This document shows positions 1 to 64,000 of a stretch of 64,000 nucleotides of DNA, piece after piece (the stretch's first letter is position 1; every line of letters starts with the position of its first letter). The stretch is from an uncultured Methylococcaceae bacterium. GTDB lineage: Bacteria; Pseudomonadota; Gammaproteobacteria; Methylococcales; Methylomonadaceae. Under the pieces are notes generated by a model that was not told the origin of the DNA, did no database searches, and saw only the letters and a program-made list of their open reading frames with translations. The stretch spans positions 3,039 to 67,038 of the forward strand of contig CAIZMK010000056.1 in assembly GCA_903934035.1 (NCBI GenBank). The letters are read 5' to 3'. The translations under genes were made by a program, and so were the position numbers.

Positions 1-435
1 TAAACCCAAGACACCTAAAGTTTTGCCTGAAAGTTCAAAACCAGCAAAATGTTTCTTTTCATTCTCAATTTGTTCATTGAGACTTTCTTCGCTACCGGTT
101 AAATCTCTGACGAAATTTAAGGCGGGTACGATATTTCTGGCGGCTAACAACATGCCGGCAATGACTAACTCAGCCACAGCATTTGAATTAGCGCCAGGCG
201 CATTAAACACGGGAATGCCTCGTTGAGTATATTCAGGCACTGGAATATTATTAACCCCAGCACCAGCACGACCCACTGCCTTTAAAGACGCTGGAATAGC
301 TTGGTCATGTAAATTAAAAGATCGTAACATCACGGCATCAGGACTATCGACTTGCGCGCCAACTTGATACTGCTCATCAGGAAATCTATCAAGTCCTGCC
401 CGTGATATGTTGTTATAAGTCAAGATTTTAAACAT
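1..435 (-). CDS. serA: D-3-phosphoglycerate dehydrogenase / D-2-hydroxyacid dehydrogenase, N-terminal part, runs off the window (not in ORF track)
   Basis: Manual minus-strand translation from ATG at 435: MFKILTYNNISRAGLDRFP...LKAVGRAGAGVNNIPV...GIPVFNAPGANSNAVAELV...ELSGKTLGVLG; RAGAGVNNI, NAPGAN and start of the Rossmann GxxG are diagnostic. Confidence 0.85.
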   Translation of the reverse strand, partial: MFKILTYNNISRAGLDRFPDEQYQVGAQVDSPDAVMLRSFNLHDQAIPASLKAVGRAGAGVNNIPVPEYTQRGIPVFNAPGANSNAVAELVIAGMLLAARNIVPALNFVRDLTGSEESLNEQIENEKKHFAGFELSGKTLGVLGL

Positions 436-717
436 GCTGTTCCCTTGTAATAGCTAAATTTAGTAGTGTATGGGGGTTGTTAAGTGATTCAGAATAAGCT
501 CTGTTTTACTTTTTTGGTAGAGGCTAACGCATTCGCCCTTAATAATATAATGATATTATTAGATGATTATATCTGTTTTATTAAAATAAGAAGTATCGAT
601 TATGACCCAATAAGCAGTTCCTGCGTATCTAATATACGTTTTCAGCGATAAATCTTACCGACTAGCGACCAATAAGCGCAAATGCTTTATTATAATTTGT
701 GCATCGCAACTCGCGAA

Positions 718-751
718 GTGTTGGGGTTCGCGTTGCTTCACCTCAATCTAC
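718..751 (-). repeat. Single GTAG-type REP-like palindrome
   Basis: Minus strand reads GTAGATTGAGGTGAAGCAACGCGAACCCCAACAC: GTAG foot plus imperfect hairpin. Confidence 0.55.
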
Positions 752-846
752 GTTATTTTCAATTGTTTAAAAAAACCACAAACTTAATCGCTTCGAGTAT
801 ATTAGCGCCTTAAAAACAACCTATCTAAAGAGCTATAATAAATATA

Positions 847-3081
847 ATGAACCAGCCTTCAGTAGCCAATTTCGACCGTCGTTTATCCTTAATTATTTTA
901 TTTGCAGGCACTCTATTTATCAGTGCCTCATTGATGTTTGTTTTGCAACCCTTGTTTGGTAAGTTGCTATTACCTTTATTGGGCGGCTCACCGGCAGTAT
1001 GGAACACCTGCATGGTGTTTTATCAAAGCCTTTTATTTCTCGGCTATCTTTATGCGCATTTCTTGTCTACGCGCGCCAATCAACGCCGCCAAATCATGGT
1101 TCATGCCGCTATCATAATGATTAGCTTATTAGCTCTGCCGGTTGCCTTACCTGAAAATATAACGCCACCTACTGATAGCAATCCTACCTTTTGGTTATGC
1201 TGGACTTTATTTTTAGCTATCGGTCTGCCCTACTTTGTTATTTCAACCACTTCTCCACTGGTTCAAAAATGGTTTGCCAATATTGGCCATCATACTAGTC
1301 ACGATCCTTATTATCTTTATGCGGCTAGCAATGCAGGAAGTCTACTGGCTTTACTCAGCTATCCCTTTCTATTAGAACCAGCCATTGGCTTAAGCCTGCA
1401 AAAAACCAGCTGGAGCTTAGGCTATTTAATACTTTGTGCATTGATAATGACTTGCGCCATCGTGTTATGGAAAAGCCAGCAAACTAAGACCAATATCGAA
1501 GACTATGCACCAGAAACAAGTACTCTGAGTCTGCGCCAAAAATCTCATTGGATGGCCTTGGCTTTTGTACCCTCTAGCTTATTGCTAGGCTTAACCAATT
1601 TCATTAGTACCGATATTGCCTCAGTACCGTTATTATGGATTATTCCCTTAACCTTATATTTGCTGTCTTTTGTGATTGTATTTTCTAAATGGAACCACGT
1701 AATTCATCCATGGATGGTTAAAGGTCAGCCTGTCGTTTTAATTCCTTTCATCGCCTATGCCTTCATTAATCCGGCTGACTTACCTTATTGGACGTATCTG
1801 ATTTTGCATTTACTGGCTTTTTTATTTGCTGTTATGGTCTGTCATGGAGAGTTAGCAAAGAACAGACCCTCAACTCAGCATTTAACGAGTTTTTATTTAA
1901 TCATGTCTTTTGCCGGCATGTTGGGCGGCATGTTTAATACTTTTGTCGCGCCCTTCATCTTCAATGGCATTTACGAATACCCTCTGATGATCGTTGCCGC
2001 ACTGTTACTTCGCCCTGGCGTTGTGTTTTCATTCAGTAAAAGCATGTTGCTACAAATCATCCTGCCTTTGTTTCTCATAATAGCTGGCATCATTATTTAT
2101 GCAAACTGCACAGATTTACTGCAATATTTCGACATCATCGTCATCAGTTTAATTGCTCTAACCTTGTTATCATTTTTGTTAAGAACTAAGCCTGTCGCTT
2201 TCGCTTTTTTAACGGGCGCCATTATTTTTCTTGCTTTAGGGCTACATGGCTTATCGTCACATACTCTTTATCAAGAGCGCACCTTTTTTGGTGTGTTAGC
2301 GGTACGTGAAAGCGTATTAACTAATGAACAACAGCAAGCTGAAACGTATCACGAACTTTTTCATGGCACCACTAAACATGGCGCAGAACGCCTAACTGAC
2401 GATGCGGCCACTATACCCTATACTTATTACAGCCGACCTGGCCCAATGGGGCAGTTGTTTAAAACTTTCGATACGACTAATCAACACTGGAATATAGGTG
2501 TCGTTGGTTTAGGTGCAGGCGCTTTAACATGCTATGCCAAAGACCAACAAAACTGGACACTTTATGAAATCGATCCGCTGGTAGTCGACATCGCTAGCAA
2601 CCCCGATTATTTCCATTATTTACAACGTTGTAGTCAGGACAGCACTTTGCGTATTGGTGATGCACGCTTGTCATTAGAAAAAGAATCCAATCAACATTTT
2701 GATTTGTTAATCATGGATGCTTTTAGTTCTGATTCTGTACCCACACACTTATTAACAGAAGAAGCACTCAAGCTATATTTCGACAAATTAAAACCCGATG
2801 GCATACTGGCTTTTCATATTACTAACCGTCATTTGTTGCTAAAGAAAGTACTCTCTATTCATGCCGAACATTTACATTTGGCAGCACTGATACAAGAATT
2901 TAAACCGCAACAAGCGTCAGAATTAATAGTGGCGACCGACTGGGTAGTGATTGCTAAAAAGCCAGAAACACTTGCACCACTGACGATAAGTCGCCTAGGA
3001 ACCTGGCAGAAAATGCCTTTATACTTTGATATGAAACCTTGGACTGATGACTACACCAATATCATTAGTATCTGGAAATAA
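847..3081 (+). CDS. Fused multi-TM membrane domain / spermidine-synthase-like SAM-dependent methyltransferase-fold protein
   Basis: About 13 hydrophobic segments, then GVVGLGAGAL (SAM-binding loop), YEIDPLVV, GDARLSL, DLLIMDAFSSDSVPTHLLT. Confidence 0.85.
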   Translation: MNQPSVANFDRRLSLIILFAGTLFISASLMFVLQPLFGKLLLPLLGGSPAVWNTCMVFYQSLLFLGYLYAHFLSTRANQRRQIMVHAAIIMISLLALPVALPENITPPTDSNPTFWLCWTLFLAIGLPYFVISTTSPLVQKWFANIGHHTSHDPYYLYAASNAGSLLALLSYPFLLEPAIGLSLQKTSWSLGYLILCALIMTCAIVLWKSQQTKTNIEDYAPETSTLSLRQKSHWMALAFVPSSLLLGLTNFISTDIASVPLLWIIPLTLYLLSFVIVFSKWNHVIHPWMVKGQPVVLIPFIAYAFINPADLPYWTYLILHLLAFLFAVMVCHGELAKNRPSTQHLTSFYLIMSFAGMLGGMFNTFVAPFIFNGIYEYPLMIVAALLLRPGVVFSFSKSMLLQIILPLFLIIAGIIIYANCTDLLQYFDIIVISLIALTLLSFLLRTKPVAFAFLTGAIIFLALGLHGLSSHTLYQERTFFGVLAVRESVLTNEQQQAETYHELFHGTTKHGAERLTDDAATIPYTYYSRPGPMGQLFKTFDTTNQHWNIGVVGLGAGALTCYAKDQQNWTLYEIDPLVVDIASNPDYFHYLQRCSQDSTLRIGDARLSLEKESNQHFDLLIMDAFSSDSVPTHLLTEEALKLYFDKLKPDGILAFHITNRHLLLKKVLSIHAEHLHLAALIQEFKPQQASELIVATDWVVIAKKPETLAPLTISRLGTWQKMPLYFDMKPWTDDYTNIISIWK

Positions 3082-3304
3082 ATAATCAACACGCTCCTGC
3101 TGTTAAAGTTTAGATGGCTATACTAAGCTTTAACCCCTATAATAAGTACGTTAGTCGGTAATGCTAGGTATTAACCTAGCATTACTCTAATAAGTTTTGC
3201 AATTAATCAGCACTTTATTTAGAAATTCCATCCGTTTTTCCCGCTTTTGTGCCCGGATATGATTTGCAATAAAAATATTTTCATTCATTTATTGAGACAA
3301 TTAC

Positions 3305-3511
3305 ATGGCAACTGGTACAGTTAAGTGGTTTAACGAATCTAAAGGTTTCGGTTTTATTTCTCCTAGTGATGGCACAGCAGATGTATTCGTACATTTCTCT
3401 GCAATTGCTAGTGACGGCGGCTACCGCACTTTGGCCGAAGGCCAAGCAGTAAAATATGAAGTCGAATCAGGCCCTAAAGGCCCACAAGCTTCAAATGTAA
3501 CGACCGCATAA
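3305..3511 (+). CDS. cspA: Cold-shock protein
   Basis: [16 protein letters not shown] (RNP1) and DVFVHFSAI (RNP2), 68 aa. Confidence 0.97.
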
Positions 3512-3528
3512 ACCGTTACTCTCTGACA

Positions 3529-3559
3529 CACAACCTTGCCTAAAACTGGCAAGGTTGTG
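3529..3559 (+). terminator. 12-bp stem-loop downstream of cspA (terminator or stabilising hairpin)
   Basis: CACAACCTTGCC-taaaact-GGCAAGGTTGTG, perfect stem but no U-tract. Confidence 0.45.
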
Positions 3560-3624
3560 GCATAGCCAATATGCATTGGCTAATCATTTCCCTCCCTCTC
3601 CCCCCCGAATTTAGGACATGTCTT

Positions 3625-3888
3625 TTGAAACGACTTTTTGTAGGAAACTTACCTAGCGACGCCACTGAAGAAAGTGTGCAATCTTTATTTTCAGAATACG
3701 GCAAAGTGCGCTCCATCCAACTTGTTGCCGACATTTTTAGTGGCAAATGCAGAGGCTTCGGTTTTGTCGGCATGGAAGGTCACGAAGCCAGAGCTGCTAT
3801 CGCAGCACTAGACGGCAATTTATATTGCGGAAAACCTTTAAAAGTTAAATTTGAAGAACCCGCTACCGGAAAAAACGGTAGACGCTAA
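3625..3888 (+). CDS. RRM-domain RNA-binding protein (probable TTG start at 3625; ORF track extends to 3571)
   Basis: LFVGNL (RNP2) and RGFGFVGM (RNP1); AGGA lies 8 nt upstream of TTG-AAA-CGA. Confidence 0.92.
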   Translation: MKRLFVGNLPSDATEESVQSLFSEYGKVRSIQLVADIFSGKCRGFGFVGMEGHEARAAIAALDGNLYCGKPLKVKFEEPATGKNGRR

Positions 3889-4088
3889 TAACGTCGCTTT
3901 TTTCTAGCACTACACCAACACCTTCAATCATCAAGCTTTAGCATAATAGTGCATTAGCAGAGCTATCTGGGCGACTTTTAGTCGCCAGATACGCATCGAT
4001 CTTTACCCCTCCTCCCCTCGTGAAAACAGCATTCAATTAAAGCCCAATCACACAGCGACTAAATCGCATAATTACCGTTTATAAATAA

Positions 4089-4105
4089 CTGGCACAAGTT
4101 CTGCT
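4089..4105 (+). promoter_or_regulatory. Sigma54 (-24/-12) promoter of the GH15-glk operon
   Basis: CTGGCACAAGTTCTGCT fits TGGCAC-N5-(T)TGCW with exact GG-N10-GC spacing, 52 bp before the ATG at 4157. Confidence 0.7.
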
Positions 4106-4156
4106 AACTATTTTTTATGCCCATATTTATACACTGAAATTAACCACACCCTAACT

Positions 4157-7100
4157 ATGAATAATTCTAACGAAAAATTGGATATCTATTTCCAACAAGT
4201 TCAAGACATCATTATTAAGCGGCAAGATTGGATTACTGGCTTATTACCAGCGAGTACAGCTGTCACAGTACACGGCAACTATACCGATGCCTGGGTTAGA
4301 GATAATGTTTACAGCATACTTGCGGCATGGGGCTTAGCACTGGCTTACCGGCGCACTGAAAAGGATCATGATCGCACTTATGTACTCGAGCAAAGCGTAG
4401 TCAAACTGATGCGTGGTTTATTAACAGCAATGATGCGCCAAGCACCTAAAGTAGAAAAATTCAAACAATCTCAAAATCCCTTAGATGCTTTACATGCCAA
4501 ATACGATACTAAATCAGGCGCTTGTGTCGTTGGTGATAACGAATGGGGACATTTACAACTAGATGCCACGTCTTTATTTTTATTAATGCTAGCGCAAATG
4601 ACCGCTTCTGGCTTGCGCATCGTTTTTACTATTGATGAAGTCAATTTTGTGCAAAATTTGGTGCACTATATTAGTCGCACTTATCGCACACCCGATTATG
4701 GCATCTGGGAGCGAGGTCACAAAACAAACCAAGGTATTGCCGAACTCAATGCAAGCTCCATCGGCATGGCAAAAGCCGCCTTAGAGGCACTTTCTGGTTT
4801 TAATTTATTTGGCAAAGACGGCGGTCAAGCCTCTATTATTCATGTCATCAGTGATGACATCGCTAGAACACGAATTACTTTAGAAGCGCTTTTACCTAGA
4901 GAATCTATTTCTAAAGCTGTTGATTCTGCAGTACTCAGCATTACTGGCTTTCCAGCATTTTCTGTTGATAATCAAAACCTACGAGCAAAAACAGAGACAC
5001 TCATTTGTGAAAAACTTGAAGGTCGTTATGGTTGCAAACGTTTTCTATTAGATGGTCATCAAACGGTTATAGAAGATAGCCAGCGCTTGCATTATGACGC
5101 TCATGAACTTAAACAATTTATGGATATTGAATGTGAATGGCCTTTATTTTTCACGTATTTACTGTTGAATAATTTATACGCAGGCAACCATGAAGCCGCC
5201 TTAAGTTATCGCCATAAACTCGAAAGCTTGTTAGTTAAGCAAAATGAACAACTTTTATTACCCGAACTCTATGTCGTACCTATCGATTTAATTGCCGCCG
5301 AAAAAGCTAAACCCCATAGTCAAGATCGTCTGCCTAATGAAAACATTCCTTTAGTGTGGGCACAAAGTCTTTTTATATTAGGCTGTCTAATCCAAGATGG
5401 CTTGCTAGATTGTGATGATATTGATCCCTTAGGGCGACACAAAGTTGTTAAAAAAACTAATCACGTCAAGTTACAAATTCAGTTATTGGCTCAAGATGAG
5501 ATAGTCCAAAATACTTTAAAAGAACACGGTATTAACACACAAACCCGCGCTGAAATTGCCCCTATTCAAATTAGAGACGCAAGCGAATTAGCTGAAGCCT
5601 ATACGCATGTCGGTCGAAATGATCGTATAGGCATCACCGGCAGACCTCTGCGTCAGTTGCGAACATTAGCCACTTCAAAAATGTATAATTTAGCGGGTGA
5701 GCCTTTATTATTCTTGCCGCAATGCCTTAATCAAAAAGGTTTTTATTTGGCGATGGACAACCATTTACTGATTCAGCGTTTACGCTTAGAAATGTCCTAC
5801 ATCTATCGCCACTGGGATAAATTGGGCAATCCAGTCATAGCCATTTCTATCAAACAAAATATGCTGAACAACCAGCATCGCGACATATTAATCAACTTTA
5901 TTAAGGAACTGCAACAAGGCGTCTCTCAAGGCTTTGCCATTGAACTAGGAACACTATTAGATTTCACTGAAACATCTAGCCATGAAAAAATAAAAAACTT
6001 ACATGACTTTCAATTCTCTGAGGCTTCTTGGGAAGATGCTGAACGACCTTTTTTACATGCATTACCCAGCAACACAGAGCCCTCAGCCCCATTAAATACT
6101 TTGCTATTGAATGAATGGGATCTGGCTAGTGACGAAACCTTAATCATGCTATTAAAAACTCATAGCAATCTTTATGTACAAGTTGAAGCACTGAGTTTAC
6201 TAAGCTTAAGGCATGATTTAGCTTTCAATACCACCCTTAGCAGCGATGACAATACGGCTAGCGTAGGAGATTTACTAGAAGAAGTCTATGAACGAGCAGG
6301 CGATCAACATGTTTGGAGCATTGTTAGACGCTGCGCCAGCTTACTCGGCAAATATGATATTAATTTAGAGCAGGCAGCAACCGAAATACTGGTTCGCCAA
6401 CACGCACTTACTTTAGGACGAGCATACAGTGGCAAAGCTACTTTAACGCGCCCAGCAGATTCTTCAGAAATATTACACATCATCAATACCTACAATAGCG
6501 ATGCCAGTGAACGCATTATTGTTCAAGAACTCGTGGTTTATTTAGGTATGTTGATAAAATCTAACCCCGAACTATTTGACGACATGCATACTTTACGCGT
6601 CGGTCATATTTTGCAATTAATTATTGTCAGGCAACAAAGGGAAACTGGCTGTGGCTCCTTAGATGAAGCTTTTAATGAAATCATGGCCATGCCTCCCTAT
6701 CAATTATCTAACAAACTTAAAGAAATGTTGGATGACATTAACAATACCGAAGATCAACTCGAATCAGCAGAAATGCTCCATTTTGAGGGCAGTCATCATA
6801 AAATTAACCGAGCAATTTTCTCGAAAGCCATGGATCCTAAAGATCAAGGTGACACCATCAATTGGTATGAATGGCGTGAGCAGCAAGGTAGTGTAGGAAG
6901 AGAAAACAGTGCATTTTATGCGGGTCTCTGGGATATTTTGCATCATTGCAAAGGTTTAATGATGGGAGAAAAACTTAACAGCAAATATCGTTTAGATAGC
7001 GAAACAATTTTGTCACAGATGACCGAAGGTGAGCAAAGCTTTAAAATACAAGTTAATCACGTACTTAATAAAATACAAGCACCTGTTTATCGTCAATTAA

Positions 7101-7351
7101 CCGTAGAGGCTTTAAAAGCCATGGCGTCTATTTTTAGAGCCAATGACGCCTTACACATTGATGATAATTTATTAACGGATATTATTATTGGTCATGCCGT
7201 AAGAATTAGCTGGCTAAATGAACATCCAGACCAAACTGAACATTATGAAACCATGACAGCACTGGCTTGGCAATATTTTTACAGCTTGCCTCCACATAAA
7301 GTGGCCAATGCTATACTGGATGCTCTCATTCATCTACTCGATAACAACTAA
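4157..7351 (+). CDS. GH15-like protein, homologue of eukaryotic phosphorylase kinase alpha/beta regulatory subunits
   Basis: Motifs AWVRDNVYSILAAWGL, WGHLQLDATS, DYGIWERG, ELNASSIGMAKAALEAL, IECEWPLF closely follow the PhK-alpha N-terminal GH15-like domain as I recall it; 1064 aa. Confidence 0.88.
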   Translation: MNNSNEKLDIYFQQVQDIIIKRQDWITGLLPASTAVTVHGNYTDAWVRDNVYSILAAWGLALAYRRTEKDHDRTYVLEQSVVKLMRGLLTAMMRQAPKVEKFKQSQNPLDALHAKYDTKSGACVVGDNEWGHLQLDATSLFLLMLAQMTASGLRIVFTIDEVNFVQNLVHYISRTYRTPDYGIWERGHKTNQGIAELNASSIGMAKAALEALSGFNLFGKDGGQASIIHVISDDIARTRITLEALLPRESISKAVDSAVLSITGFPAFSVDNQNLRAKTETLICEKLEGRYGCKRFLLDGHQTVIEDSQRLHYDAHELKQFMDIECEWPLFFTYLLLNNLYAGNHEAALSYRHKLESLLVKQNEQLLLPELYVVPIDLIAAEKAKPHSQDRLPNENIPLVWAQSLFILGCLIQDGLLDCDDIDPLGRHKVVKKTNHVKLQIQLLAQDEIVQNTLKEHGINTQTRAEIAPIQIRDASELAEAYTHVGRNDRIGITGRPLRQLRTLATSKMYNLAGEPLLFLPQCLNQKGFYLAMDNHLLIQRLRLEMSYIYRHWDKLGNPVIAISIKQNMLNNQHRDILINFIKELQQGVSQGFAIELGTLLDFTETSSHEKIKNLHDFQFSEASWEDAERPFLHALPSNTEPSAPLNTLLLNEWDLASDETLIMLLKTHSNLYVQVEALSLLSLRHDLAFNTTLSSDDNTASVGDLLEEVYERAGDQHVWSIVRRCASLLGKYDINLEQAATEILVRQHALTLGRAYSGKATLTRPADSSEILHIINTYNSDASERIIVQELVVYLGMLIKSNPELFDDMHTLRVGHILQLIIVRQQRETGCGSLDEAFNEIMAMPPYQLSNKLKEMLDDINNTEDQLESAEMLHFEGSHHKINRAIFSKAMDPKDQGDTINWYEWREQQGSVGRENSAFYAGLWDILHHCKGLMMGEKLNSKYRLDSETILSQMTEGEQSFKIQVNHVLNKIQAPVYRQLTVEALKAMASIFRANDALHIDDNLLTDIIIGHAVRISWLNEHPDQTEHYETMTALAWQYFYSLPPHKVANAILDALIHLLDNN

Positions 7352-7362
7352 AGGAATTTAAC

Positions 7363-8334
7363 GTGATACTTGCAGGCGACATAGGTGGAACAAAAACCGT
7401 ACTTTCTCTTTTAAGCAAAGATGCAGATGGCGTTCTAAGTTGCTTAAAAGAACAGTCATACGCTAGTCAGCAGTTTGCCGAATTTGATGATATTTTGACG
7501 GACTTCATACCCAGCCCAACTACTATCAAATCAGCCTGCTTGGGTATTGCAGGCCCCGTCGTTGATCAACGCTGCCAAACCACTAATTTACCCTGGCTGT
7601 TAGATGCAGAGCTCTTAAAACTAAAACTCGGCATCACTCAGGTTAAATTACTTAATGACCTAGAAGCTATGGCCTTGGGTATGTTGCATTTACCTGAACA
7701 TGAACTACTAGAACTCAACCCTAATGCAGAAACTCAAACCGGCAATTGCGCGGTGATTGCAGCAGGCACTGGTTTAGGTGAAGCGCTACTTTATTGGGAC
7801 GGTCAGCAGCATCATGCCATAGCTACTGAAGGTGGACATACTGATTTTGCTGCTCAAAACAGCTTACAAATTCAACTACTAGACTTTCTAAGTAAACAGC
7901 ATCCTGAACATGTCAGTTACGAGCGCATATTGTCAGGCATAGGCTTTAGTCATCTTTATGATTTTCTGTGCGAACTAAAAATTGCTCCCCCCTGTTCTGA
8001 AGTAGACAATATTAGCAAAGACATGGATAGAAATGCCCTGATCTCTGAATTAGGCATTACGAATAAAGACCCCTGCTGCACAGCGGTGCTAAAGTTATTT
8101 ATTGAAATTTATGGCGCAGAAGCTGGCAACCTTGCCTTAAAATCCCTAGCAACAGGTGGCGTTTTTATAGGCGGAGGCATAGCTCCTAAAATTTTACCCG
8201 CACTGCAAAATGGTGATTTTATGCAAGCCTTTAAAGCTAAAGGTCGCTTTGAAGCTATGCTTAATAAAATGTCAGTTAAATGTTCACTTAATCCACGCAC
8301 CCCGTTAATTGGCGCGATACATTATTTTAATTAA
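7363..8334 (+). CDS. glk: Glucokinase (E. coli Glk type)
   Basis: LAGDIGGTKT, LLNDLEA, AAGTGLGEA, TEGGH, GGVFIGGGIAPKI; GTG start 11 bp after the GH15 stop. Confidence 0.95.
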   Translation: MILAGDIGGTKTVLSLLSKDADGVLSCLKEQSYASQQFAEFDDILTDFIPSPTTIKSACLGIAGPVVDQRCQTTNLPWLLDAELLKLKLGITQVKLLNDLEAMALGMLHLPEHELLELNPNAETQTGNCAVIAAGTGLGEALLYWDGQQHHAIATEGGHTDFAAQNSLQIQLLDFLSKQHPEHVSYERILSGIGFSHLYDFLCELKIAPPCSEVDNISKDMDRNALISELGITNKDPCCTAVLKLFIEIYGAEAGNLALKSLATGGVFIGGGIAPKILPALQNGDFMQAFKAKGRFEAMLNKMSVKCSLNPRTPLIGAIHYFN

Positions 8335-8398
8335 CACTCAGGTAAACTTTAAGGAGGATAGCAAATCAAGCCATAAAAATATTAGGCTCAACTCTGTT

Positions 8399-8426
8399 AG
8401 CCTTGAGCCTTGAGCCTTTAGCCTTG
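8399..8426 (+). repeat. Short tandem heptamer repeat (AGCCTTG/T x4)
   Basis: AGCCTTG AGCCTTG AGCCTTT AGCCTTG read directly. Confidence 0.8.
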
Positions 8427-8477
8427 AGGATACCTCAACTTTAACTTAAACAACCCTCCAACTACCTATATTAAAAA

Positions 8478-8924
8478 ATGATATCTATAGCCGACATACC
8501 CACTGCCAGCAATGCGATTAGAGATGCCGTAACACCGGTATTTTTAATCACTGGCATAGGCTCCATTCTTGGCGTACTCACTAATCGCTTAGGCAGAGCG
8601 ATTGATCGCTATCGAATATTAAGTGAAATGAAATATCATGATCTTTCATCCAGCTCACTTCATGAAATAAAAACTATTTCCAAACGCATACATTGGATGA
8701 GAAGAGCTGTTAGCTTATGCACACTATCAATTTTATGCGTTTGCCTTACCATCGCCTTCTTTTTTATTGCCGTAGAATTTAATATCGAATCAACAAGGAC
8801 CATCGCCATTTTATTTATCACCGCCATGTTGACATTAACCTGTGGTTTATTATGTTTCATGCGTGAAATATCATTGGCAACTAATGAAACTTTCGATATC
8901 GATACCTTGATAAAACCTAAATAA
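8478..8924 (+). CDS. Small membrane protein, DUF2721-like
   Basis: AIRDAVTPVFLITGIGSILGVLTNRLGRAIDR N-terminus and two C-terminal TM helices. Confidence 0.75.
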   Translation: MISIADIPTASNAIRDAVTPVFLITGIGSILGVLTNRLGRAIDRYRILSEMKYHDLSSSSLHEIKTISKRIHWMRRAVSLCTLSILCVCLTIAFFFIAVEFNIESTRTIAILFITAMLTLTCGLLCFMREISLATNETFDIDTLIKPK

Positions 8925-8949
8925 AAAAACAGAGTGACTAGATTTAAAG

Positions 8950-8997
8950 CGCTCCTAATAAGTGCGGCATTTGCTGCTTATGCACTTTGTTGGTGCA
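8950..8997. promoter_or_regulatory. Tandem NtrC-type enhancer boxes
   Basis: CGCTCCTAATAAGTGCG (8950-8966) and TGCACTTTGTTGGTGCA (8981-8997) against consensus TGCACCA-N3-TGGTGCA; centres 31 bp apart. Confidence 0.7.
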
Positions 8998-9053
8998 AAA
9001 AATCAATGCCACAATTATCTCCATAGCGATCTCTTTTAACATTGGATGGAAAT

Positions 9054-9138
9054 ATAGGGTGCTGAGGAACGAAACGCATTATTTGTCTTTTATCGATTGA
9101 TGCGTCTACTTCGTCATTCTATCGCTAACCCGACCTAC
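9054..9138. repeat. Hybrid REP doublet (GGGTGCTGAGGAACGAAACGCA arm plus CTAACCCGACCTAC arm)
   Basis: Left arm of one REP family; right end matches the GTAGGTCGGGTTAG family seen at 17210, 23391 and 59714. Confidence 0.6.
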
Positions 9139-9313
9139 ACAAAACCTTAACTATGGGCTGTTTATAACTCTTTCAATTATTTACAGTAGATTATCGGTAT
9201 TAATACTTATATTTTTTAGGGCTTTCTTTTGCTCTAATGCTCTGGTTTAATCAACATTCTGCTGTCATTTACTAAGCACCTATTCGAATCATCAACATCT
9301 ATTTTAATTACTA

Positions 9314-9329
9314 TGGCATAGCTATTGCT
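9314..9329 (+). promoter_or_regulatory. Sigma54 (-24/-12) promoter of the ATP-grasp operon
   Basis: TGGCATAGCTATTGCT = TGGCAT-N5-TTGCT, 60 bp before the ATG at 9390. Confidence 0.8.
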
Positions 9330-9389
9330 TTTAACTCTAGTGTGAATACAAAAAATATTTTAACGAAAGACTTCTTCATAAGATAAAAC

Positions 9390-10820
9390 ATGGATACGAA
9401 AACTTTAAAAAAATATTTTAACGAAATGTATGCGGACAATGGCGCCGTTAGGGACATTTACGAACGCTACGGGAACTGGTTAAAAGACCTACCTGATGGC
9501 ACTTTAGAGCGCAGGAATGCAGAAGCGGAATTATTATTTCGTCGGCTAGGCATTACTTTTGCCGTTTACGGTGAAGATGCAGGTGAAGCAGAGCGATTAA
9601 TTCCATTTGATATAGTCCCTAGGATTTTCGGTGCCTCAGAATGGCAACGCTTGGAGCTAGGACTTAAGCAACGTGTGCGAGCACTTAATGCCTTTTTACA
9701 TGATATTTATCATGATCAAGAAATCATCAAAGCCGGCATCATTACTGAGCAACAAGTACTGAACAATGCTCAATATAGACCTGAGATGAAAGGCGTCAAT
9801 TTACCTAATCAAGTTTATGCCCATATTGCTGGAATTGATTTAGTACGGATTGCTGAAAATGATTTTTATGTTTTAGAAGACAATCTCCGCACTCCTTCTG
9901 GAGTTTCGTACATGCTTGAAAACCGCAAAACCATGATGCGGTTATTTCCGGAACTATTTGTCAAACACGCCGTTGAGCCAGTCGAGCATTATCCACAAAT
10001 GCTACTCAACACGCTTCGAGAAGCTGCGCCGCCGAATGTTGCTTATCCCGTTATTGTGGTAATGACACCGGGCTCTTATAACAGTGCTTATTTTGAACAT
10101 GCTTATTTAGCCAGCCAAATGGGCGTGGAACTCGTCGAAGGTCAGGACTTGTTTGTACATCAACAAAAAGTCTACATGCACACCACCGAAGGCCCTCAAC
10201 AAGTCCATGTTATTTACCGTCGGGTCGATGATGACTTTATTGACCCTCGTGTATTTCGTCCAGACTCAACACTCGGCGTACCTGGATTAATGGAAGCTTA
10301 CTGTAGTGGCAATGTAGCCTTAGCAAATGGCGTAGGTACCGGTGTTGCTGACGATAAATCTACTTATTTATTCGTACCGGAAATGATTCGCTTCTATCTA
10401 GGCGAAGCGCCGATATTATCCAATGTCCCCACTTGGCGCTTAAGTGAATCTGAAGACTTAAGTTATGTACTCGCACACTTACCAGAACTGGTTGTTAAAG
10501 AAGTACAAGGTTCTGGAGGCTATGGTATGTTAGTAGGACCAACCAGCTCTAAAGCTGAAATAGAGGCCTACAGACTTCGTATTCTGGCAGAGCCCGCTAA
10601 ATTTATTGCCCAGCCAACCTTAGCCTTATCTTCCTGTCCAACTCTCGTTGAATCAGGCGTTGCACCACGTCATGTCGACTTAAGACCTTTTGTCTTATCT
10701 GGCAAAGACGTTCGCATCGTACCAGGTGGATTAACACGAGTGGCACTTACAGAAGGCTCATTAGTGGTTAATTCCTCACAGGGCGGCGGCACGAAAGACA
10801 CTTGGGTATTGGAGGATTAG
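9390..10820 (+). CDS. Circularly permuted type 2 ATP-grasp protein (DUF404/407)
   Basis: GITFAVYG, IPFDIVPR, VLEDNLRTPSGVSY, YFEHAYLA, IYRRVDDDFIDP, VDLRPF, VNSSQGGGTKDTWV. Confidence 0.93.
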   Translation: MDTKTLKKYFNEMYADNGAVRDIYERYGNWLKDLPDGTLERRNAEAELLFRRLGITFAVYGEDAGEAERLIPFDIVPRIFGASEWQRLELGLKQRVRALNAFLHDIYHDQEIIKAGIITEQQVLNNAQYRPEMKGVNLPNQVYAHIAGIDLVRIAENDFYVLEDNLRTPSGVSYMLENRKTMMRLFPELFVKHAVEPVEHYPQMLLNTLREAAPPNVAYPVIVVMTPGSYNSAYFEHAYLASQMGVELVEGQDLFVHQQKVYMHTTEGPQQVHVIYRRVDDDFIDPRVFRPDSTLGVPGLMEAYCSGNVALANGVGTGVADDKSTYLFVPEMIRFYLGEAPILSNVPTWRLSESEDLSYVLAHLPELVVKEVQGSGGYGMLVGPTSSKAEIEAYRLRILAEPAKFIAQPTLALSSCPTLVESGVAPRHVDLRPFVLSGKDVRIVPGGLTRVALTEGSLVVNSSQGGGTKDTWVLED

Positions 10821-10821
10821 T

Positions 10822-11793
10822 ATGTTATCTCGCACCGCTGAAAATTTATTTTGGATGGCTCGCCATATCGAACGCGCAGAAAATACCGCACGCGTACTTG
10901 ATGTTGCACATCGAACCTCTTTATTACCACTTGATATAGAAGGTACTCAAGCCTATTTGTGGTACGCACCCCTCAATATAACTGGGTGTGCTGATAGTTA
11001 CGAAGTCAAATATGGCTTAGCAAGAGCTGATGCAGTGAGTCATTATATGGCTTTAGATCCAGACAACCCCACCAGCATCTATAATTGCCTTAAACTTGCC
11101 CGAGAAAATGCTAGAACAGTACGCGGCGCTATTACTACAGAAATGTGGGAAGTTATTAATGATACTTGGCTAGAGCTTAATCGCTTACCCAAGCAAATGG
11201 ACTATGAAAATTTTCGTGATTTTTTCGATTGGGTGAAGAATCGTTCACATTTATTTCGCGGAGTCACCTTAGGTACTATCATCAAAGATATCGGGCTAAG
11301 TTTTATCAAACTAGGCACATTTCTTGAGCGTGCTGACAATACTGCACGCATATTAGATGTCAAATATCATATATTACTACCCAGCCTTGATCATATCGGC
11401 GGTGCCGCTGATTATTATCAATGGGGATCTTTACTTAAGTCTGTCAGTGCTTTTGAAGCTTACCAAAAAACTTATCGTGATGTTATTTCGCCTCAACGCG
11501 TCAGTGAACTACTGATTTTTAGAGACGACATGCCTCGCTCTCTACATGCCTGCATGGATGAAGTGGAAAGCGCCTTAATAGCTATTAATGGGCACTCAGG
11601 AAAAGAAGCGAGGCGATTGGCCGGTGAACAACACGCCGCCCTGCATTTTGGCCTTACTCAAGATGCCTTTAGCGACGGCTTACATGAATTTCTTACTGAC
11701 TTCTTAAAAAATACCGCCCTATTAAGTCGAGAAATTCGTGAGGCTTATTTATCACGTCAAGAAACAGCATTGATTCGACAACTAACCACTTAA
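10822..11793 (+). CDS. Alpha-E domain protein (DUF403)
   Basis: MLSRTAENLFWMARHIERAENTAR and a second LERADNTARILDVK (ER motifs); 1 bp after the upstream stop. Confidence 0.92.
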   Translation: MLSRTAENLFWMARHIERAENTARVLDVAHRTSLLPLDIEGTQAYLWYAPLNITGCADSYEVKYGLARADAVSHYMALDPDNPTSIYNCLKLARENARTVRGAITTEMWEVINDTWLELNRLPKQMDYENFRDFFDWVKNRSHLFRGVTLGTIIKDIGLSFIKLGTFLERADNTARILDVKYHILLPSLDHIGGAADYYQWGSLLKSVSAFEAYQKTYRDVISPQRVSELLIFRDDMPRSLHACMDEVESALIAINGHSGKEARRLAGEQHAALHFGLTQDAFSDGLHEFLTDFLKNTALLSREIREAYLSRQETALIRQLTT

Positions 11794-11901
11794 TCGTAAG
11801 ATGACTTTTTAATCCTTAAAAGCATCTGTACTTCGACTATTTAATACTAGATAAATCCTTTATTTAAAGCTGAATAACATCAGGCCATTGGAAGAAAAAT
11901 T

Positions 11902-14900
11902 ATGACCATACGCGTTGCTATACGTCACAAAACAATCTACCGGTTTGATAGACCCGTATCATTATCACCTCATGTCTTTAGATTACGTCCGGCTGTCCAT
12001 AGTCGCACCCCAATCAAAGCTTATGCCTTGCGTATTGAACCGAAAAACCATTTCATTAATTGGCAACAAGACCCGTTTGGCAATATTGTTGCCCGCGTGG
12101 TATTTCCTGACAAATGTCAAAAACTCAGTGTTGAAGTTGAAGTTATCGCTGACATGACCGTCATTAACCCTTTCGACTTTTTTGTTGAAGCGTATGCCGA
12201 AAACTATCCTTTTAATTACGACGAACAGACATTTAAAGAACTACAACCTTATTTAGAAATTACTGAAGATGGTCCATTATTAAAGGAATGGATCAAAAAA
12301 TTAGATACCAGCAAGCGCTCCATCAATGACTTTATTGTCGATATTAATCGCCAAATTTTTGCCGCTATTGGCTATAACATTCGAATGGAAGTCGGCATAC
12401 AAAGTTGTGAAGAATCCTTATCTAAATTAACCGGTTCTTGCCGAGATTCTGCTTGGCTGTTAGTACAAGTACTCCGCCATCTTGGACTCGCGGCTCGTTT
12501 TGTATCGGGCTATTTGGTGCAACTCACTTCTGATATAAAATCACTCGATGGACCCTCAGGCCCTGAACAAGACTTTACCGACTTACATGCTTGGACAGAA
12601 GTCTATATCCCTGGAGCAGGCTGGATAGGCTTAGATCCTACTTCTGGATTATTAACCGGTGAAGGACATATTCCCTTAGCCTGCACTCCCGACCCTGCAA
12701 GTGCCTCACCGGTAACGGGTGGTACTGATAAATGCAAAGTGGAGTTTGAATTTTCCAATACTGTCGATCGTTTACATGAAGACCCTAGAGTTACTAAACC
12801 TTATACCGATGAACAGTGGTATCACATTGATGCTCTGGGAAAACTCGTAGACCAACGTTTACTTGAAGATGATGTTCGACTTACGATGGGCGGTGAACCG
12901 ACCTTTGTTTCTGTTGATGATATGGAAGGTGATCAATGGAATACCCAAGCCGATGGCGCCAAGAAACGTGAACTCGCTCAACAATTAACACTACGTTTAC
13001 GAGATGCTTTTGCCAAAGGTGCGATGCTGCATTATGGCCAAGGCAAATGGTATCCTGGCGAACCCTTACCTCGTTGGCAATATGGTATCTTTTGGCGTAA
13101 AGACGGTACTGCACTTTGGCGCAATCCAGAATTGCTTGCTGACATTAATAAAGATTATGGGTACACCGTCAAACACGCACAAAAATTTATACAACAAATC
13201 AGTCAACATTTAGATATTCCTACTCGTTATATCAAAGCAACCTTTGAAGATAGTTTTTATTATCTATGGCAAGAAGGCACTTTGCCCGAAAACATTGATC
13301 CATTAACATGCAATTTAAAAGATCCCATCGAACGCAAAACTTTAACAAAATTATTAGATGCTGGATTAAATCAACCTGCCGGTTTTGTTCTTCCTATTAA
13401 ATGGAACTGGCTAAACCAATGTTGGAAAAGTGGCCCATGGGATTTCCGTCGTGGTGCTTTATATTTAATCCCCGGCAATTCACCAATCGGTATGCGCTTA
13501 CCCTTAGCCAGCCTGCCTTGGGTTGCACCTGATAAACGCGATTCATCAGAGCCTCAAAGCCTCTTTGAAGATTTACCTGAGCTAGAAGATTACTATGGTG
13601 AAGTAACAAGACGCTATAGCCAGTTGATTACCAAAACCAAAGAACATCCAGAAATTATCGAACAAGAAACTGGAGATACCGTCGCGCAAGAAGTAGAAGT
13701 GCCGCATACCGCCTTGTGCGTAGAAGCCCGAGAAGGTCGATTGCACATCTTTATGCCACCCTTAACAACACTAGAACATTATCTTGAACTCATTGCAGCG
13801 ATTGAAGCGACCGCAGCAAACCTAGCTATGCCTGTGGTAATAGAAGGTTATGAGCCTCCTCGTGATTATCGTGTCGAACGCTTAATGGTAACGCCAGATC
13901 CAGGCGTTATTGAAGTGAATATACATCCGTCTAAAACATGGGAAGAGTTAGTTGATAAAACCACGTTACTTTATGATCTAGCTCACAAAACTAGACTCGG
14001 TACCGAAAAGTTTATGCAAGATGGTCGCCATACCGGAACAGGCGGAGGCAACCACATCACTATGGGCGCAGAAATGCCCACAGACAGCCCTCTATTACGT
14101 CGCCCGGACTTATTGCGCAGCTTAATTACTTATTGGCAACATCACCCGGGCCTATCTTATTTATTTTCGGGTATGTTTATAGGCCCCACCAGCCAAGCGC
14201 CGCGTGTTGATGAAGGTCGTGATGAAAAGCTCTATGAACTTGAAATTGCCTTTCAACAAATGCCTGAAGGTGAAACGCCAGCTCCTTGGTTAGTCGATAG
14301 ATTATTAAGACATTTATTAACCGACATTACTGGCAATACTCATCGCTCTGAATTTTGTATTGATAAGCTTTATTCTCCAGATAGCTCTACAGGGAGATTA
14401 GGCATACTCGAACTGCGTTCTTTTGAAATGCCTCCTCATGCCCAAATGTCTTTAGTGCAAACGGTATTATTACGCTCGTTGATTGCTTGGTTTTGGCGTG
14501 AACCTTATAAACATGATCTAGTTCGCTGGGGAACAGAGCTACATGATCAATTTATGTTGCCGCATTATGTTCGCGAAGACATGAAACAAGTCACTCAAGA
14601 TTTACAAAGAGCTGGCTTCGGCTTTGATATGGAATGGTTAGATCCATTTTTTGAATTCCGCTTTCCTCGTTATGGCAATACCCTAGTCGACGGCATTGAC
14701 ATGGAATTACGTTTCGCCATTGAACCCTGGCATGTACTGGGTGAAGAAATGAGTAGTACCGGCACCGCTCGCTATGTGGACTCTTCGGTAGAGCGAGTAC
14801 AAGTATTAGTGACTGGATTTAATCATGCACGTTATGTCATTTCTTGTAATGGCAGACGTTTGCCTATGCGCAAAACGGCACATCACGGTGTGTTTGTTGC

Positions 14901-15300
14901 TGGCGTTCGATATCGTGCTTGGCAGCCGCCTTCTGCATTGCATCCTACTATCGCTCCTCATGTACCCCTAGTATTTGATGTTATCGATACTTGGAATGGT
15001 CGCTCTGTAGGTGGCTGCACTTATTATGTAGCTCATCCTGGCGGACGTAGCTATGACGATTTCCCCGTCAATGATTATGCTGCGGAAACACGACGTATGA
15101 CTCGATTTTGGGATTATAATCATACACCTGGCGTTATTATTCGGCCTCCATTGGCAAGCACTGAGATTCCTGCTTCTGAGCAAGCTTTACTGGCAACCTT
15201 TAGTGTGACTAAAGAAGCCCCAAGAGCTATGTCGCCACCCGCTGAAGAGTTAAGTACTGAATATCCATTTACACTAGACTTAAGACATCGCAGTCATTAA
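11902..15300 (+). CDS. Transglutaminase-like domain fused to DUF2126 putative amidoligase
   Basis: GSCRDSAWL / DLHAWTEVY / GLDPT (Cys-His-Asp triad), then MGGEPTFVS, GVIEVNIHP, GTGGGNHIT, LELRSFEMPP. Confidence 0.92.
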   Translation: MTIRVAIRHKTIYRFDRPVSLSPHVFRLRPAVHSRTPIKAYALRIEPKNHFINWQQDPFGNIVARVVFPDKCQKLSVEVEVIADMTVINPFDFFVEAYAENYPFNYDEQTFKELQPYLEITEDGPLLKEWIKKLDTSKRSINDFIVDINRQIFAAIGYNIRMEVGIQSCEESLSKLTGSCRDSAWLLVQVLRHLGLAARFVSGYLVQLTSDIKSLDGPSGPEQDFTDLHAWTEVYIPGAGWIGLDPTSGLLTGEGHIPLACTPDPASASPVTGGTDKCKVEFEFSNTVDRLHEDPRVTKPYTDEQWYHIDALGKLVDQRLLEDDVRLTMGGEPTFVSVDDMEGDQWNTQADGAKKRELAQQLTLRLRDAFAKGAMLHYGQGKWYPGEPLPRWQYGIFWRKDGTALWRNPELLADINKDYGYTVKHAQKFIQQISQHLDIPTRYIKATFEDSFYYLWQEGTLPENIDPLTCNLKDPIERKTLTKLLDAGLNQPAGFVLPIKWNWLNQCWKSGPWDFRRGALYLIPGNSPIGMRLPLASLPWVAPDKRDSSEPQSLFEDLPELEDYYGEVTRRYSQLITKTKEHPEIIEQETGDTVAQEVEVPHTALCVEAREGRLHIFMPPLTTLEHYLELIAAIEATAANLAMPVVIEGYEPPRDYRVERLMVTPDPGVIEVNIHPSKTWEELVDKTTLLYDLAHKTRLGTEKFMQDGRHTGTGGGNHITMGAEMPTDSPLLRRPDLLRSLITYWQHHPGLSYLFSGMFIGPTSQAPRVDEGRDEKLYELEIAFQQMPEGETPAPWLVDRLLRHLLTDITGNTHRSEFCIDKLYSPDSSTGRLGILELRSFEMPPHAQMSLVQTVLLRSLIAWFWREPYKHDLVRWGTELHDQFMLPHYVREDMKQVTQDLQRAGFGFDMEWLDPFFEFRFPRYGNTLVDGIDMELRFAIEPWHVLGEEMSSTGTARYVDSSVERVQVLVTGFNHARYVISCNGRRLPMRKTAHHGVFVAGVRYRAWQPPSALHPTIAPHVPLVFDVIDTWNGRSVGGCTYYVAHPGGRSYDDFPVNDYAAETRRMTRFWDYNHTPGVIIRPPLASTEIPASEQALLATFSVTKEAPRAMSPPAEELSTEYPFTLDLRHRSH

Positions 15301-15346
15301 TTAATTGAGCTTACAGAGACATTATGCCTATCTCTACGCTAAAATA

Positions 15347-15363
15347 AGCACTGATTTAGTGCA
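15347..15363. promoter_or_regulatory. NtrC-like palindrome upstream of citrate synthase
   Basis: AGCACTGATTTAGTGCA (GCAC-N7-GTGC); no correctly spaced sigma54 promoter found between it and the ATG. Confidence 0.45.
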
Positions 15364-15480
15364 TTTTTTACATCTGAGAGCGATACAATAGGCTCTGATG
15401 AATCAAATAGACTGATAAACATGGCGTAAGCTGCATAACTTAAAAGAGAATACAACTTATAACTCCGGAGATTTATAACA

Positions 15481-16785
15481 ATGACCGATAAATTAAAACT
15501 CCTGACGCCAGCGACATTAATACTGGACGACAAAAGTTATTCATTACCTACTTACATGGGTGTTGAAGGTGAAAAAGCCATTGATATTACTAAGCTACGT
15601 AGCCAAACCGGCTATGTAACATTAGATGATGGTTATGGCAACACAGGGGCCTGTGAAAGTGCTATCACTTATATTGATGGTGAAAAAGGCATACTTCGTT
15701 ATCGAGGCTATCCTATAGAAGAATTGGCAGCACACTCTCGATTTGTTGAAGTTTCCTATTTATTACTCTATGGCGAATTACCCAACAGCGAACAATTACT
15801 GAAATTTTCTACTCGTCTCAATGAATCCTCGATTATTCATGAGGATGTACATCATTTTTTTAATGGCTTCCCTCGCGGCTCTCACCCTATGGGTATACTT
15901 GCGACCATGGTTGCGTCACTGTCTACTTTTTATCCTTTGCCCGACCGACTAGATGCCGAAACCGAAGTTCAAATTGTTGCTAACTTAGTCTCTCAAGTGC
16001 GCACGATTGCTGCTTTTTCTTACAAGAAATCGATCGGTGAACCTTTGGTCTACCCTTCAATTAAATATAAATACACTGGCAACTTCTTAAACATGATGTT
16101 TTCCTCGCCAGTACGTGATTATCAACTCGACCCTGATATTGTCCGAGCGATTGATATGTTGTTGATACTCCATGCCGATCACGAACAAAACTGCAGTACG
16201 TCATCCGTACGTACAGCGGGGTCTAGTATGGCCAACGTCTATGCTGTTATTACTGCCGGTATCGCTGCACTTTGGGGACCACGTCATGGCGGTGCCAATC
16301 AAGAAGTGATCAAAATGCTGGAACAAATCCATGCTGAAGGTGGTGATGGTACTGAGTTTATTAATCAAGCTAAAGATAAAAACTCTGGACGTAGATTGAT
16401 GGGCTTTGGCCATCGCGTCTACAAAAACTTTGATCCTCGCGCACAAGTCTTAAAAGAGCATTGCGATAAATTACTTAATAAACCAGGCATTAATGATCCG
16501 CTGCTAGATATTGCAAGGCGTCTCGAAGAAATTGCCCTCAAAGATGATTATTTCATATCTCGCAAGCTATATCCCAACGTAGACTTCTACTCTGGATTAA
16601 TACTGCGTGCAGCGGGCATCCCCACCAATATGTTTACAGTATTATTTGCTATTGGCCGAATGCCAGGCTGGTTAGCCCATTGGCGAGAAATGATTCATGG
16701 TGAACAAGTGACTATTTACCGACCACGCCAGATTTATGTCGGTGAAACATTACGTCATTATCAAGATATTAAAGAACGCGTATAA
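15481..16785 (+). CDS. gltA: Citrate synthase (type II-like)
   Basis: GILRYRGYPIEEL, LHADHEQNCSTS, WGPRHGGANQEV, LMGFGHRVYKNFDPRA, YPNVDFYSG. Confidence 0.97.
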   Translation: MTDKLKLLTPATLILDDKSYSLPTYMGVEGEKAIDITKLRSQTGYVTLDDGYGNTGACESAITYIDGEKGILRYRGYPIEELAAHSRFVEVSYLLLYGELPNSEQLLKFSTRLNESSIIHEDVHHFFNGFPRGSHPMGILATMVASLSTFYPLPDRLDAETEVQIVANLVSQVRTIAAFSYKKSIGEPLVYPSIKYKYTGNFLNMMFSSPVRDYQLDPDIVRAIDMLLILHADHEQNCSTSSVRTAGSSMANVYAVITAGIAALWGPRHGGANQEVIKMLEQIHAEGGDGTEFINQAKDKNSGRRLMGFGHRVYKNFDPRAQVLKEHCDKLLNKPGINDPLLDIARRLEEIALKDDYFISRKLYPNVDFYSGLILRAAGIPTNMFTVLFAIGRMPGWLAHWREMIHGEQVTIYRPRQIYVGETLRHYQDIKERV

Positions 16786-16832
16786 GTCCAACTACTCAAA
16801 GTCAAGTTACGTTGGTCGGGTTACGCTATCGA

Positions 16833-17207
16833 AACTGTGAAAGTATTATGATTTTAGCTTCCCCCTTTGTAAACATAGGTATCTACACAAATAATGGTTA
16901 GCCTTCCCACGCAAGAACGATAACATTGTGGTGAAGATCGTAGGGGCGTATTGCATACGCCCTTATAAAATAAGCCCTATAAAATGGGACTTTCAATTAA
17001 TGGGCGTATGCAATACGCCCCTACGGTGTTTTTTATCGTTTCCACGCTGATAAGAAACTTGTGTAGATACCTATGCTTTGTAAAAGGGGGATCTTGGGGG
17101 TTTTTTGTTTTATAGATTACTGACATTTAATGATCATTTTTAATAGATCAAATCTCCCCTAACCCCTCTTTGCTAAAGAGGGGAATAAGAAAACTACTTT
17201 CACAGTT
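16833..17207. mobile_element. MITE family C copy (TIR AACTGTGAAAGTA), interrupted by an IS50-like MITE
   Basis: TIRs at 16833-16845 and 17195-17207; the body matches the reverse complement of 23411-23579 once the insert is removed; contains CCCCTCTTTGCTAAAGAGGGG and CCCCCTTT..AAAGGGGG palindromes. Confidence 0.8.
16874..17075. mobile_element. 202-bp MITE with IS50/Tn5-like ends and 9-bp target-site duplication, carrying a REPIN
   Basis: Ends CATAGGTATCTACACAAAT / CATAGGTATCTACACAAGT (inverted); CTTTGTAAA duplicated at 16865-16873 and 17076-17084; internal GTAGGGGCGTATTGCATACGCCC inverted pair at about 16940-17024. Confidence 0.85.
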
Positions 17208-17209
17208 GC

Positions 17210-17243
17210 GTAGGTCGGGTTAGCTATCGCTAACCCGACCTAC
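17210..17243. repeat. GTAG-type REP, perfect 15-bp stem
   Basis: GTAGGTCGGGTTAGC-tatc-GCTAACCCGACCTAC. Confidence 0.85.
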
Positions 17244-17299
17244 GTAAAAAAGCCACAAAGCATTTACTTGACCCACATTACTGATAATGAGAACAACGA

Positions 17300-19876
17300 G
17301 TGCCTAATAACATCCCATTCCCAGATCATCAACTAGGTAGACAATATTACGCAACGCAATTGGGCAACCATGATGATATGTATGCTGCTGAGAATAAAGC
17401 GCTGCCTTATTGGCAGCGTCTTATGACAGCATTTGACACCATGGGCACTGAACAACTGGAAATGCGGCGCAGAGAAGCTCAACGCTTATTGCGTGAAAAT
17501 GGCGTTACCTACAACGTTTATGGTGATGACCAAAATCTAACTCGGCCTTGGAAACTGGATCCTGTTCCTTTAGTAATTAACAGTGACGAATGGACCGTTA
17601 TCGAAGCTGGGCTAAAGCAGCGCGCCGAGCTTCTGGACTTAATTCTTAAAGATATTTACGGCAAACAAACGCTATTAAAGAAAGGCTTATTACCAGCTGA
17701 GCTTATATTTGGCCATGAAGGCTTTTTGCATCCTTGTGTGGGTACACTTCAACATCAAAAACGACTATTAACTCTCTATTCAGCCAATCTTGCTCGCGGC
17801 CCTAATGGGCGTATGTGGGTTTTAGATGATCGTACTCAAGCACCTTCTGGCTCTGGTTATGCCTTAGAAAATCGTACTGTTATGCGGCGCGTATTTCCTG
17901 ACATTTTTCGTGAAACTCATGTCCTACGTTTATCGGGCTTTTTTAAATCATTTCGTAGGGGCTTGGTTGAAATTGCGCCTCATGGCAAAGAAGACCCTCG
18001 CATCGTTATACTCACGCCAGGACCACTCAACGAAACTTATTTTGAACACGCCTACCTTGCCGCTCAATTAGGCTTTACTTTGGTTCAAGGCGGCGATTTA
18101 ACGGTACGTGATGGCAAGGTCTGGCTAAAATCATTGGCCGGACTACAAATAGTCGATGTTATTTTACGTAGAGTAGATGATTCATTTTGCGATCCACTCG
18201 AATTGCGCAGTAGCTCACAACTCGGTGTAGCGGGTTTATTGGAAGCGGTAAGACGCGGTAATGTTGCCATCGCAAATCCTTTGGGTAGTAGTATTTTAGA
18301 AAACCCCGGTCTCTTAGCCTTTTTACCTCGCTTATCACGTTATTTTTTAGATGAAGATCTAAAGTTATCCTCAGTAGCAACTTGGTGGTGTGGGCAACGC
18401 CGCGAACGTGATTTTGTTCTACAAAATATAGATAATTTAGTCATTAAACCTATCAATCGTAGCCTAGGTAATCATGCGGTATTTGGTGGCTTATTAAGCC
18501 ATGAAGAAAAAGAACAGTTGCGTCGCCAAATTATCGCTAAACCCTATAGCTTTATCGGCCAAGAACAGGCTAGTTTCTCCACCCTACCCGCCTTTATCGA
18601 TCTTCAAATTGAACCCAGAAACTCCGTCTTACGCAATTTTGTTGTTGCTAGTAACAATGATTATGTCGTAATGCCTGGCGGCCTGACACGGGTTGCTCGC
18701 CAAAAAGACAATTTTGTCGTATCCAATCAAGCAGGCGGCATCAGTAAAGATACTTGGGTATTAGCCACAGAACCTGATAAGCCAGTCAGTTTATGGATAC
18801 AACCTCGACGTAACCAATTAATTGATGCCATCACCGAGCCATTAACCAGTCGCTCAGCAGATAATTTATTTTGGGTAGGCAGGCATCTTGAACGCATAGA
18901 AGCAACAACTCGATTATTACGTACTATACTCATCAAACAACGTGAATCATTAGAGTTTAGAGATCCTCTTGATAATGAATGTCTCAATGTATTCTTGAGA
19001 GCAATCACCCTAGTAACAGGGACTTACCCAGGCTTTATTAAAGATGGCGATGAACGCCTAAAAGCACCCAATGAAGAATTGCTGTCCCTAATTAAAGACA
19101 GTCATCGCAAAGGCTCTTTGTCGTCGAGTATATCCGCGTTTGTGCAAGCAGCCTTTAGCAGTCGTGACTTATGGTCACAAGATACTTGGCGCAGTGTTGA
19201 CAATATTCAACGGCGCTGGCAACAACGTATTACTCATAATCAAAATCTTAGCCTCGAACAATTACCACTGACACTGAATGATTTAATAACCGGCTTAGTC
19301 GCCTTTAGTGGTTTAACCAGTGAAAGCATGACCCGTGAAGCCGCTTGGTTAATGCTTGATAGTGGGCGCAGACTTGAACGCGCCTTAACATTAATTGCTT
19401 TACTACGCTCAACCGTTGTTTTACGTAACGAAGAAGCCTTACAAAATCAAATATTAGAAGCAGTATTAGTCACTACCGACAGTTTAACGATTTATCAGCG
19501 TCGCTATCGCTCCTTCATTCAATTACCCATGGTGATTGCCTTGCTGCTGCTTGATGAAGCTCATCCTCGTTCAGTCGCTTATCAACTGCATCAATTATCA
19601 AACCATATTAATGAATTGCCACGAACAACCGGAAAGAGTCAGTTGAGTGAAGAGAGTCGCTTACTGCTCAAAGCCTACACGGATTTACGTCTATGTAATA
19701 TCGCTGAATTATCACAACTTAATGAGAATGAAGGCATTTACACAGCATTAGATGAACTACTTGCCAATACAACAACTTTATTATGGCGCTTTGCCGATGT
19801 GCTTGCAGAGGCCTATTTTAGTCATGCTCAAAGCTCTCAATTAATGGTTCCGAATACCTCTGAGGATGAAATGTGA
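17300..19876 (+). CDS. Second circularly permuted ATP-grasp ligase fused to an alpha-E domain
   Basis: NGVTYNVYG, WKLDPVP, VLDDRTQAPSGSGY, YFEHAYLA, ILRRVDD, GGISKDTWV, then SRSADNLFWVGRHLERIE and GRRLERA; GTG start. Confidence 0.92.
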   Translation: MPNNIPFPDHQLGRQYYATQLGNHDDMYAAENKALPYWQRLMTAFDTMGTEQLEMRRREAQRLLRENGVTYNVYGDDQNLTRPWKLDPVPLVINSDEWTVIEAGLKQRAELLDLILKDIYGKQTLLKKGLLPAELIFGHEGFLHPCVGTLQHQKRLLTLYSANLARGPNGRMWVLDDRTQAPSGSGYALENRTVMRRVFPDIFRETHVLRLSGFFKSFRRGLVEIAPHGKEDPRIVILTPGPLNETYFEHAYLAAQLGFTLVQGGDLTVRDGKVWLKSLAGLQIVDVILRRVDDSFCDPLELRSSSQLGVAGLLEAVRRGNVAIANPLGSSILENPGLLAFLPRLSRYFLDEDLKLSSVATWWCGQRRERDFVLQNIDNLVIKPINRSLGNHAVFGGLLSHEEKEQLRRQIIAKPYSFIGQEQASFSTLPAFIDLQIEPRNSVLRNFVVASNNDYVVMPGGLTRVARQKDNFVVSNQAGGISKDTWVLATEPDKPVSLWIQPRRNQLIDAITEPLTSRSADNLFWVGRHLERIEATTRLLRTILIKQRESLEFRDPLDNECLNVFLRAITLVTGTYPGFIKDGDERLKAPNEELLSLIKDSHRKGSLSSSISAFVQAAFSSRDLWSQDTWRSVDNIQRRWQQRITHNQNLSLEQLPLTLNDLITGLVAFSGLTSESMTREAAWLMLDSGRRLERALTLIALLRSTVVLRNEEALQNQILEAVLVTTDSLTIYQRRYRSFIQLPMVIALLLLDEAHPRSVAYQLHQLSNHINELPRTTGKSQLSEESRLLLKAYTDLRLCNIAELSQLNENEGIYTALDELLANTTTLLWRFADVLAEAYFSHAQSSQLMVPNTSEDEM

Positions 19877-20820
19877 AATACCGAATAACGCACATCACGG
19901 CCTACCACTACAGCCAAGCAGTGGGGCTTTGCCAGAATGAAGCACGATTACAACCTCGCAATTTCTGGCGTCAATATTGCGACAGCTGTCGTATTGACAT
20001 CACACCATCCCCCTCCGATTTTCGTGAACGCATAGATTTTTTTGGCAATCGTGTCGCCTATTTTGCTATTCAACAACCTCACACGCAATTAACGCTAACG
20101 GTAACCAGTGAAGTCACCCTTTTCCCAAAACAACAGCACTTGGGTTTATTTGATCCTATGAGCTGGGAACAAGTGCGCGATTTGTTACAAGAAGCACTAC
20201 CGCCGATGCAAGCGCAGGCACAAAGTCAACAAGGCCAAAGTCAAATTCAAGTACAACATCAAGATCATGCACCCGACTTATTGGATGCCCAACAATACTT
20301 ATTAGATTCACCTATGGTGACAACATCGCCAGAACTAGCTGATTATGCGCGGTGTTCGTTTCAGCCTAATCGGCCTTTATTAGAAGTGGTTCATGACTTA
20401 ATGACCCGTATCTACCAAGATTTTACTTATGATCCAAACTTTACCACCATTGCCACACCGCTTTCAGACGTACTGCATTTTCGTCGAGGAGTCTGTCAAG
20501 ATTTTGCTCATCTAGCCATTGCTTGCTTACGCTCTTATGGTATTGCCGCACGCTATGTCAGTGGCTATGTTGAAACCTTACCAGAACCAGGCAAGCAAAG
20601 ACTAGTAGGCGCAGATGCTTCACATGCTTGGTTTTCTGTTTATAGTCCACGCATTGGTTGGCTGGATTTTGACCCTACTAATAATACAGTGCCCTTAGAT
20701 CAACATATCACTCTAGCTTGGGGGCGCGATTATGCTGATGTAACACCACTTAAAGGTATTGCATTCGGTGGTGGTCAACATACGTTATCGGTGTCAGTAG
20801 ATGTATTGAGATTGGAGTAA
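19873..20820 (+). CDS. Transglutaminase-like protein
   Basis: GVCQDFAH, ARYVSGY, ASHAW, FDPTN, WGRDYADVTPLKG; GTGA overlap with the upstream stop. Confidence 0.93.
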   Translation: MKYRITHITAYHYSQAVGLCQNEARLQPRNFWRQYCDSCRIDITPSPSDFRERIDFFGNRVAYFAIQQPHTQLTLTVTSEVTLFPKQQHLGLFDPMSWEQVRDLLQEALPPMQAQAQSQQGQSQIQVQHQDHAPDLLDAQQYLLDSPMVTTSPELADYARCSFQPNRPLLEVVHDLMTRIYQDFTYDPNFTTIATPLSDVLHFRRGVCQDFAHLAIACLRSYGIAARYVSGYVETLPEPGKQRLVGADASHAWFSVYSPRIGWLDFDPTNNTVPLDQHITLAWGRDYADVTPLKGIAFGGGQHTLSVSVDVLRLE

Positions 20821-20852
20821 GTCATCGAGACTATGAAAGAATTTTTTGTGGG

Positions 20853-20999
20853 CATAGGTATCTACACAAATAAAAAACAGCATCATTCGGGCAGTTCAAG
20901 TGGCATGAGCAGATATAAACTGCGCAATTAAACGGTAGGGGCGAATTCATTCGCCACGTTTCAATAGACGAATATACTGGGCGAATCTGTTGCCCCTAC
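20853..20999. repeat. Solo IS50-like MITE end followed by a REP doublet
   Basis: CATAGGTATCTACACAAAT at 20853-20871; GTAGGGGCGAATTCATTCGCC...GGGCGAATCTGTTGCCCCTAC at 20935-20999. Confidence 0.7.
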
Positions 21000-21049
21000 A
21001 AAGGTTTGACTAAATACAATCTATTCAATTTTATTTTTACGGAGAACTT

Positions 21050-21745
21050 ATGAGTACTATCCATTTTGTAGGCGGAGAAAAAGGCGGTGTTGGTAAATCA
21101 GTGGTCGCACGTTTATTAGCGCAATACATGATTGACCATAACCTGCCTTTTATTGGTTTTGATACCGATAAATCACATGGATCATTATTGCGTTTTTATA
21201 GCGACTACGCTGCACAGACCATAATCGATGACTATGAAAGCCTAGATGCCATTATCGAAACAGCCAATGCACAACCTGAGCAACGTATATTAGTTGATCT
21301 TGCCGCACAAACCCACCAACCCTTAGCGCGTTGGTTAAATGAATCAGGCGTATTAGAATTAGCCGAAGAACTGGGCATTAACATCTGCTATTGGAATGTC
21401 ATGGATTCAGGCAAAGATTGTGTAGATTTATTAGATAAATTACTCACTCAATTCGGCACACACCTTAATTATGTACTAGTACAAAATCAAGTCCGCGACG
21501 AGCAATTTAATATCCTAGAACATTCTGGCGTTAAAGACAGGGCATTAGCTTTTGATGCCAAAGTCATGACCTTAAAACGTTTACATAGCCCTGTCATGAC
21601 CAAAGTTGACAGCAACAGCTATAGCTTTTGGGCCGCCAAAAACAAAGATACCGAGAGCCTTCATCCTTTAGGTTTGCTAGAAAGACAACGCATGAAAATG
21701 TGGCTAAACCATGCTTACCATGAAATTGCGAGTATCGGTGTTTAA
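21050..21745 (+). CDS. ParA/MinD-like (SIMIBI) P-loop NTPase of unknown function
   Basis: Deviant Walker A GGEKGGVGKS, GFDTD, ILVDLAAQ. Confidence 0.8.
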   Translation: MSTIHFVGGEKGGVGKSVVARLLAQYMIDHNLPFIGFDTDKSHGSLLRFYSDYAAQTIIDDYESLDAIIETANAQPEQRILVDLAAQTHQPLARWLNESGVLELAEELGINICYWNVMDSGKDCVDLLDKLLTQFGTHLNYVLVQNQVRDEQFNILEHSGVKDRALAFDAKVMTLKRLHSPVMTKVDSNSYSFWAAKNKDTESLHPLGLLERQRMKMWLNHAYHEIASIGV

Positions 21746-21788
21746 AAACCGTTGCCTAGCACTTAACAAACATTAAACATAGCTACCG

Positions 21789-22595
21789 ATGAAATTAAGA
21801 GTCAGTTGTCAACTTCGTTTTCAAATACTGGAACCTAGCGTATTAATTTTTATACTGCGTCCTTATCGAGGCAGTCAGCAATGGATTAATCGTGAAGTTT
21901 TTAGTATCAAACCTTTATTGACTACCTTAGAAAGTACTGACAGTTTTGGCAATTCTTGTCAGCGCTTGTTAGCGCCCACCGGTGATTTATTTATTTATAG
22001 CTCATCTGACGTCATCGTTAATAATTATATTGATATAGCGCCTAATGCTTACTTTGTAGAAATCCAACAACTGCCTGATAAAGTACTACCTTTTTTATTA
22101 CCTAGTCGCTATTGCGAATCGGATCGTTTTGGTGATCTTGCCAGAACGATAACTGCCAATGCTTGTCCGGGCTATGATCAAGTCCATGCTATTTCCGACT
22201 GGGTTAGGCAAAACATACAGTATGTGCCCGGCTGTAGTGAATTTCCATTATCCGCCTCAGAAATTCATCATATAGGTCATGGGGTATGCAGAGACTTAGC
22301 TCATGTAGCCATAGCACTCTGTCGCAGTATTAGCATACCGGCAAGATTAGTGGTTGGTTACTTATATAAACTGCAACCTATGGATTTACACGCTTGGTTT
22401 GAAGCCTATATTGGCGGGCGCTGGTATATTTTTGACCCTACACAATTCGACCTGTGTGGCGGCAGAGTTATTATTGCTTATGGCCGTGATGCAGCAGATG
22501 TCTCTATATTTCATCAATTTGGCTCAGGTTGTCTGCTAAGTAACATGGACGTACGCGTTGATTTACTGGATAATTACCCCATTAACACTTTATAG
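21789..22595 (+). CDS. Transglutaminase-like protein
   Basis: PSRYCESD, GVCRDLAH, DLHAWFEAY, FDPT, YGRDAADV. Confidence 0.92.
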   Translation: MKLRVSCQLRFQILEPSVLIFILRPYRGSQQWINREVFSIKPLLTTLESTDSFGNSCQRLLAPTGDLFIYSSSDVIVNNYIDIAPNAYFVEIQQLPDKVLPFLLPSRYCESDRFGDLARTITANACPGYDQVHAISDWVRQNIQYVPGCSEFPLSASEIHHIGHGVCRDLAHVAIALCRSISIPARLVVGYLYKLQPMDLHAWFEAYIGGRWYIFDPTQFDLCGGRVIIAYGRDAADVSIFHQFGSGCLLSNMDVRVDLLDNYPINTL

Positions 22596-22609
22596 CATCC
22601 CCACTCATC

Positions 22610-23365
22610 ATGACTTATTGTATTGCAGCGTCTATTAATGAAGGACTCATTCTAGTTTCTGACTCACGTACCAATGCCGGTATTGATAATGTCAGCACCC
22701 ACGGTAAAATGCACGCCTTTGAAACTCATAGTGATCGTAAAATAGTCTTACTCTGCGCAGGTAATCTAGCAACGACACAGGCCGTTTTGGAGCAATTACA
22801 CCGAGACAAACTCAAAAATGCCACGATTAACTTAAATAATGTAGAAAGCTTATTTGAAGCCGCCGAATATTTAGGCCATGTCAGTGTCGACAAACAAAAA
22901 CAACACACCGGTGGTAAAGGACAATCTGCATTTAATGCCTCCGCCAGTTTTATTCTAGCAGGTCAAATCGGCACAGAACCACATGCCGCTTACATGATTT
23001 ATGCTGAAGGCAATAGCATAACCAGCTCAGCTAACACACCTTTTTTACAAATTGGCGAAAGCAAATATGGCAAACCCATACTCGATCGCTTCCTAAAACT
23101 CAATACCCCAATTGATGAAGCCGCACGTTGCTGCTTAGTATCTATGGACTCTACCATACGTAGTAACGCCAGTGTGGGTGCGCCAGTAGAGTTACTCATA
23201 TATCATAAAGATAGCTTTAGTCTCGATGAATACTACTGCTTTGATGATGATAACGACTATCTACTGCACCTAAGACGCAATTGGGAAACTAAGTTGCGTG
23301 AAGCCATATCTTCCTTACCTTTGCTTGATAAGACCTTAGCAACACCCATAGTGATGACACTGTAA
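22610..23365 (+). CDS. Anbu proteasome-type (Ntn-hydrolase) protease
   Basis: MTYC N-terminus (Thr nucleophile after Met removal), SDSRTNAG, GNLATTQ, QIGESKYGKPILDR, SMDSTIRSNASVGAP. Confidence 0.93.
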   Translation: MTYCIAASINEGLILVSDSRTNAGIDNVSTHGKMHAFETHSDRKIVLLCAGNLATTQAVLEQLHRDKLKNATINLNNVESLFEAAEYLGHVSVDKQKQHTGGKGQSAFNASASFILAGQIGTEPHAAYMIYAEGNSITSSANTPFLQIGESKYGKPILDRFLKLNTPIDEAARCCLVSMDSTIRSNASVGAPVELLIYHKDSFSLDEYYCFDDDNDYLLHLRRNWETKLREAISSLPLLDKTLATPIVMTL

Positions 23366-23410
23366 CTAATCACAATATTGTAAAAGCCAAGTAGGTCGGG
23401 TTAGCGCTAG

Positions 23411-23579
23411 AGACTGTGAAAGTATTCTTTTTATTCCCCTCTTTAGCAAAGAGGGGTCAGGGGAGATTTGATCCATTAAAAAATTATTATTAAATATCAA
23501 TAACCTATGGCTCAATAAAATCCCCCTCGATCCACCTTTTACAAAGGGGGAAGCTAAATTCATAATACTTTCACAGTCT
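23411..23579. mobile_element. 169-bp MITE family C inserted in the loop of a REP
   Basis: Perfect 16-bp TIR AGACTGTGAAAGTATT / AATACTTTCACAGTCT; CGCTAG on both flanks (23405-23410, 23580-23585); the flanks rejoin to GTAGGTCGGGTTAGCGCTAGCGTAACCC. Confidence 0.85.
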
Positions 23580-23765
23580 CGCTAGCGTAACCCTACCTTT
23601 CGAAGCCCTTTGATTATTGCAAACGCTCTCACCGTACCCCCATTTTTTATCTAGAATATTTATTTTATGTATCGATGAATGCTTAAGTATTGCCAATCAC
23701 TTGCGTGCTTACAAGCCTATGTTTTACCAAATTGTAATGGCTATAATCAATATCATGATTATTGA

Positions 23766-23816
23766 TGGGTTGGGTTAGCAAAATTGTCGGGTTAAACTAT
23801 CACTAACCCGACTTAC
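23766..23816. repeat. Degenerate REP pair of the GTAGGTCGGGTTAG family
   Basis: GGGTTGGGTTAGC...GTCGGGTTAAACTATCACTAACCCGACTTAC. Confidence 0.6.
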
Positions 23817-24264
23817 ATGGCTACAACTAATAACATTATTCACACTGCCTCGTTTTTAATTGCTAGCTAACAATTAAAACAAGTCGCTAGTTTTAATTTC
23901 TTATTAAGCTAAAGTATTGCTAATTACTTACTAATAACTTCAGCTACGAAGCAAAAAAAATATAAATCCTTTGTAATAAATAACTTACATATTTATACTT
24001 TACCTTTACCAAATTAATTTACTTTATTAACCGTATAGTAGAAATAGTTTGTTTACTTTTTTATTCTATGCAATACTTAGAAAAACCTAGCATTATTGCT
24101 AGACTTACTCTCCCTTCTACAATACCAGTTAGCACACCTAGATTTCCTACCAGCTCCTTAGCTGTTTGGTCTTTTCTGAGCTTTATTACTCATAGCAACT
24201 GAGTTTGATGTTCTAGTTAACAAATTTATGCACCTAGCTCAGCGATTTTTCATTGCATTTGTCG

Positions 24265-24632
24265 ATAGAATGTCAAATCGACGAGAAGAATATTCAACCG
24301 AGCCAAAAGAACATTAAATCAATGAGAAGAATATTAAACTGGCCCTAAAGAACATTGAATTGCTGAAAAGAACATTTAATTAACCCTAAAGAACATGAAA
24401 TCTATTTAAAGAACATTCTGTTAGCCTTGATGATCATTAAATCGATGAAAAGCACATTCAATTAACCCTAAAAAACATTGAATTGCTGAAAAGAATCTCC
24501 AATTGCCCCTAAAAAACATCGAATTGCTGAAAAGAATATTCAATTGCCCCTAAAGAACATTGAGTTGCTGAAAAGAACATTAAATCGCTGAAAAGAACAT
24601 TCAGCTGTCATTAAAGAACATTAAATTAAAGT
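24265..24632. repeat. Non-coding tandem array of 18 units alternating 20 and 21 bp (41-bp higher-order period), core AAAGAACATT
   Basis: Core G/A positions 24268, 288, 309, 329, 350, 370, 391, 411, 432, 452, 473, 493, 514, 534, 555, 575, 595, 616 give spacings 20/21 alternating with one 20/20. Confidence 0.92.
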
Positions 24633-24708
24633 ATAAATAACTAGCAGTAAAACGTGCCAAACAGGACATATTCACTTTAACACTCACATCAACATAACAG
24701 GTATCACT

Positions 24709-25323
24709 ATGAAAAGATCCAAACCCGTTTTCGATTTTGCTCAGTATCCTATGTCAGGAAAAGTGACTTTCTTTCGCCATGTTAATGACCAGTTATACGG
24801 CAATCCGCTTTATCCCACACCTGACATTACCTTTGCCGATGCAAAAGCAGCAGTCGATGCCTTAGAAGCTGCAATACTGGCAGCAAAGCATGGCGGGGTA
24901 ACCGCTGTGTCAGCAATGCATGATGCAGCAGATCGTGCAGACACGCTTTATAGAAACTTAGCTCATTATGTAGAACGCACAGCCGCAGGCGATGAAACCA
25001 GTATATTAAGCAGTGGTTTTCATATTTCTAAACAACCGGTCTTAACACCTAAAGCAGAGCTCTCAGCCTTTGATGGTGAGCATACAGGTGGTGTTAGATT
25101 AGTGGCTAAAGCCTTATTGGGAGCTGTAGCCTATCTATGGCAAATGGCTATAGATGACGGAACAGGAACGGGGCTGGTTTGGATTGCTATCGGCAGTACT
25201 ACACGCGCCACTTTTGAGATGAATGGTTTAGAAATCATGAAGCGTTATAAGTTTCGTTTTGCCGCAGTAACGCCTGCGGGTACCAGCGATTATTGTGAGC
25301 CGGTTACAAAGATCATCGTCTAA
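24709..25323 (+). CDS. Hypothetical protein: N-terminal helical region plus C-terminal FN3-like beta-sandwich, no signal peptide
   Basis: GNPLYPTP...AVDALEAAI...LAHYVERTAAGDETSILSSGF, then VAYLWQ...GLEIMKRYKFRFAAVTPAGTSDY (FN3-like GL...Y.FR..AV...G.S). Confidence 0.7.
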   Translation: MKRSKPVFDFAQYPMSGKVTFFRHVNDQLYGNPLYPTPDITFADAKAAVDALEAAILAAKHGGVTAVSAMHDAADRADTLYRNLAHYVERTAAGDETSILSSGFHISKQPVLTPKAELSAFDGEHTGGVRLVAKALLGAVAYLWQMAIDDGTGTGLVWIAIGSTTRATFEMNGLEIMKRYKFRFAAVTPAGTSDYCEPVTKIIV

Positions 25324-25346
25324 TTTAATACCAAGGTACACTCATT

Positions 25347-25570
25347 AAGCAAAGGGCGTATGCAATATACCCCTACGAACGCATTAGCACACTGTTATGT
25401 CTTTTGCGTGGCAACGATACCAGTGACTTAATCAAGTAAAACCCTATTATTGGTACATATCACACCGCAGGGACAGGTCGCGACCTGTCCCTGCATTACG
25501 ATCGTCATCTACTTATACGCATCGTTTCCAAACGGAGCGTAGGGACGATAAAACTTGCGTAGATACCTAC
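25347..25570. repeat. Mixed REP cluster with a degenerate MITE end
   Basis: GGGCGTATGCAATATACCCCTAC, perfect 28-bp palindrome GCAGGGACAGGTCGCGACCTGTCCCTGC (25467-25494), and ACTTGCGTAGATACCTAC (25553-25570). Confidence 0.65.
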
Positions 25571-25775
25571 ACTCTAACAAGGGCTGAGACTGTTAGGAGG
25601 TTATCAAACACTAGGCATAGTGGTAGTCGATTAACTCAGCGAGAGTTTATGTGACAATTAATACTATTTTTTCAAGTGTGTTCTCTGTCACTATCGCGTA
25701 ATATAGTGACAACTAGCGTTACTCGATAAGTAATGCACTTTTTGATTTTGATAGCATTGGATAGACTCCCTAATA

Positions 25776-26411
25776 ATGAACACCCCCCCAATTCCTTTAG
25801 CCCAGCGTTTTAGAGGCTATTTGCCCGTCATTGTCGACATAGAAACGGCCGGCTTTAATCCTAAAAAAAATGCCTTATTGGAAATTGCTGCGGTTATCGT
25901 TGAGATTAATAGTCAAAATCAGCTAGAAGTCACCGAGCGTTATACAACTCATGTCGTGCCTTTTAAAAACTCTGAACTAGACCCTGCGGCACTTAAATTT
26001 AATGGCATAGATCCACACCACCCTTTTAGAATGGCTATTGAAGAAAAAGATGCCTTGGAATTGCTTTTTAAGCCTATTAAGCTAGCGGTAAAACGTAACG
26101 AATGTTCGCGTGCGATTTTGGTAGGTCATAATCCGGCTTTTGATATATCTTTTTTGAATGCTGCGATTCATCGTACACAAATCAAACGCAGCCCTTTTCA
26201 CCCTTTTAGTACCTTTGATACCGCAACTTTAGGCGGTTTAGCCTATCAACAAACCGTGCTGGCTAAAATTGCTCAAGCGGCGGGTTTAGAGTGGGATAAT
26301 TCTAAAGCACATTCCGCCTTATACGATGCTGAAATGACTGCCGAATTATTTTGTAAAATTATTAATCGTTGGCATTATTTTGAGGCTAAGGAAATTCAAG
26401 CGAATGAATAA
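25776..26411 (+). CDS. rnt: Ribonuclease T
   Basis: RFRGYLPVIVDIETAGF, LVGHNPAFD, PFHPFSTFDTATL, AHSALYDAEMTAELF (DEDDh). Confidence 0.96.
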   Translation: MNTPPIPLAQRFRGYLPVIVDIETAGFNPKKNALLEIAAVIVEINSQNQLEVTERYTTHVVPFKNSELDPAALKFNGIDPHHPFRMAIEEKDALELLFKPIKLAVKRNECSRAILVGHNPAFDISFLNAAIHRTQIKRSPFHPFSTFDTATLGGLAYQQTVLAKIAQAAGLEWDNSKAHSALYDAEMTAELFCKIINRWHYFEAKEIQANE

Positions 26412-26439
26412 GCCTAGAAATGTTCTTGAAATTGTTCTT

Positions 26440-26505
26440 GTAGGGGCGACAGATTCGCCCAGTAATGCAATTACCAAAGATACAGGGCGAATCTGTCGCC
26501 CCTAC
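26440..26505. repeat. REPIN between convergent genes
   Basis: GTAGGGGCGACAGATTCGCCC ... GGGCGAATCTGTCGCCCCTAC, perfect 21-bp inverted pair. Confidence 0.85.
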
Positions 26506-26558
26506 AAATCTATAAATAGCTGCTTTTGACTCTAGGAATCACCTAAAGCCTTTAATTC

Positions 26559-27143
26559 TTAATCCATATATTCAAATACTGTAACTATTTCCTTTACACC
26601 CGGCTGTAGCTGAGTAATTTTAATAGCAATATTACCTTCTTCTCTATGCACTAACCCCATTAGATAAACGACACCATTGTCTGTTGCGACTTTAATCATA
26701 GAAGGGTAAAAATCAGGAATAGAGCGTATTTGATTCAGCGCTGTCTTTACACCGTCAGTGATTAATAAATCGTTTCTTCGCGCAGCAACATCAGCGGGGT
26801 AATCGATAGTCAAATTATTATGCACGAGCTTTACATTGGCGATAGCTTGAACAATAGTGATGATATTTTTACTAAGCTCTTCACTCGGCGCTTGACCAGT
26901 CACCAAAACAGTGCCATTAAAGGCATTAATATTAACGTGGCACTGTTCTCTGACATGACGCTCTGAATTGAGCTCTGAATAAGCTTCCGCTTCAATCATT
27001 CGATCAGATAATATGACTTCTCGCGAGCGACGCTCTTCTGATAACAATTGCTCGGTTATTGCAGGTCCTTTGGGCTTTACGGTAGTACAAGCGACTAATA
27101 ATAAGTTCTGGCAAAGTAGCATTAATATAAAAATTTTTTTCAT
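26559..27143 (-). CDS. yraP: Dual BON-domain lipoprotein (YraP/DolP-like)
   Basis: Lipobox LLVAC, two BON repeats (NGTVLVTGQ; NGVVYLMG), position after yraN-diaA. Confidence 0.85.
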   Translation of the reverse strand: MKKIFILMLLCQNLLLVACTTVKPKGPAITEQLLSEERRSREVILSDRMIEAEAYSELNSERHVREQCHVNINAFNGTVLVTGQAPSEELSKNIITIVQAIANVKLVHNNLTIDYPADVAARRNDLLITDGVKTALNQIRSIPDFYPSMIKVATDNGVVYLMGLVHREEGNIAIKITQLQPGVKEIVTVFEYMD

Positions 27144-27159
27144 AATTTAACCTGAAGAG

Positions 27160-27744
27160 TTAGCCGAATAACTGATGATCAATCAAGTCACACAAGCAAT
27201 GTGTGATCAGCACATGAACTTCTTGTATGCGGGCGTTAGAGCTTGAGGGAACACGGATTTCTATATCCGTTTCATGAAGTAAAGGCGCGATCATGCCACC
27301 ATTATTACCTGTCAAAGCAATCACTAATAATTCTTTATCATGCGCAGTACTAATGGCTTTGGCAATATTCGAGGAATGATTGCCATCAGTAAACGTTAAT
27401 AAAATATCACCACTTTGTCCTAATGCACGTAGTTGTTTGGAATAAACATCATCAAAGTGATAATCGTTGGCTATGGCGGTGATGACTGCTGCATCGGTAT
27501 TTAGTGAGATAACCGGCAATGAGGGTCGATCACGCTCAAATTGATTGAGCAAAGCAGAAGAAAATAATTGCGCAGTAGTTGCTGAACGACCATTACCGCA
27601 AGTGAGTATTTTTTTATCATTAAGTAGGGCGGAAACCAGTTGTTGTGATGCATATTCTATGAGCTCACAAAGGCTAGACATAGCCTCTTGCTGGGTTTGA
27701 ATGCTATCAGAGAAATGATTAATGATTCTATCTTGTAAATTCAT
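27160..27744 (-). CDS. diaA: SIS-domain GmhA/DiaA family protein, probably DiaA-like
   Basis: KILTCGNGRSA, ERDRPSLPVISL, ARIQEVH...CLCDLID; GmhA catalytic His/Glu positions appear replaced. Confidence 0.7.
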   Translation of the reverse strand: MNLQDRIINHFSDSIQTQQEAMSSLCELIEYASQQLVSALLNDKKILTCGNGRSATTAQLFSSALLNQFERDRPSLPVISLNTDAAVITAIANDYHFDDVYSKQLRALGQSGDILLTFTDGNHSSNIAKAISTAHDKELLVIALTGNNGGMIAPLLHETDIEIRVPSSSNARIQEVHVLITHCLCDLIDHQLFG

Positions 27745-27759
27745 GATGCGATAAGTTGT

Positions 27760-28125
27760 TTAAAAAGCATTTTGTACCCACTCTATCTTACTATCGCCGG
27801 AAATAGCAATAACATCAAAGCGAATTGGACAGTTTAATGGGCTAGTTGATAAGTAATGATGTGTTGCCGCTATTATACGCGATTGTTTGGTTCGTGTGAC
27901 GCACTCCAATGCACTGCCATATTTATCAGATTTACGGAATTTAACTTCAACAATAACCAATGAATGTTGATCTGTCATAATTAAATCGAGCTCACCCTGT
28001 TTGCAACGGTAGTTGCGGCACACCGATTTAAGCCCCTGCTTAAGTAGATAGTCGTGCGCTTGTTGTTCGGCATTTTCACCTCGGATCAAATGGTAAGCTT
28101 TGGTTTTTATTTCTGTAAATAACAT
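27760..28125 (-). CDS. yraN: YraN family (UPF0102) protein
   Basis: GENAEQQA..YL, NYRCKQGELDLIM, LVIVEVKFR, RFDVIAI. Confidence 0.92.
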   Translation of the reverse strand: MLFTEIKTKAYHLIRGENAEQQAHDYLLKQGLKSVCRNYRCKQGELDLIMTDQHSLVIVEVKFRKSDKYGSALECVTRTKQSRIIAATHHYLSTSPLNCPIRFDVIAISGDSKIEWVQNAF

Positions 28126-28337
28126 AATCTAACTCCTTATTGTATCTCAAGGGTAATGAGCGGCTATGTTGCTGATATAATTAAGCCCTAGTAGGGGCAC
28201 TATCCAAACTTAAGGTTTTTTTATAGAGTGTGAGGGCGATTAAAGCCACTTGCACTGCAAACTTAATACCCTGAACTTTGGGTAGTGACCAGTTGGGTGC
28301 AACTGTATAGCTCACCCTGTTTATTTTTAGGAGTTAT

Positions 28338-29216
28338 GTGAATAAGAACATTGAATCATCAAATGAGCTTGGCAAATTATACGTGGTTGCTACGCCAATA
28401 GGTAATTTAGCTGACATTAGCTATCGAGCCATTGAAACTTTAAAGCAAGTCGATCTGATTGCAGCAGAGGATACTCGCCATGTAATAATGTTGCTACAAC
28501 ATTACGGCATAACCAATAAGTTGGTTTCACTACATCAGCATAATGAAGAAAAATATTCTCACGTATTATTAGATAAATTACGTTCAGGTTTTTCTATTGC
28601 CTTAGTATCAGATGCAGGAACACCTTTATTGAGTGACCCAGGTATGCCGCTGGTTAAGTTGGTCAAAGATGCTGGTTTGGATGTCGTACCTATTCCTGGC
28701 GCATGTGCTTTAATAACTGCTTTATCAGCAGCCGGTTTGCCTGTTACTCAATTTTCATTTGAAGGTTTTTTACCTAGAACCTCATCAGCACGAAAATCGT
28801 TTTTCAAAGAGCGTGTATTGCTAACCAAAACATGGGTGTTTTATGAATCTTGCCATAGAATTTTAGCTACCTTGCAAGATATGGCGGAGATTATTCCTTT
28901 AGATCGTCAAATTGTTATTGCCAGAGAGCTAACAAAATTACATGAAACCATTGTAAAAACCAGTTTAGCCGAGGCATTGGAACTGGTAGAACATGATGAT
29001 AACATGAGAAAAGGAGAGTTTGTGGTTATCGTTGATGGTGCTGTTGAGGATAAAAAAGACAGTGAAATGACAATTGAACAAATAAAATTACTGCAGGTAT
29101 TATTAAAAGAGGTCTCCATTAAGACCGCTGTTGCAATGGCTGTCGAACTGACTGGCGTTAGAAAAAAAATATTGTACCAAGCAGCATTAACGATGAACCA
29201 AGAAAATAAGCTATGA
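28338..29216 (+). CDS. rsmI: 16S rRNA (cytidine1402-2'-O)-methyltransferase
   Basis: LYVVATPIGNLADIS, AAEDTRH, LVSDAGTPLLSDPG, PIPGACA, RELTKLHE. Confidence 0.96.
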   Translation: MNKNIESSNELGKLYVVATPIGNLADISYRAIETLKQVDLIAAEDTRHVIMLLQHYGITNKLVSLHQHNEEKYSHVLLDKLRSGFSIALVSDAGTPLLSDPGMPLVKLVKDAGLDVVPIPGACALITALSAAGLPVTQFSFEGFLPRTSSARKSFFKERVLLTKTWVFYESCHRILATLQDMAEIIPLDRQIVIARELTKLHETIVKTSLAEALELVEHDDNMRKGEFVVIVDGAVEDKKDSEMTIEQIKLLQVLLKEVSIKTAVAMAVELTGVRKKILYQAALTMNQENKL

Positions 29217-29329
29217 CTTTAATGTAATAGCCAAAGTTTAAATTTAATCTGATGAACTGTTTGCTAAATCATACAGGGTAAACTTTGTTTGTTTAGTATT
29301 AACTCAATTATTCCAGTATACTGGCCGTC

Positions 29330-29690
29330 GAAAGAGTTGGCTGGACAGTCGCTGTTTTATCATTAGGATAAGATGGAGGAAAGTCCGGGCTCCATTGGGC
29401 AGAGTGCCAGGTAACGCCTGGGAGGCGCAAGCCTACGGAAAGTGCCGCAGAAAATAGACCGCCTATCTTTAATTTATTATTGATAGGTAAGGGTGAAAAG
29501 GTGCGGTAAGAGCGCACCGCGCAACTGGTAACAGGTGTGGCAGGGTAAACCCCACTCGGAGCAAGATCAAATAGAGGGACAGACGCGTGGCCCGCGCGGT
29601 TCCTGGGTAGATTGCTTGAGCTTTAGGGTGACCTACAGCCTAGATGAATGACTGTTCTCGACAAAACCCGGCTTACAGGCTGACTCTTTC
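29330..29690 (+). ncRNA. rnpB: RNase P RNA (type A)
   Basis: GAGGAAAGTCCGGGCTCC, GGAAAGTGCCGCAGAAA, GGTGCGGTAAGAGCGCACC, AAAACCCGGCTTA; paired ends GAAAGAGTTGG / CTGACTCTTTC. Confidence 0.97.
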
Positions 29691-30305
29691 TTTTTATTAT
29701 TTCTTATAATCAATATTTAGGATTATTTGTAAGCATTCGCTTTAAGCTTTGAATGTTTTGACATCTTTAATCTAATCCCTCACTTGGCATTACACACTGA
29801 CAAGCTTAGCTTTATTCACAAGTTTGTAATCGCTTCACACGCTCTTTTTAAACAATAAACATCGTGTTTACTATTGCAAACCATCATATATCAAAATCCA
29901 TCGCGCTAAGATCTCTTATAAGGTTTATGCATTGTGCCCCCTCACACTGTTATCGTTAATACTCGGGATCTATTAGCTTTACTTGCCTAATGGAAATGTC
30001 TATGTAGGTGTCGAATGTGAATAAGTCGATGTCGATCGTAATCTATAAACCAATCGTAATATAGGGACATGTCGCGACCAGTCTCTATGGTGTTAAATAT
30101 AATGATAGTGCGCTTTCCGTTTGCCTATGTACTTGAACTTGAACTTGCTCATGACCTTAATCAGTTATTACCCATTAAACATTGCATCCTCTAAAAAGCT
30201 AATTGAATTCACTAAATAATCCATATATTAGTTTAGCTAAACATTAGCAACGTTTATGGTTTAGTACACCATCATGTTATTATCATTATTTTTTTGCGTT
30301 TATAC

Positions 30306-31703
30306 ATGCCTGATAACTACTCTCTCGATCGCGACTATTCACTAGATGCTCTAAAGGTTCCACCTAATTCAATTCAAGCTGAGCAATCGGTATTAGGTGG
30401 ACTTATGTTAGATAATCAAACTTGGGATTCTATCGCTGACAAAGTTGTTGAAATTGATTTTTATCGCCGTAGTCATCAACTTATTTTCAGAAAAATAGAA
30501 GAGCTCGCAGAAAAACAAATACCTTTTGATGTTATTACCTTATCCGACGCACTAAAGGCTATAGGTGAACTAGAAAATGTAGGCGGTTTAGCATATTTGA
30601 TTATGCTGGCCAAAGACACACCAAGTGCAGCTAATATAACTGCTTATGCAAATATTGTTAGAGATCGATCTGTTCTAAGGCAGCTGATACACATTGGCAC
30701 TCAAATATCTGATTCTGCGTTCCAAACTGAAGGTCGAGATACTGCTGAACTACTAGAAAATGCTGAACGCCAAGTTTTTCAAATTGCTGAACAACGCCAA
30801 CGGGGGCAGGGTGGCGGCTTTATTCCCATCAAATCTCTATTAGCTAATGCTGTTGATAAAATTGAAACTCTATTTGAACAAGAAGGTGCGATCACTGGAG
30901 CGGGCACTGGATTTACTGATTTTGATGAACTAACTTCCGGCCTTCAACCTGCTGACTTAATCATAGTTGCTGGAAGACCCTCTATGGGCAAAACCACTAT
31001 TGCCATGAATATGGCTGAAAATATTGCCCTTAAAGCCAACAAACCCGTCGCTGTATTCAGTATGGAAATGCCAGGTGATTCTTTAGCAATGCGTATGATG
31101 TCTTCTTTAGGGCGCATCGATCAGCACAAAGTTAGAACGGGCAAACTGGATGATGATGATTGGCCACGATTAACCTCAGCAATTAATCTACTAGCTGGTA
31201 CTCAATTATTCATTGATGATTCCCCTGCATTAACCCCCACAGAGGTTAGAGCTCGAGCTAGAAGGCTTGCACGTGAACATGGTCAATTAGGTTTAATTGT
31301 TGTTGATTATTTGCAATTGATGCAATCTCCTTCTAGTGGTGAAAATCGAGTACAACAAATTTCTGATATCTCTAGAGGCCTAAAAGCCCTAGCAAAAGAA
31401 CTCAATGTGCCTGTGGTTGCTTTATCACAGCTCAATCGTAACTTAGAACAACGTCCTAATAAACGTCCAGTGATGTCTGATTTAAGAGACTCAGGTGCAA
31501 TTGAGCAAGATGCTGATTTAATAGTTTTTGTTTATCGTGATGAAGTTTATAACGAAGACAGTCCTGATAAGGGCATAGCTGAAATCATTATTGGCAAACA
31601 ACGTAATGGCCCTTTAGGAACAGTTAGACTGACCTTTTTGGGACAATACACACGCTTTGAAAATTTTACAGGGACTTCTTATGGCTCTGGAGACTATGAA
31701 TGA
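30306..31703 (+). CDS. dnaB: Replicative DNA helicase (probable ATG 30306; ORF track starts at 30294)
   Basis: PPNSIQAEQSVLGG, IVAGRPSMGKTT, VVDYLQLM, SQLNRNLEQR, DLRDSGAIEQDAD. Confidence 0.97.
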   Translation: MPDNYSLDRDYSLDALKVPPNSIQAEQSVLGGLMLDNQTWDSIADKVVEIDFYRRSHQLIFRKIEELAEKQIPFDVITLSDALKAIGELENVGGLAYLIMLAKDTPSAANITAYANIVRDRSVLRQLIHIGTQISDSAFQTEGRDTAELLENAERQVFQIAEQRQRGQGGGFIPIKSLLANAVDKIETLFEQEGAITGAGTGFTDFDELTSGLQPADLIIVAGRPSMGKTTIAMNMAENIALKANKPVAVFSMEMPGDSLAMRMMSSLGRIDQHKVRTGKLDDDDWPRLTSAINLLAGTQLFIDDSPALTPTEVRARARRLAREHGQLGLIVVDYLQLMQSPSSGENRVQQISDISRGLKALAKELNVPVVALSQLNRNLEQRPNKRPVMSDLRDSGAIEQDADLIVFVYRDEVYNEDSPDKGIAEIIIGKQRNGPLGTVRLTFLGQYTRFENFTGTSYGSGDYE

Positions 31704-32815
31704 CCTCTCCAGCGTATGCAATCGTTAATTTGAAAGCCTTACAACACAATTATCAAATTGTTCGACAATACGCCCCTAATTCAAAGATCATGCCTGTTAT
31801 TAAAGCAAACGCTTATGGTCATGGAATGCTACGTGTCGCTACTACATTAGAATCAGCAGATGCTTTTGCTGTAGCTCGTGTAGATGAAGGAGTGCGCTTG
31901 AGAAAAGCTGGAATAAAAAACAAAATAACTGTTTTGGAAGGTTTCAGTTGTATCAATGAACTTGATGCACTTTTGGCTCATCAACTCGATACTGTTATTC
32001 ACTCCCTCACACAGTTAGATATGCTCGAAGCAAGAAAGGATATAAATGTTTGCACTATATGGTTGAAACTTGATACTGGAATGAATCGATTAGGATTCCA
32101 ACCTGCTGAATTTGTTAACGCTTACAAACGGTTAAATGACTGTCAGTTAATACAAGGCGACATCATTTTAATGACGCATTTAGCAAATGCTGATGATAAA
32201 CATGACAATACAACCGTAAAGCAAATTAATCTATTCACTAATACTTTTGAATCAATATTAGCTGAACAAGGAATAAATAATGAACAAAATCTCTCTAGCA
32301 TTGCAAATTCTGCTGGTATTTTAGCGTGGCCTAACTCATTAACTGATTGGATACGTCCTGGCATTATGCTTTATGGCATATCACCATTTCCTGTAAATAC
32401 TGGTGAACACTTTAATTTGAAGCCCGTAATGAGCCTACATTCGCGACTGATTGCTATCAAGTCTTTAGAAAAAGGCGATAAGGTTGGTTATTCAGGAACT
32501 TGGATCTGCCCAAAACCAACAAGACTAGGCATTGTTGCTATTGGTTATGGCGATGGTTATCCACGTCACGCAAAAGCAGGTACACCAGTTTTGGTTAATG
32601 GTTTACGCGTTCCTTTGATTGGCAGAGTATCTATGGACATGATTACAGTCGATCTTAATAGCCAACCTGAATCTATGACAGGTGATCCTGTTACGCTATG
32701 GGGTAATGGTTTAGCTATTGAAGAGATTGCAAATTACGCAGATACTATTCCGTATACTTTAGTGTGTGGAATAACTCAACGTGTGCGTTTTGTTGAGAAA
32801 ACAATAATAAACTAA
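31700..32815 (+). CDS. alr: Alanine racemase
   Basis: PVIKANAYGHG (PLP lysine), KLDTGMNRLG, IRPGIMLYG, GYGDGYPR, GRVSMDM; overlaps the dnaB stop. Confidence 0.96.
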   Translation: MTSPAYAIVNLKALQHNYQIVRQYAPNSKIMPVIKANAYGHGMLRVATTLESADAFAVARVDEGVRLRKAGIKNKITVLEGFSCINELDALLAHQLDTVIHSLTQLDMLEARKDINVCTIWLKLDTGMNRLGFQPAEFVNAYKRLNDCQLIQGDIILMTHLANADDKHDNTTVKQINLFTNTFESILAEQGINNEQNLSSIANSAGILAWPNSLTDWIRPGIMLYGISPFPVNTGEHFNLKPVMSLHSRLIAIKSLEKGDKVGYSGTWICPKPTRLGIVAIGYGDGYPRHAKAGTPVLVNGLRVPLIGRVSMDMITVDLNSQPESMTGDPVTLWGNGLAIEEIANYADTIPYTLVCGITQRVRFVEKTIIN

Positions 32816-32856
32816 CTATATATTGAAACGTAGAGAAATGATGAATATCTTTAGAA

Positions 32857-32888
32857 AATAGCCCTATGACTTATTCAATAGGGCTATT
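32857..32888. terminator. Hairpin between convergent alr and the small secreted protein gene
   Basis: AATAGCCCTAT-N10-ATAGGGCTATT, 11-bp perfect stem. Confidence 0.6.
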
Positions 32889-32896
32889 GAACTTAA

Positions 32897-33283
32897 TTAA
32901 ATTAAGCTTTTTAATGCTTCGAAATCTTTCTTAGCATCTTTCAATTCTTGTTCAGCTTCTTGTAAAGCTGATTCTTTAGCATGTGACATAGCAGATTTTA
33001 ATTTTCTGTTTGCTTTTGCACGTGCATTATCTACTTTATCATTGGCATTAATTTCTTTGCTCAAATCAATTGCTGGCTTTATAAGAGCTGCTGCTTCTTC
33101 ATTAGAAGCACCTTTTGAAATTCCTTCTATTGCAGCTTGGATTTTAGCTGCAACCATATCGATTGCTTCGGCTGGCTTATAAGTAATTCTGCCTGGATCT
33201 GACTCAGCAAAAGTTGATGTAGAAATTACTGCCATAGCTGTTGCCATTAATAAAGATAGCAAAGTTTTTTTCAAGGTATTCAT
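32897..33283 (-). CDS. Small secreted all-helical hypothetical protein
   Basis: Sec-type signal MNTLKK...STFA|ESD; Ala/Lys/Glu-rich amphipathic helices. Confidence 0.85.
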   Translation of the reverse strand: MNTLKKTLLSLLMATAMAVISTSTFAESDPGRITYKPAEAIDMVAAKIQAAIEGISKGASNEEAAALIKPAIDLSKEINANDKVDNARAKANRKLKSAMSHAKESALQEAEQELKDAKKDFEALKSLI

Positions 33284-33480
33284 ATTTAACTAACCTTTAA
33301 GTTGTTGTTATTTTAATTGTACTAAATAATCAAAAGATTATTTATCGAATTAATTCTAGCATACTTTGTAAGTAATTAGTCTACAAAGCTATTAAAATTA
33401 AAAATTTGAGTGGATTATTATTCATAAAGACAACATCAGACTCAGTATATATCGAAGCCTGATGTTATTTTATAAATTAA

Positions 33481-33864
33481 TTAATGAGTTTTATCGTAAG
33501 TAGCTTTCATTTCTGAAAATGACTTTAAAGCTGTTGCTAAACCAGTTTCTGCAGCAACTGCATCGCCTGCTTCTACAGATTTACGAGCTGCTTTAAGTAT
33601 ATCTGTCGCTTTTTGACGTTGACGCTCTGTAATTTCAAAACGAAATTCTTTTGAAGCTTGAGAAGCTTCTAAAATTGTTTTAGAGGCACCCGGTAAGTCA
33701 CCAGCTTTGATTTCCGCTTGTGCTGCAGCAATACCAGAAAGAGTGTTTTCAATCGCTTCTTTTACCGCAGCTTCACCTTTAGGCTCAGCCATTGCATTTG
33801 TAGATAAGGCCGCTACTGAAGCCGCCATTAGAACTGTTGTTAATACTTTATTTATTGAACGCAT
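33481..33864 (-). CDS. Small secreted all-helical hypothetical protein, apparent paralogue of 32897-33283
   Basis: Signal MRSINK...NAMA|EPK; EAIENTLSGIAAA aligns by eye with EAIDMVAAKIQAA, and ASKEF with LSKEI. Confidence 0.85.
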   Translation of the reverse strand: MRSINKVLTTVLMAASVAALSTNAMAEPKGEAAVKEAIENTLSGIAAAQAEIKAGDLPGASKTILEASQASKEFRFEITERQRQKATDILKAARKSVEAGDAVAAETGLATALKSFSEMKATYDKTH

Positions 33865-34263
33865 TATTTAATAAACCTTATATTGATATTTAAATTAAAT
33901 TATAACTAACCATAAAAACAGACTTATCAATGAATGACTACTCGGCTAATATCCTAGTTAACGCGCAGAATTTTAACACAAAAATTAAAATTAAAAGAAA
34001 ATGTTACAAACCTGTGAACATAAATAATTTTTAAAATTAAACAATCTAAATTTACATCATTCAAAGTAACTTTTATTCATTTTCATTTTCAAATTTAATT
34101 ATCAATAATTCAAGACTTTTATTCCAACTTTTCAAATATGTTCAATTCATTATTAAGATAATGTTTCAAAAATTAACTCGCGAATTCAACTTATTAATTT
34201 ATTTATACCTTATTTTTTTAGAAATCTTTATATTCTTATTATATTTATTACTATTTTCTTTCC

Positions 34264-34303
34264 AAAAAAAAACCCCCACTACCAAAAGGCAGCGGGGGTT
34301 TTC
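34264..34303 (-). terminator. Rho-independent terminator of pmoCAB
   Basis: Minus strand AAAACCCCCGCTGCC-TTTT-GGTAGTGGGGG followed by a long T run, about 40 bp after the pmoB stop. Confidence 0.88.
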
Positions 34304-34344
34304 AATTCCTTAACAAACTATTGACTAGCTTGTTAATTACTTCA

Positions 34345-35589
34345 TTAGATGAAAGTTGGAATTAATGGAGCATCGATAGTTACCAATTGACGGTTACCAG
34401 CTGCATCCCAGAAGAATAACAAACCAGCAAAACGGCTATCTGGATCATAGATCAAGTCAGCTAAACGGTAAACTTCCCATGCAGCGTCAGACGCAGTTAC
34501 TTGAACTGTTCTTTTTTGACCAGGAGCAAGTGGGCTGTTATCACTAACAGTCAAACCTTCTTCAGCCAATAAATCATCAGGATAACCTGATTCGTCTTGA
34601 GCAACATTAGCATCCATAAAACGTACACCAGCAGTGTTGAATTCGCCTAAACGAACTGCTGAATCACCATTGTTAGTGATAGTCATGGTCATTTGCATTG
34701 CACGACCTGGTACACGGTAAGTAGCATCTTCAATCTTAACAGCAACTGTTGGTACAGGCATTTCGATTGATTTAATACCACGTAACAAACCAGCTTGTAA
34801 AGGAGTCGTAATAGGGAACTTCTCGTTAGTGCTACCCATAGAAGCGGCAACGATAGCGATAGCACCTACTGCGAAACCTAACGCAACTTTACGGTCAGCA
34901 CCAGTGATTAATGAATCAGCTTTGCCAGCGTCAACAGCAATCAAACGTGGAACGAACATTGGTTTACGTGCCCAGTATGCTACCCAAAGGATACCAAAAC
35001 CATACCAAAAAGCATGCCAGAAATAAGTGTTGCTTAAGTTATAGTTTTCTAAGTCAACAGTTTCGCCAGTCAAAGTAGTGATTGGGTTAACAAATGAAGA
35101 CATAGAACCAGTAACAGTTACCCATTTACCTGGACCAATGATTGGACCACCGCCTTTTACGTTCAACATAGTGTGAACGTGCCAGTCACCTGGACGACGA
35201 GCTTTCAACAATACTTTAAACTCATAAGTCTCACCAAGTTCTAAAGAAACTGAACGTGGAACTAATTGACCACCGATCCAAGATCCTGCACGAATAAATA
35301 CAGGACCAGGAATACCGATGTTCAAGAAAGAGATTTCGGGTTTATCAACAGTTTCAGGCCATCCAGTAAATACGAAGAATTTACCTGAAATTGTCATTGT
35401 ATCATTAACTGGAACTTCTTCTTTTGACCAGTTTAGGTCAAACCAGTGAATAGTACGCATACGCATGAATGCCGCTTGCGACTTTTCACCATGAGCAGAT
35501 GCAGTTGGTGTGTAAAACATCGCTGCTGTCATAGTAATCAGCAGTGCGACAAAGGATAATTTAGCAACCTTGTCTTTTAATATTTTCAT
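34345..35589 (-). CDS. pmoB: Particulate methane monooxygenase subunit B
   Basis: Signal peptide then HGEKSQAAFMRMRTIHW, GDWHVHT (CuB His33/137/139), YDPDSRFAGLLFF. Confidence 0.99.
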   Translation of the reverse strand: MKILKDKVAKLSFVALLITMTAAMFYTPTASAHGEKSQAAFMRMRTIHWFDLNWSKEEVPVNDTMTISGKFFVFTGWPETVDKPEISFLNIGIPGPVFIRAGSWIGGQLVPRSVSLELGETYEFKVLLKARRPGDWHVHTMLNVKGGGPIIGPGKWVTVTGSMSSFVNPITTLTGETVDLENYNLSNTYFWHAFWYGFGILWVAYWARKPMFVPRLIAVDAGKADSLITGADRKVALGFAVGAIAIVAASMGSTNEKFPITTPLQAGLLRGIKSIEMPVPTVAVKIEDATYRVPGRAMQMTMTITNNGDSAVRLGEFNTAGVRFMDANVAQDESGYPDDLLAEEGLTVSDNSPLAPGQKRTVQVTASDAAWEVYRLADLIYDPDSRFAGLLFFWDAAGNRQLVTIDAPLIPTFI

Positions 35590-35679
35590 ATATCCTCCTC
35601 TATAATAGAGAATCTATTGTTCTTAGAGTATCTAACGATAAATAATTATCATCAGTCTTTTATTTTCGATGTAACAATC

Positions 35680-36423
35680 TTATGCAGCTTCTACGAAAGC
35701 GGTGCTTCCGAACCATTTGCCGAAGAAATGCCACAAGAAGTATATTAAGATACTCACGAAACCAGAGAAGAACGCTGATACTGGAGCAACGTCTTTACCG
35801 AATGTTCTTAATGTACCTTTTTCTACCATTCTGATATATTCAGGAGTACCAGTTCTAACATAGTGGTAACCTTGTAAATCAGCTAAAGTCATCATCATGC
35901 CATTATATTCTACTGGCACGTGTAATGGAGCAATAACAGGCCAGTTACCTGGGTAGAACAATAAGCCATAAGCTAATCCACCGATAACAGCAGTTACAGT
36001 CATACTACCTGACAACATCAACACAACATCAAGAACAATAGCGCCTGGCATTAAGTTAGATGGAAATACGAAATTCACTGGGAAATAAGTCCAACCCCAG
36101 AAATTTAAGTATCTGTTGATCCACTCACCTAAAAGAAGACCTAAAATACAAACTACCGCACCGAAAGGTAAACGGTATCTCCACCACAATACAGCTTGAA
36201 CAGCAGCTGGGAAAGTGATAGAAACGATTGGAGCTACAGTTACCCATAGACGTCTATCTTTCCAATCAGTCCAGAAATCCCAGTCACCACCGGTTAACAT
36301 ATAGTGAATGTGATAACCACCAAGTACAACGAAGAACAATGTAAACAAAATTAGCCAATCGAACGTGCGAGAAGCTTTTACTGCTTCAGCGCGTGAACGT
36401 ACAGCTGATTGAGATGCGCTCAT
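35680..36423 (-). CDS. pmoA: Particulate methane monooxygenase subunit A (true start ATG 36423, 247 aa)
   Basis: MSASQSAVRSRAEA, GGDWDFWTDWKDRRLW, YVRTGTPEYIRMVEKGTLRTFGKDV; GGAGG RBS before 36423. Confidence 0.99.
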   Translation of the reverse strand: MSASQSAVRSRAEAVKASRTFDWLILFTLFFVVLGGYHIHYMLTGGDWDFWTDWKDRRLWVTVAPIVSITFPAAVQAVLWWRYRLPFGAVVCILGLLLGEWINRYLNFWGWTYFPVNFVFPSNLMPGAIVLDVVLMLSGSMTVTAVIGGLAYGLLFYPGNWPVIAPLHVPVEYNGMMMTLADLQGYHYVRTGTPEYIRMVEKGTLRTFGKDVAPVSAFFSGFVSILIYFLWHFFGKWFGSTAFVEAA

Positions 36424-36541
36424 TAGCTTACCTCCTAAAGGATTTGAATTATTTTTATTAATGACTATCATGCCTCTTTGCTGTTTCACCTTGAAACAGG
36501 GTGAAACAGCGAGGAGATAGCAATTACAACCAAGACTTAGA

Positions 36542-37294
36542 TTATGCTAAGTCTTTTTTCAGAAGTTTAGCAATAGCTTGAACTTCTATGTTTACAACAC
36601 CTAATACACCTAAAGCAGCCCATCCGAAGAATACGAAACCGTAGTGTAAAGGAGCAACAAACAACTCTTCCATAAACCAGAAAGTGTGACCCCATTCGTT
36701 CAAGCCAACATTTGGCAAGATCATGAAAGGACCAACTACTGATACTAAGTATTGAAGAGACAAGCCTTTTTGATAGGTTGGCAATCTTGTTTTAGCATAT
36801 AAGAAAGCTGCACCACCAGTGATGATATAGATAGGATAGCTCAAGTAGAATTCGATGATGTGACTTGGTGTAAAGTCTGTATCACGAACGATAGTTTGAT
36901 GCCAAGTACCATCTTGCTCAGTGAAGTAGCTAGCACCATAATAAATAGCCCAAGCGTACATTACTAACCAAGTCCAATGTGTAAAATGTCTTCTCAACTC
37001 TTCTCTTGGAGTGATTGACATAACTTTACGATCACGTGATTTCCAAAGGTAACCCCACAGAATACCTGCAGTAGATACTTCTAAAACGAATTCGATATAT
37101 AGGAAGTTCATCCAATAAGTTTCGAATTCTGGTGCGAATGAATCTAGACCAGCTGACCAGCCATAAACGCCTTCGTACCAACGTACCCAACCGTAAAACA
37201 AGATATAGACCAAAGAGCCTAATACCATATTTCTTACATTTAACAGCGGTGCTTCCGCAGCATCAGTTTTCACTGATTCAGTTGTAGCTGCCAT
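36542..37294 (-). CDS. pmoC: Particulate methane monooxygenase subunit C
   Basis: WSAGLDSFAPEFETYW, EQDGTWHQTIVRDTDFTPSH, LPNVGLNEWGHTFWFMEELFVAPLH. Confidence 0.99.
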   Translation of the reverse strand: MAATTESVKTDAAEAPLLNVRNMVLGSLVYILFYGWVRWYEGVYGWSAGLDSFAPEFETYWMNFLYIEFVLEVSTAGILWGYLWKSRDRKVMSITPREELRRHFTHWTWLVMYAWAIYYGASYFTEQDGTWHQTIVRDTDFTPSHIIEFYLSYPIYIITGGAAFLYAKTRLPTYQKGLSLQYLVSVVGPFMILPNVGLNEWGHTFWFMEELFVAPLHYGFVFFGWAALGVLGVVNIEVQAIAKLLKKDLA

Positions 37295-37419
37295 TTCTAC
37301 CTCCTAAAAATTAACAAATCCTCAATCTAATGACTAAGGCTCTATAGTATATTTCCATTTTCTCATTTATTCTTGTTTAACAAGAAGTCAATGCCACCAA
37401 GTCAATTTAGTGAGCGATC

Positions 37420-37447
37420 AGTCTACCAGCTCAATCATCCTTGTCAA
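37420..37447 (-). promoter_or_regulatory. Sigma70 promoter of pmoCAB
   Basis: Minus strand TTGACA-N16-TAGACT with TG(n) extended -10, about 125 bp upstream of pmoC. Confidence 0.75.
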
Positions 37448-37588
37448 GTCAAAAACCTATTGAAATATTATTTTTATTCGATAATTTTAAGTAATATTGA
37501 ATGGGTAGTTTTAAACTAATTCAATATTAGTACTTTAGAAGCAACTAGCTTTTTTTAACGTAATATAGCTGTCACAATTTTTTCCAAT

Positions 37589-38434
37589 CTACATCTCATT
37601 TTGCTCATATTTACGCCTAATAGCGTCTTCACGCGCATCATTAATTTCTCTTATTACACTTTTTACATCAACATGCTTCACATTTGGCTTAAAGCTTCCT
37701 GTTAACAAGCAGTCTGGCTTCAAATTTCCACTTTCATAGATATGCCAAATTTCTTTGCCATAATTAGTTGTTAAGATCTCTGGTGCATATCGCCCGAAAT
37801 AATCTGCTAAATTATTTACATCACGCTCTAGCATAATAGATGCATTATTATTTGCTGCTGCATCGACTGCCTGTGGCAAGTCTATGATAACGGGTCCATT
37901 TGCATCTACTAATATGTTGAACTCTGATAAATCTCCATGAACAAGGCCCGCACAAAGCATCTTTACGACATCCCTAATAAGGATACTATGGTATTCAATG
38001 GCTAACTCTTGACTCAATGCTATATCGTTAAGCCTTGGCGCTGCAGCACCTTGATCATCTACAATCAACTCCATAAGTAAAACACCTTCAATAAAATTAT
38101 ATGGCTGCGGTACTCGCACTCCAGCTTCTGATAACTTATATAAGGCCTCAACTTCTGCATTTTGCCAAACTTCTTCTTGTTGCTTTCGACCAAACTTTGA
38201 ATTCTTTTCCATTGCCCTAGCTTGACGACTATTCCGCACTTTCCTGCCTTCTTGATATAAAGCTTGCTTATGAAACCCTCGCTTATTTACGTCTTTATAT
38301 ACTTTCGCACAACGAATTTCTCCTTCTGATTGCACTACATATACAATAGCCTCTTTACCACTTTTCAGTGGCCGAATCACCTTTTCAACAAGCCCTTCAC
38401 GCACTAGCGTTTCTAGACTTTTTGGCGTTTTCAT
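37589..38434 (-). CDS. RIO1-family atypical serine kinase
   Basis: LKSGKEAIVYVV, CAKVYK, LVHGDLSEFNIL, IIDLPQAVD. Confidence 0.92.
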   Translation of the reverse strand: MKTPKSLETLVREGLVEKVIRPLKSGKEAIVYVVQSEGEIRCAKVYKDVNKRGFHKQALYQEGRKVRNSRQARAMEKNSKFGRKQQEEVWQNAEVEALYKLSEAGVRVPQPYNFIEGVLLMELIVDDQGAAAPRLNDIALSQELAIEYHSILIRDVVKMLCAGLVHGDLSEFNILVDANGPVIIDLPQAVDAAANNNASIMLERDVNNLADYFGRYAPEILTTNYGKEIWHIYESGNLKPDCLLTGSFKPNVKHVDVKSVIREINDAREDAIRRKYEQNEM

Positions 38435-38498
38435 ACGTTACTCCTTTAAAAGCTTTACTTATTTAATCAATACATCACTTAAAAAAGCCTAAATTCTA

Positions 38499-39791
38499 TT
38501 ATTTAAGCTTATTATCTACTTTTACTTCAAAGCTATTAATTAATCCCAGCCCAGCTGCACGACCTAGAGCTAAACAAGCCGTTAATAAATACCCACCTGT
38601 TGGCGCCTCCCAATCCAACATTTCACCTGTACAAAACACACCCGGCCTATTTATCAACATTAGATTTTGATCTATCTCTGCAAATGAAACACCACCTGCT
38701 GTACTAATTGCCTCTGCTATTGGCCTTATTGCTGATAGCTTAATCGGCAATGACTTAATTAAAGCACATAGCAGCTCCGCATTACTAAAACATGATGGAT
38801 CAATACTTTCTCTAATTAAACCAGCTTTAACACCACTTATACCTAATTGCTTTCTCAGATGATTAGCAATTGATTGCTTTCCACGCAGACGTCCCATTTT
38901 AGCAATTGCTACCTCTTTGCTTATATTGGGTATTAAGTCTATATAAATCATCACAAACCCTTTTAATGCAATTTCATCACGAATTTGAGCTGATAAAGTA
39001 TAAATTACTCCTCCCTCTAAACCATATTCAGTCACTATCAACTCGCCTTTATGGCATGTATTTATTTCTGATATATTTTCAAGAGAAATGCTCACCGATT
39101 TTAGTGGCTTACCTGAATATTGAGTCCGAAAATATTCACTCCATATTACTTCAAAACCACAATTAGATGGTTGAAGAGGTGATATTTTTATCCCTTGATT
39201 TGCTAATATTGACACCCAACTGCCAGTTGAACCTAGTTGCGGCCAACTTGCTCCGCCTAATGCCAAAATCACATTATCCGCATTGACCTCACAGATCTTA
39301 CCTTCCACATCAAATAATAACTGCTGATCACTATCCTTATTCCATCCTAACCATCTATGTCGCACATGTAAATTAACACCCGATGATCTCAATCTATACA
39401 ACCACTTGCGCAATAGAGGTGCCGCCTTCATATCGAGTGGAAAAACTCGACCCGAAGAACCTACGAAAGTATCAATTCCCAATTCTTGTAACCATGCCCG
39501 CAAATCAACTGAAGAGAACTTTTCAAATACGGACGCCATAATATTTCCTTGACCCGTATATCTCGACAAAAAGGTATTATAAGGCTCGTCATTTGATATA
39601 TTCATACCCCCTTTACCAGCCATCAGAAATTTACGCCCTACGCTTGGCATCGCCTCGTATAGATCAACCTTAAAACCTGCTTCAATTAACATCTCTGCAG
39701 CCATCAGGCCAGATGGACCTCCACCAATTATGACAACAGATCTGACAGTGTATTTTTTAATTGATGTTGAATAATTTTTTTGGATATTCAT
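38499..39791 (-). CDS. HI0933/BaiN-family flavoprotein (TIGR03862-like)
   Basis: IIGGGPSGLMAAE, GRKFLMAGKGG, FVGSSGRVFP, LALGGASWP, AISTAGGV, GEMLDWEAPTGGYLLTAC. Confidence 0.9.
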   Translation of the reverse strand: MNIQKNYSTSIKKYTVRSVVIIGGGPSGLMAAEMLIEAGFKVDLYEAMPSVGRKFLMAGKGGMNISNDEPYNTFLSRYTGQGNIMASVFEKFSSVDLRAWLQELGIDTFVGSSGRVFPLDMKAAPLLRKWLYRLRSSGVNLHVRHRWLGWNKDSDQQLLFDVEGKICEVNADNVILALGGASWPQLGSTGSWVSILANQGIKISPLQPSNCGFEVIWSEYFRTQYSGKPLKSVSISLENISEINTCHKGELIVTEYGLEGGVIYTLSAQIRDEIALKGFVMIYIDLIPNISKEVAIAKMGRLRGKQSIANHLRKQLGISGVKAGLIRESIDPSCFSNAELLCALIKSLPIKLSAIRPIAEAISTAGGVSFAEIDQNLMLINRPGVFCTGEMLDWEAPTGGYLLTACLALGRAAGLGLINSFEVKVDNKLK

Positions 39792-39810
39792 CGCAACTTA
39801 GAGCCTTAAA

Positions 39811-42800
39811 CTAAACATCAAGCACTGAGGACCGAATATAAATATCTCGCTGAGGAAAAGGAATTTCTATTTTATGTTCTCGCAAGGCTATTTCAAGGCG
39901 TCTATAAATTTCATGAGTGACAGGCATTCTATTAATAACTTCCTTAACAAAAACCCGTATAGAGAAATTGAGTGAATTATCACCAAAACCAACCATTAAT
40001 ACACACGGCTCTGGATCTGCTAATACTAATGGCATAGATATAACAGTTTCTAACATAACTTTAAGAGCAAGATCGACATCAGAACCATAAGCAATACCCA
40101 CGGGTATCACTACTCGGGTAATGTCATCAGAGAGACTCCAGTTAACCAACTGGCTAGTAATAAAAGTTTTGTTAGGCACGACATGCTCTTTTTGATCGGC
40201 ATCGATCAGTGTAGTCGCTCGCATTTGTATGCGACTGACGATACCAGTAATATCACCTATGGTAACGGTATCGTTCACCCTTATAGGCCGCTCGAATAAC
40301 AGAATTATTCCTGATACTAAGTTAGCAAATATTTCTTGTAAACCAAAACCTAAGCCGACACTGAGTGCCGCAACCAACCATTGCACCTGAGCCCAACTGC
40401 CGCCTAACTCGTAAGCAACACTGATAAAGCCTATAGTAATTAATATATATTTCGCCAATTGATTAACCGCATAACGCCCACCTGCTTCTATAGCGATACG
40501 CCTGAATACTATCAACTCCATCAGACCTGGAAAATTACGCACTGAAACCACGGTAATAAATAAATATAGTCCTGCCAACATCAAATTAATTATGGTGATA
40601 GGCTCATAACTTTCTTGATTATCGATATTAACCTTATGCTGCCATAACTCGATATGCTCTAAAAAGGAAAAGGCTGGCAGAATATTCTTCCAGATCATCC
40701 AAAAACCAATGGTTAAAGTAAGCCCTATAAAAACATTCAGTAATCGTATGGTTTGAGCATTTATTTTCGGAATATCAAGTAACTGCTCATCAACTGGCAA
40801 TATGGGCTCATCGCTAGCAGCACTATGGTGCTTTTGCGATAACATAGCCGCTTTACGTTTATTCTGGGTATTCTTAAGCGCCAACTGCCGATTAATTAAA
40901 CTCAGCCACCTAAAGACTAGGGCATGAATAATAATGACCACAAAAACTAAACGTAAGCTGATAATGAATTTTTGTTCTAATTCCAAGGCGCTCAAATAAT
41001 AGCCTGCCGCAGCAAAACCAATAATTACTAACGGTAGTGCTATGATCGTTGGATACCAGACATAACGTAATTTTCTAAGTCTGCCCTCTGGATGATGAGT
41101 CATGACTGTCGATAAAATGCCACTACTAGGCTTTAGCAACACGCCAAAGAACACGGTAATGGCCAATAGCAAAAAAATTAACGCCAAGCGACCTATGCTG
41201 TCACTATGCACTGAAAACCGTGACGCTAGCGTACTGGTCATAATAAAAACAGCGGGGATCGCTATGAAACGCATCCAAGAAAATTGGCTACGGAGCAGAG
41301 TAACAGTGGGTTTTTGCCATTGAAAATGTCTACGAGCAATACCCTGCTCTGCAAATAAATGATAAAAAAACTGTAAAAAAATAATCGGAGAGGCACTACT
41401 CTGCAAGCCTTCACCGATAGCTTTACTAAAATCACTAACATGCAGGCTATCACTCAAAAACCAACCTAAATAATAACTAAGCATGGGGATGGGTAGCACG
41501 ATTATTAAAGTATAGGCTAGGGCTTGTAGAGTATAGCTAAAATTATCGGTAGATAGTTTGCCCACTTTAACCGCAATAGCCAGTAACTGTTTTTTAGCTT
41601 CTTTTTCATAAAGCATCAGCAATACTAAGCTAAAAACACCAAACGCTATTAAGAAGGGGCTCTGTTGCACCATTCTATGAGTATCTTTAATTAAAGACAT
41701 CCAGTTGACCGGTGACAATAACCACTGAGTCGAATGAAAAAGACTGGAAATATAGTGAATATTGATAGGGTCTGAGCTTTTAACCCATAATAAATTTTCA
41801 TCCAGATACACAGCAAACTTATTAGCGACAACTGACATTTGCTGCCTAGAAAAATCAAAATCACCTAGCGTACGCAAATAGGTACTGTAATCGACTGATA
41901 ATTTATTTAATAAATCATCCTGACTATTTAGCAAGACACGTAATTCCGCCTGTATCATCATGCGTTGCTCTGATGGCAATTGATGATCGACTTGAAGATC
42001 CATGATTTCTTTAAGCTTGGCATCAATATCTGACAACTGTTTCAGTTGGTCTTCAATTTTAAATTGCTCCAAACTGGTGACAGCCGTCTCCTCTTGAATA
42101 ATTTCTGATTGCAACTTAAATTGATCTTGACTGGTTATATTGCGGCGTTGTTCACGCAAAATCTTACCCAGCGCCGGACTCAAACCAGCCAAACTTATTT
42201 TCTTTTCTGCATTCTTGAAGTCACTATCTAAATCACTGGCTTGTTGATCTAACTTAGTTTTTTGCTCGGTATAGCTATCAATTTTTGTAGCAATGGTTTG
42301 CAAGTCACGACTATATTGAATGTTTTCTCGGGTGTAGGATTGAATAAGCGGGTGCTTTCCTGCTAATTCACTTTCAGCCTGACTTAACGCATTTTCCATG
42401 GTTTGTGCAGCTTGCTGACGGCGCTCTGTTAATAAACTTTCTATGATGGCAATAACCGGCGCTAGAGCATTTTTTTGCAATTCCAGCAACCTAAGCTCGG
42501 CTTTAAGTAAATCCACTCGAGACGGATTACTAATTGCCTCTATATCCAGCATCTTTAGCTCAGCGGTACGCGCTTCAATTAGAGTTTTTAAATTGGCTAG
42601 CCTAGCTTCAGTTTCTAAACTATTACTCGCTCTATCTGCTGGTTGGGTTAATTTTTTTTGTGAGTTTTCTATATCTTGTCTGGCATCAACGGTTTCTGTG
42701 CGGATCAGTTGTGGTCTAGATTGCTGCTGCAATAACTCGCTTTCTTGTTTATTTTGCTGCTCATCTAAGTTACTTATTTTGCCTTTTTCTATAATTAAGC

Positions 42801-43275
42801 GTTGTTCTAATTCTTCTGTAGGGATCCGATTAAAATCTTCAGGCTTTTGTTTTGCAATCTTAACGGTTATTTGATCGATTTCTTTAAGACGCTTCCTAGT
42901 ATGCTCAGGCGCTTGCTTGATTGCTAAATTAAATTCGTTGGCTCGAATTTTATAATCTTCGATATTGTTTAGGTTATCAAGAGCCGCTTGATAAATTGAT
43001 AATATCTTAGATTTTAGTGCCTCATCCAAACCTTGCCGAGTATTGATAGCTTCTATTTTTGCTTGCAGCCCCTCTTTATTAAGCTCCAGAGTAGCATTCA
43101 TACTGACAACATCTGGCTTTTTAGTTTTTGCCCATGTAATGGAACTAGCAAACATAAGCGATAAAAAACTCGCTAATAAAAAGGCGCTGAAATTAATGCG
43201 TACAAGAGAATGATCAATTGATTTCATGGGAACTCGATAGACTGGGGATACTTGATTAAACAGATATATAGACAT
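39811..43275 (-). CDS. Large MscS-family mechanosensitive channel (MscK/KefA-like)
   Basis: Long periplasmic coiled-coil region, multi-TM region, C-terminal GLGFGLQEIFANLVSGIILLFERP, VPNKTFIT, IEIPFPQRD. Confidence 0.93.
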   Translation of the reverse strand: MSIYLFNQVSPVYRVPMKSIDHSLVRINFSAFLLASFLSLMFASSITWAKTKKPDVVSMNATLELNKEGLQAKIEAINTRQGLDEALKSKILSIYQAALDNLNNIEDYKIRANEFNLAIKQAPEHTRKRLKEIDQITVKIAKQKPEDFNRIPTEELEQRLIIEKGKISNLDEQQNKQESELLQQQSRPQLIRTETVDARQDIENSQKKLTQPADRASNSLETEARLANLKTLIEARTAELKMLDIEAISNPSRVDLLKAELRLLELQKNALAPVIAIIESLLTERRQQAAQTMENALSQAESELAGKHPLIQSYTRENIQYSRDLQTIATKIDSYTEQKTKLDQQASDLDSDFKNAEKKISLAGLSPALGKILREQRRNITSQDQFKLQSEIIQEETAVTSLEQFKIEDQLKQLSDIDAKLKEIMDLQVDHQLPSEQRMMIQAELRVLLNSQDDLLNKLSVDYSTYLRTLGDFDFSRQQMSVVANKFAVYLDENLLWVKSSDPINIHYISSLFHSTQWLLSPVNWMSLIKDTHRMVQQSPFLIAFGVFSLVLLMLYEKEAKKQLLAIAVKVGKLSTDNFSYTLQALAYTLIIVLPIPMLSYYLGWFLSDSLHVSDFSKAIGEGLQSSASPIIFLQFFYHLFAEQGIARRHFQWQKPTVTLLRSQFSWMRFIAIPAVFIMTSTLASRFSVHSDSIGRLALIFLLLAITVFFGVLLKPSSGILSTVMTHHPEGRLRKLRYVWYPTIIALPLVIIGFAAAGYYLSALELEQKFIISLRLVFVVIIIHALVFRWLSLINRQLALKNTQNKRKAAMLSQKHHSAASDEPILPVDEQLLDIPKINAQTIRLLNVFIGLTLTIGFWMIWKNILPAFSFLEHIELWQHKVNIDNQESYEPITIINLMLAGLYLFITVVSVRNFPGLMELIVFRRIAIEAGGRYAVNQLAKYILITIGFISVAYELGGSWAQVQWLVAALSVGLGFGLQEIFANLVSGIILLFERPIRVNDTVTIGDITGIVSRIQMRATTLIDADQKEHVVPNKTFITSQLVNWSLSDDITRVVIPVGIAYGSDVDLALKVMLETVISMPLVLADPEPCVLMVGFGDNSLNFSIRVFVKEVINRMPVTHEIYRRLEIALREHKIEIPFPQRDIYIRSSVLDV

Positions 43276-43286
43276 GTAAGGTGGGT

Positions 43287-43498
43287 AAACAGCTTTATCG
43301 TTTGCCCAGTTTTATATTAACAAAAGCGGTAAGAAGCATTTGTAGGCCGGAATAAGACCATGCTAGCGCAGCGCGTGTTGGCGTTTCCGGCACAGATGCA
43401 CTGCCTATGCCGGAAACGCTTTGCTCGCTTCCGCTCGAAAAGCCTTATTCCGGCCTACAGTCGTTTTGGGATGAGCAAACAGCTTTATGGTTTGCCCA
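43287..43498. repeat. Composite REP cluster: REPIN flanked by two direct copies of another REP
   Basis: TGTAGGCCGGAATAAG...CTTATTCCGGCCTACA (43341-43459) between AAACAGCTTTAT(C/G)GTTTGCCCA copies at 43287-43308 and 43477-43498. Confidence 0.75.
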
Positions 43499-43554
43499 TC
43501 ATTACGGTGAGCAGTGAGGCCACCCCCAACCTACTTATCTAAAACGGCGAAAAC

Positions 43555-44787
43555 TTAAGAGGGCAATCTATCTATACGAGCCACTAACTCACTAGAAGCC
43601 AGCTCTAAACCATTTTTATAACAACGGCTAGCACCTTCCTGATCGCCCTGTGCAAACAATAAATCACCTAAAAATTGATAAGCTTGCACAGTGGGTTCTA
43701 CAGCAATACTTTTAGCCAGATAACTTTCGGCTTTAAAGCTATCCTCACACTTTATAGCCAATTTTCCCATAACAGCTAACAAAACAGCATTGTCCTGATG
43801 TACATAAGACCATTTTTCAGCGGTTTCTAGCTGAGTGACAACATTATTGGACTGCAGGCTACCAAACAAAACCAATAAAGTCTCATCCCAGCGGCTGGAT
43901 AGTATTTCTATCAATTCTTCTTCAATTTCATTGTCGGCACCCACATAAATCATAGCGGCAAAATAAATAGCCGCAATGCTAGGCATGTTTTTTATGAAGC
44001 TAGGTATTTCTGACCATAAGGTTTTAAGGTCTACAATATTAGCGTTTGTTGCTGCTTCTTTTAGTAACTGACTGTAAGTTTCTGTCTCCAACAACTTAAC
44101 TTCGGCTTCCATTAAAATTTGCTGGCTATGCAAGGATGGAATCAGCTTTCTAATACCGTGCCAATCTCCTACATGCTGATAAGTTTGATGTAAGAGCTTT
44201 AAAACATTTGCATGGTTTGGATCAATGCTATGTAGTCGAGTTAAAGTTTCTAAGGCTTGCTCAAATTGATTGCCTGATAAATTAAGCTCCGCTTGAGTGA
44301 GTCCAATAATAACATCGGAATCGGGCGCATGATCAGTCGCTTTCTTCAAATACTCATCTCTTTTATCGAAGGCTCCACGAGATTGAGCTGCTCTTGCTGC
44401 CGTTAAATAATGGATTAAAGGCGCGCCACTATGCGATGCATGTTTGATGAGGATATTTTCAGCTTTTTCCCAGTTACCTTCGACGGAATCAACTAAACCT
44501 GCGATCAAGGCTTCTTGAGAGCGATTAAAGCGAATATTTTTACCTCGGCTTTTCAAATGCCCAGGTAAACGAATCAACCAACCTATACATCTAAACAATT
44601 GGTAAAAAACAAAAAAGCCTAATAGCAAGCTAATTGAAAAAATCACTAACGAGGTCTCTAGCGACCAATGACCAATACCAATCATCACATAGCCTGGATT
44701 ACCAAAGCTCTGCAACCAATAATTTAGCAACAATGCAACGGCAATCGTTGCAAACAGAGAACCTAGAAGATTAAATAACTTTTTCAT
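43555..44787 (-). CDS. hemY: HemY-like (heme biosynthesis-associated TPR) protein; probable ATG 44787
   Basis: Two N-terminal TMs (GYVMIGIGHWSLETSL), GNWEKAE..L, LTAARAAQ; follows hemX. Confidence 0.88.
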   Translation of the reverse strand: MKKLFNLLGSLFATIAVALLLNYWLQSFGNPGYVMIGIGHWSLETSLVIFSISLLLGFFVFYQLFRCIGWLIRLPGHLKSRGKNIRFNRSQEALIAGLVDSVEGNWEKAENILIKHASHSGAPLIHYLTAARAAQSRGAFDKRDEYLKKATDHAPDSDVIIGLTQAELNLSGNQFEQALETLTRLHSIDPNHANVLKLLHQTYQHVGDWHGIRKLIPSLHSQQILMEAEVKLLETETYSQLLKEAATNANIVDLKTLWSEIPSFIKNMPSIAAIYFAAMIYVGADNEIEEELIEILSSRWDETLLVLFGSLQSNNVVTQLETAEKWSYVHQDNAVLLAVMGKLAIKCEDSFKAESYLAKSIAVEPTVQAYQFLGDLLFAQGDQEGASRCYKNGLELASSELVARIDRLPS

Positions 44788-44797
44788 CAACGCTCTC

Positions 44798-46003
44798 TTA
44801 TTTCGAAGGCTCAACAGCTTCAGTAGGAATCAAAGTTTCTACTGGCTTACTTGATTCTACTGCCATAGGTTTTTTAACCGTAACCATAGCGTCTAATGGC
44901 TGAATTGCTTTATCTGTTTCTACTCTTAAGGTCGCTATATCTTTAATCATTTTTAAAGATAAGCTGATATCGGGTAACTGGCTACTGATCTTGGTGATAT
45001 TTAGGCGCTCTAAGTCAGCCAAAAAACTATCGTCGGTGTTTTTAGTAAAGTTCTGTTCAGTCCATTTCTTGACATCAGCTAAACTTGATTGAAATAGCAC
45101 CTCATTACGCTGAACCAAGGAAATCTTGACCATTTCCAGCTTAACTCTTAATTGTTCACGAATAAACAACGCTTCTTCGGGCGTTAATATTTCCTTAACT
45201 TCATGTTCGCTATGTCTAATAACAACCGCATCTTGTAACTGACTGATTGCTGAATTAAGTAAACCTTGATTTTCCGTGGGTAACGGAAACTTTTTACTAT
45301 CAGCAGGTGATGCTAGGGTTTTACCGGTATAAGGCAAAAGCAAAGCTAATTTGTCAACCCGATCTTGCAGAGTTTGTATTGAGGCATAAATACCAACGAC
45401 ATCAGGTACGCTAATGCTTTTAAGTAGAGACAATTCCTTGGCAATTTCTTCACGTACTTTAAAAGTTGCTGCATCGCCACTTTCTCTGAGGCGTTGATCA
45501 GCCGCTTCTAAAGCTTCTCGAGAGGTATTAACATCACCTACTAAATGTAAGCGCTCATTGGCTACACTGAGCAAATACTCAGCATCGGCAATCAACCAAT
45601 CACCTCTAGTTTTACCTAATTGGCGTTGTAAACGAATAATAGACTCATTTAACTCTTTACGAGTAGTCTCTAACTTTTCATTATGAAGCTGAGAAAAATC
45701 CGCAAGCGTTTGGGTAAAATGATTATCTTTACCTGCTACGCTAGATTCTAAAGAGGCTAACTGAGATTGAATGGCAACTAGTTGAGATTGATAATCGGCA
45801 ATCTGTTTAGACATTTCGCCTTTAACTTCGCCACCTAGATCTTGTTGCTGATCGCGTAATTGCGAAAAGAAATAAAAACCGGCACCAGCAAGTCCGATAA
45901 TAATGAGCAGTATAATGACGCCAAACCATAAACCATTTGACGATTGGCGGGCTGATTTGATATCGCCCAGCTCTTGTTCTTTTTGTTCACTCAATTCGGC
46001 CAC
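44798..46003 (-). CDS. hemX: HemX-like protein; probable GTG 46003
   Basis: Single N-terminal TM, coiled coil, DWLIADAEYLLSVANERL, ALEAADQRL; AGGAGG RBS. Confidence 0.88.
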   Translation of the reverse strand: MAELSEQKEQELGDIKSARQSSNGLWFGVIILLIIIGLAGAGFYFFSQLRDQQQDLGGEVKGEMSKQIADYQSQLVAIQSQLASLESSVAGKDNHFTQTLADFSQLHNEKLETTRKELNESIIRLQRQLGKTRGDWLIADAEYLLSVANERLHLVGDVNTSREALEAADQRLRESGDAATFKVREEIAKELSLLKSISVPDVVGIYASIQTLQDRVDKLALLLPYTGKTLASPADSKKFPLPTENQGLLNSAISQLQDAVVIRHSEHEVKEILTPEEALFIREQLRVKLEMVKISLVQRNEVLFQSSLADVKKWTEQNFTKNTDDSFLADLERLNITKISSQLPDISLSLKMIKDIATLRVETDKAIQPLDAMVTVKKPMAVESSKPVETLIPTEAVEPSK

Positions 46004-46782
46004 GCTAATCCTCCTGTTACACACATTTTTACTGTCTCAAGAATTGCCACATCTGAAGGACTATTCGTCACTGCAATTCGTTTAAAGCCTATGTCGGCAG
46101 CTATGTGCCGAATTCTATCGCTAATTACAACTAGAGGTATCCAAAATAATTGCTGATGATATTGCTCATTCAACATAATTAATAAGTTTTGCAACGCATT
46201 AACACTGGTTACCGTTATAACATCCAATTTATTTTGAGTCAGTAGTAAATACAATGCTGAATTATCAAAACTGGGTATTATCCTTTGATAAACCTCAAGA
46301 TAATCAACAACTGCGCCTCTACTTCGTAATGTCGCCGCTAATTCTTCTCGACCACCTAAACCTCGAACAATTAAACATCGCTGCCCCTGCATGTTTTGCA
46401 TAGCAGGCATAGCCAACACTGCTTCACTGTTAAATCCTTGTTCAGGCAGCAAATCAACCGGCAATCCTGCCAATAACAAGGCCTCAGCAGTAGCTTTTCC
46501 TATTGCGGCAATGCGCACCGAATTGTTTTTTTTTATTTTATCATCAACTGAATAGTAACTGTGCATAGTTACTGCATTGACACTGATAAATATAAGCCAT
46601 TGATAAGTCATCCATTGCGCTAATCCAGCTTGTATGGCTTGTGTATTTTCTAAAGCGGCAATCGCTAGCGTAGGAAAACGAATAGCGACCCCGCCCTGCT
46701 TTTCAAGCAATTCGCATAAATTTTTAGCTTGATGAGCGGGGCGCGTGACTAAGACACGAACATCATTTAACGGCTTATTCAA
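45991..46782 (-). CDS. hemD: Uroporphyrinogen-III synthase; probable TTG 46782
   Basis: [41 protein letters not shown]. Confidence 0.93.
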
Positions 46783-47704
46783 GCAATAACGCTTGCAGAA
46801 TTTTATCTGCACCTTGAGCTAATAAATCATCGGCTATCTTGCACCCCATAGTTTCTGCCTGATCAACTTCAGCCCAGCACTCAGCTCTATAAAGGACACT
46901 ACCATCAGGATCACCAACCAAGCCACGCATAAACAATTGTCCGTTAATATGCTGTGCAAAACCACCAATTGGCACTTGGCAGCCACCTTGTAAGCGTGCA
47001 TTCATGGCACGCTCAGCAGTTACACACAAACCCGTATCTGAATCATGTAGTCGTTGTAGCATATCATTCATTTCTACATCATCAATGCGACATTCTATGC
47101 CTATTGCACCCTGACCAATAGCAGGCAAACTATCACTGGGATCTAAAGACTGTGCGATACGCTCGCTCATACCTAATCTTTTTAATCCAGCGGATGCCAA
47201 AATAATGGCATCATATTCACCGGCATCCAGTTTAGCTAAACGCGTATTAACATTACCTCTTAAGGGCAAGATTTGTGCTTCTGGAAAGCGTTCTTTAAGC
47301 TGGCATTGTCTACGCAGACTAGACGTACCTATTTTGGCATTAGCAGGCAATTCCGCTAAGGCCGAATAATGATTCGAAACCAAAGCATCAGTAGGATCTT
47401 CTCTACTTAATATAGCCGCTAAATGCAAGCCCACCGGAAATTCAACCGGCACATCTTTCATTGAATGCACGGCTATATCTGCCGAACCTTCTAGCATACC
47501 TTGTTCTAACTCCTTAACAAACAGACCTTTACCGCCAATTTTAGCTAAAGGTGCGTCGAGGATTTTATCACCACGCGTAACCATTTTGATTAGCTCAGTC
47601 TTCACGCCTGGAAAAGCCTGCTCCAATAAAGCAGCAACATGCTCTGCCTGCCATAATGCCAAAGGACTCTGACGCGTAGCAATTCGAATAGTTTTTTCAG
47701 TCAA
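46775..47704 (-). CDS. hemC: Hydroxymethylbilane synthase; probable TTG 47704
   Basis: [56 protein letters not shown]. Confidence 0.97.
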
Positions 47705-47866
47705 GATGGAGCCTACATTATTCAAAAATGAATATTGTAACCGCATTTAAGTTAACGGTATGTTAATGGGCAATAAAATTTTATGGTATCACTATAAAGA
47801 AGGATAAAAAGAGGGCGTTAGTTAGCGCTTTTATGGGCTAGGAATTTTAGGTGGGGCAGATTGAAC

Positions 47867-47931
47867 GCAGGCGAAAGACTAAGCCTAGGAGGCTAGCAAC
47901 TTATGGCGAGTAGGCTTAGTCTTTCGCCTGC
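47867..47931. repeat. Perfect 21-bp inverted repeat (REPIN-like; may act as uppP terminator)
   Basis: GCAGGCGAAAGACTAAGCCTA ... TAGGCTTAGTCTTTCGCCTGC. Confidence 0.7.
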
Positions 47932-47984
47932 ATCAAATGAACAATGAAGCTAAATCGTCCTACCTTTAGTTGGCAGTCGATTAA

Positions 47985-48812
47985 TTAAGCCAAACCCCAA
48001 TTGATCCAACCTAGTTGTGCAGAAACTAACACCATGATGCCGAATATAATTCGATACCAAGCAAATACCGTAAAATCATGTCGACTAATAAAGCGTATTA
48101 ACCCGCGTACAGCGATAAAAGCACTGATAAATGATATGGTGCCACCCACCACAAACAAAACCATATCATCCATACTAAACAACTCGCGATGCTTATAAAC
48201 ATCATATAAAGTTGCGGCAAACATGGTAGGTATTGCGAGGAAAAAAGAAAACTCAGTGGCGGCTCGACGAGATAAACCGAAAAATAAACCACCGATAATA
48301 GTCGCACCTGAACGAGAAGTACCCGGTATCATAGCCAAAGCTTGTGCGAAACCTATTTTTAAAGCGTCGCGCCAAGTCATATCATCTATGGATTCAGCAT
48401 GAACCTCATGCTGACGACGCTCAGCCCACAAGATCAGAAAACCACCGACAATAAAAGCCGAAGCAACCACTATAGGATTGAATAAATGGGCTTTTATTTG
48501 TTTTAAAAACAAAAAACCCAATATGGCCGCAGGCAAAAAAGCAATGATCAGATTTAAAGCCAAACGCATGGATTTTGTTTCTGTTCTTACACTAACCAGC
48601 GTATGAAATAATCGCGCCCGATACTCCCAAACTACAGCAAGTATCGCCGCAAATTGAATTGCAATTTCAAAAACTTTACCTTTATCATCATTAAAGTCTA
48701 GCAATTGACCCACTAGAATTAAATGACCCGTAGATGAAACCGGAAGAAATTCAGTCAGTCCTTCAACAATACCTAAAATAAGCGCATGTATTAATAGAGT
48801 AGGATCTGTCAT
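47985..48812 (-). CDS. uppP: Undecaprenyl-diphosphate phosphatase
   Basis: [41 protein letters not shown]. Confidence 0.96.
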
Positions 48813-48870
48813 GGCAAAGTCTCTAGAGTACTATCTGAATGAAATTAAGCAGTCGTAATGCTTTATAAAA

Positions 48871-50127
48871 CTAGCGTTTCATAGAGTTAAAGAACTCAGC
48901 ATTAGTTTTGAAGTCTTTTAGCTTACCGATCAAAAATTCTGAAGCAGCTGTTTCGTCCATGGGCTGCAAGATCTTGCGCAAAATCCAGGTTTTTTGCAAA
49001 GTATCGGGATCAACCAAATACTCTTCTCTACGCGTACCTGAACGATTAATATTGATAGCAGGATAAATTCTTTTTTCAGCAATTTTACGATCCAGATGCA
49101 ATTCCATGTTGCCGGTACCTTTGAATTCTTCATAGATAACTTCATCCATTCTTGATCCAGTATCGACCAATGCCGTTGCGATAATGGTCAAACTACCGCC
49201 TTCTTCGATATTACGTGCCGCACCGAAAAAACGCTTAGGTTTTTCTAAAGCATTGGCATCAACACCACCCGTTAATATTTTTCCTGACGAAGGCACAACT
49301 GTATTATAAGCTCTGGCTAAACGAGTAATCGAGTCTAACAAAATGACCACATCGTGTTTATGCTCAACCAAACGCCGCGCTTTTTCAATAACCATTTCAG
49401 CCACTTGAACGTGGCGAGTGGCTGGCTCATCAAAGGTACTTGAAATCACTTCACCGCGAACGCAACGTTCCATTTCGGTAACTTCCTCAGGACGCTCATC
49501 GATTAGAAGCACAATCAAATAACATTCTGGATTTTGTTCTGCAATAGCTTGTGCCAAACTTTGCAGTATCATGGTTTTACCCGCTTTCGGAGGCGATACA
49601 ATCAAACCACGCTGACCTTTACCAATGGGTGCGATTAAATCAATAATTCTCCCTGTTAAATCTTCACTACTGCCATTGCCTTGCTCAAGTGTAAAACGTT
49701 GCTTAGCAAAAAGAGGCGTCAGATTAGAAAAGGTGATTTTATTTTTAGTATTCTCTGGAGATTCAAAATTGATCTGGTCAACTTTGAGCATGGCGAAATA
49801 ACGCTCATTATCTTTTGGGGGTCTAATCTTACCCGTGATCGTATCACCGGTTTTTAACGAAAAGCGTCTAATTTGACTGGGTGAGACATAAATATCGTCG
49901 GGACCTGCTAAATAAGAACAACCTGGTGTTCGTAAAAAGCCAAAACCATCTTGCAGAATTTCAAGAACACCATCACCGGAAATATCGTCGCCGGCCTTAG
50001 CCTGCTTCTTAAGAATAGCAAAGATCAAATCTTGCTTGCGTGATCGTGCAACATTTTCAAGCCCAAGGGACTCGGCAATTTCAATAACTTCACTAATTTG
50101 TTTAAGTTTTAACTCGGTAAGATTCAT
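48871..50127 (-). CDS. rho: Transcription termination factor Rho
   Basis: [46 protein letters not shown]. Confidence 0.99.
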
Positions 50128-50311
50128 AAAAAGACAACTCGGAGAAAAGTAGTTCGGCTGTACACCGTAACAACCAGGATAGAATTTAGAATTCGGAGGG
50201 TAAGTATCAGACGATATGATTGATTGCGCGAGACTATCGCACGAGATAAGTATATATCAAGTATTCAGAACCGTCCACTTTTATGAGCGGTCTGAATAAT
50301 GATAAATATTT

Positions 50312-50638
50312 TTAAATATTACTATCAAGAAATTTGGCAAGCTCTACTTTAGTCAAAGCACCTACTTTAGTCGCTTCAACTTCACCATCTTTAAACAACA
50401 TCAACGTTGGAATACCACGTACGCCATAGTGTTGTGGGGTCTGTGGATTATCATCTATATTTATTTTGACTACTGTTAATTTACCGGCATATTCTTCTGC
50501 AATGGCATCCAATACGGGTGCAATCATTTTACAAGGACCACACCATTCTGCCCAATAGTCAACCAATACAGGCCCACTAGCTTTAATAACAGTTTCGTTA
50601 AATTCACTATCACTTACATGAAGAACTGAATCGCTCAC
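50312..50638 (-). CDS. trxA: Thioredoxin
   Basis: [18 protein letters not shown]; conserved rhlB-trxA-rho arrangement. Confidence 0.98.
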
Positions 50639-50736
50639 ACTATTTCTCCAAAAATAAAAAGTTAAAACTATAGGAGGGATAGCTTATTGAGTCAATCAAT
50701 TTCAAGCAATTTGATTTTTACGTTATGCTATAGCCT

Positions 50737-51993
50737 ATGAAAACTACCCATTTAACTAAAACACGCTTTTGCAATTTGGAATTGTCTGACTCTATACTGT
50801 CAGGCTTAAACGATGCCGCCTTTAATTATTGCACACCAATTCAAGATAAAGCCTTGCCTTTATTGTTGCGAAGTAAAGACATTGCCGGGCAAGCGCAAAC
50901 AGGAACGGGTAAAACCGCGACCTTTTTATTAGCCACTTTTCAACATCTAATCAATGATGAAAGTGAAACCATTAAGAATCCTAGGGCTCTCATTCTTGCC
51001 CCCACACGTGAATTAGCTATCCAGATTCATAAAGACGCCTTATTACTCAGCAAACATCTTAATCTTAAGTTTGCGTTGATTTATGGCGGCACTGATTATC
51101 AAAAACAATTGGACACCTTAAAAACCAATATTGATATTATCATCGGTACTCCAGGTCGTATTATTGATTTTTATCGTCAAAATGCTTTCACACTAGATCA
51201 CATCCAAGTCACAGTAATGGATGAAGCAGATCGTATGTTTGACTTAGGCTTTATCAAGGACATTCGTTATTTATTAAGACGCATGCCAACACCTGAAAAG
51301 CGCCTAAATATGCTCTTTTCAGCGACTCTGTCTTATAAAGTCACTGAACTCGCCTATGAGCACATGAACAACCCCATACTCATACGCATAGAAAGCGATG
51401 AAGTAACCTCTAAGGCCATACAGCAAAGCGCCTATTGCCCGGCCAACGAACAAAAAACACCGCTATTAATAGGTTTACTAAATGATCATCAGCCTCAACG
51501 CAGCATTATCTTTGTCAACACCAAACGTTGCGCAGAATTGCTAGACGACACACTGAATGCCAATGGTTATAAAACTGCAGCACTCAGTGGTGATGTTGCC
51601 CAAGACAAACGCCAACGCCTACTGGCTGATTTTCAGGATAATAAAATCACGCTACTCATTGCTACCGATGTGGCCGCAAGAGGCTTACATATAGCCGACG
51701 TGTCTCATGTTATTAATTATGATTTACCACAGGATGTAGAAGATTATGTGCACAGAATTGGCAGAACAGCCCGCTTTGGTGCAAGTGGCATCGCTATTAG
51801 TTTTATTTGCGAACATTACGCCTATTCTATGCCAGACATTGAAACCTATATCGGCCAAAAAATACCGGTAAACGCCATCACCGCCAATCTATTAGCGGAC
51901 GTAATCATACCTGAAAGAAGACCCTCTAAAGCTAAAGGCAACTACCAAGGTAAACGCCCTAGCTCAGAGAAACACAAAAAACTTACCAGCTGA
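50737..51993 (+). CDS. rhlB: DEAD-box RNA helicase RhlB
   Basis: AQTGTGKT, PTRELA, DEADRMFDLGF, SAT, HRIGRTAR; divergent from trxA. Confidence 0.92.
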   Translation: MKTTHLTKTRFCNLELSDSILSGLNDAAFNYCTPIQDKALPLLLRSKDIAGQAQTGTGKTATFLLATFQHLINDESETIKNPRALILAPTRELAIQIHKDALLLSKHLNLKFALIYGGTDYQKQLDTLKTNIDIIIGTPGRIIDFYRQNAFTLDHIQVTVMDEADRMFDLGFIKDIRYLLRRMPTPEKRLNMLFSATLSYKVTELAYEHMNNPILIRIESDEVTSKAIQQSAYCPANEQKTPLLIGLLNDHQPQRSIIFVNTKRCAELLDDTLNANGYKTAALSGDVAQDKRQRLLADFQDNKITLLIATDVAARGLHIADVSHVINYDLPQDVEDYVHRIGRTARFGASGIAISFICEHYAYSMPDIETYIGQKIPVNAITANLLADVIIPERRPSKAKGNYQGKRPSSEKHKKLTS

Positions 51994-52639
51994 TCATCAA
52001 CTCCCGAAAATCCTCAATAGAACGAAATTCGGTGATGTGTTTTTTGGGCTGCTGAGTGTCCGGCTTACTCACAGAGATTAAATGCGCTATACCAAACAAC
52101 TGCGCCGAATTCAAAACGTCTACGTTGTCATCAACCATTAATGTATGCTCTTTATCAAAGACTTGAGATTGCTGCAATAATGGCCAAAAACCAGCATGCT
52201 CTTTTGGCAAACCCAAATCATGAGAGCTAACAATGTCATCAAAAAAAGACTGTAGACAAGTCTTTTCCATTTTCAGACCCAAGCTATCTCGATGTGCGTT
52301 GGTCACCAATATTACTTGTTTAGAAGACTGCTGTAGCTTTTCTAAAAAATCAGTCACATGCGGTAAAACAGCAATTAATTCTGAAAGCTCTCGCTTTAAA
52401 GCAACAATATCCAACTGCAAAGCCTCACTCCAGTAATCTAAGCAATACCACTCCAACTGACCTTCCATGCTTTTAAACCTTGGTTCTAATTGCTGTTTTG
52501 CAAAATTTAGATCCATACCGTGCAATTGTGCATACTTTAGTGGCACAAACTCTTTCCAGAAGTGATTATCAAAATTCAAATCCAATAAAGTTCCATCCAT
52601 ATCCAGTAAAACCGTATCAATTTCTTGCCATTCAATCAT
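51983..52639 (-). CDS. yrfG: HAD-family GMP/IMP nucleotidase
   Basis: LLDMDGTLLDL, LVTNAH, SSHDLGLPKE, VDDN. Confidence 0.9.
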   Translation of the reverse strand: MIEWQEIDTVLLDMDGTLLDLNFDNHFWKEFVPLKYAQLHGMDLNFAKQQLEPRFKSMEGQLEWYCLDYWSEALQLDIVALKRELSELIAVLPHVTDFLEKLQQSSKQVILVTNAHRDSLGLKMEKTCLQSFFDDIVSSHDLGLPKEHAGFWPLLQQSQVFDKEHTLMVDDNVDVLNSAQLFGIAHLISVSKPDTQQPKKHITEFRSIEDFRELMISW

Positions 52640-52680
52640 GATGAGTTATATTTAGTATGAAAAAATCATAAAATACCACA

Positions 52681-53253
52681 ATGCCCAACAAACCGACTAT
52701 TCTTAAAAGAACGACCGTTGCTCAAAGCCGATTATTTCGTATTGAATCACTAGATATTAAATTCAGCAATGGCGAGTTACGCAATTATGAACGCCTAGCT
52801 CGAGGCAAGCCTGGTGGCGCCGTCCTAATTGTACCTATGTTAGATTTTGAAACGGTACTGTTAATAAGAGAATATTCTGCAGGTGTGCACCGCTATGAAG
52901 TCGGCCTACCCAAAGGCAAAACCGATGAAGGTGAATCCTTTCTTGAAGCCGCTAACCGAGAACTTAAAGAGGAAGTAGGTTATGGTGCTAGAAACCTTCA
53001 TCATTTAAGCTCATTATCACTAGCGCCTTCTTATTTGGAACATAGTACCGAAATTGTCCTCGCCCAAGATTTATATCCGGAAAGATTAGTCGGCGATGAA
53101 CCCGAAGAATTAGAAGTGATCCCTTGGAAACTTAATAACATTAACGAACTGCTCGCTACCGGCGAATGTACCGAAGCTCGCTCAATTGCAGCTCTCTTTA
53201 TGACCTTAGAATATTTTAAAAACTCACAAGATAAGTCATCGGTACAAGCATAG
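52681..53253 (+). CDS. nudE: ADP-compounds Nudix hydrolase
   Basis: Nudix box GKTDEGESFLEAANRELKEEVGY; divergent from yrfG. Confidence 0.92.
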   Translation: MPNKPTILKRTTVAQSRLFRIESLDIKFSNGELRNYERLARGKPGGAVLIVPMLDFETVLLIREYSAGVHRYEVGLPKGKTDEGESFLEAANRELKEEVGYGARNLHHLSSLSLAPSYLEHSTEIVLAQDLYPERLVGDEPEELEVIPWKLNNINELLATGECTEARSIAALFMTLEYFKNSQDKSSVQA

Positions 53254-53646
53254 GTGCAAATCAACCGATTCTTTTGGTTAATTGCGCCTATACAACCATC
53301 ATCATTACCAAAAGTTAATTCATAACTAGCCATTCATTCCAGAAAAACCAAGGATAACTGGGCTTGGCACAATAATAGCATTAAGATAATGTCAAAAGCA
53401 GTTGTCGATTTGTAAGATACCATTATCTAATAATATTACTACCTGATATTAGCCGATTAACCTATCATACCGACCACAACAATGGTGGCTAATCCATAGC
53501 GACATAAGAACTAATACCTTATAGCAAAGCAACACTGTCACACTATTGTATTTTTTTCATTAGATAATGCCCTCTCAACAAACCATGCCACAACTGTCAT
53601 ACCCATATAACAGTGATAATCTCAATGGCTATTTACCGCTAACAAC

Positions 53647-54990
53647 ATGAAATCTATTTTTTTTAAAGCAATCGCCTCATTAGTGCTATTGAGCTCTGTG
53701 TGCGCAAGCAATGCCCTGGCTGAAAATCAGCAAATCTCTGTTGACGAGGTCGTGTCAATCTTTTATCAACGTAATCTGGACTTAATTGCCGCCCAATACA
53801 ATATAGATCAAGCTCGCGCTGATGCCATTATTGCTAGCGCCATCCCCAACCCTACTATCAGCATTCAAATCCTCGAGCTTGCTCACAATCTCAATAATAA
53901 TGCCGCCGCAACTGGCTGTCCTTCTACACCAGGAAACTCTTGTGGCCCTGCTCAGTATTATTCATTCAGTCAATTGATAGAGGTTGCTGGCAAACGTGGC
54001 CTGCGTATAGAAAGCAGCAATTTTGGTACACAAGCAGCAGAAAGCGATTTTAGAGATGCGATACGTATCTTTTCCAACATGGTTAGGGGCGCCTATTATC
54101 AATTATTACAAACCCAAAAGAATGCGTGGCTAGCACAAGAAATTGTCGATCATTATGCTGAAATATCTAAAGCCAACCAACTGCGTATGAAAGGTGGCGA
54201 CATATCTGAATCAGACTTTTTACGCGTAAAAATGGAAGGCATGCGAGCACAATCAGAATTAGATGCTGCGTTAACCACTGTAGAACAAGCCCAAGCAGAT
54301 TTAGCAGTGTTATTGCGCTGGCCAGCTAAAAGCTTACAATTTGAAGCTAAAGAACTATGGCCTGAGGCTAATGACTTCAAGCAAACACTTTCCAAAGAAG
54401 ACGCTATCAACAAAGCCTTACAACAACGCCCTGATTTAGAAGGCGACAAACTGCGTGCAGATCAAGCCGACAAACAACTAGAATTAGCACGCAAACTTAA
54501 ATACCCAGATGTCACCATCAATGCCGGTTACTCACGCGACCCTAGTAATAACGCTCTTAACTCTGGCTTCGTTGGTGTCAGCTTACCTTTACCCTTATTT
54601 TATCAATATCAAGGTGAAGCCGATAAAGCGGCCGTTAACTTAAGCCAAAGTCGACTGACTGCAGAACAAACCGAACTTAACATTCGTAACGATGTTATCA
54701 GCGCCCTAGCGGCATGGAATAGCACCAACAAAATTGTGCAACGCTTTAAAGATGGCTTATTAGATGATGCATTAACCGTTAGAAATAGCTCTGAACTGTC
54801 TTACAGCAAAGGCGCAGCCAGCGTACTCGATTTTATCGAAGCTCAAAGAACCTACAAAAATATCATGCGTGATTATTATGCGGCAGAGATAGCCAGAGCT
54901 AATGCTTACTATGATTTTGAAAAAGCTTTAGGCATACCATTAGATACCGACAAAGCACCTGTCACTCATAATAATAAAAAAGCGCCCTAA
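53647..54990 (+). CDS. czcC: TolC/CzcC-family outer membrane efflux protein
   Basis: Signal peptide, repeated OEP segments (PNPTISI; YPDVTINAGY...VGVSLPLPLF), first gene of the RND triplet. Confidence 0.85.
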   Translation: MKSIFFKAIASLVLLSSVCASNALAENQQISVDEVVSIFYQRNLDLIAAQYNIDQARADAIIASAIPNPTISIQILELAHNLNNNAAATGCPSTPGNSCGPAQYYSFSQLIEVAGKRGLRIESSNFGTQAAESDFRDAIRIFSNMVRGAYYQLLQTQKNAWLAQEIVDHYAEISKANQLRMKGGDISESDFLRVKMEGMRAQSELDAALTTVEQAQADLAVLLRWPAKSLQFEAKELWPEANDFKQTLSKEDAINKALQQRPDLEGDKLRADQADKQLELARKLKYPDVTINAGYSRDPSNNALNSGFVGVSLPLPLFYQYQGEADKAAVNLSQSRLTAEQTELNIRNDVISALAAWNSTNKIVQRFKDGLLDDALTVRNSSELSYSKGAASVLDFIEAQRTYKNIMRDYYAAEIARANAYYDFEKALGIPLDTDKAPVTHNNKKAP

Positions 54991-55052
54991 GTTGTGCTAC
55001 CCCATCAAAACTAACAAAGACTTGCACACAGATCACGGAAATAAGTAAACCA

Positions 55053-56219
55053 ATGCCACAACAAAGAAAAAAACACTTCTTATGCAGCCTCCTAGTAACC
55101 GCTCTTCTAAGCGCTTGCTCAGATCCAGTTGACAACACTAAAGTAATCACCAAAACAGCCAGCATACCCGGCGAAGTTTTTTTGGCTGAGAACTCACCAA
55201 AAAAAGACTACATCAAAACCGCGACACTAACACTAAGCCAACATCCATTATTAGAACCGATAGCGGGTAAAATTAGCTATAACGAAAAGTTAACTTCACG
55301 TATCAGCTCACCGGTCGCTGGCCGCGTTATTAGCACACCTATTACCTTAGGAACGCAGGTACAAACGGGTTCAACGTTACTTGAACTTGACAGCCCTGAT
55401 GTAGCCTCTGCTGAAGCCGACTACACGGCTGCTGAAGCCGATTACACCTTGGCTCAAAAAGCATGGACTCGCCAACAAGAACTTTTTACTGGCAAAGCTA
55501 TTTCCCAAAAGGATTTGGAACAAGCACAAGACACCCTTAATGATGCACGTAGTTCACTTCAACGTACTCAACAACACCTAAAAAATCTGCATATAAATGC
55601 CGGCCATAGTGACGGTCACTTTAGCTTACGCTCACCCATTTCTGGCACTGTCATTGAGCGCAATGTTAACCCTGGCATGGAAATACGACCTGATCTTGAT
55701 AAGCCTCTTTACATAGTATCTGACCTAAAAAAACTCACACTACTCATGGAGGTTTTTGAAGTTAACCTCAGCAAAATAAAGTTAGGACAAAAGCTTTCTG
55801 TTTCCGTACCCGCTTATCCCGGAACGGTGTTTCCTGCCAGCGTAGAATACATTGCACAAATACTCGACGAAAACACTCGAACAGTGCAGGTTCGTTGCGA
55901 TCTACCCAACCCTGACGGTCGTTTATTACCCGGCATGTTCGCTACGATCACAGTCAACAGCGACCCTTCAGATCAAGCCATCGTCCTTCCTTTAACCGCG
56001 ATATTTACAGAAGGCGATTCAGATTATGTATTTATTGCACTTGAAGGCCATCATTACAAACAACGTGCAGTTAATATTGGTTTGCGACTAAAAGACAAGG
56101 CCATCATAACCGATGGACTTCAAGCTAATGAACAAGTCGTCATTGAAGGCGCATTAACACTGCGCGCCGAAGAAGAAGTCGAAGCCGAAACCCCAAGCAC
56201 TAGCAACAAAGCAAACTGA
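55053..56219 (+). CDS. czcB: RND periplasmic adaptor (CzcB-like)
   Basis: Lipobox LLSAC, ISSPVAGRV, LRSPISGTVIER, RTVQVR..LPNPDGRLLPGMF. Confidence 0.87.
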   Translation: MPQQRKKHFLCSLLVTALLSACSDPVDNTKVITKTASIPGEVFLAENSPKKDYIKTATLTLSQHPLLEPIAGKISYNEKLTSRISSPVAGRVISTPITLGTQVQTGSTLLELDSPDVASAEADYTAAEADYTLAQKAWTRQQELFTGKAISQKDLEQAQDTLNDARSSLQRTQQHLKNLHINAGHSDGHFSLRSPISGTVIERNVNPGMEIRPDLDKPLYIVSDLKKLTLLMEVFEVNLSKIKLGQKLSVSVPAYPGTVFPASVEYIAQILDENTRTVQVRCDLPNPDGRLLPGMFATITVNSDPSDQAIVLPLTAIFTEGDSDYVFIALEGHHYKQRAVNIGLRLKDKAIITDGLQANEQVVIEGALTLRAEEEVEAETPSTSNKAN

Positions 56220-56229
56220 GAATACTGAA

Positions 56230-59200
56230 ATGATTGAACGTATTATCGCCTTTTGTCTACAGCAACGCTTGATGGTTATTGGTGCCACCATGGCAGTCGC
56301 CATTTCTGGGGTTATTGCTTTTGAAAACCTGCCTGTACAAGCTTTTCCTGACGTACAAAACGTTTTTGTACAAGTCGTTACCCAATATCCAGGCCAAGCA
56401 CCCGAAGAAGTAGAAAAATTGATTTCATTACCGATTGAACGGGTAATGAATGGTGTGCCGCATTTAATGAATATGCGCTCGGTATCGATCTTTGGACTTT
56501 CGGTGGTCACTCTAACCTTCGATGATGGTGCTGAGGATTATTTTTCTCGGCAACAAGTATTAGAACGCTTGCATAATGCTGATATTCCCGCCGATACCAA
56601 GCCACAACTAGGCCCCTTATCTACCGGTGTCGGTGAAATTTTACGCTATGTAATCGACGCTAAAAATTTGTCTTTAGTCGAACAACGCGCCCTACAAGAC
56701 TGGGTCATTGAACCTAAAATACGAACTATGCAAGGGGTTGCTGACGTAGTCTCTTACGGTGGCGGCGTCAAGGAATATAAAGTTGCCGCTAAACCGGACC
56801 GTCTTAAAAACTTCAATATTAGCCTCCAACAATTATTCGATGCTATAGCGGCTAACAATAATAATACCGGTGGCGGCTATATAGAACATGGCGATGAAGC
56901 CTTAGTCGTCAGAGGCATAGGTTTATTAAAATCTGCCGATGAAATTGGTGAAATTGTTGTAAACACCAATGATGGCGTGCCTATACGCATTAAAGATGTT
57001 GCTGATATTAGTGTAGGCCCACAACCTCGCACCGGCATGGTGGCTATGAACCAACGCGACGACATCGTCGAAGGCATCGTCCTATTAATCAAAGGTCGAG
57101 ATGCGGTTGAGGTGCTCAGCGGCGTCAAACAAAGAATCTCTGATCTCAACGACTTTGGCCTTCCACCTGGCGTTCAAATTAGACCTATTTATGATCGCAC
57201 CGAATTAGTGGGCCATACGATACACACCGTTGAGCACAACATGTTAGAAGGTGCTGTGCTCATATTGATCATCCTAATGGTGTTTTTAAGACGTTTTGTA
57301 GCGGCACTTTTAGTCACATTGATCATTCCTTTGTCTTTGCTATTCGCTTTTATTCTAGTCGATCTAGGCGGCATTTCCGCCAACTTGATTTCACTAGGTG
57401 CCATTGACTTTGGCATCATCGTTGATAGTGCCGTGGTCTTAGTTGAAGCCGTTATGGTACAAGTCACCTTAGATTTACAGCGCAAGGTTGACATGCGCAC
57501 TATGCGCCAAACACTCCTGATCACAGCAACTGAAATGGGGAGACCGATCCTATTCTCGAAAGCTATCATCATCACCGCTTTTTTACCTATCTTTACTTTT
57601 CAACGCGTAGAAGCCAAGATCTTCTCACCAATGGCTTTTACGCTCAGTTTTGCACTGGTTGCTTCAATGCTGTTCAGTCTAACCTTTGTGCCAGCCATGC
57701 TAACCTATTTATTAGGGCCAAAATTAGCTGAAAGCCATAACCCAATGGTTCATAGCATGGAACTGCATTATCGACGCATACTAGAATGGGTGCTTAAACA
57801 TTCACGCACCGTTTTTATTAGTGCTGTGATCACCTTATTATTGAGTTTTATGTCGGTAAAATTAATAGGCACCGAGTTTATGCCCAAGTTAGACGAAGGC
57901 AATATTTGGTTAACTATTACCTTACCGACTCCCGTGTCATTAACAACCGCCAAAGAGATCGAACGTGAAGTTCGTGAAAAGTTAGAAAAATTTTCTGAAG
58001 CTAAGATGGTCTTGACGCAATTAGGCAGACCTGAAGATGGCACAGATCCCAAAGGTTTTAATAATTTAGAAGTATTAATCGACCTTAATCCCAAAGACAC
58101 TTGGCGTTATAAGAAAAAAGATCTGTTAGTGCAAGCTATGGATAAGGAACTCGCTATTTTTCCGGGCATACTGACTAACTTTTCACAGGTTATACAAGAT
58201 AACGTTGAAGAAGCTATTTCGGGTGTCAAAGGTGAAATTGCTATAAAAATATTTGGCAGTGATTTGAAAACTCTCCAAGATAAAGCCGATCAAGTGACTC
58301 GAATTCTTAGCTCGATACAAGGCGCTACCGATGTAGCTGCCGAGCAGCAAGCTGGATTAGCACAGGTCATGGTTGATATAGACCGCGCCAAAGTATCACG
58401 TTATGGCATTAATATCGCTGATGTAGAAGCGGTCATGGAAATGGGTATGGGCGGCAAAGCGGCTTCACAGTTCTTAGAAGGTGAGCGACGTTTTGATATT
58501 ACTGTTCGTTATGATGCAGACGCACGCAATTCAGTATCAGGACTAGAAAACCTAACTGTAATGACTCCAAACGGACAACGTATTCCTTTATCAGAACTGG
58601 CGACTATTAAAATTAATCAAGGCGCCTCCAGAATTAGCCGCGAAGATAATATGCGCCGTATTGCCATCAAATGTAATTTGATAGATCGCGACCAAGGCAG
58701 CTTTGTCGCAGAAGCTCAGCAAAAAGTGGCGGCTCAAGTTGATATGCCACCGGGCTATCATATCGTTTGGAGTGGTCAATTCGAAAATCAACAACGCGCC
58801 ATGAAACGTTTAGCGATTATCGTCCCCATTAGTTTAGGCCTTATTTTTGTATTGTTATTCTGGGCTTTCATGTCCATTAAAAATGCACTACTTATACTCA
58901 TGAACGTGCCTTTCGCTATGATCGGTGGTATTCTCATTTTGCTTGCTACTGGGATTAATCTGAGTGTATCGGCAGCCGTGGGTTTTATCGCTCTATTTGG
59001 TATCGCTGTTCAAAACGGCGTTATTCTTGTCTCGCAATTAAACAAGCTTAGACGAGAAGGGCAATCCTTACATGATGCCATTGTTAACGGTTCGGTTAGT
59101 CGTCTTAGACCCGTTGTGATGACAGCATTGATGGCAATGTTAGGACTATTCCCTGCGGCACTCTCAACCAGTGTCGGATCAGAAACAGCAAAACCGTTTG

Positions 59201-59298
59201 CTGTTGTTATTATCGGCGGCTTATTAACAGCAACCTTGTTGACGTTAACCTTATTACCAGCACTTTATCGCTATTTTGCAGAACCTGACGAACCATAA
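56230..59298 (+). CDS. czcA: HME-RND heavy-metal efflux pump, CzcA-type
   Basis: AFPDVQNVFVQV, TM4 GAIDFGIIVDSAVVLVE (CzcA-type D..D..E), GIAVQNG, RLRPVVMTA. Confidence 0.9.
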   Translation: MIERIIAFCLQQRLMVIGATMAVAISGVIAFENLPVQAFPDVQNVFVQVVTQYPGQAPEEVEKLISLPIERVMNGVPHLMNMRSVSIFGLSVVTLTFDDGAEDYFSRQQVLERLHNADIPADTKPQLGPLSTGVGEILRYVIDAKNLSLVEQRALQDWVIEPKIRTMQGVADVVSYGGGVKEYKVAAKPDRLKNFNISLQQLFDAIAANNNNTGGGYIEHGDEALVVRGIGLLKSADEIGEIVVNTNDGVPIRIKDVADISVGPQPRTGMVAMNQRDDIVEGIVLLIKGRDAVEVLSGVKQRISDLNDFGLPPGVQIRPIYDRTELVGHTIHTVEHNMLEGAVLILIILMVFLRRFVAALLVTLIIPLSLLFAFILVDLGGISANLISLGAIDFGIIVDSAVVLVEAVMVQVTLDLQRKVDMRTMRQTLLITATEMGRPILFSKAIIITAFLPIFTFQRVEAKIFSPMAFTLSFALVASMLFSLTFVPAMLTYLLGPKLAESHNPMVHSMELHYRRILEWVLKHSRTVFISAVITLLLSFMSVKLIGTEFMPKLDEGNIWLTITLPTPVSLTTAKEIEREVREKLEKFSEAKMVLTQLGRPEDGTDPKGFNNLEVLIDLNPKDTWRYKKKDLLVQAMDKELAIFPGILTNFSQVIQDNVEEAISGVKGEIAIKIFGSDLKTLQDKADQVTRILSSIQGATDVAAEQQAGLAQVMVDIDRAKVSRYGINIADVEAVMEMGMGGKAASQFLEGERRFDITVRYDADARNSVSGLENLTVMTPNGQRIPLSELATIKINQGASRISREDNMRRIAIKCNLIDRDQGSFVAEAQQKVAAQVDMPPGYHIVWSGQFENQQRAMKRLAIIVPISLGLIFVLLFWAFMSIKNALLILMNVPFAMIGGILILLATGINLSVSAAVGFIALFGIAVQNGVILVSQLNKLRREGQSLHDAIVNGSVSRLRPVVMTALMAMLGLFPAALSTSVGSETAKPFAVVIIGGLLTATLLTLTLLPALYRYFAEPDEP

Positions 59299-59307
59299 AG
59301 GAATTTT

Positions 59308-59634
59308 ATGAAAGAAATCCGCGCCTTTATCCAGCCCCACAAACTCAGCCATGTCACGATGGCTTTATTAGAGATTCAGGGCTTTCCTGGCATGACCGTC
59401 ATTGATTGCGATGGCTTTGGGCGCGAACGCACCCAACATATTCAAGATTACAAACCGTTCTTACCTAAAAAACGCTTAGAAATTTTCGCACCGGAGGCTT
59501 TAGTAGAGATTATTTTCGATACTCTGATGAAGGCAGCGCACAGCGGCAATCATGGTGACGGCAAAATTTATATATTTGATATGCTGGAAGGTGGTCGCAT
59601 TAGCACCGGCGAACGTAGTGCTGATTTGGGCTGA
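59308..59634 (+). CDS. PII-like protein linked to czcA
   Basis: MKEIRAFIQPHKL, GMTV....GFGR, GDGKIYI...GRISTGE. Confidence 0.88.
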   Translation: MKEIRAFIQPHKLSHVTMALLEIQGFPGMTVIDCDGFGRERTQHIQDYKPFLPKKRLEIFAPEALVEIIFDTLMKAAHSGNHGDGKIYIFDMLEGGRISTGERSADLG

Positions 59635-59645
59635 GTCAATCTAGA

Positions 59646-59914
59646 TAATTTAATAGGGCGTATGCAATACGCCCCTACCTCCATAATTTCACTGTTCACA
59701 TAAAATCAAAATTGTAGGTCGGGTTAGCGATAGCGTAACCCGACACACCACGATTATGTCGGGTTACGGCTAGCGCCTAACCCGACCTACGCAAGCTGTG
59801 TCAACTTAAGTGGAGTATTAAGGTTTGTAGGAGCGACAGATTCGCCACATTTGAACTAAGTAATTTAATAGGGCGTATGCAATACGCCCCTACGGCCATC
59901 ACATAAAATCAAAA
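59646..59914. repeat. REP cluster: REPIN flanked by a duplicated REP-plus-gene-end segment
   Basis: 33-bp identical direct repeat at 59646-59678 and 59861-59893; REPIN of GTAGGTCGGGTTAG at 59714-59790. Confidence 0.8.
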
Positions 59915-61041
59915 GGAATCATATCTTCATAATATGAGTCTTCGTCTCTCGGAATCTGATACGTTTTTAGCCAGGCTTTAAAGCTAATAGGTTTTTTATA
60001 GAGCTTAAGTTCACGTTTGATAACCGAAATATCCATCTCTAAATCTTTAATATCCCTAGCCAGAGTGCTCATCAATTGCTTAGGCGTTAAGCGTTGAAAA
60101 GACGGTATATTCAAATCTACTTTAAATAGTTCTTCAATTGAATTCGTCTCTTGCTCTAACTCTAGCAGTTGTTCTTTTAAGATCTTATTAAAATATTTGA
60201 GCCGACTGTCGGCAATAAGGCTTAATTGTGCAGGATCGATTTGCTCTATTTCTAACTGCAGAGCCAATAACAATAATAAATCTTTTTTACCATAAGCCGT
60301 ATTAACCCTCTGCATCAACTCGGTTTTACGTTTTTGTTCTTCTGGATCGGGCTCGCGATCAGGATGTAATACAGCGACTAACTTTCGATAAACCTCTCGC
60401 ACCGATTGACTCGCCATATCCTCTTCTTCTTGTAGCTTCGCTTCTTTTTCTAATTGCTTTTTTGTCTTTTTGCGAGCAGTACTCGCTCGATGTTGTGCCT
60501 TAGCCTCTTCTCGCTCCAGAATTTTTTCATGTAAATGCGCTTGAAACATTTCCGGTGAACTCATATCGATATCATCACCTAAATCCACATCAAACATATC
60601 TTTAGCAAGGTCTTTCATCATTTCAGACATAAAAGACTCCCTGTCTTCAGTAAGGCTATCGAAATCTTCCTCGCTATATTTATTAAACAGCGGCTTTAAT
60701 TCATCCATTTGATAATCTGTAATTAAGCTTTCAGATACTTCACAAATTAGATGCCTAATTTTTACTTTATCGGTTTTTCCAAACAGAGACCGATCATAAT
60801 GTTGATCCAATAAATGCACCCACTCAACCTTATGCGCATTAAAAGTCTCTTGCAAAGGCTCATAGACTTCAATCACTTTTTTTCGACACAAGGGCACCGT
60901 TTCCTGCCATTCAATTAGACGCTGCTTTTGTAAATCAATTTTCTTAGTTAGGGTATTAAATTTTTTTTGCTGTGCCGACAAGACTTTCTTTTCATTCGCT
61001 TTCGGCGTAATACTGACTACTTTGTTATTAGATGGGCTCAT
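59899..61041 (-). CDS. J-domain-containing coiled-coil protein
   Basis: SVREVYRKLVAVLHPDRE...KRKTELMQRVNTAY (HPD motif) in the middle of the protein. Confidence 0.8.
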   Translation of the reverse strand: MSPSNNKVVSITPKANEKKVLSAQQKKFNTLTKKIDLQKQRLIEWQETVPLCRKKVIEVYEPLQETFNAHKVEWVHLLDQHYDRSLFGKTDKVKIRHLICEVSESLITDYQMDELKPLFNKYSEEDFDSLTEDRESFMSEMMKDLAKDMFDVDLGDDIDMSSPEMFQAHLHEKILEREEAKAQHRASTARKKTKKQLEKEAKLQEEEDMASQSVREVYRKLVAVLHPDREPDPEEQKRKTELMQRVNTAYGKKDLLLLLALQLEIEQIDPAQLSLIADSRLKYFNKILKEQLLELEQETNSIEELFKVDLNIPSFQRLTPKQLMSTLARDIKDLEMDISVIKRELKLYKKPISFKAWLKTYQIPRDEDSYYEDMIPFDFM

Positions 61042-61194
61042 AAAGTCTTCGATGATGTTGAATATTATTCATCTATTAAACCAAATATGCAGCATCCTAC
61101 GAAATTAAATTTTATTGATGATGTTGCACATCCTTGGGGCGTCTTGCATACACTCTATAAATTCACTTATCAAATATTGCGATTGCTGTATTCC

Positions 61195-62247
61195 CTACGA
61201 CGAAAAGTACCTACGAAAGAAAAACGCCACATTAACCAAGGCTATCATCGCCGGCACTTCGATCAAGGGCCCTATGACCGCCGCGAACGCAGCACCACTA
61301 TCGATACCAAATACTGCAATGGCTACAGCGATAGCTAATTCAAAATTATTACTGGCGGCCGTGAAAGCTAAGGTAGTGGTCTTACCATAATCAGCACCCA
61401 CCGCTTTACCCATCGCGAAGCTGAGCAAAAACATGCTTACAAAATAAATCAACATCGGCATAGCGATACGCACTACGTCCATCGGCAATTGGACGATCAA
61501 TTGACCTTTTAATGAAAACATCACCACTATGGTAAATAATAAAGCAATCAACGTTAACGGACTAATTTTAGGTATGAAAACCTGCTGATACCAGTCTTTA
61601 CCTTTAGCACGAATAAGCATAAAGCGCGTCAAGAATCCCGCCATAAAAGGAATACCTAAATAGATGAACACGCTTTGTGCAATATCAGCGATACTGATAG
61701 CAACGCTGTGACCTTCTAACCCTAACAAAGGAGGCAGTACGGTAATAAACAACCAAGCGTAAACACTGTAAAACAAAACCTGGAACACGCTGTTAAAGGC
61801 GACTAAGCCAGCGGCATATTCATTATCGCCCTGCGCTAATTCATTCCAGACGATCACCATAGCAATACATCTAGCTAGGCCAATCAAAATTAAACCGGTC
61901 ATGTATTCAGGATAATCACGCAGAAAAATAATCGCCAAAGCGAACATTAACAGAGGCCCAATTAGCCAGTTCTGCACTAACGATACGCCTAAGATCTTGC
62001 CATTACGAAATACTGCACCCAGTTCCTCGTAATGCACTTTGGCTAAAGGTGGGTACATCATTAAAACTAAACCAATGGCAATTGGGATATTGGTCGTGCC
62101 CAGCGAAACCTTAGTATTTAAGTCACTCACTTCAATAGGAAAAGCATAGCCGAGACTGACGCCCACAGCCATGGCGATAAATATCCATAGCGTTAGATAA
62201 CGGTCGAGAAAAGCTAAATGTACTTTGGGGGTATTTTTTAGGTTCAT
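61195..62247 (-). CDS. acr3: Acr3 arsenite efflux transporter
   Basis: [48 protein letters not shown]. Confidence 0.96.
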
Positions 62248-62253
62248 AAGTTT

Positions 62254-62733
62254 CTAAGGAATGAGTGTACCAATACGATCTAATTCAGCTTTTAGCCTAG
62301 CAGGATCTTTTTGTAATTCAGCAAGAGGCAGCGCCAAAAATTGCTCGATACGATGGCGAAGTATTTTATAAGCCTTCATAAAAGCGGCTTTAATTTCTTC
62401 TTCAGTCCCCTCTGCATGAGACGGATCTTCCACACCCCAATGACTACGCATAACTTGGCCTAAATAAACAGGGCAGGTTTCATTAGCGGCATTGCCACAA
62501 ACACTCAGAACGATATCAGGCGTCACGGTAAGATCATTCCAAGATTTACTGAAATAGCCCTCAATAGAAATACCCTCTCGCTCAAGGAGCGCCAAGGCGC
62601 CGGCATTTAGTCGGCCTAGAGGTTTACTACCTGCACTAATGGCATGCAAGCCCTCTGGCGCAAGATGATTGAAAGTGGCTTCGCCAATCAGAGATCGGCA
62701 AGAATTACCCGTGCAAAGGAATAATACATTCAT
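62254..62733 (-). CDS. arsC: Arsenate reductase, LMW-PTP fold
   Basis: LFLCTGNSCRS P-loop, HWGVEDP. Confidence 0.93.
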   Translation of the reverse strand: MNVLFLCTGNSCRSLIGEATFNHLAPEGLHAISAGSKPLGRLNAGALALLEREGISIEGYFSKSWNDLTVTPDIVLSVCGNAANETCPVYLGQVMRSHWGVEDPSHAEGTEEEIKAAFMKAYKILRHRIEQFLALPLAELQKDPARLKAELDRIGTLIP

Positions 62734-62761
62734 AATGGTTCACTCATTATATTTAAAGAAA

Positions 62762-63100
62762 TCAGACAGCATCACAGCAAGACGACGCCTTGTTCGGTTC
62801 AAAGCATGATTCAGGATCAGCCGAGCAACATTCTGCAGTTAAATAATCAATAAGCGCTTGCATCAACGTTAATTGAGCGCGATAACGTTGATAGCGTCCT
62901 TCTTGGGTGACATTGATTAAACCAGCATGAGTCATCGCTTTGAGATGAAAAGATAGATTGTTGGGTGGTAATTCCAAAAGGCTAGCAATTTCACCAGCGA
63001 CTAGACCCGTAGGTGCATGTTTAACCAACAAGCGAAACACATCCAAGCGAATGCCGGAAGCAAGGGATTCAAATATTTTTGTAGCGTGTAGTTTATCCAT
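62762..63100 (-). CDS. arsR: ArsR repressor with C-terminal cysteine site
   Basis: Winged-HTH (RLDVFRLL, LSFHLKAM...GLI), C-terminal ECCSADPESC...SSCC. Confidence 0.93.
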   Translation of the reverse strand: MDKLHATKIFESLASGIRLDVFRLLVKHAPTGLVAGEIASLLELPPNNLSFHLKAMTHAGLINVTQEGRYQRYRAQLTLMQALIDYLTAECCSADPESCFEPNKASSCCDAV

Positions 63101-63106
63101 AGATCA

Positions 63107-63135
63107 ACTATACAACAATATTTGAAATATTGAAA
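63107..63135 (-). promoter_or_regulatory. ars promoter/operator
   Basis: -10 TATAGT (63107-63112) 6 nt before the ATG; palindrome CAATATTT-G-AAATATTG at 63116-63132. Confidence 0.6.
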
Positions 63136-63164
63136 TAAGGGCGTTGCAATTATGTACCTATGGG

Positions 63165-63324
63165 CATAGGTATCTACACGAGTTTCTTATCGGCGTGCAA
63201 ACGACAAAAAACACCGTAGGGGCGTATTGCATACGCCCAACATTGAAAGTCCAATGTTATAGAGCTTATTTTATAAGGGCGTATGCAATACGCCCCTACG
63301 ATCTTATCTTGCGTGGGAATGCTA
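63165..63324. mobile_element. One-ended copy of the IS50-like MITE with REPIN, opposite orientation to 16874-17075
   Basis: CATAGGTATCTACACGAGTTTCTTATC...CACCGTAGGGGCGTATTGCATACGCCC...CTTGCGTGGGAA matches the reverse complement of the 16.9-kb copy; second TIR absent. Confidence 0.8.
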
Positions 63325-63339
63325 GTTTTTAAGAAAATG

Positions 63340-63948
63340 CTAAGGCGTACAGTTGACAACAACTTCATTACTAAAGCTACCTATCTCTTTATCTTTCAAG
63401 ACATAAACAGCACTGTAACGACGTAATTCTGGCTTACCTAATTGCAATAGGGGGCGCACATCCATAAAAGGTGAAACGCTGGCTCGATGCAACAACTGCC
63501 AATCGACATCAGCACCTCGCATACTATAAATATTAACGCCATCACTGTTATATTTACTGAAATTTAAAGCAACCACTCCATCTGCCAAGTCATTTCCACT
63601 TAATTCTGGAATAGAGGTGCTGAGATCATGATTATTTTTTGTGCCCACAATATTCAGCTGAGCACCTAAGCCATCACTATAAGTAGACCTTGCTTTAATC
63701 CTGCGAACCTCCGCCCTAATTAAGCTTTCTGTATTGTTACGGCTAGCATTTTTGTCGATAGTCGCTTGTTTAGCTAAAGCATTTGAATCATTTAGATGAG
63801 CAATCTTAGCGTGAAAATCAGCACTGGCGGCTTTCAATGCCTCTAAATCAGTGACAGCAATTTCTGTATCACTACTCATTTGTGCTAAAAAATGATCGGA
63901 CCAGACCAAAAGATCATTATCGGCAGTTGGGATAAAATCAGACATCAT
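63340..63948 (-). CDS. Hypothetical protein: N-terminal helical region plus C-terminal FN3/Ig-like beta domain
   Basis: FIPTADNDLLVWSDHF helical N-terminus; DGVNIYSMRG...W.LL...SPFMDVRP...RRYSAVYV...GSFSNEVVV beta-rich C-terminus. Confidence 0.65.
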   Translation of the reverse strand: MMSDFIPTADNDLLVWSDHFLAQMSSDTEIAVTDLEALKAASADFHAKIAHLNDSNALAKQATIDKNASRNNTESLIRAEVRRIKARSTYSDGLGAQLNIVGTKNNHDLSTSIPELSGNDLADGVVALNFSKYNSDGVNIYSMRGADVDWQLLHRASVSPFMDVRPLLQLGKPELRRYSAVYVLKDKEIGSFSNEVVVNCTP

Positions 63949-64000
63949 AAATTCCTTAAATTAGATCAATAAATAGTGATGCAGCAGACTAAGTAACCTT

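Follow-up and report, generated by a model that had tools for sequence, protein, structure and literature searches.

A full-length bacterial homologue of phosphorylase kinase alpha paired with glucokinase behind a predicted sigma-54 promoter

We propose that the two-gene operon described here encodes a cytoplasmic GH15/phosphorylase kinase (PhK)-like hydrolase, which would free glucose from glycogen-derived glucans, together with the glucokinase that it would feed, and that the operon is driven by sigma-54; we put the probability of this reading at roughly 0.6. The operon lies in a 64-kb stretch of DNA, here called the window, from an uncultured Methylococcaceae bacterium, and pmoA lies in the same window. 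Its features are collected in Table 1. Judging from the sequence, the most likely role of the first protein, with its intact acid/base pair, is the release of glucose from stored glycogen. The family is already annotated in databases and the gene pair is widespread, not unique to the window, and in a full-text literature search we found no paper characterising any bacterial member of the family.

In the proposed mechanism, transcription would start from the sigma-54 promoter and, because of this, would need an enhancer-binding activator; the acting activator and its signal are presumed. The product of the first gene would be an exo-acting hydrolase of the cytoplasm, with glycogen, or the maltodextrins and limit dextrins left by GlgP, GlgX and MalQ, as its probable substrate and free glucose as its product. 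The glucokinase, which is probably co-transcribed, would convert this glucose to glucose-6-phosphate for use in the Entner-Doudoroff, pentose-phosphate or glycolytic routes.

Table 1 Features of the operon (positions are those of the window)
Feature	Position	Strand	Details
Sigma-54 type -24/-12 element, TGGCACAAGTTCTGCT	4090..4105	+	GG 4091-92, GC 4103-04
Full-length PhK alpha/beta homologue, 1064 aa	4157..7351	+	GH15-type D1 plus D2-D5
D1, GH15 (alpha/alpha)6-type catalytic domain, about aa 1-435	4157..5461	+	PF00723, profile, fold
E185 codon (GIWERG), predicted general acid	4709..4711	+	aligns with human PHKA1 Glu185
E370 codon (LLPELY), predicted general base	5264..5266	+	aligns with human PHKA1 Glu371
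KPBB_C domain, aa 834-1063, common to PhK alpha/beta C-termini	6656..7345	+	PF19292
AGGAA ribosome-binding site of glk, directly 3' of the first gene's TAA stop	7352..7356	+	sequence
glk, ATP-dependent glucokinase, 323 aa, GTG start	7363..8334	+	PF02685, TIGR00749

Domain make-up and catalytic residues of the PhK-like protein

A preliminary description of this DNA, made from the sequence alone, had reported the 1064-aa open reading frame and its strong likeness to PhK alpha, and both were borne out. Searched against the PDB with phmmer, the protein matched PHKA1 (8jfk_M; E 3.1e-219) as well as PHKB (E 1.2e-165), with three stretches collinear with PHKA1. In Pfam, D1 matches GH15 (PF00723) at 268 bits (cut-off 22) and the C-terminal tail matches KPBB_C (PF19292) at 308.2 bits (cut-off 27). 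The C-terminal half, which the preliminary description had left unexplained, is accounted for, because the GH15 head is joined to a KPBB_C tail and the match to PhK alpha runs over the whole length, through D2-D5. The AlphaFold model (pLDDT 82.6, pTM 0.80) matched the PhK alpha/beta chains in Foldseek over about 1090 columns (TM 0.69-0.76 on target), and human PHKA1 (PDB 8JFK, 8Z5M) displays the same D1-D5 collinearity (TM 0.72-0.76 on target), with both catalytic glutamates in a GH15-type D1 and a KPBB_C tail, as in the bacterial protein.

The differences from PHKA1 are equally clear. The bacterial protein is about 160 residues shorter, has only residues 609-633 and 859-887 in place of the PHKA1 inserts ~613-736 and ~963-1036, which carry the regulatory phosphorylation sites, and ends in ...IHLLDNN, without a CaaX farnesylation motif. 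It is encoded with a glucokinase, whereas no kinase gene, PhK-gamma-like partner or calmodulin partner lies beside it in the window. No signal peptide was seen by eye in the 1064 residues.

A profile of the bacterial D1 found PHKA1 (E 4e-193) and, at E<=1, none of the classical GH15 chains in the PDB, which places D1 far from the characterised glucoamylases. After the PhK chains, the nearest enzymes in Foldseek were the GH15 glycosidases 5z3a and 7c24 (E ~1e-8, TM 0.70-0.73 on target), which we take to be the isomaltose glucohydrolase of Kribbella flavida. They have the (alpha/alpha)6 barrel and the Glu acid/base pair in common with the bacterial protein, but identity to them, as to classical glucoamylases, glucodextranases and trehalases, is only 15-17%, and the bacterial protein has about 630 further residues (D2-D5). 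We know of no characterised GH15 enzyme with an extension of this type.

The preliminary description had also claimed that both catalytic glutamates are kept, in GIWERG and IECEW. Both are indeed present, and the acid is E185 of GIWERG as claimed, but the base lies elsewhere: the catalytic pair of human PHKA1 has been named as Glu185 and Glu371 (PMC10978961), and the alignment of Glu371 with E370 of LLPELY rules out IECEW as the site of the base. Neither E185 nor E370 varies in sets of 16 and of 28 aligned bacterial sequences, down to ~35% identity (alignments A1 and A3), and nearly all bacterial-type representatives keep the pair; in most beta-type subunits the general-base position is K, Q, R or M. 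In the AlphaFold model the acid-bearing loop (aa 177-194) has a pLDDT below 50. Conserved residues do not prove activity, because human alpha shares both glutamates and yet its alpha-gamma-delta subcomplex and the holoenzyme were found inactive on maltose, isomaltose and glycogen (PMC10978961). We therefore take residue conservation alone as weak evidence for catalysis; the bacterial protein is a predicted enzyme, in contrast to human alpha, for which no hydrolase activity was detectable.

The gene pair and its glycogen context

The downstream gene is a true glucokinase gene, as had been proposed, since its product, over its full length, scores 248.7 bits with TIGR00749 against a curated equivalog cut-off of 225.45 bits (PF02685, 336.7 bits). 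It follows the first gene, as described, after 11 nt, a gap that contains AGGAA, and the genome yielded no second glk, and no GH15 gene besides the first gene. Linkage of GH15 and glk in relatives, on which the preliminary description had let its reading depend, is present in other Gammaproteobacteria and in 18 of the 20 Methylococcales genera, where glk lies directly downstream (genus-level loci). The same order occurs in Thiohalobacterales, Thiomicrorhabdus and a MAG labelled Sphaerotilus, with a protein identity of only ~50-64%, and M. buryatense 5G carries the pair with a glk that is 62% identical. In 33 cyanobacterial loci neither glk nor any glycogen gene adjoins the homologue.

Homologues in other bacterial clades are embedded among the genes of glycogen metabolism as well as those of the Entner-Doudoroff route. 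One cluster reads pgl-edd-glk-eda-glgB-homologue-glgX-malQ (L121), another, in Caulobacterales, glgB-glgX-malQ-homologue with a 4-nt overlap (L120), and a third homologue-glgB-CBM48 amylase (L116); the homologue is divergent from glgB-glgX-glgC in Plasticicumulans (L117-119) and convergent with eda-edd-glgC at four further loci (L029, L073, L074, L079). The genome under study itself holds glgC-glgB-glgA, glgP, glgX and edd/eda. The module leading from glycogen through glucose to glucose-6-phosphate, as sketched in the preliminary description, thus has strong support from the glk linkage, from these clusters and from the organism's own glg genes, all of it comparative and not biochemical.

The glucokinases of Methylotuvimicrobium alcaliphilum 20Z and Methylomonas sp. 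12 belong to the same family as this glk, and mutant data connect methanotroph Glk with the turnover of glycogen and with free glucose (PMC6406325, PMC8062543). In M. alcaliphilum, a relative of M. buryatense 5G, glycogen is lost and glucose builds up in glk and gdh/glk mutants (PMC8062543), which implies that glycogen is steadily turned into free glucose. The free glucose has been ascribed to MalQ, GlgX, GlgP and trehalose enzymes, with no mention of a GH15/PhK-like gene in either paper (PMC6406325, PMC8062543); the authors of the latter do not name such a gene as the glucose source. If our reading is right, this gene would account for the free glucose consumed by Glk, glucose dehydrogenase and gluconate kinase (PMC8062543), whose source had not been named; this would be of relevance to carbon storage in methanotrophs and to their engineering.

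The sigma-54 type promoter

The well-spaced -24/-12 box that the preliminary description had placed before the operon is present, and a sigma-54 promoter upstream of the GH15-glk pair is supported by the comparison of loci. The element TGGCACAAGTTCTGCT reads TGGCAC-N5-CTGC, with the GG/GC doublets and canonical spacing of NtrC-type sigma-54 promoters, and lies 67 nt before the ATG of the 1064-aa open reading frame; the pattern TGGCACN5YTGCW occurs nowhere else in the 64-kb window, where 0.11 matches would be expected. Of the 34 close, Methylobacter-group loci (protein identity at least 70%), 31 have an equivalent box 59-148 nt ahead of the ATG, against none of the 34 distant loci, which are mostly cyanobacterial. 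The genome has rpoN and four enhancer-binding activators, one of them NtrC, none of which is adjacent to the operon. A GCAC-N7-GTGC dyad, a candidate activator site, lies ~130-400 nt upstream in 17 of the 34 relatives but, unlike at NtrC-type promoters, in the window itself the intergenic region of 268 nt yielded neither this dyad nor another activator site. We found no report in the literature of sigma-54 control of glycogen hydrolysis genes; if the proposal is true, hydrolytic glycogen use would be under such control in the Methylobacter group.

The box could also be idle, with the operon read from a sigma-70 promoter or by read-through from the upstream RRM gene, which is followed by a weak hairpin. 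Methylomonas, Methylotuvimicrobium, mussel symbionts and non-methanotrophs keep the same gene pair without the box, which, with the lack of an evident activator site in the window, fits this possibility. We nevertheless judge it improbable, because the box forms a conserved island at a similar distance from the gene, although its flanks are unalignable and even the upstream genes differ among the close loci, and because a PII (glnB/K-like) gene of this genome has the same pattern in front of it; no sigma-70-like site was reported in 3889-4156. The PII gene is a classic sigma-54 target.

Alternative readings and the origin of the PhK body

The protein may release glucose from a substrate other than the alpha-1,4 chains of glycogen, which we consider unlikely, if worth keeping in view. 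Substrates of this kind would include single alpha-1,6 glucose stubs or isomaltose-type branch-point links, trehalose that TreYZ or TreS forms from glycogen, or another small glucoside. By fold, the small GH15 glycosidase 5z3a/7c24 comes closest among enzymes; it prefers alpha-1,6 links, and 5Z3F, of the same entry group, has been overlaid on human D1-alpha (PMC10978961); linkage to glk would suit any glucose-yielding substrate, and trehalose accumulates in the M. alcaliphilum glk mutants, for which the paper names no trehalase. A weak NCBIfam match to the GH15 trehalase TreH1 (E 3e-4) points the same way but reaches only 19.5 bits against a cut-off of 820, and the recurring neighbours in independent clades are glgB, glgX, malQ and glgC, not treY, treZ or treS. 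A different objection is that the protein performs no catalysis, its silent, intact pocket binding glycogen or a partner such as GlgP, so that it would scaffold or regulate the breakdown of glycogen. The inactivity of human alpha with the same catalytic pair (PMC10978961) is in keeping with this, as are the degenerate bacterial members without catalytic residues (P0186, P0143) and a distant homologue (L115) overlapped by a Kdo/DUF4032 gene with a kinase-like fold, a neighbour of which no homologue was found in the genome under study; moreover, the non-catalytic D2-D5 must serve some purpose, since they are conserved across all bacterial members (A1, A3). Yet a tight operon with glk across lineages of ~50% identity would be difficult to account for if no glucose were produced, the catalytic pair and also the motifs around it are invariant in the aligned bacterial sequences, and no PhK-gamma-like partner is linked in the window, so that we think a purely non-catalytic role quite improbable.

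Along its first 600 residues the protein is ~55% identical to human alpha (phmmer against the PDB), which is unusually high between a bacterium and an animal, and could suggest that an animal PHKA gene was captured recently or that the assembly is contaminated with eukaryotic DNA. We assign this a negligible probability: it is refuted by the presence of homologues in 73 of the 201 sampled Methylococcales genomes and in at least 566 species genomes, and by the tree, in which the 28 bacterial sequences are all found to the same side of one branch (83/93). As they belong to none of the alpha, beta and fungal clades, which have 100/100 support each in this tree, recent capture from animals does not apply. 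In addition, the gene sits with pmoA on a bacterial contig of 68.7 kb and lacks the alpha-specific inserts and the CaaX end.

The preferred reading, a glucose-releasing enzyme acting on glycogen-derived glucans, does not extend to the catalytically active, ancestor-like form of the PhK subunit suggested in the preliminary description. The tree separates the clades but does not place the root, and "ancestor-like" is therefore unproven; with human alpha inactive despite the same glutamates and the second residue mis-assigned, this claim was not established.

A glucoamylase-like domain has been known in both large PhK subunits since 2003. A cryo-EM study of 2024 found the alpha active site apparently intact yet inactive, and left the meaning of this open (PMC10978961). 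What the PhK body does outside a kinase can be tested directly in the bacterial relatives: the kinase-specific inserts are absent, the catalytic pair is kept, and the neighbours glk, glgB, glgX, malQ, edd and eda point to glucose from glycogen. It is a speculative and rather doubtful extension that the whole five-domain PhK alpha/beta body began as a bacterial glycogen-hydrolysing enzyme, in which D2-D5 would serve assembly or partner docking, and that the eukaryotic kinase was built on it, leaving the silent site of human alpha as a relic. For a bacterial origin of this kind, the docking partner might be glycogen phosphorylase or a kinase-like protein, of which the overlapping Kdo/DUF4032 gene at L115 is a hint.

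Architecture, catalytic residues and ancestry of the large protein

In Pfam, the large protein of the window carries Glyco_hydro_15 (268 bits) and, at aa 834-1063, the phosphorylase b kinase C-terminal domain KPBB_C (308 bits). A PDB sequence search retrieved the human phosphorylase kinase (PhK) alpha subunit at E 3.1e-219, the alignment running collinearly through three blocks of the query (2-608, 634-858 and 888-992), and the human beta subunit at E 1.2e-165. An AlphaFold model built from a 28-sequence alignment (pLDDT 82.6, pTM 0.80) aligns with the PhK alpha and beta chains over ~1090 columns (TM 0.69-0.76 on the target); these are followed in the fold ranking by 5z3a and 7c24, both GH15 glycosidase entries, at 15-17% identity and TM 0.70-0.73 (on the target). 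Compared to human PhK alpha, the window protein lacks the PHKA1 stretches ~613-736 and ~963-1036 as well as the CaaX end. Therefore, the Pfam domains, the PHKA1 alignment and the fold matches establish it as a version of PhK alpha/beta that is complete and free of inserts; the C-terminal half, left unexplained in the preliminary description, is now accounted for by KPBB_C and the PhK alpha/beta match. By-eye inspection of the protein revealed no signal peptide. Model residues 177-194 and 300-306, which include the catalytic-acid loop, have the lowest confidence (pLDDT <50), the rest of the model being good; the loop may be flexible, or may be poorly constrained by the 28 aligned sequences.

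Aligning the GH15 head of the protein to classical glucoamylases by sequence profile was abandoned, as the profile reached only PhK alpha and beta in the PDB at E<=1; the catalytic residues were accordingly assigned from the structural study of human alpha (PMC10978961) and the fold search. The catalytic pair of human PhK alpha is Glu185 and Glu371 (PMC10978961); opposite them in the PHKA1 alignment, the window protein has E185, in GIWERG, and E370, in LLPELY. The preliminary description's observation of a PhK-like protein with catalytic glutamates is thus real, but one residue was mis-assigned: it had placed the second glutamate in IECEW, which is a separate conserved block. Both E185 and E370 are invariant across two alignments of 16 and 28 diverse bacterial sequences, and nearly every bacterial-type or alpha-type representative has the two as well.

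The comparative evidence gives good support to a predicted glucose-releasing function of the window protein, with alpha-1,4 chains, alpha-1,6 stubs and trehalose as possible substrates. A possibility to be weighed against glucose release is that the protein is a silent scaffold. Neither the human subcomplex of alpha, gamma and delta nor the holoenzyme showed activity on maltose, isomaltose or glycogen, and human PhK beta is without some of the catalytic residues (PMC10978961); in most beta-type sequences the base position is K, Q, R or M. Full-length homologues in one small bacterial clade, represented by P0143 and P0186, have lost the catalytic motifs, with AYLSSAP or FWESHP replacing IWERG and, in P0186, PNQN where others have PELY, so bacteria, too, have pseudo-enzyme forms. 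The window protein itself keeps both glutamates, and its gene neighbourhood, described below, argues for glucose release.

Of 201 genomes sampled from the order, 73 contain KPBB_C, spread over 20 of 52 genera but two families only; Synechococcus elongatus, whose genome served as a control, has it as well. Scanning species-representative genomes yielded at least 566 homologous stretches, the best 80 of which include Methylobacter, Crenothrix, Methylovulum, Methylomonas, Methylotuvimicrobium buryatense, a methanotrophic Bathymodiolus mussel symbiont, Thiohalobacterales, Thiomicrorhabdus and many cyanobacteria (~49% identity). Further homologues occur in Plasticicumulans, Cellvibrio and Caulobacterales, and the eukaryotic members comprise animals (with both alpha and beta), Corallochytrium, chytrids, Blastocladiella and Ramicandelaber. 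The bacterial proteins are labelled at source "glycoside hydrolase family 15 protein" or "phosphorylase kinase alpha/beta subunit", so the family is already annotated; our literature search found no paper characterising a bacterial member.

A careful 56-sequence tree, with 28 bacterial members, recovers monophyly for each of the alpha, beta and fungal groups (100/100); in it, a single branch (83/93) sets off all 28 bacterial sequences on one side, and the window protein falls within a gammaproteobacterial clade (100/100). This topology indicates that bacteria did not acquire the gene recently from an animal and that the duplication giving alpha and beta took place after bacteria and eukaryotes had separated. 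Recent animal transfer or contamination is ruled out by the tree together with the 73 genomes, the at least 566 stretches and the presence of pmoA on the contig. A near-identical public contig (L034) bears a Methylococcales MAG label, and this together with pmoA identifies the host as a gammaproteobacterial methanotroph. The midpoint root lies inside the bacteria in a quick tree of 89 rows, and in the careful tree it separates the core eukaryotes from all other sequences; because of this shift, a nested position of eukaryotes within bacteria is no longer claimed. The term "ancestor-like", applied earlier to the protein, is accordingly fair for its architecture but not as a demonstrated history.

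Linkage to glucokinase and glycogen metabolism

The features of the locus are listed in the table. The boundary between the PhK-like gene and glk is, as read from the sequence, a normal operon junction.

Features of the PhK-like locus and its surroundings (window coordinates)
Feature	Position	Strand	Details
RRM-type RNA-binding gene	3571-3888	+	105 aa; upstream of PhK-like gene; PF00076, 65 bits
-24/-12 box, TGGCACAAGTTCTGCT	4090-4105	+	67 nt 5' of ATG
PhK-like ORF	4157-7351	+	1064 aa
Stop TAA of PhK-like ORF	7349-7351	+	sequence
AGGAA	7352-7356	+	directly 3' of TAA; GTG of glk six bases further
glk ORF	7363-8334	+	323 aa, GTG start
GCCTTGA heptamer run	8400-8430	+	four near-copies, short tandem run
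Second sigma-54-like box, TGGCATAGCTATTGCT	9314-9329	+	61 nt 5' of ATP-grasp gene
Circularly permuted ATP-grasp gene	9390-10820		
Alpha-E gene	10822-11793		follows ATP-grasp gene
1132-aa ORF	11902-15300		follows Alpha-E gene
pmoA	~35692-36402	-	AMO family, 435 bits; same contig

The linkage between the GH15-type gene and glk, a point on which the preliminary description depended, is present in relatives. Glucokinase is encoded immediately 3' of the PhK-like gene in 18/20 genus-level Methylococcales loci and directly 3' in most other gammaproteobacterial loci, including those of non-methanotrophs at 50-52% identity (L075, L076, L089, L099); the same arrangement is found in a MAG labelled Sphaerotilus. 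Four Methylobacter-group loci (L040, L046, L049, L077) have the PhK-like gene and no glk within 4 kb downstream, and the pair is evidently separable.

Elsewhere the gene is associated with glycogen enzymes: it lies between glgB and glgX in pgl-edd-glk-eda-glgB-[PhK-like gene]-glgX-malQ (L121), follows malQ with a 4-nt overlap in glgB-glgX-malQ-[PhK-like gene] (L120), precedes glgB and a CBM48 amylase gene (L116), is divergent from glgB-glgX-glgC (L117-119), and is convergent with eda-edd-glgC, with glk missing, in L029, L073, L074 and L079. The genome of the window holds glgC, glgB and glgA together, and also glgP, glgX, edd and eda, with a weak malQ-like match; it has one glk, and the PhK-like gene is its sole GH15 gene. 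The predicted release of glucose from glycogen-derived glucans is argued mainly from this linkage to glucokinase and glycogen enzymes, which recurs independently. Previous work on M. alcaliphilum has shown that glk and gdh/glk mutants lose glycogen and accumulate glucose or trehalose, from which the authors deduce that glycogen is permanently broken down to free glucose, a process credited to MalQ, GlgX, GlgP and trehalose enzymes (PMC8062543). These data fit the predicted glucose release; the PhK-like gene is unmentioned in the methanotroph glk work (PMC8062543; PMC6406325).

None of the cyanobacterial loci examined has glk next to the PhK-like gene, and their neighbourhoods were set aside as a functional lead, the sole recurrent neighbour being a divergent 242-aa gene (12/33 loci) whose product, by eye, looks like a WecG/TagA-type glycosyltransferase. 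In L115, from a distant bacterial lineage (GCA_037969395.1, JBBKXJ010000299.1), the PhK-like gene (6001-9270) overlaps by 11 nt a gene (9260-10492) for a 410-aa protein with Pfam Kdo (protein-kinase-like fold) and DUF4032 domains; this kinase-like neighbour was set aside, since it occurs at one locus only and has no homologue in the genome of the window.

The predicted sigma-54 promoter and flanking sequence

Upstream of the PhK-like gene, TGGCACAAGTTCTGCT is the sole match in the window to TGGCACN5YTGCW (0.11 expected). The pattern TGGC-N8/9-TGC[TA] occurs 59-148 nt before the ATG in 31 of 34 close loci (protein >=70% identical), and in the same range in none of 34 distant, mostly cyanobacterial, loci. 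The sequence flanking the box is unalignable between close loci and the upstream gene differs too; therefore, the box is a footprint rather than inherited background. It is missing from Methylomonas, Methylotuvimicrobium, symbionts and non-methanotrophs, and is thus a Methylobacter-group trait. Together with the presence of rpoN in the genome, this footprint makes the predicted sigma-54 promoter, proposed in the preliminary description, well supported. Three of the four glk-less loci (L040, L046, L049) keep the box. The RRM gene stands upstream of the PhK-like gene only in the window and L035, which are closest relatives, and hence reflects a recent rearrangement of the upstream region.

The genome encodes four enhancer-binding proteins, namely NtrC (TIGR01818, 710.7 bits) and proteins of response-regulator, PAS and sensor-less type, none of them on this contig. 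A relaxed box pattern has 96 matches in the genome, among them one that precedes a PII gene and the box at window 9314-9329, in front of the ATP-grasp operon. In 17/34 close relatives, including L036, L039, L032, L063, L065, L037 and L040, a dyad G[CG][AG]C-N-TTTT[TC]AGTGC[AG] lies 130-400 nt 5' of the box, always on the strand of the gene, scoring 13-14 of 15 as against <=12 in 34 control loci; it shares the GCAC-N7-GTGC spacing of NtrC sites. The dyad is absent from the window, where the best match (11 of 15) falls inside the RRM gene, and a search of the window for NtrC-type sites with <=1 mismatch found none.

A scan for sigma-70 promoters and terminators performed no better than on shuffled sequence, and the 143-nt spacer after glk, in which the heptamer run lies, has no convincing terminator. 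Beyond it follow a DUF2721 gene and the circularly permuted ATP-grasp/Alpha-E operon, which is preceded by the second sigma-54-like box, TGGCATAGCTATTGCT; the two boxes thus make two predicted sigma-54 promoters inside 5 kb.

Follow-up and report, generated by a model that had tools for sequence, protein, structure and literature searches.

A phased array of 20- and 21-bp repeats upstream of an FN3-family gene in an uncultured methane-oxidizing bacterium

The window analyzed here is a 64,000-nucleotide stretch of contig CAIZMK010000056.1 (C56 below), part of the MAG of an uncultured Methylococcaceae bacterium (GCA_903934035.1; 3.19 Mb in 295 contigs, 98% complete) whose nearest relative in the genome collection is Methylococcales bacterium AMbin126. 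A non-coding tandem array stands directly in front of a gene for a small two-domain protein, and the locus is made up of the following features, all on the forward strand:

24033–24119, forward strand: conserved promoter-like box, about 150–230 bp upstream of the array, recognized in an alignment of 12 paralogous or orthologous loci that have different arrays
24265–24632, forward strand: tandem array of 18 head-to-tail units, A-rich on the gene strand
24633–24708, forward strand: spacer or leader of 76 bp between array and start codon, conserved among close paralogs (by eye)
24709–25323, forward strand: gene for a 204-aa protein of the family we call famA, with an N-terminal helical bundle (about residues 15–101) and a C-terminal FN3 sandwich (118–202)

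Cut at its cores, the 368 bp of the array resolve into ten 20-bp A units with the consensus AAAGAACATTAAATCGATGA and eight 21-bp B units with the consensus AAAGAATATTCAATTGACCCT, and the two classes alternate to give a 41-bp dimer. The core of the units is AAAGAACATT. With cores matched to AAGAACAT at no more than 2 mismatches, successive core starts are spaced 21, 20, 21, 20, 21, 20, 21, 20, 21, 20, 21, 20, 21, 20, 20, and 21 bp apart, the sole break in the alternation being the adjacent 20-bp A units at 24552 and 24572. Unit columns 1–9 are the best conserved, being kept in 13–18 of the 18 units, and the most variable is column 11 (C/G/A), which distinguishes A from B units. TRF reports periods of 41, 82, and 123 with scores of 186–311, and a genome search with a two-core pattern gave 14 matches versus 0 for the reversed control. 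The array is also present, with 18 units and 2–3 SNPs, on an independent metagenome contig, a JGI record encoding a 100% identical protein. A reading of the stretch from its sequence only had already described this anatomy, and the details bear it out: the unit counts, the total length, the near-perfect alternation, the conserved 10-bp core with a variable half that recurs in two classes, and the end of the array 76 bp before the ATG at 24709.

Several familiar kinds of repeat do not fit. The array is non-coding, as the sequence-only reading had it: the one ORF that spans it is a trivial 40-aa frame with a TTG start on the minus strand, and the 20- and 41-bp periods are incompatible with a reading frame. 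A coding repeat was likewise rejected for the 21-bp arrays of Bacteroidota described below, whose variable columns are, by eye, out of step with codon positions. That the array is not a CRISPR was also correct, as units abut, unique spacers are absent, the variable halves recur as two classes, and no Cas family was found among the ten ORFs scanned with Pfam between 21050 and 29216. Arrays of the REP/BIME type are rejected because every unit is in direct orientation and lacks a unit-length palindrome, and a hairpin between A and B units (ATTGAAT with ATTCAAT) is rejected because the degenerate units do not, by eye, keep the pairing.

For the protein encoded at 24709, AlphaFold predicts a three-helix bundle at the N-terminus and a seven-strand sandwich at the C-terminus (pLDDT 87.8). 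Foldseek matches the sandwich to FN3 domains only, and on this model the protein carries a genuine FN3 fold. The helical domain modeled alone (pLDDT 84.7) has no Foldseek match below E = 1, and a profile search of PDB sequences gave nothing convincing (best E 0.005). It belongs to no Pfam or NCBIfam family, PADLOC gives no match, which led us to reject a defense system, and PHROG returns a weak match only (E 0.002), over the C-terminal domain. No signal peptide is seen by eye, a manual count puts the charge near neutral rather than basic, and no nucleic-acid-binding fold is recognizable.

The gene had been described from the sequence as an orphan, FN3-like one; the predicted structure agrees with the second term, and the presence of at least 14 paralogs disposes of the first. 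By tblastn and an iterated profile, this MAG has 14 full-length famA paralogs plus one split over two contig ends. A profile search of 1.84 billion cluster representatives returned 185 famA matches at E ≤ 1e-30, and more than 100 of the best 150 cluster representatives (50% identity) are full-length at around 200 aa. Homologs come mostly from Methylococcales metagenome bins, with others in Flavobacterium, Paludibacter, and further Bacteroidota. A second family, famB, is defined by the protein encoded at 63340–63948 in the window; it is multi-copy, with 11 copies in this genome, and 19 of 151 genomes in the order (5 of 43 genera) have it. A sister genus has family members in closed genomes (1–2 contigs). 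The sequence-only reading had listed the 63948 protein among homologs of the 24709 protein before which an array might be sought. This relationship is not detectable: BLASTP finds no similarity between the two proteins, hhalign gives a weak profile–profile signal (E 0.06), and there is no array within 1.5 kb upstream of this famB gene.

The arrangement of array and gene recurs well beyond the window. In a sister species, the orthologous array has 17 units and keeps the 20/21 alternation, with flanks and gene shared; the edge units of the two arrays are orthologous, and the inner units are different. The count is also 17 in a second metagenome lineage, whose protein is 93% identical. A Crenothrix polyspora MAG has 17 units of AAAGAACATCAAACCGCGCA about 80 bp before a homolog in a different neighborhood, with Tex upstream and an SbcC-like gene downstream, and this pairing despite changed surroundings indicates that array and gene travel together. 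Across loci, we found no conserved neighbor gene or regulator beside the array–gene module. The array carriers are lake methane-oxidizing bacteria, an environmentally important group, and Bacteroidota.

Profile-guided scanning of metagenome contigs yielded 80 loci, with array counts on 77 of them. An array is upstream in 57 of the 77 and downstream in 1, and the best periods are all 20, 21, 40, 41, 42, 63, 83, 84, 105, 123, or 126. After clustering at 90% identity and retaining loci with at least 500 bp of upstream sequence (n = 41), 28 non-redundant homologs have an upstream array, some of them Bacteroidota-like, and all their periods are multiples of about 20–21 bp. These arrays are 56–430 bp long (median 272) and end 68–258 bp from the ATG (median 106). 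Of 30 famB loci, 12 are preceded by an array, whose period is 21 or 42 in 11 cases, and none is followed by one.

The sequence of the arrays is far less constant than their layout. Paralogs at about 80% protein identity have recognizably diverged versions that keep the A/B dimer, and in more distant homologs the sequence is unrecognizable against the window array. Arrays are still found at homologous positions when protein identity falls from 100% to about 44%, Bacteroidota-like loci included. Bacteroidota homologs have 21- and 42-bp arrays upstream, in whose units the 12-bp palindrome TTCCAATTGGAA or one closely resembling it recurs at 21-bp intervals. Period, position, length, and A>T polarity are kept while array sequence turns over. 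The array would evolve by gain, loss, and homogenization of whole units and 41-bp dimers, and the sequence would drift for that reason. The view that spacing is conserved over sequence, put forward from the window itself, is thus supported by the sister species, the Crenothrix MAG, and the 28 of 41 non-redundant loci, and at the orthologous locus of the sister species the array is neither absent nor irregular. A universal AAAGAAYAT core across phyla was rejected, as no famA or famB gene was found beside matching arrays. Long 20/21-bp arrays with this core do occur in Corallibacter, Tannerella, Nostoc, Oscillochloris, and others among 185,579 genomes scanned; 21-bp arrays seem to be many and chance matches are plausible, so we draw no conclusion from them.

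Within the genome, TRF finds about 46 phased arrays with periods of 20, 21, 40–42, or about 84 and mutually unrelated sequences. Among the 52 tandem arrays of at least 60 bp, 27 have a period of 20, 21, 41, 42, or 84, and none has a period of 16–19, 22, 25–40, or 43–47. A genome-wide search located the repeat family of the window at three further loci: a 20/21-alternating array split between contigs C164 and C214, a pure 20-bp array split between C4 and C264, and four units before another famA gene, split between C182 and C85. Other array sequence families recur as well, AAAGAACAT at four loci, GGATTGTTCT.. at four, and GGAAGACAAA.. at two. An array lies within 1 kb upstream of 8 of the 25 famA and famB genes versus 22 of 2515 other ORFs (odds ratio 53, Fisher p 1.3e-10), the first of these counts being a lower bound because many family genes sit at contig ends; none of the 25 has an array downstream. 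In short-read assemblies, the arrays coincide with contig ends, and gene callers annotate them as spurious ORFs.

Another idea is that the arrays are neutral or selfish minisatellites, produced by slippage or unequal recombination with a bias to units of about 21 bp and piling up in long intergenic regions. Inner units do differ between close lineages whose edge units are orthologous, strict 20/21 alternation would be automatic if the amplified unit were the 41-bp dimer, many arrays in the genome adjoin unrelated genes or stand alone, and arrays coincide with assembly breaks at contig ends and have REP-like elements at their flanks. Against this, homologous positions are kept down to about 44% protein identity, Bacteroidota-like loci included, placement is one-sided and constrained in distance, polarity is conserved, and array length is alike (17–18 units) in three lineages. 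A neutral minisatellite would not be expected to persist even among paralogs at about 80% identity, and we know of no mutational mechanism that selects 20–21 or 40–42 bp. Because persistence, one-sided and distance-constrained placement, and polarity are left unaccounted for, neutral expansion does not explain the data, and we regard it as very unlikely.

The periods themselves point to the double helix. At the 28 non-redundant loci with arrays, they fit a turn of 10.5 bp best, with a mean residual of 0.07 turn versus 0.19 for 10.0 bp and 0.29 for 11.0 bp. A curved-DNA property, one of the options raised from the sequence, is borne out by prediction: under a wedge model with Bolshoy–Trifonov parameters, the ratio of end-to-end distance to contour length is 0.51 for the array versus 0.84 ± 0.09 for shuffles and 0.86 for random genomic segments. 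In tests of 168 bp, the lowest 5% of genomic windows takes in 15 of 22 phased arrays but just 2 of 20 with other periods (Fisher p 1.5e-4), a difference that is not independent evidence because any whole-turn period yields predicted curvature.

In our preferred explanation, tentative and given slightly less than an even chance, the array would serve as a helically phased platform of curved and/or protein-coated DNA that controls the 24709 gene. It would be a cis-acting DNA element of that gene, a lattice of direct repeats in which the 20–21-bp unit, usually paired as a 40–42-bp dimer, would span two or four helix turns. One option is that a dimer-sized DNA-binding or nucleoid protein polymerizes side by side on the array; the other is that the array serves as an intrinsically curved upstream tract. 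Under either option, it could set the promoter activity of the gene or block RNA polymerase coming from the upstream box. We infer this action at the DNA level, with protein binding and transcriptional regulation by the array, chiefly on two grounds. The period of two or four turns common to all arrays equals the pitch of abutting dimers; when DNA-bound dimers abut, they are usually spaced 20–22 bp apart, examples being iterons, the parC repeats of pSK41, and OmpR/PhoB sites. Second, the Bacteroidota arrays bear classic dimer-type palindromes, and a 12-bp palindrome of their form is typical of dimeric DNA-binding sites and incapable of forming an RNA hairpin. The linkage to two gene families, the persistence of arrays among paralogs, the predicted curvature, and the lack of excess RNA structure also speak for the DNA reading. 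Dyad symmetry is enriched in some arrays; as a general array property it was rejected, being seen in only about 10 of 25.

Some observations count against a DNA platform. Array sequences vary between loci, which would call for many specific binders or else a read-out of DNA shape, and pure 20-bp arrays would spiral round the helix instead of staying on one face. There is no evidence for the 24709 protein as the array binder; its charge is near neutral (manual count), and its helical domain shows no known nucleic-acid-binding fold.

Known DNA elements with similar geometry give a partial precedent. Plasmid iterons (7 × 22 bp in the R6K gamma origin; also in pSC101, F, P1, and RK2) are contiguous direct repeats of about 17–22 bp, close to two turns, with a conserved core and a variable remainder; one protein binds them side by side, and they are often intrinsically bent. 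The arrays share with iterons the tandem direct repeats of 17–22 bp (here 20/21 bp in 18 copies). They differ in lacking a Rep initiator gene and plasmid or phage surroundings, in their copy number (5–20 versus 3–7 in iterons), and in being chromosomal, at dozens of loci, with differing sequences and a tie to an FN3-protein gene family. A plasmid or phage origin was rejected, as no DNA or protein matches were found.

Plasmid centromeres of types II and I offer a comparable layout, for instance pSK41 parC with 4 × 20 bp and R1 parC with 10 × 11 bp (both bound by ParR), and F sopC with 12 × 43 bp. Such arrays lie directly upstream of an operon whose small product binds them and autoregulates, and the coated array forms a superhelix (PMC5016525). 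The array described here has similar architecture, and the centromere periods of 20 and about 43 bp are close to its own, but no par operon follows, and the flanking genes include no ribbon-helix-helix ParR, ParM, or ParB/SopB. A weak ParA-like ORF at 21050, 3 kb upstream of the array, is absent beside the module elsewhere, and the N-terminal domain of the 24709 protein has no structural match. An iteron- or centromere-like element of the plasmid type, also suggested from the sequence, is thus not borne out by any Rep, ParR, ParB, plasmid match, or conserved ParA neighbor.

Curved A-tracts, UP-like elements, and sigma-54 UAS elements have in common with the arrays their upstream position, helical phasing, and predicted curvature, but the arrays are far longer and more regular, and their sequences are array-specific. 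A sigma-54 enhancer was rejected because none of the 25 family genes in the genome has a −24/−12 promoter (GG-N10-GC, at least 9/12 matches) in the roughly 640 bp before it; the single sigma-54-type match near them is at −644 of one gene. LytTR sites combine 9–10-bp repeats with a 12-bp spacer at a 21-bp pitch, comparable to the 10-bp core and 10–11-bp variable part here, and we take the core ACATTNAAT to resemble Pln/Agr-type boxes. They were rejected, as PF04397 has 0 matches in the 98%-complete genome, with controls positive. The intergenic TAACTGA heptamer repeats of Beggiatoaceae, Cyanobacteria, and Bacteroidetes (PMC4679880) have a period of 7 rather than 20–42, and both they and the arrays spread over gammaproteobacteria and Bacteroidota.

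What lies between and before the array and the start codon raises the question of whether the repeats are transcribed. The 76-bp spacer shows the conserved pattern ACTAGCAGTAAAACG ... TTCACTT ... ACAGGTA..CTATG with an AGG Shine–Dalgarno-like motif, and a consensus scan found no sigma-70-like site inside the array or the spacer. The box at 24033–24119 reads as a sigma-70 promoter, with TTGTTT (24049–24054), a 17-nt spacer, and AATACT (24072–24077), the last preceded by the extended −10 sequence TATGC; AAAAAC and a short CTAG..CTAG dyad come next. It is oriented toward the array and gene and, from its sequence, may act as a promoter. If it is the promoter of the gene, the array is transcribed within a leader of about 600 nt. 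With nhmmer, the box is found in the genome only on C56 and C38, the two closest paralogs. No RNA structure is conserved downstream of the box, and a small RNA there was rejected for lack of a consensus structure. The Bacteroidota promoter motif TAnnTTTG upstream of arrays was also rejected, its frequency being, on a rough estimate, not above chance.

On the gene strand, A exceeds T in 21 of 22 independent arrays within 200 bp of an ATG, and the mean AT skew of these arrays is +0.23 versus 0.002 ± 0.084 in upstream intergenic DNA (Mann–Whitney p 9e-10). Together with the box, this polarity suggests a different explanation, the main rival though less probable in our view, in which an mRNA would start from the box (at about 24080) and the array would form most of an A-rich, unstructured 5′ leader of about 600 nt that acts post-transcriptionally. 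It might, for example, offer many binding sites to an RNA-binding protein, as a landing pad or a sponge (candidates being Hfq-, S1-, Csp-, and CsrA-like proteins and the FN3 protein itself), or it might control stability or translation. A transcribed RNA would account for the A>T polarity better than a symmetric DNA platform, and likewise for the presence of the upstream box without a clear promoter from array to gene. The conserved TTGTTT-17-AATACT box points into the array in paralogs with differing arrays, and no recognizable sigma-70 or sigma-54 promoter intervenes between array and ATG. Reading the core gives AAG-AAC (ARN-type) triplets, and some paralogs have, by eye, a terminator-like hairpin with a U-run between array and ATG, which would be sensible only with transcription from upstream.

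As RNA, array plus leader shows no excess structure against shuffles, with z of +1.36 for the sense strand and −0.74 for the antisense strand; a sense RNA less structured than shuffles is as expected of a single-stranded platform. A structured or known RNA was rejected, as an Rfam search of the array gave no real match and the fold is no better than shuffles on either strand, so the earlier suggestion of a repetitive RNA does not hold in its structured form. CsrB/RsmZ and CrcZ RNAs, like the TAACTGA repeats, resemble the arrays in repeating a short motif many times in non-coding sequence before genes, with an A-rich sense strand; the units here, by contrast, lack GGA, and there is no GGA/CA-motif hairpin, no excess structure, and no Rfam match.

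Other observations speak against a leader role. An RNA function gives no reason for periods in multiples of 20–21 nt across phyla, and perfect Bacteroidota palindromes with centers of 0–2 nt cannot be RNA hairpins. Arrays of the same periods in the genome at large have no polarity toward a co-oriented gene (the A-rich strand points toward it in 18 and away in 17), the box is confined to one subfamily, and the polarity near family genes could descend from one ancestral array. The DNA and RNA readings are compatible, in that an array lying within a leader and coated by protein could be a roadblock.

The number of paralogs suggests yet another role, as recombination or gene-conversion boundaries for the exchange of FN3 cassettes, or as a lattice on which the FN3 protein itself assembles. 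Trypanosome VSG genes, with 70-bp repeats upstream, provide a model for the exchange. The family is multi-copy (14 famA and 11 famB genes), individual array sequence families recur at several loci, and array and gene move together. Most paralogs, on the other hand, bear different arrays, so homology for exchange is lacking, and there is no linked expression site or recombinase. Assembly of the FN3 protein on the array is disfavored by a protein that is not basic (manual count) and a helical domain that matches no nucleic-acid-binding fold. We consider these roles highly improbable.

Returning to the DNA platform, a broader form of it would make the arrays a new class of cis-element: sequence-free, period-locked lattices of 5–20 two-turn units that would form a switchable nucleoprotein or superhelical structure controlling the FN3 family in no fewer than two phyla (Pseudomonadota and Bacteroidota). 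Taken furthest, this form would have the FN3 protein or another partner polymerize on the array with one dimer per unit. We rate this broader form as unlikely. The literature yielded no description of 20–21- or 40–42-bp arrays tied to a small FN3-protein family, and the pattern of period-locked, sequence-variable arrays before FN3-family genes is apparently undescribed. The arrays stand a fair chance of being a distinct class beside phased tandem binding and curvature arrays.

If the arrays are functional, selection would preserve their geometry, that is, unit length, phase, polarity, and distance to the gene, and not their sequence, and ordinary motif-based searches would be unable to see such elements. 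The array–gene module is small and portable. Its arrays mark an uncharacterized protein family that reaches up to about 14 copies per genome in methane oxidizers and Bacteroidota.

A conserved promoter-like box lies upstream of the array and is common to paralogues whose arrays differ. Its layout is TTGTTT-17-AATACT with an extended -10, followed by AAAAAC and a CTAG..CTAG dyad.

Window 24033-24119, conserved promoter-like box
Window 63340-63948, minus strand, protein of 202 aa belonging to famB, the second multi-copy family

The famB family numbers 11 copies in this genome, and 19 of 151 genomes from the order encode members of it. Arrays of 21/42 bp stand upstream of 12 of the 30 famB loci elsewhere, and the window copy has no array within 1.5 kb upstream.

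Across the whole genome (G000), approximately 46 non-coding tandem arrays have periods of 20, 21, 41, 42, or 84 bp, with mutually unrelated sequences, and these account for roughly half of the tandem arrays of at least 60 bp. Many of them coincide with contig ends, apparently as a result of breaking the assembly. Genes downstream of some of them are unrelated, including PQQ-dehydrogenase-like, TerD-like, and RAYT-like ORFs (assigned by eye).

Example phased arrays in G000, by contig
C128:2152-2462
C136:23-283
C89:1910-2168
C82:236-569
C14:12618-12845

REP-like palindromes (GTAGGCCGGAATAAG.., GGGCGTATGCAATACGCCC) occur on the flanks of the other AAAGAACAT arrays in G000.

C4:300-420, REP-like palindromes beside a AAAGAACAT array
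C264:19100-19260, the same
C214:330-450, the same

Among loci from other genomes and metagenomes (L numbers), one subfamily (~58% identity) of homologues of famA, the family of the 24709 protein, carries a PAS/sigma-54-activator gene immediately 3′ (L118:3368-4756 and L144-type loci). Upstream of the homologue at these loci TRF detected no array, but a degenerate periodic tract of ~21 bp can be seen there by eye. In one subfamily, the famA gene is often followed by a small protein of ~140 to 180 aa with a hydrophobic N-terminus (..YGLVGGFxKGIxNMLGRTGCGVADL..), present at L103:4102-4521 and at 10 of the 80 metagenome famA loci and absent from the window.

Upstream of Bacteroidota homologues, the public annotation predicts genes for 139 and 150 aa (L116:1762-2181 and L120:1982-2434, respectively) that fall wholly inside 21/42-bp arrays. 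These are probably spurious ORFs because the variable columns of the arrays are out of step with codon positions.

Long non-coding arrays of 6 to 20 units of 20 or 21 bp, likewise beginning AAAGAAYAT, also occur in distant phyla, with no famA or famB genes near them.

L062, L067, L104, Corallibacter vietnamensis
L050, Tannerella
L039, Nostoc
L082, L044, L056, L065, Oscillochloris
L075, L107, Bacteroidota MAGs

Within the Corallibacter unit lies TAACTGA, a heptamer that PMC4679880 discusses. Given the large universe of 21-bp arrays, the AAAGAAYAT start in these distant phyla could be chance.
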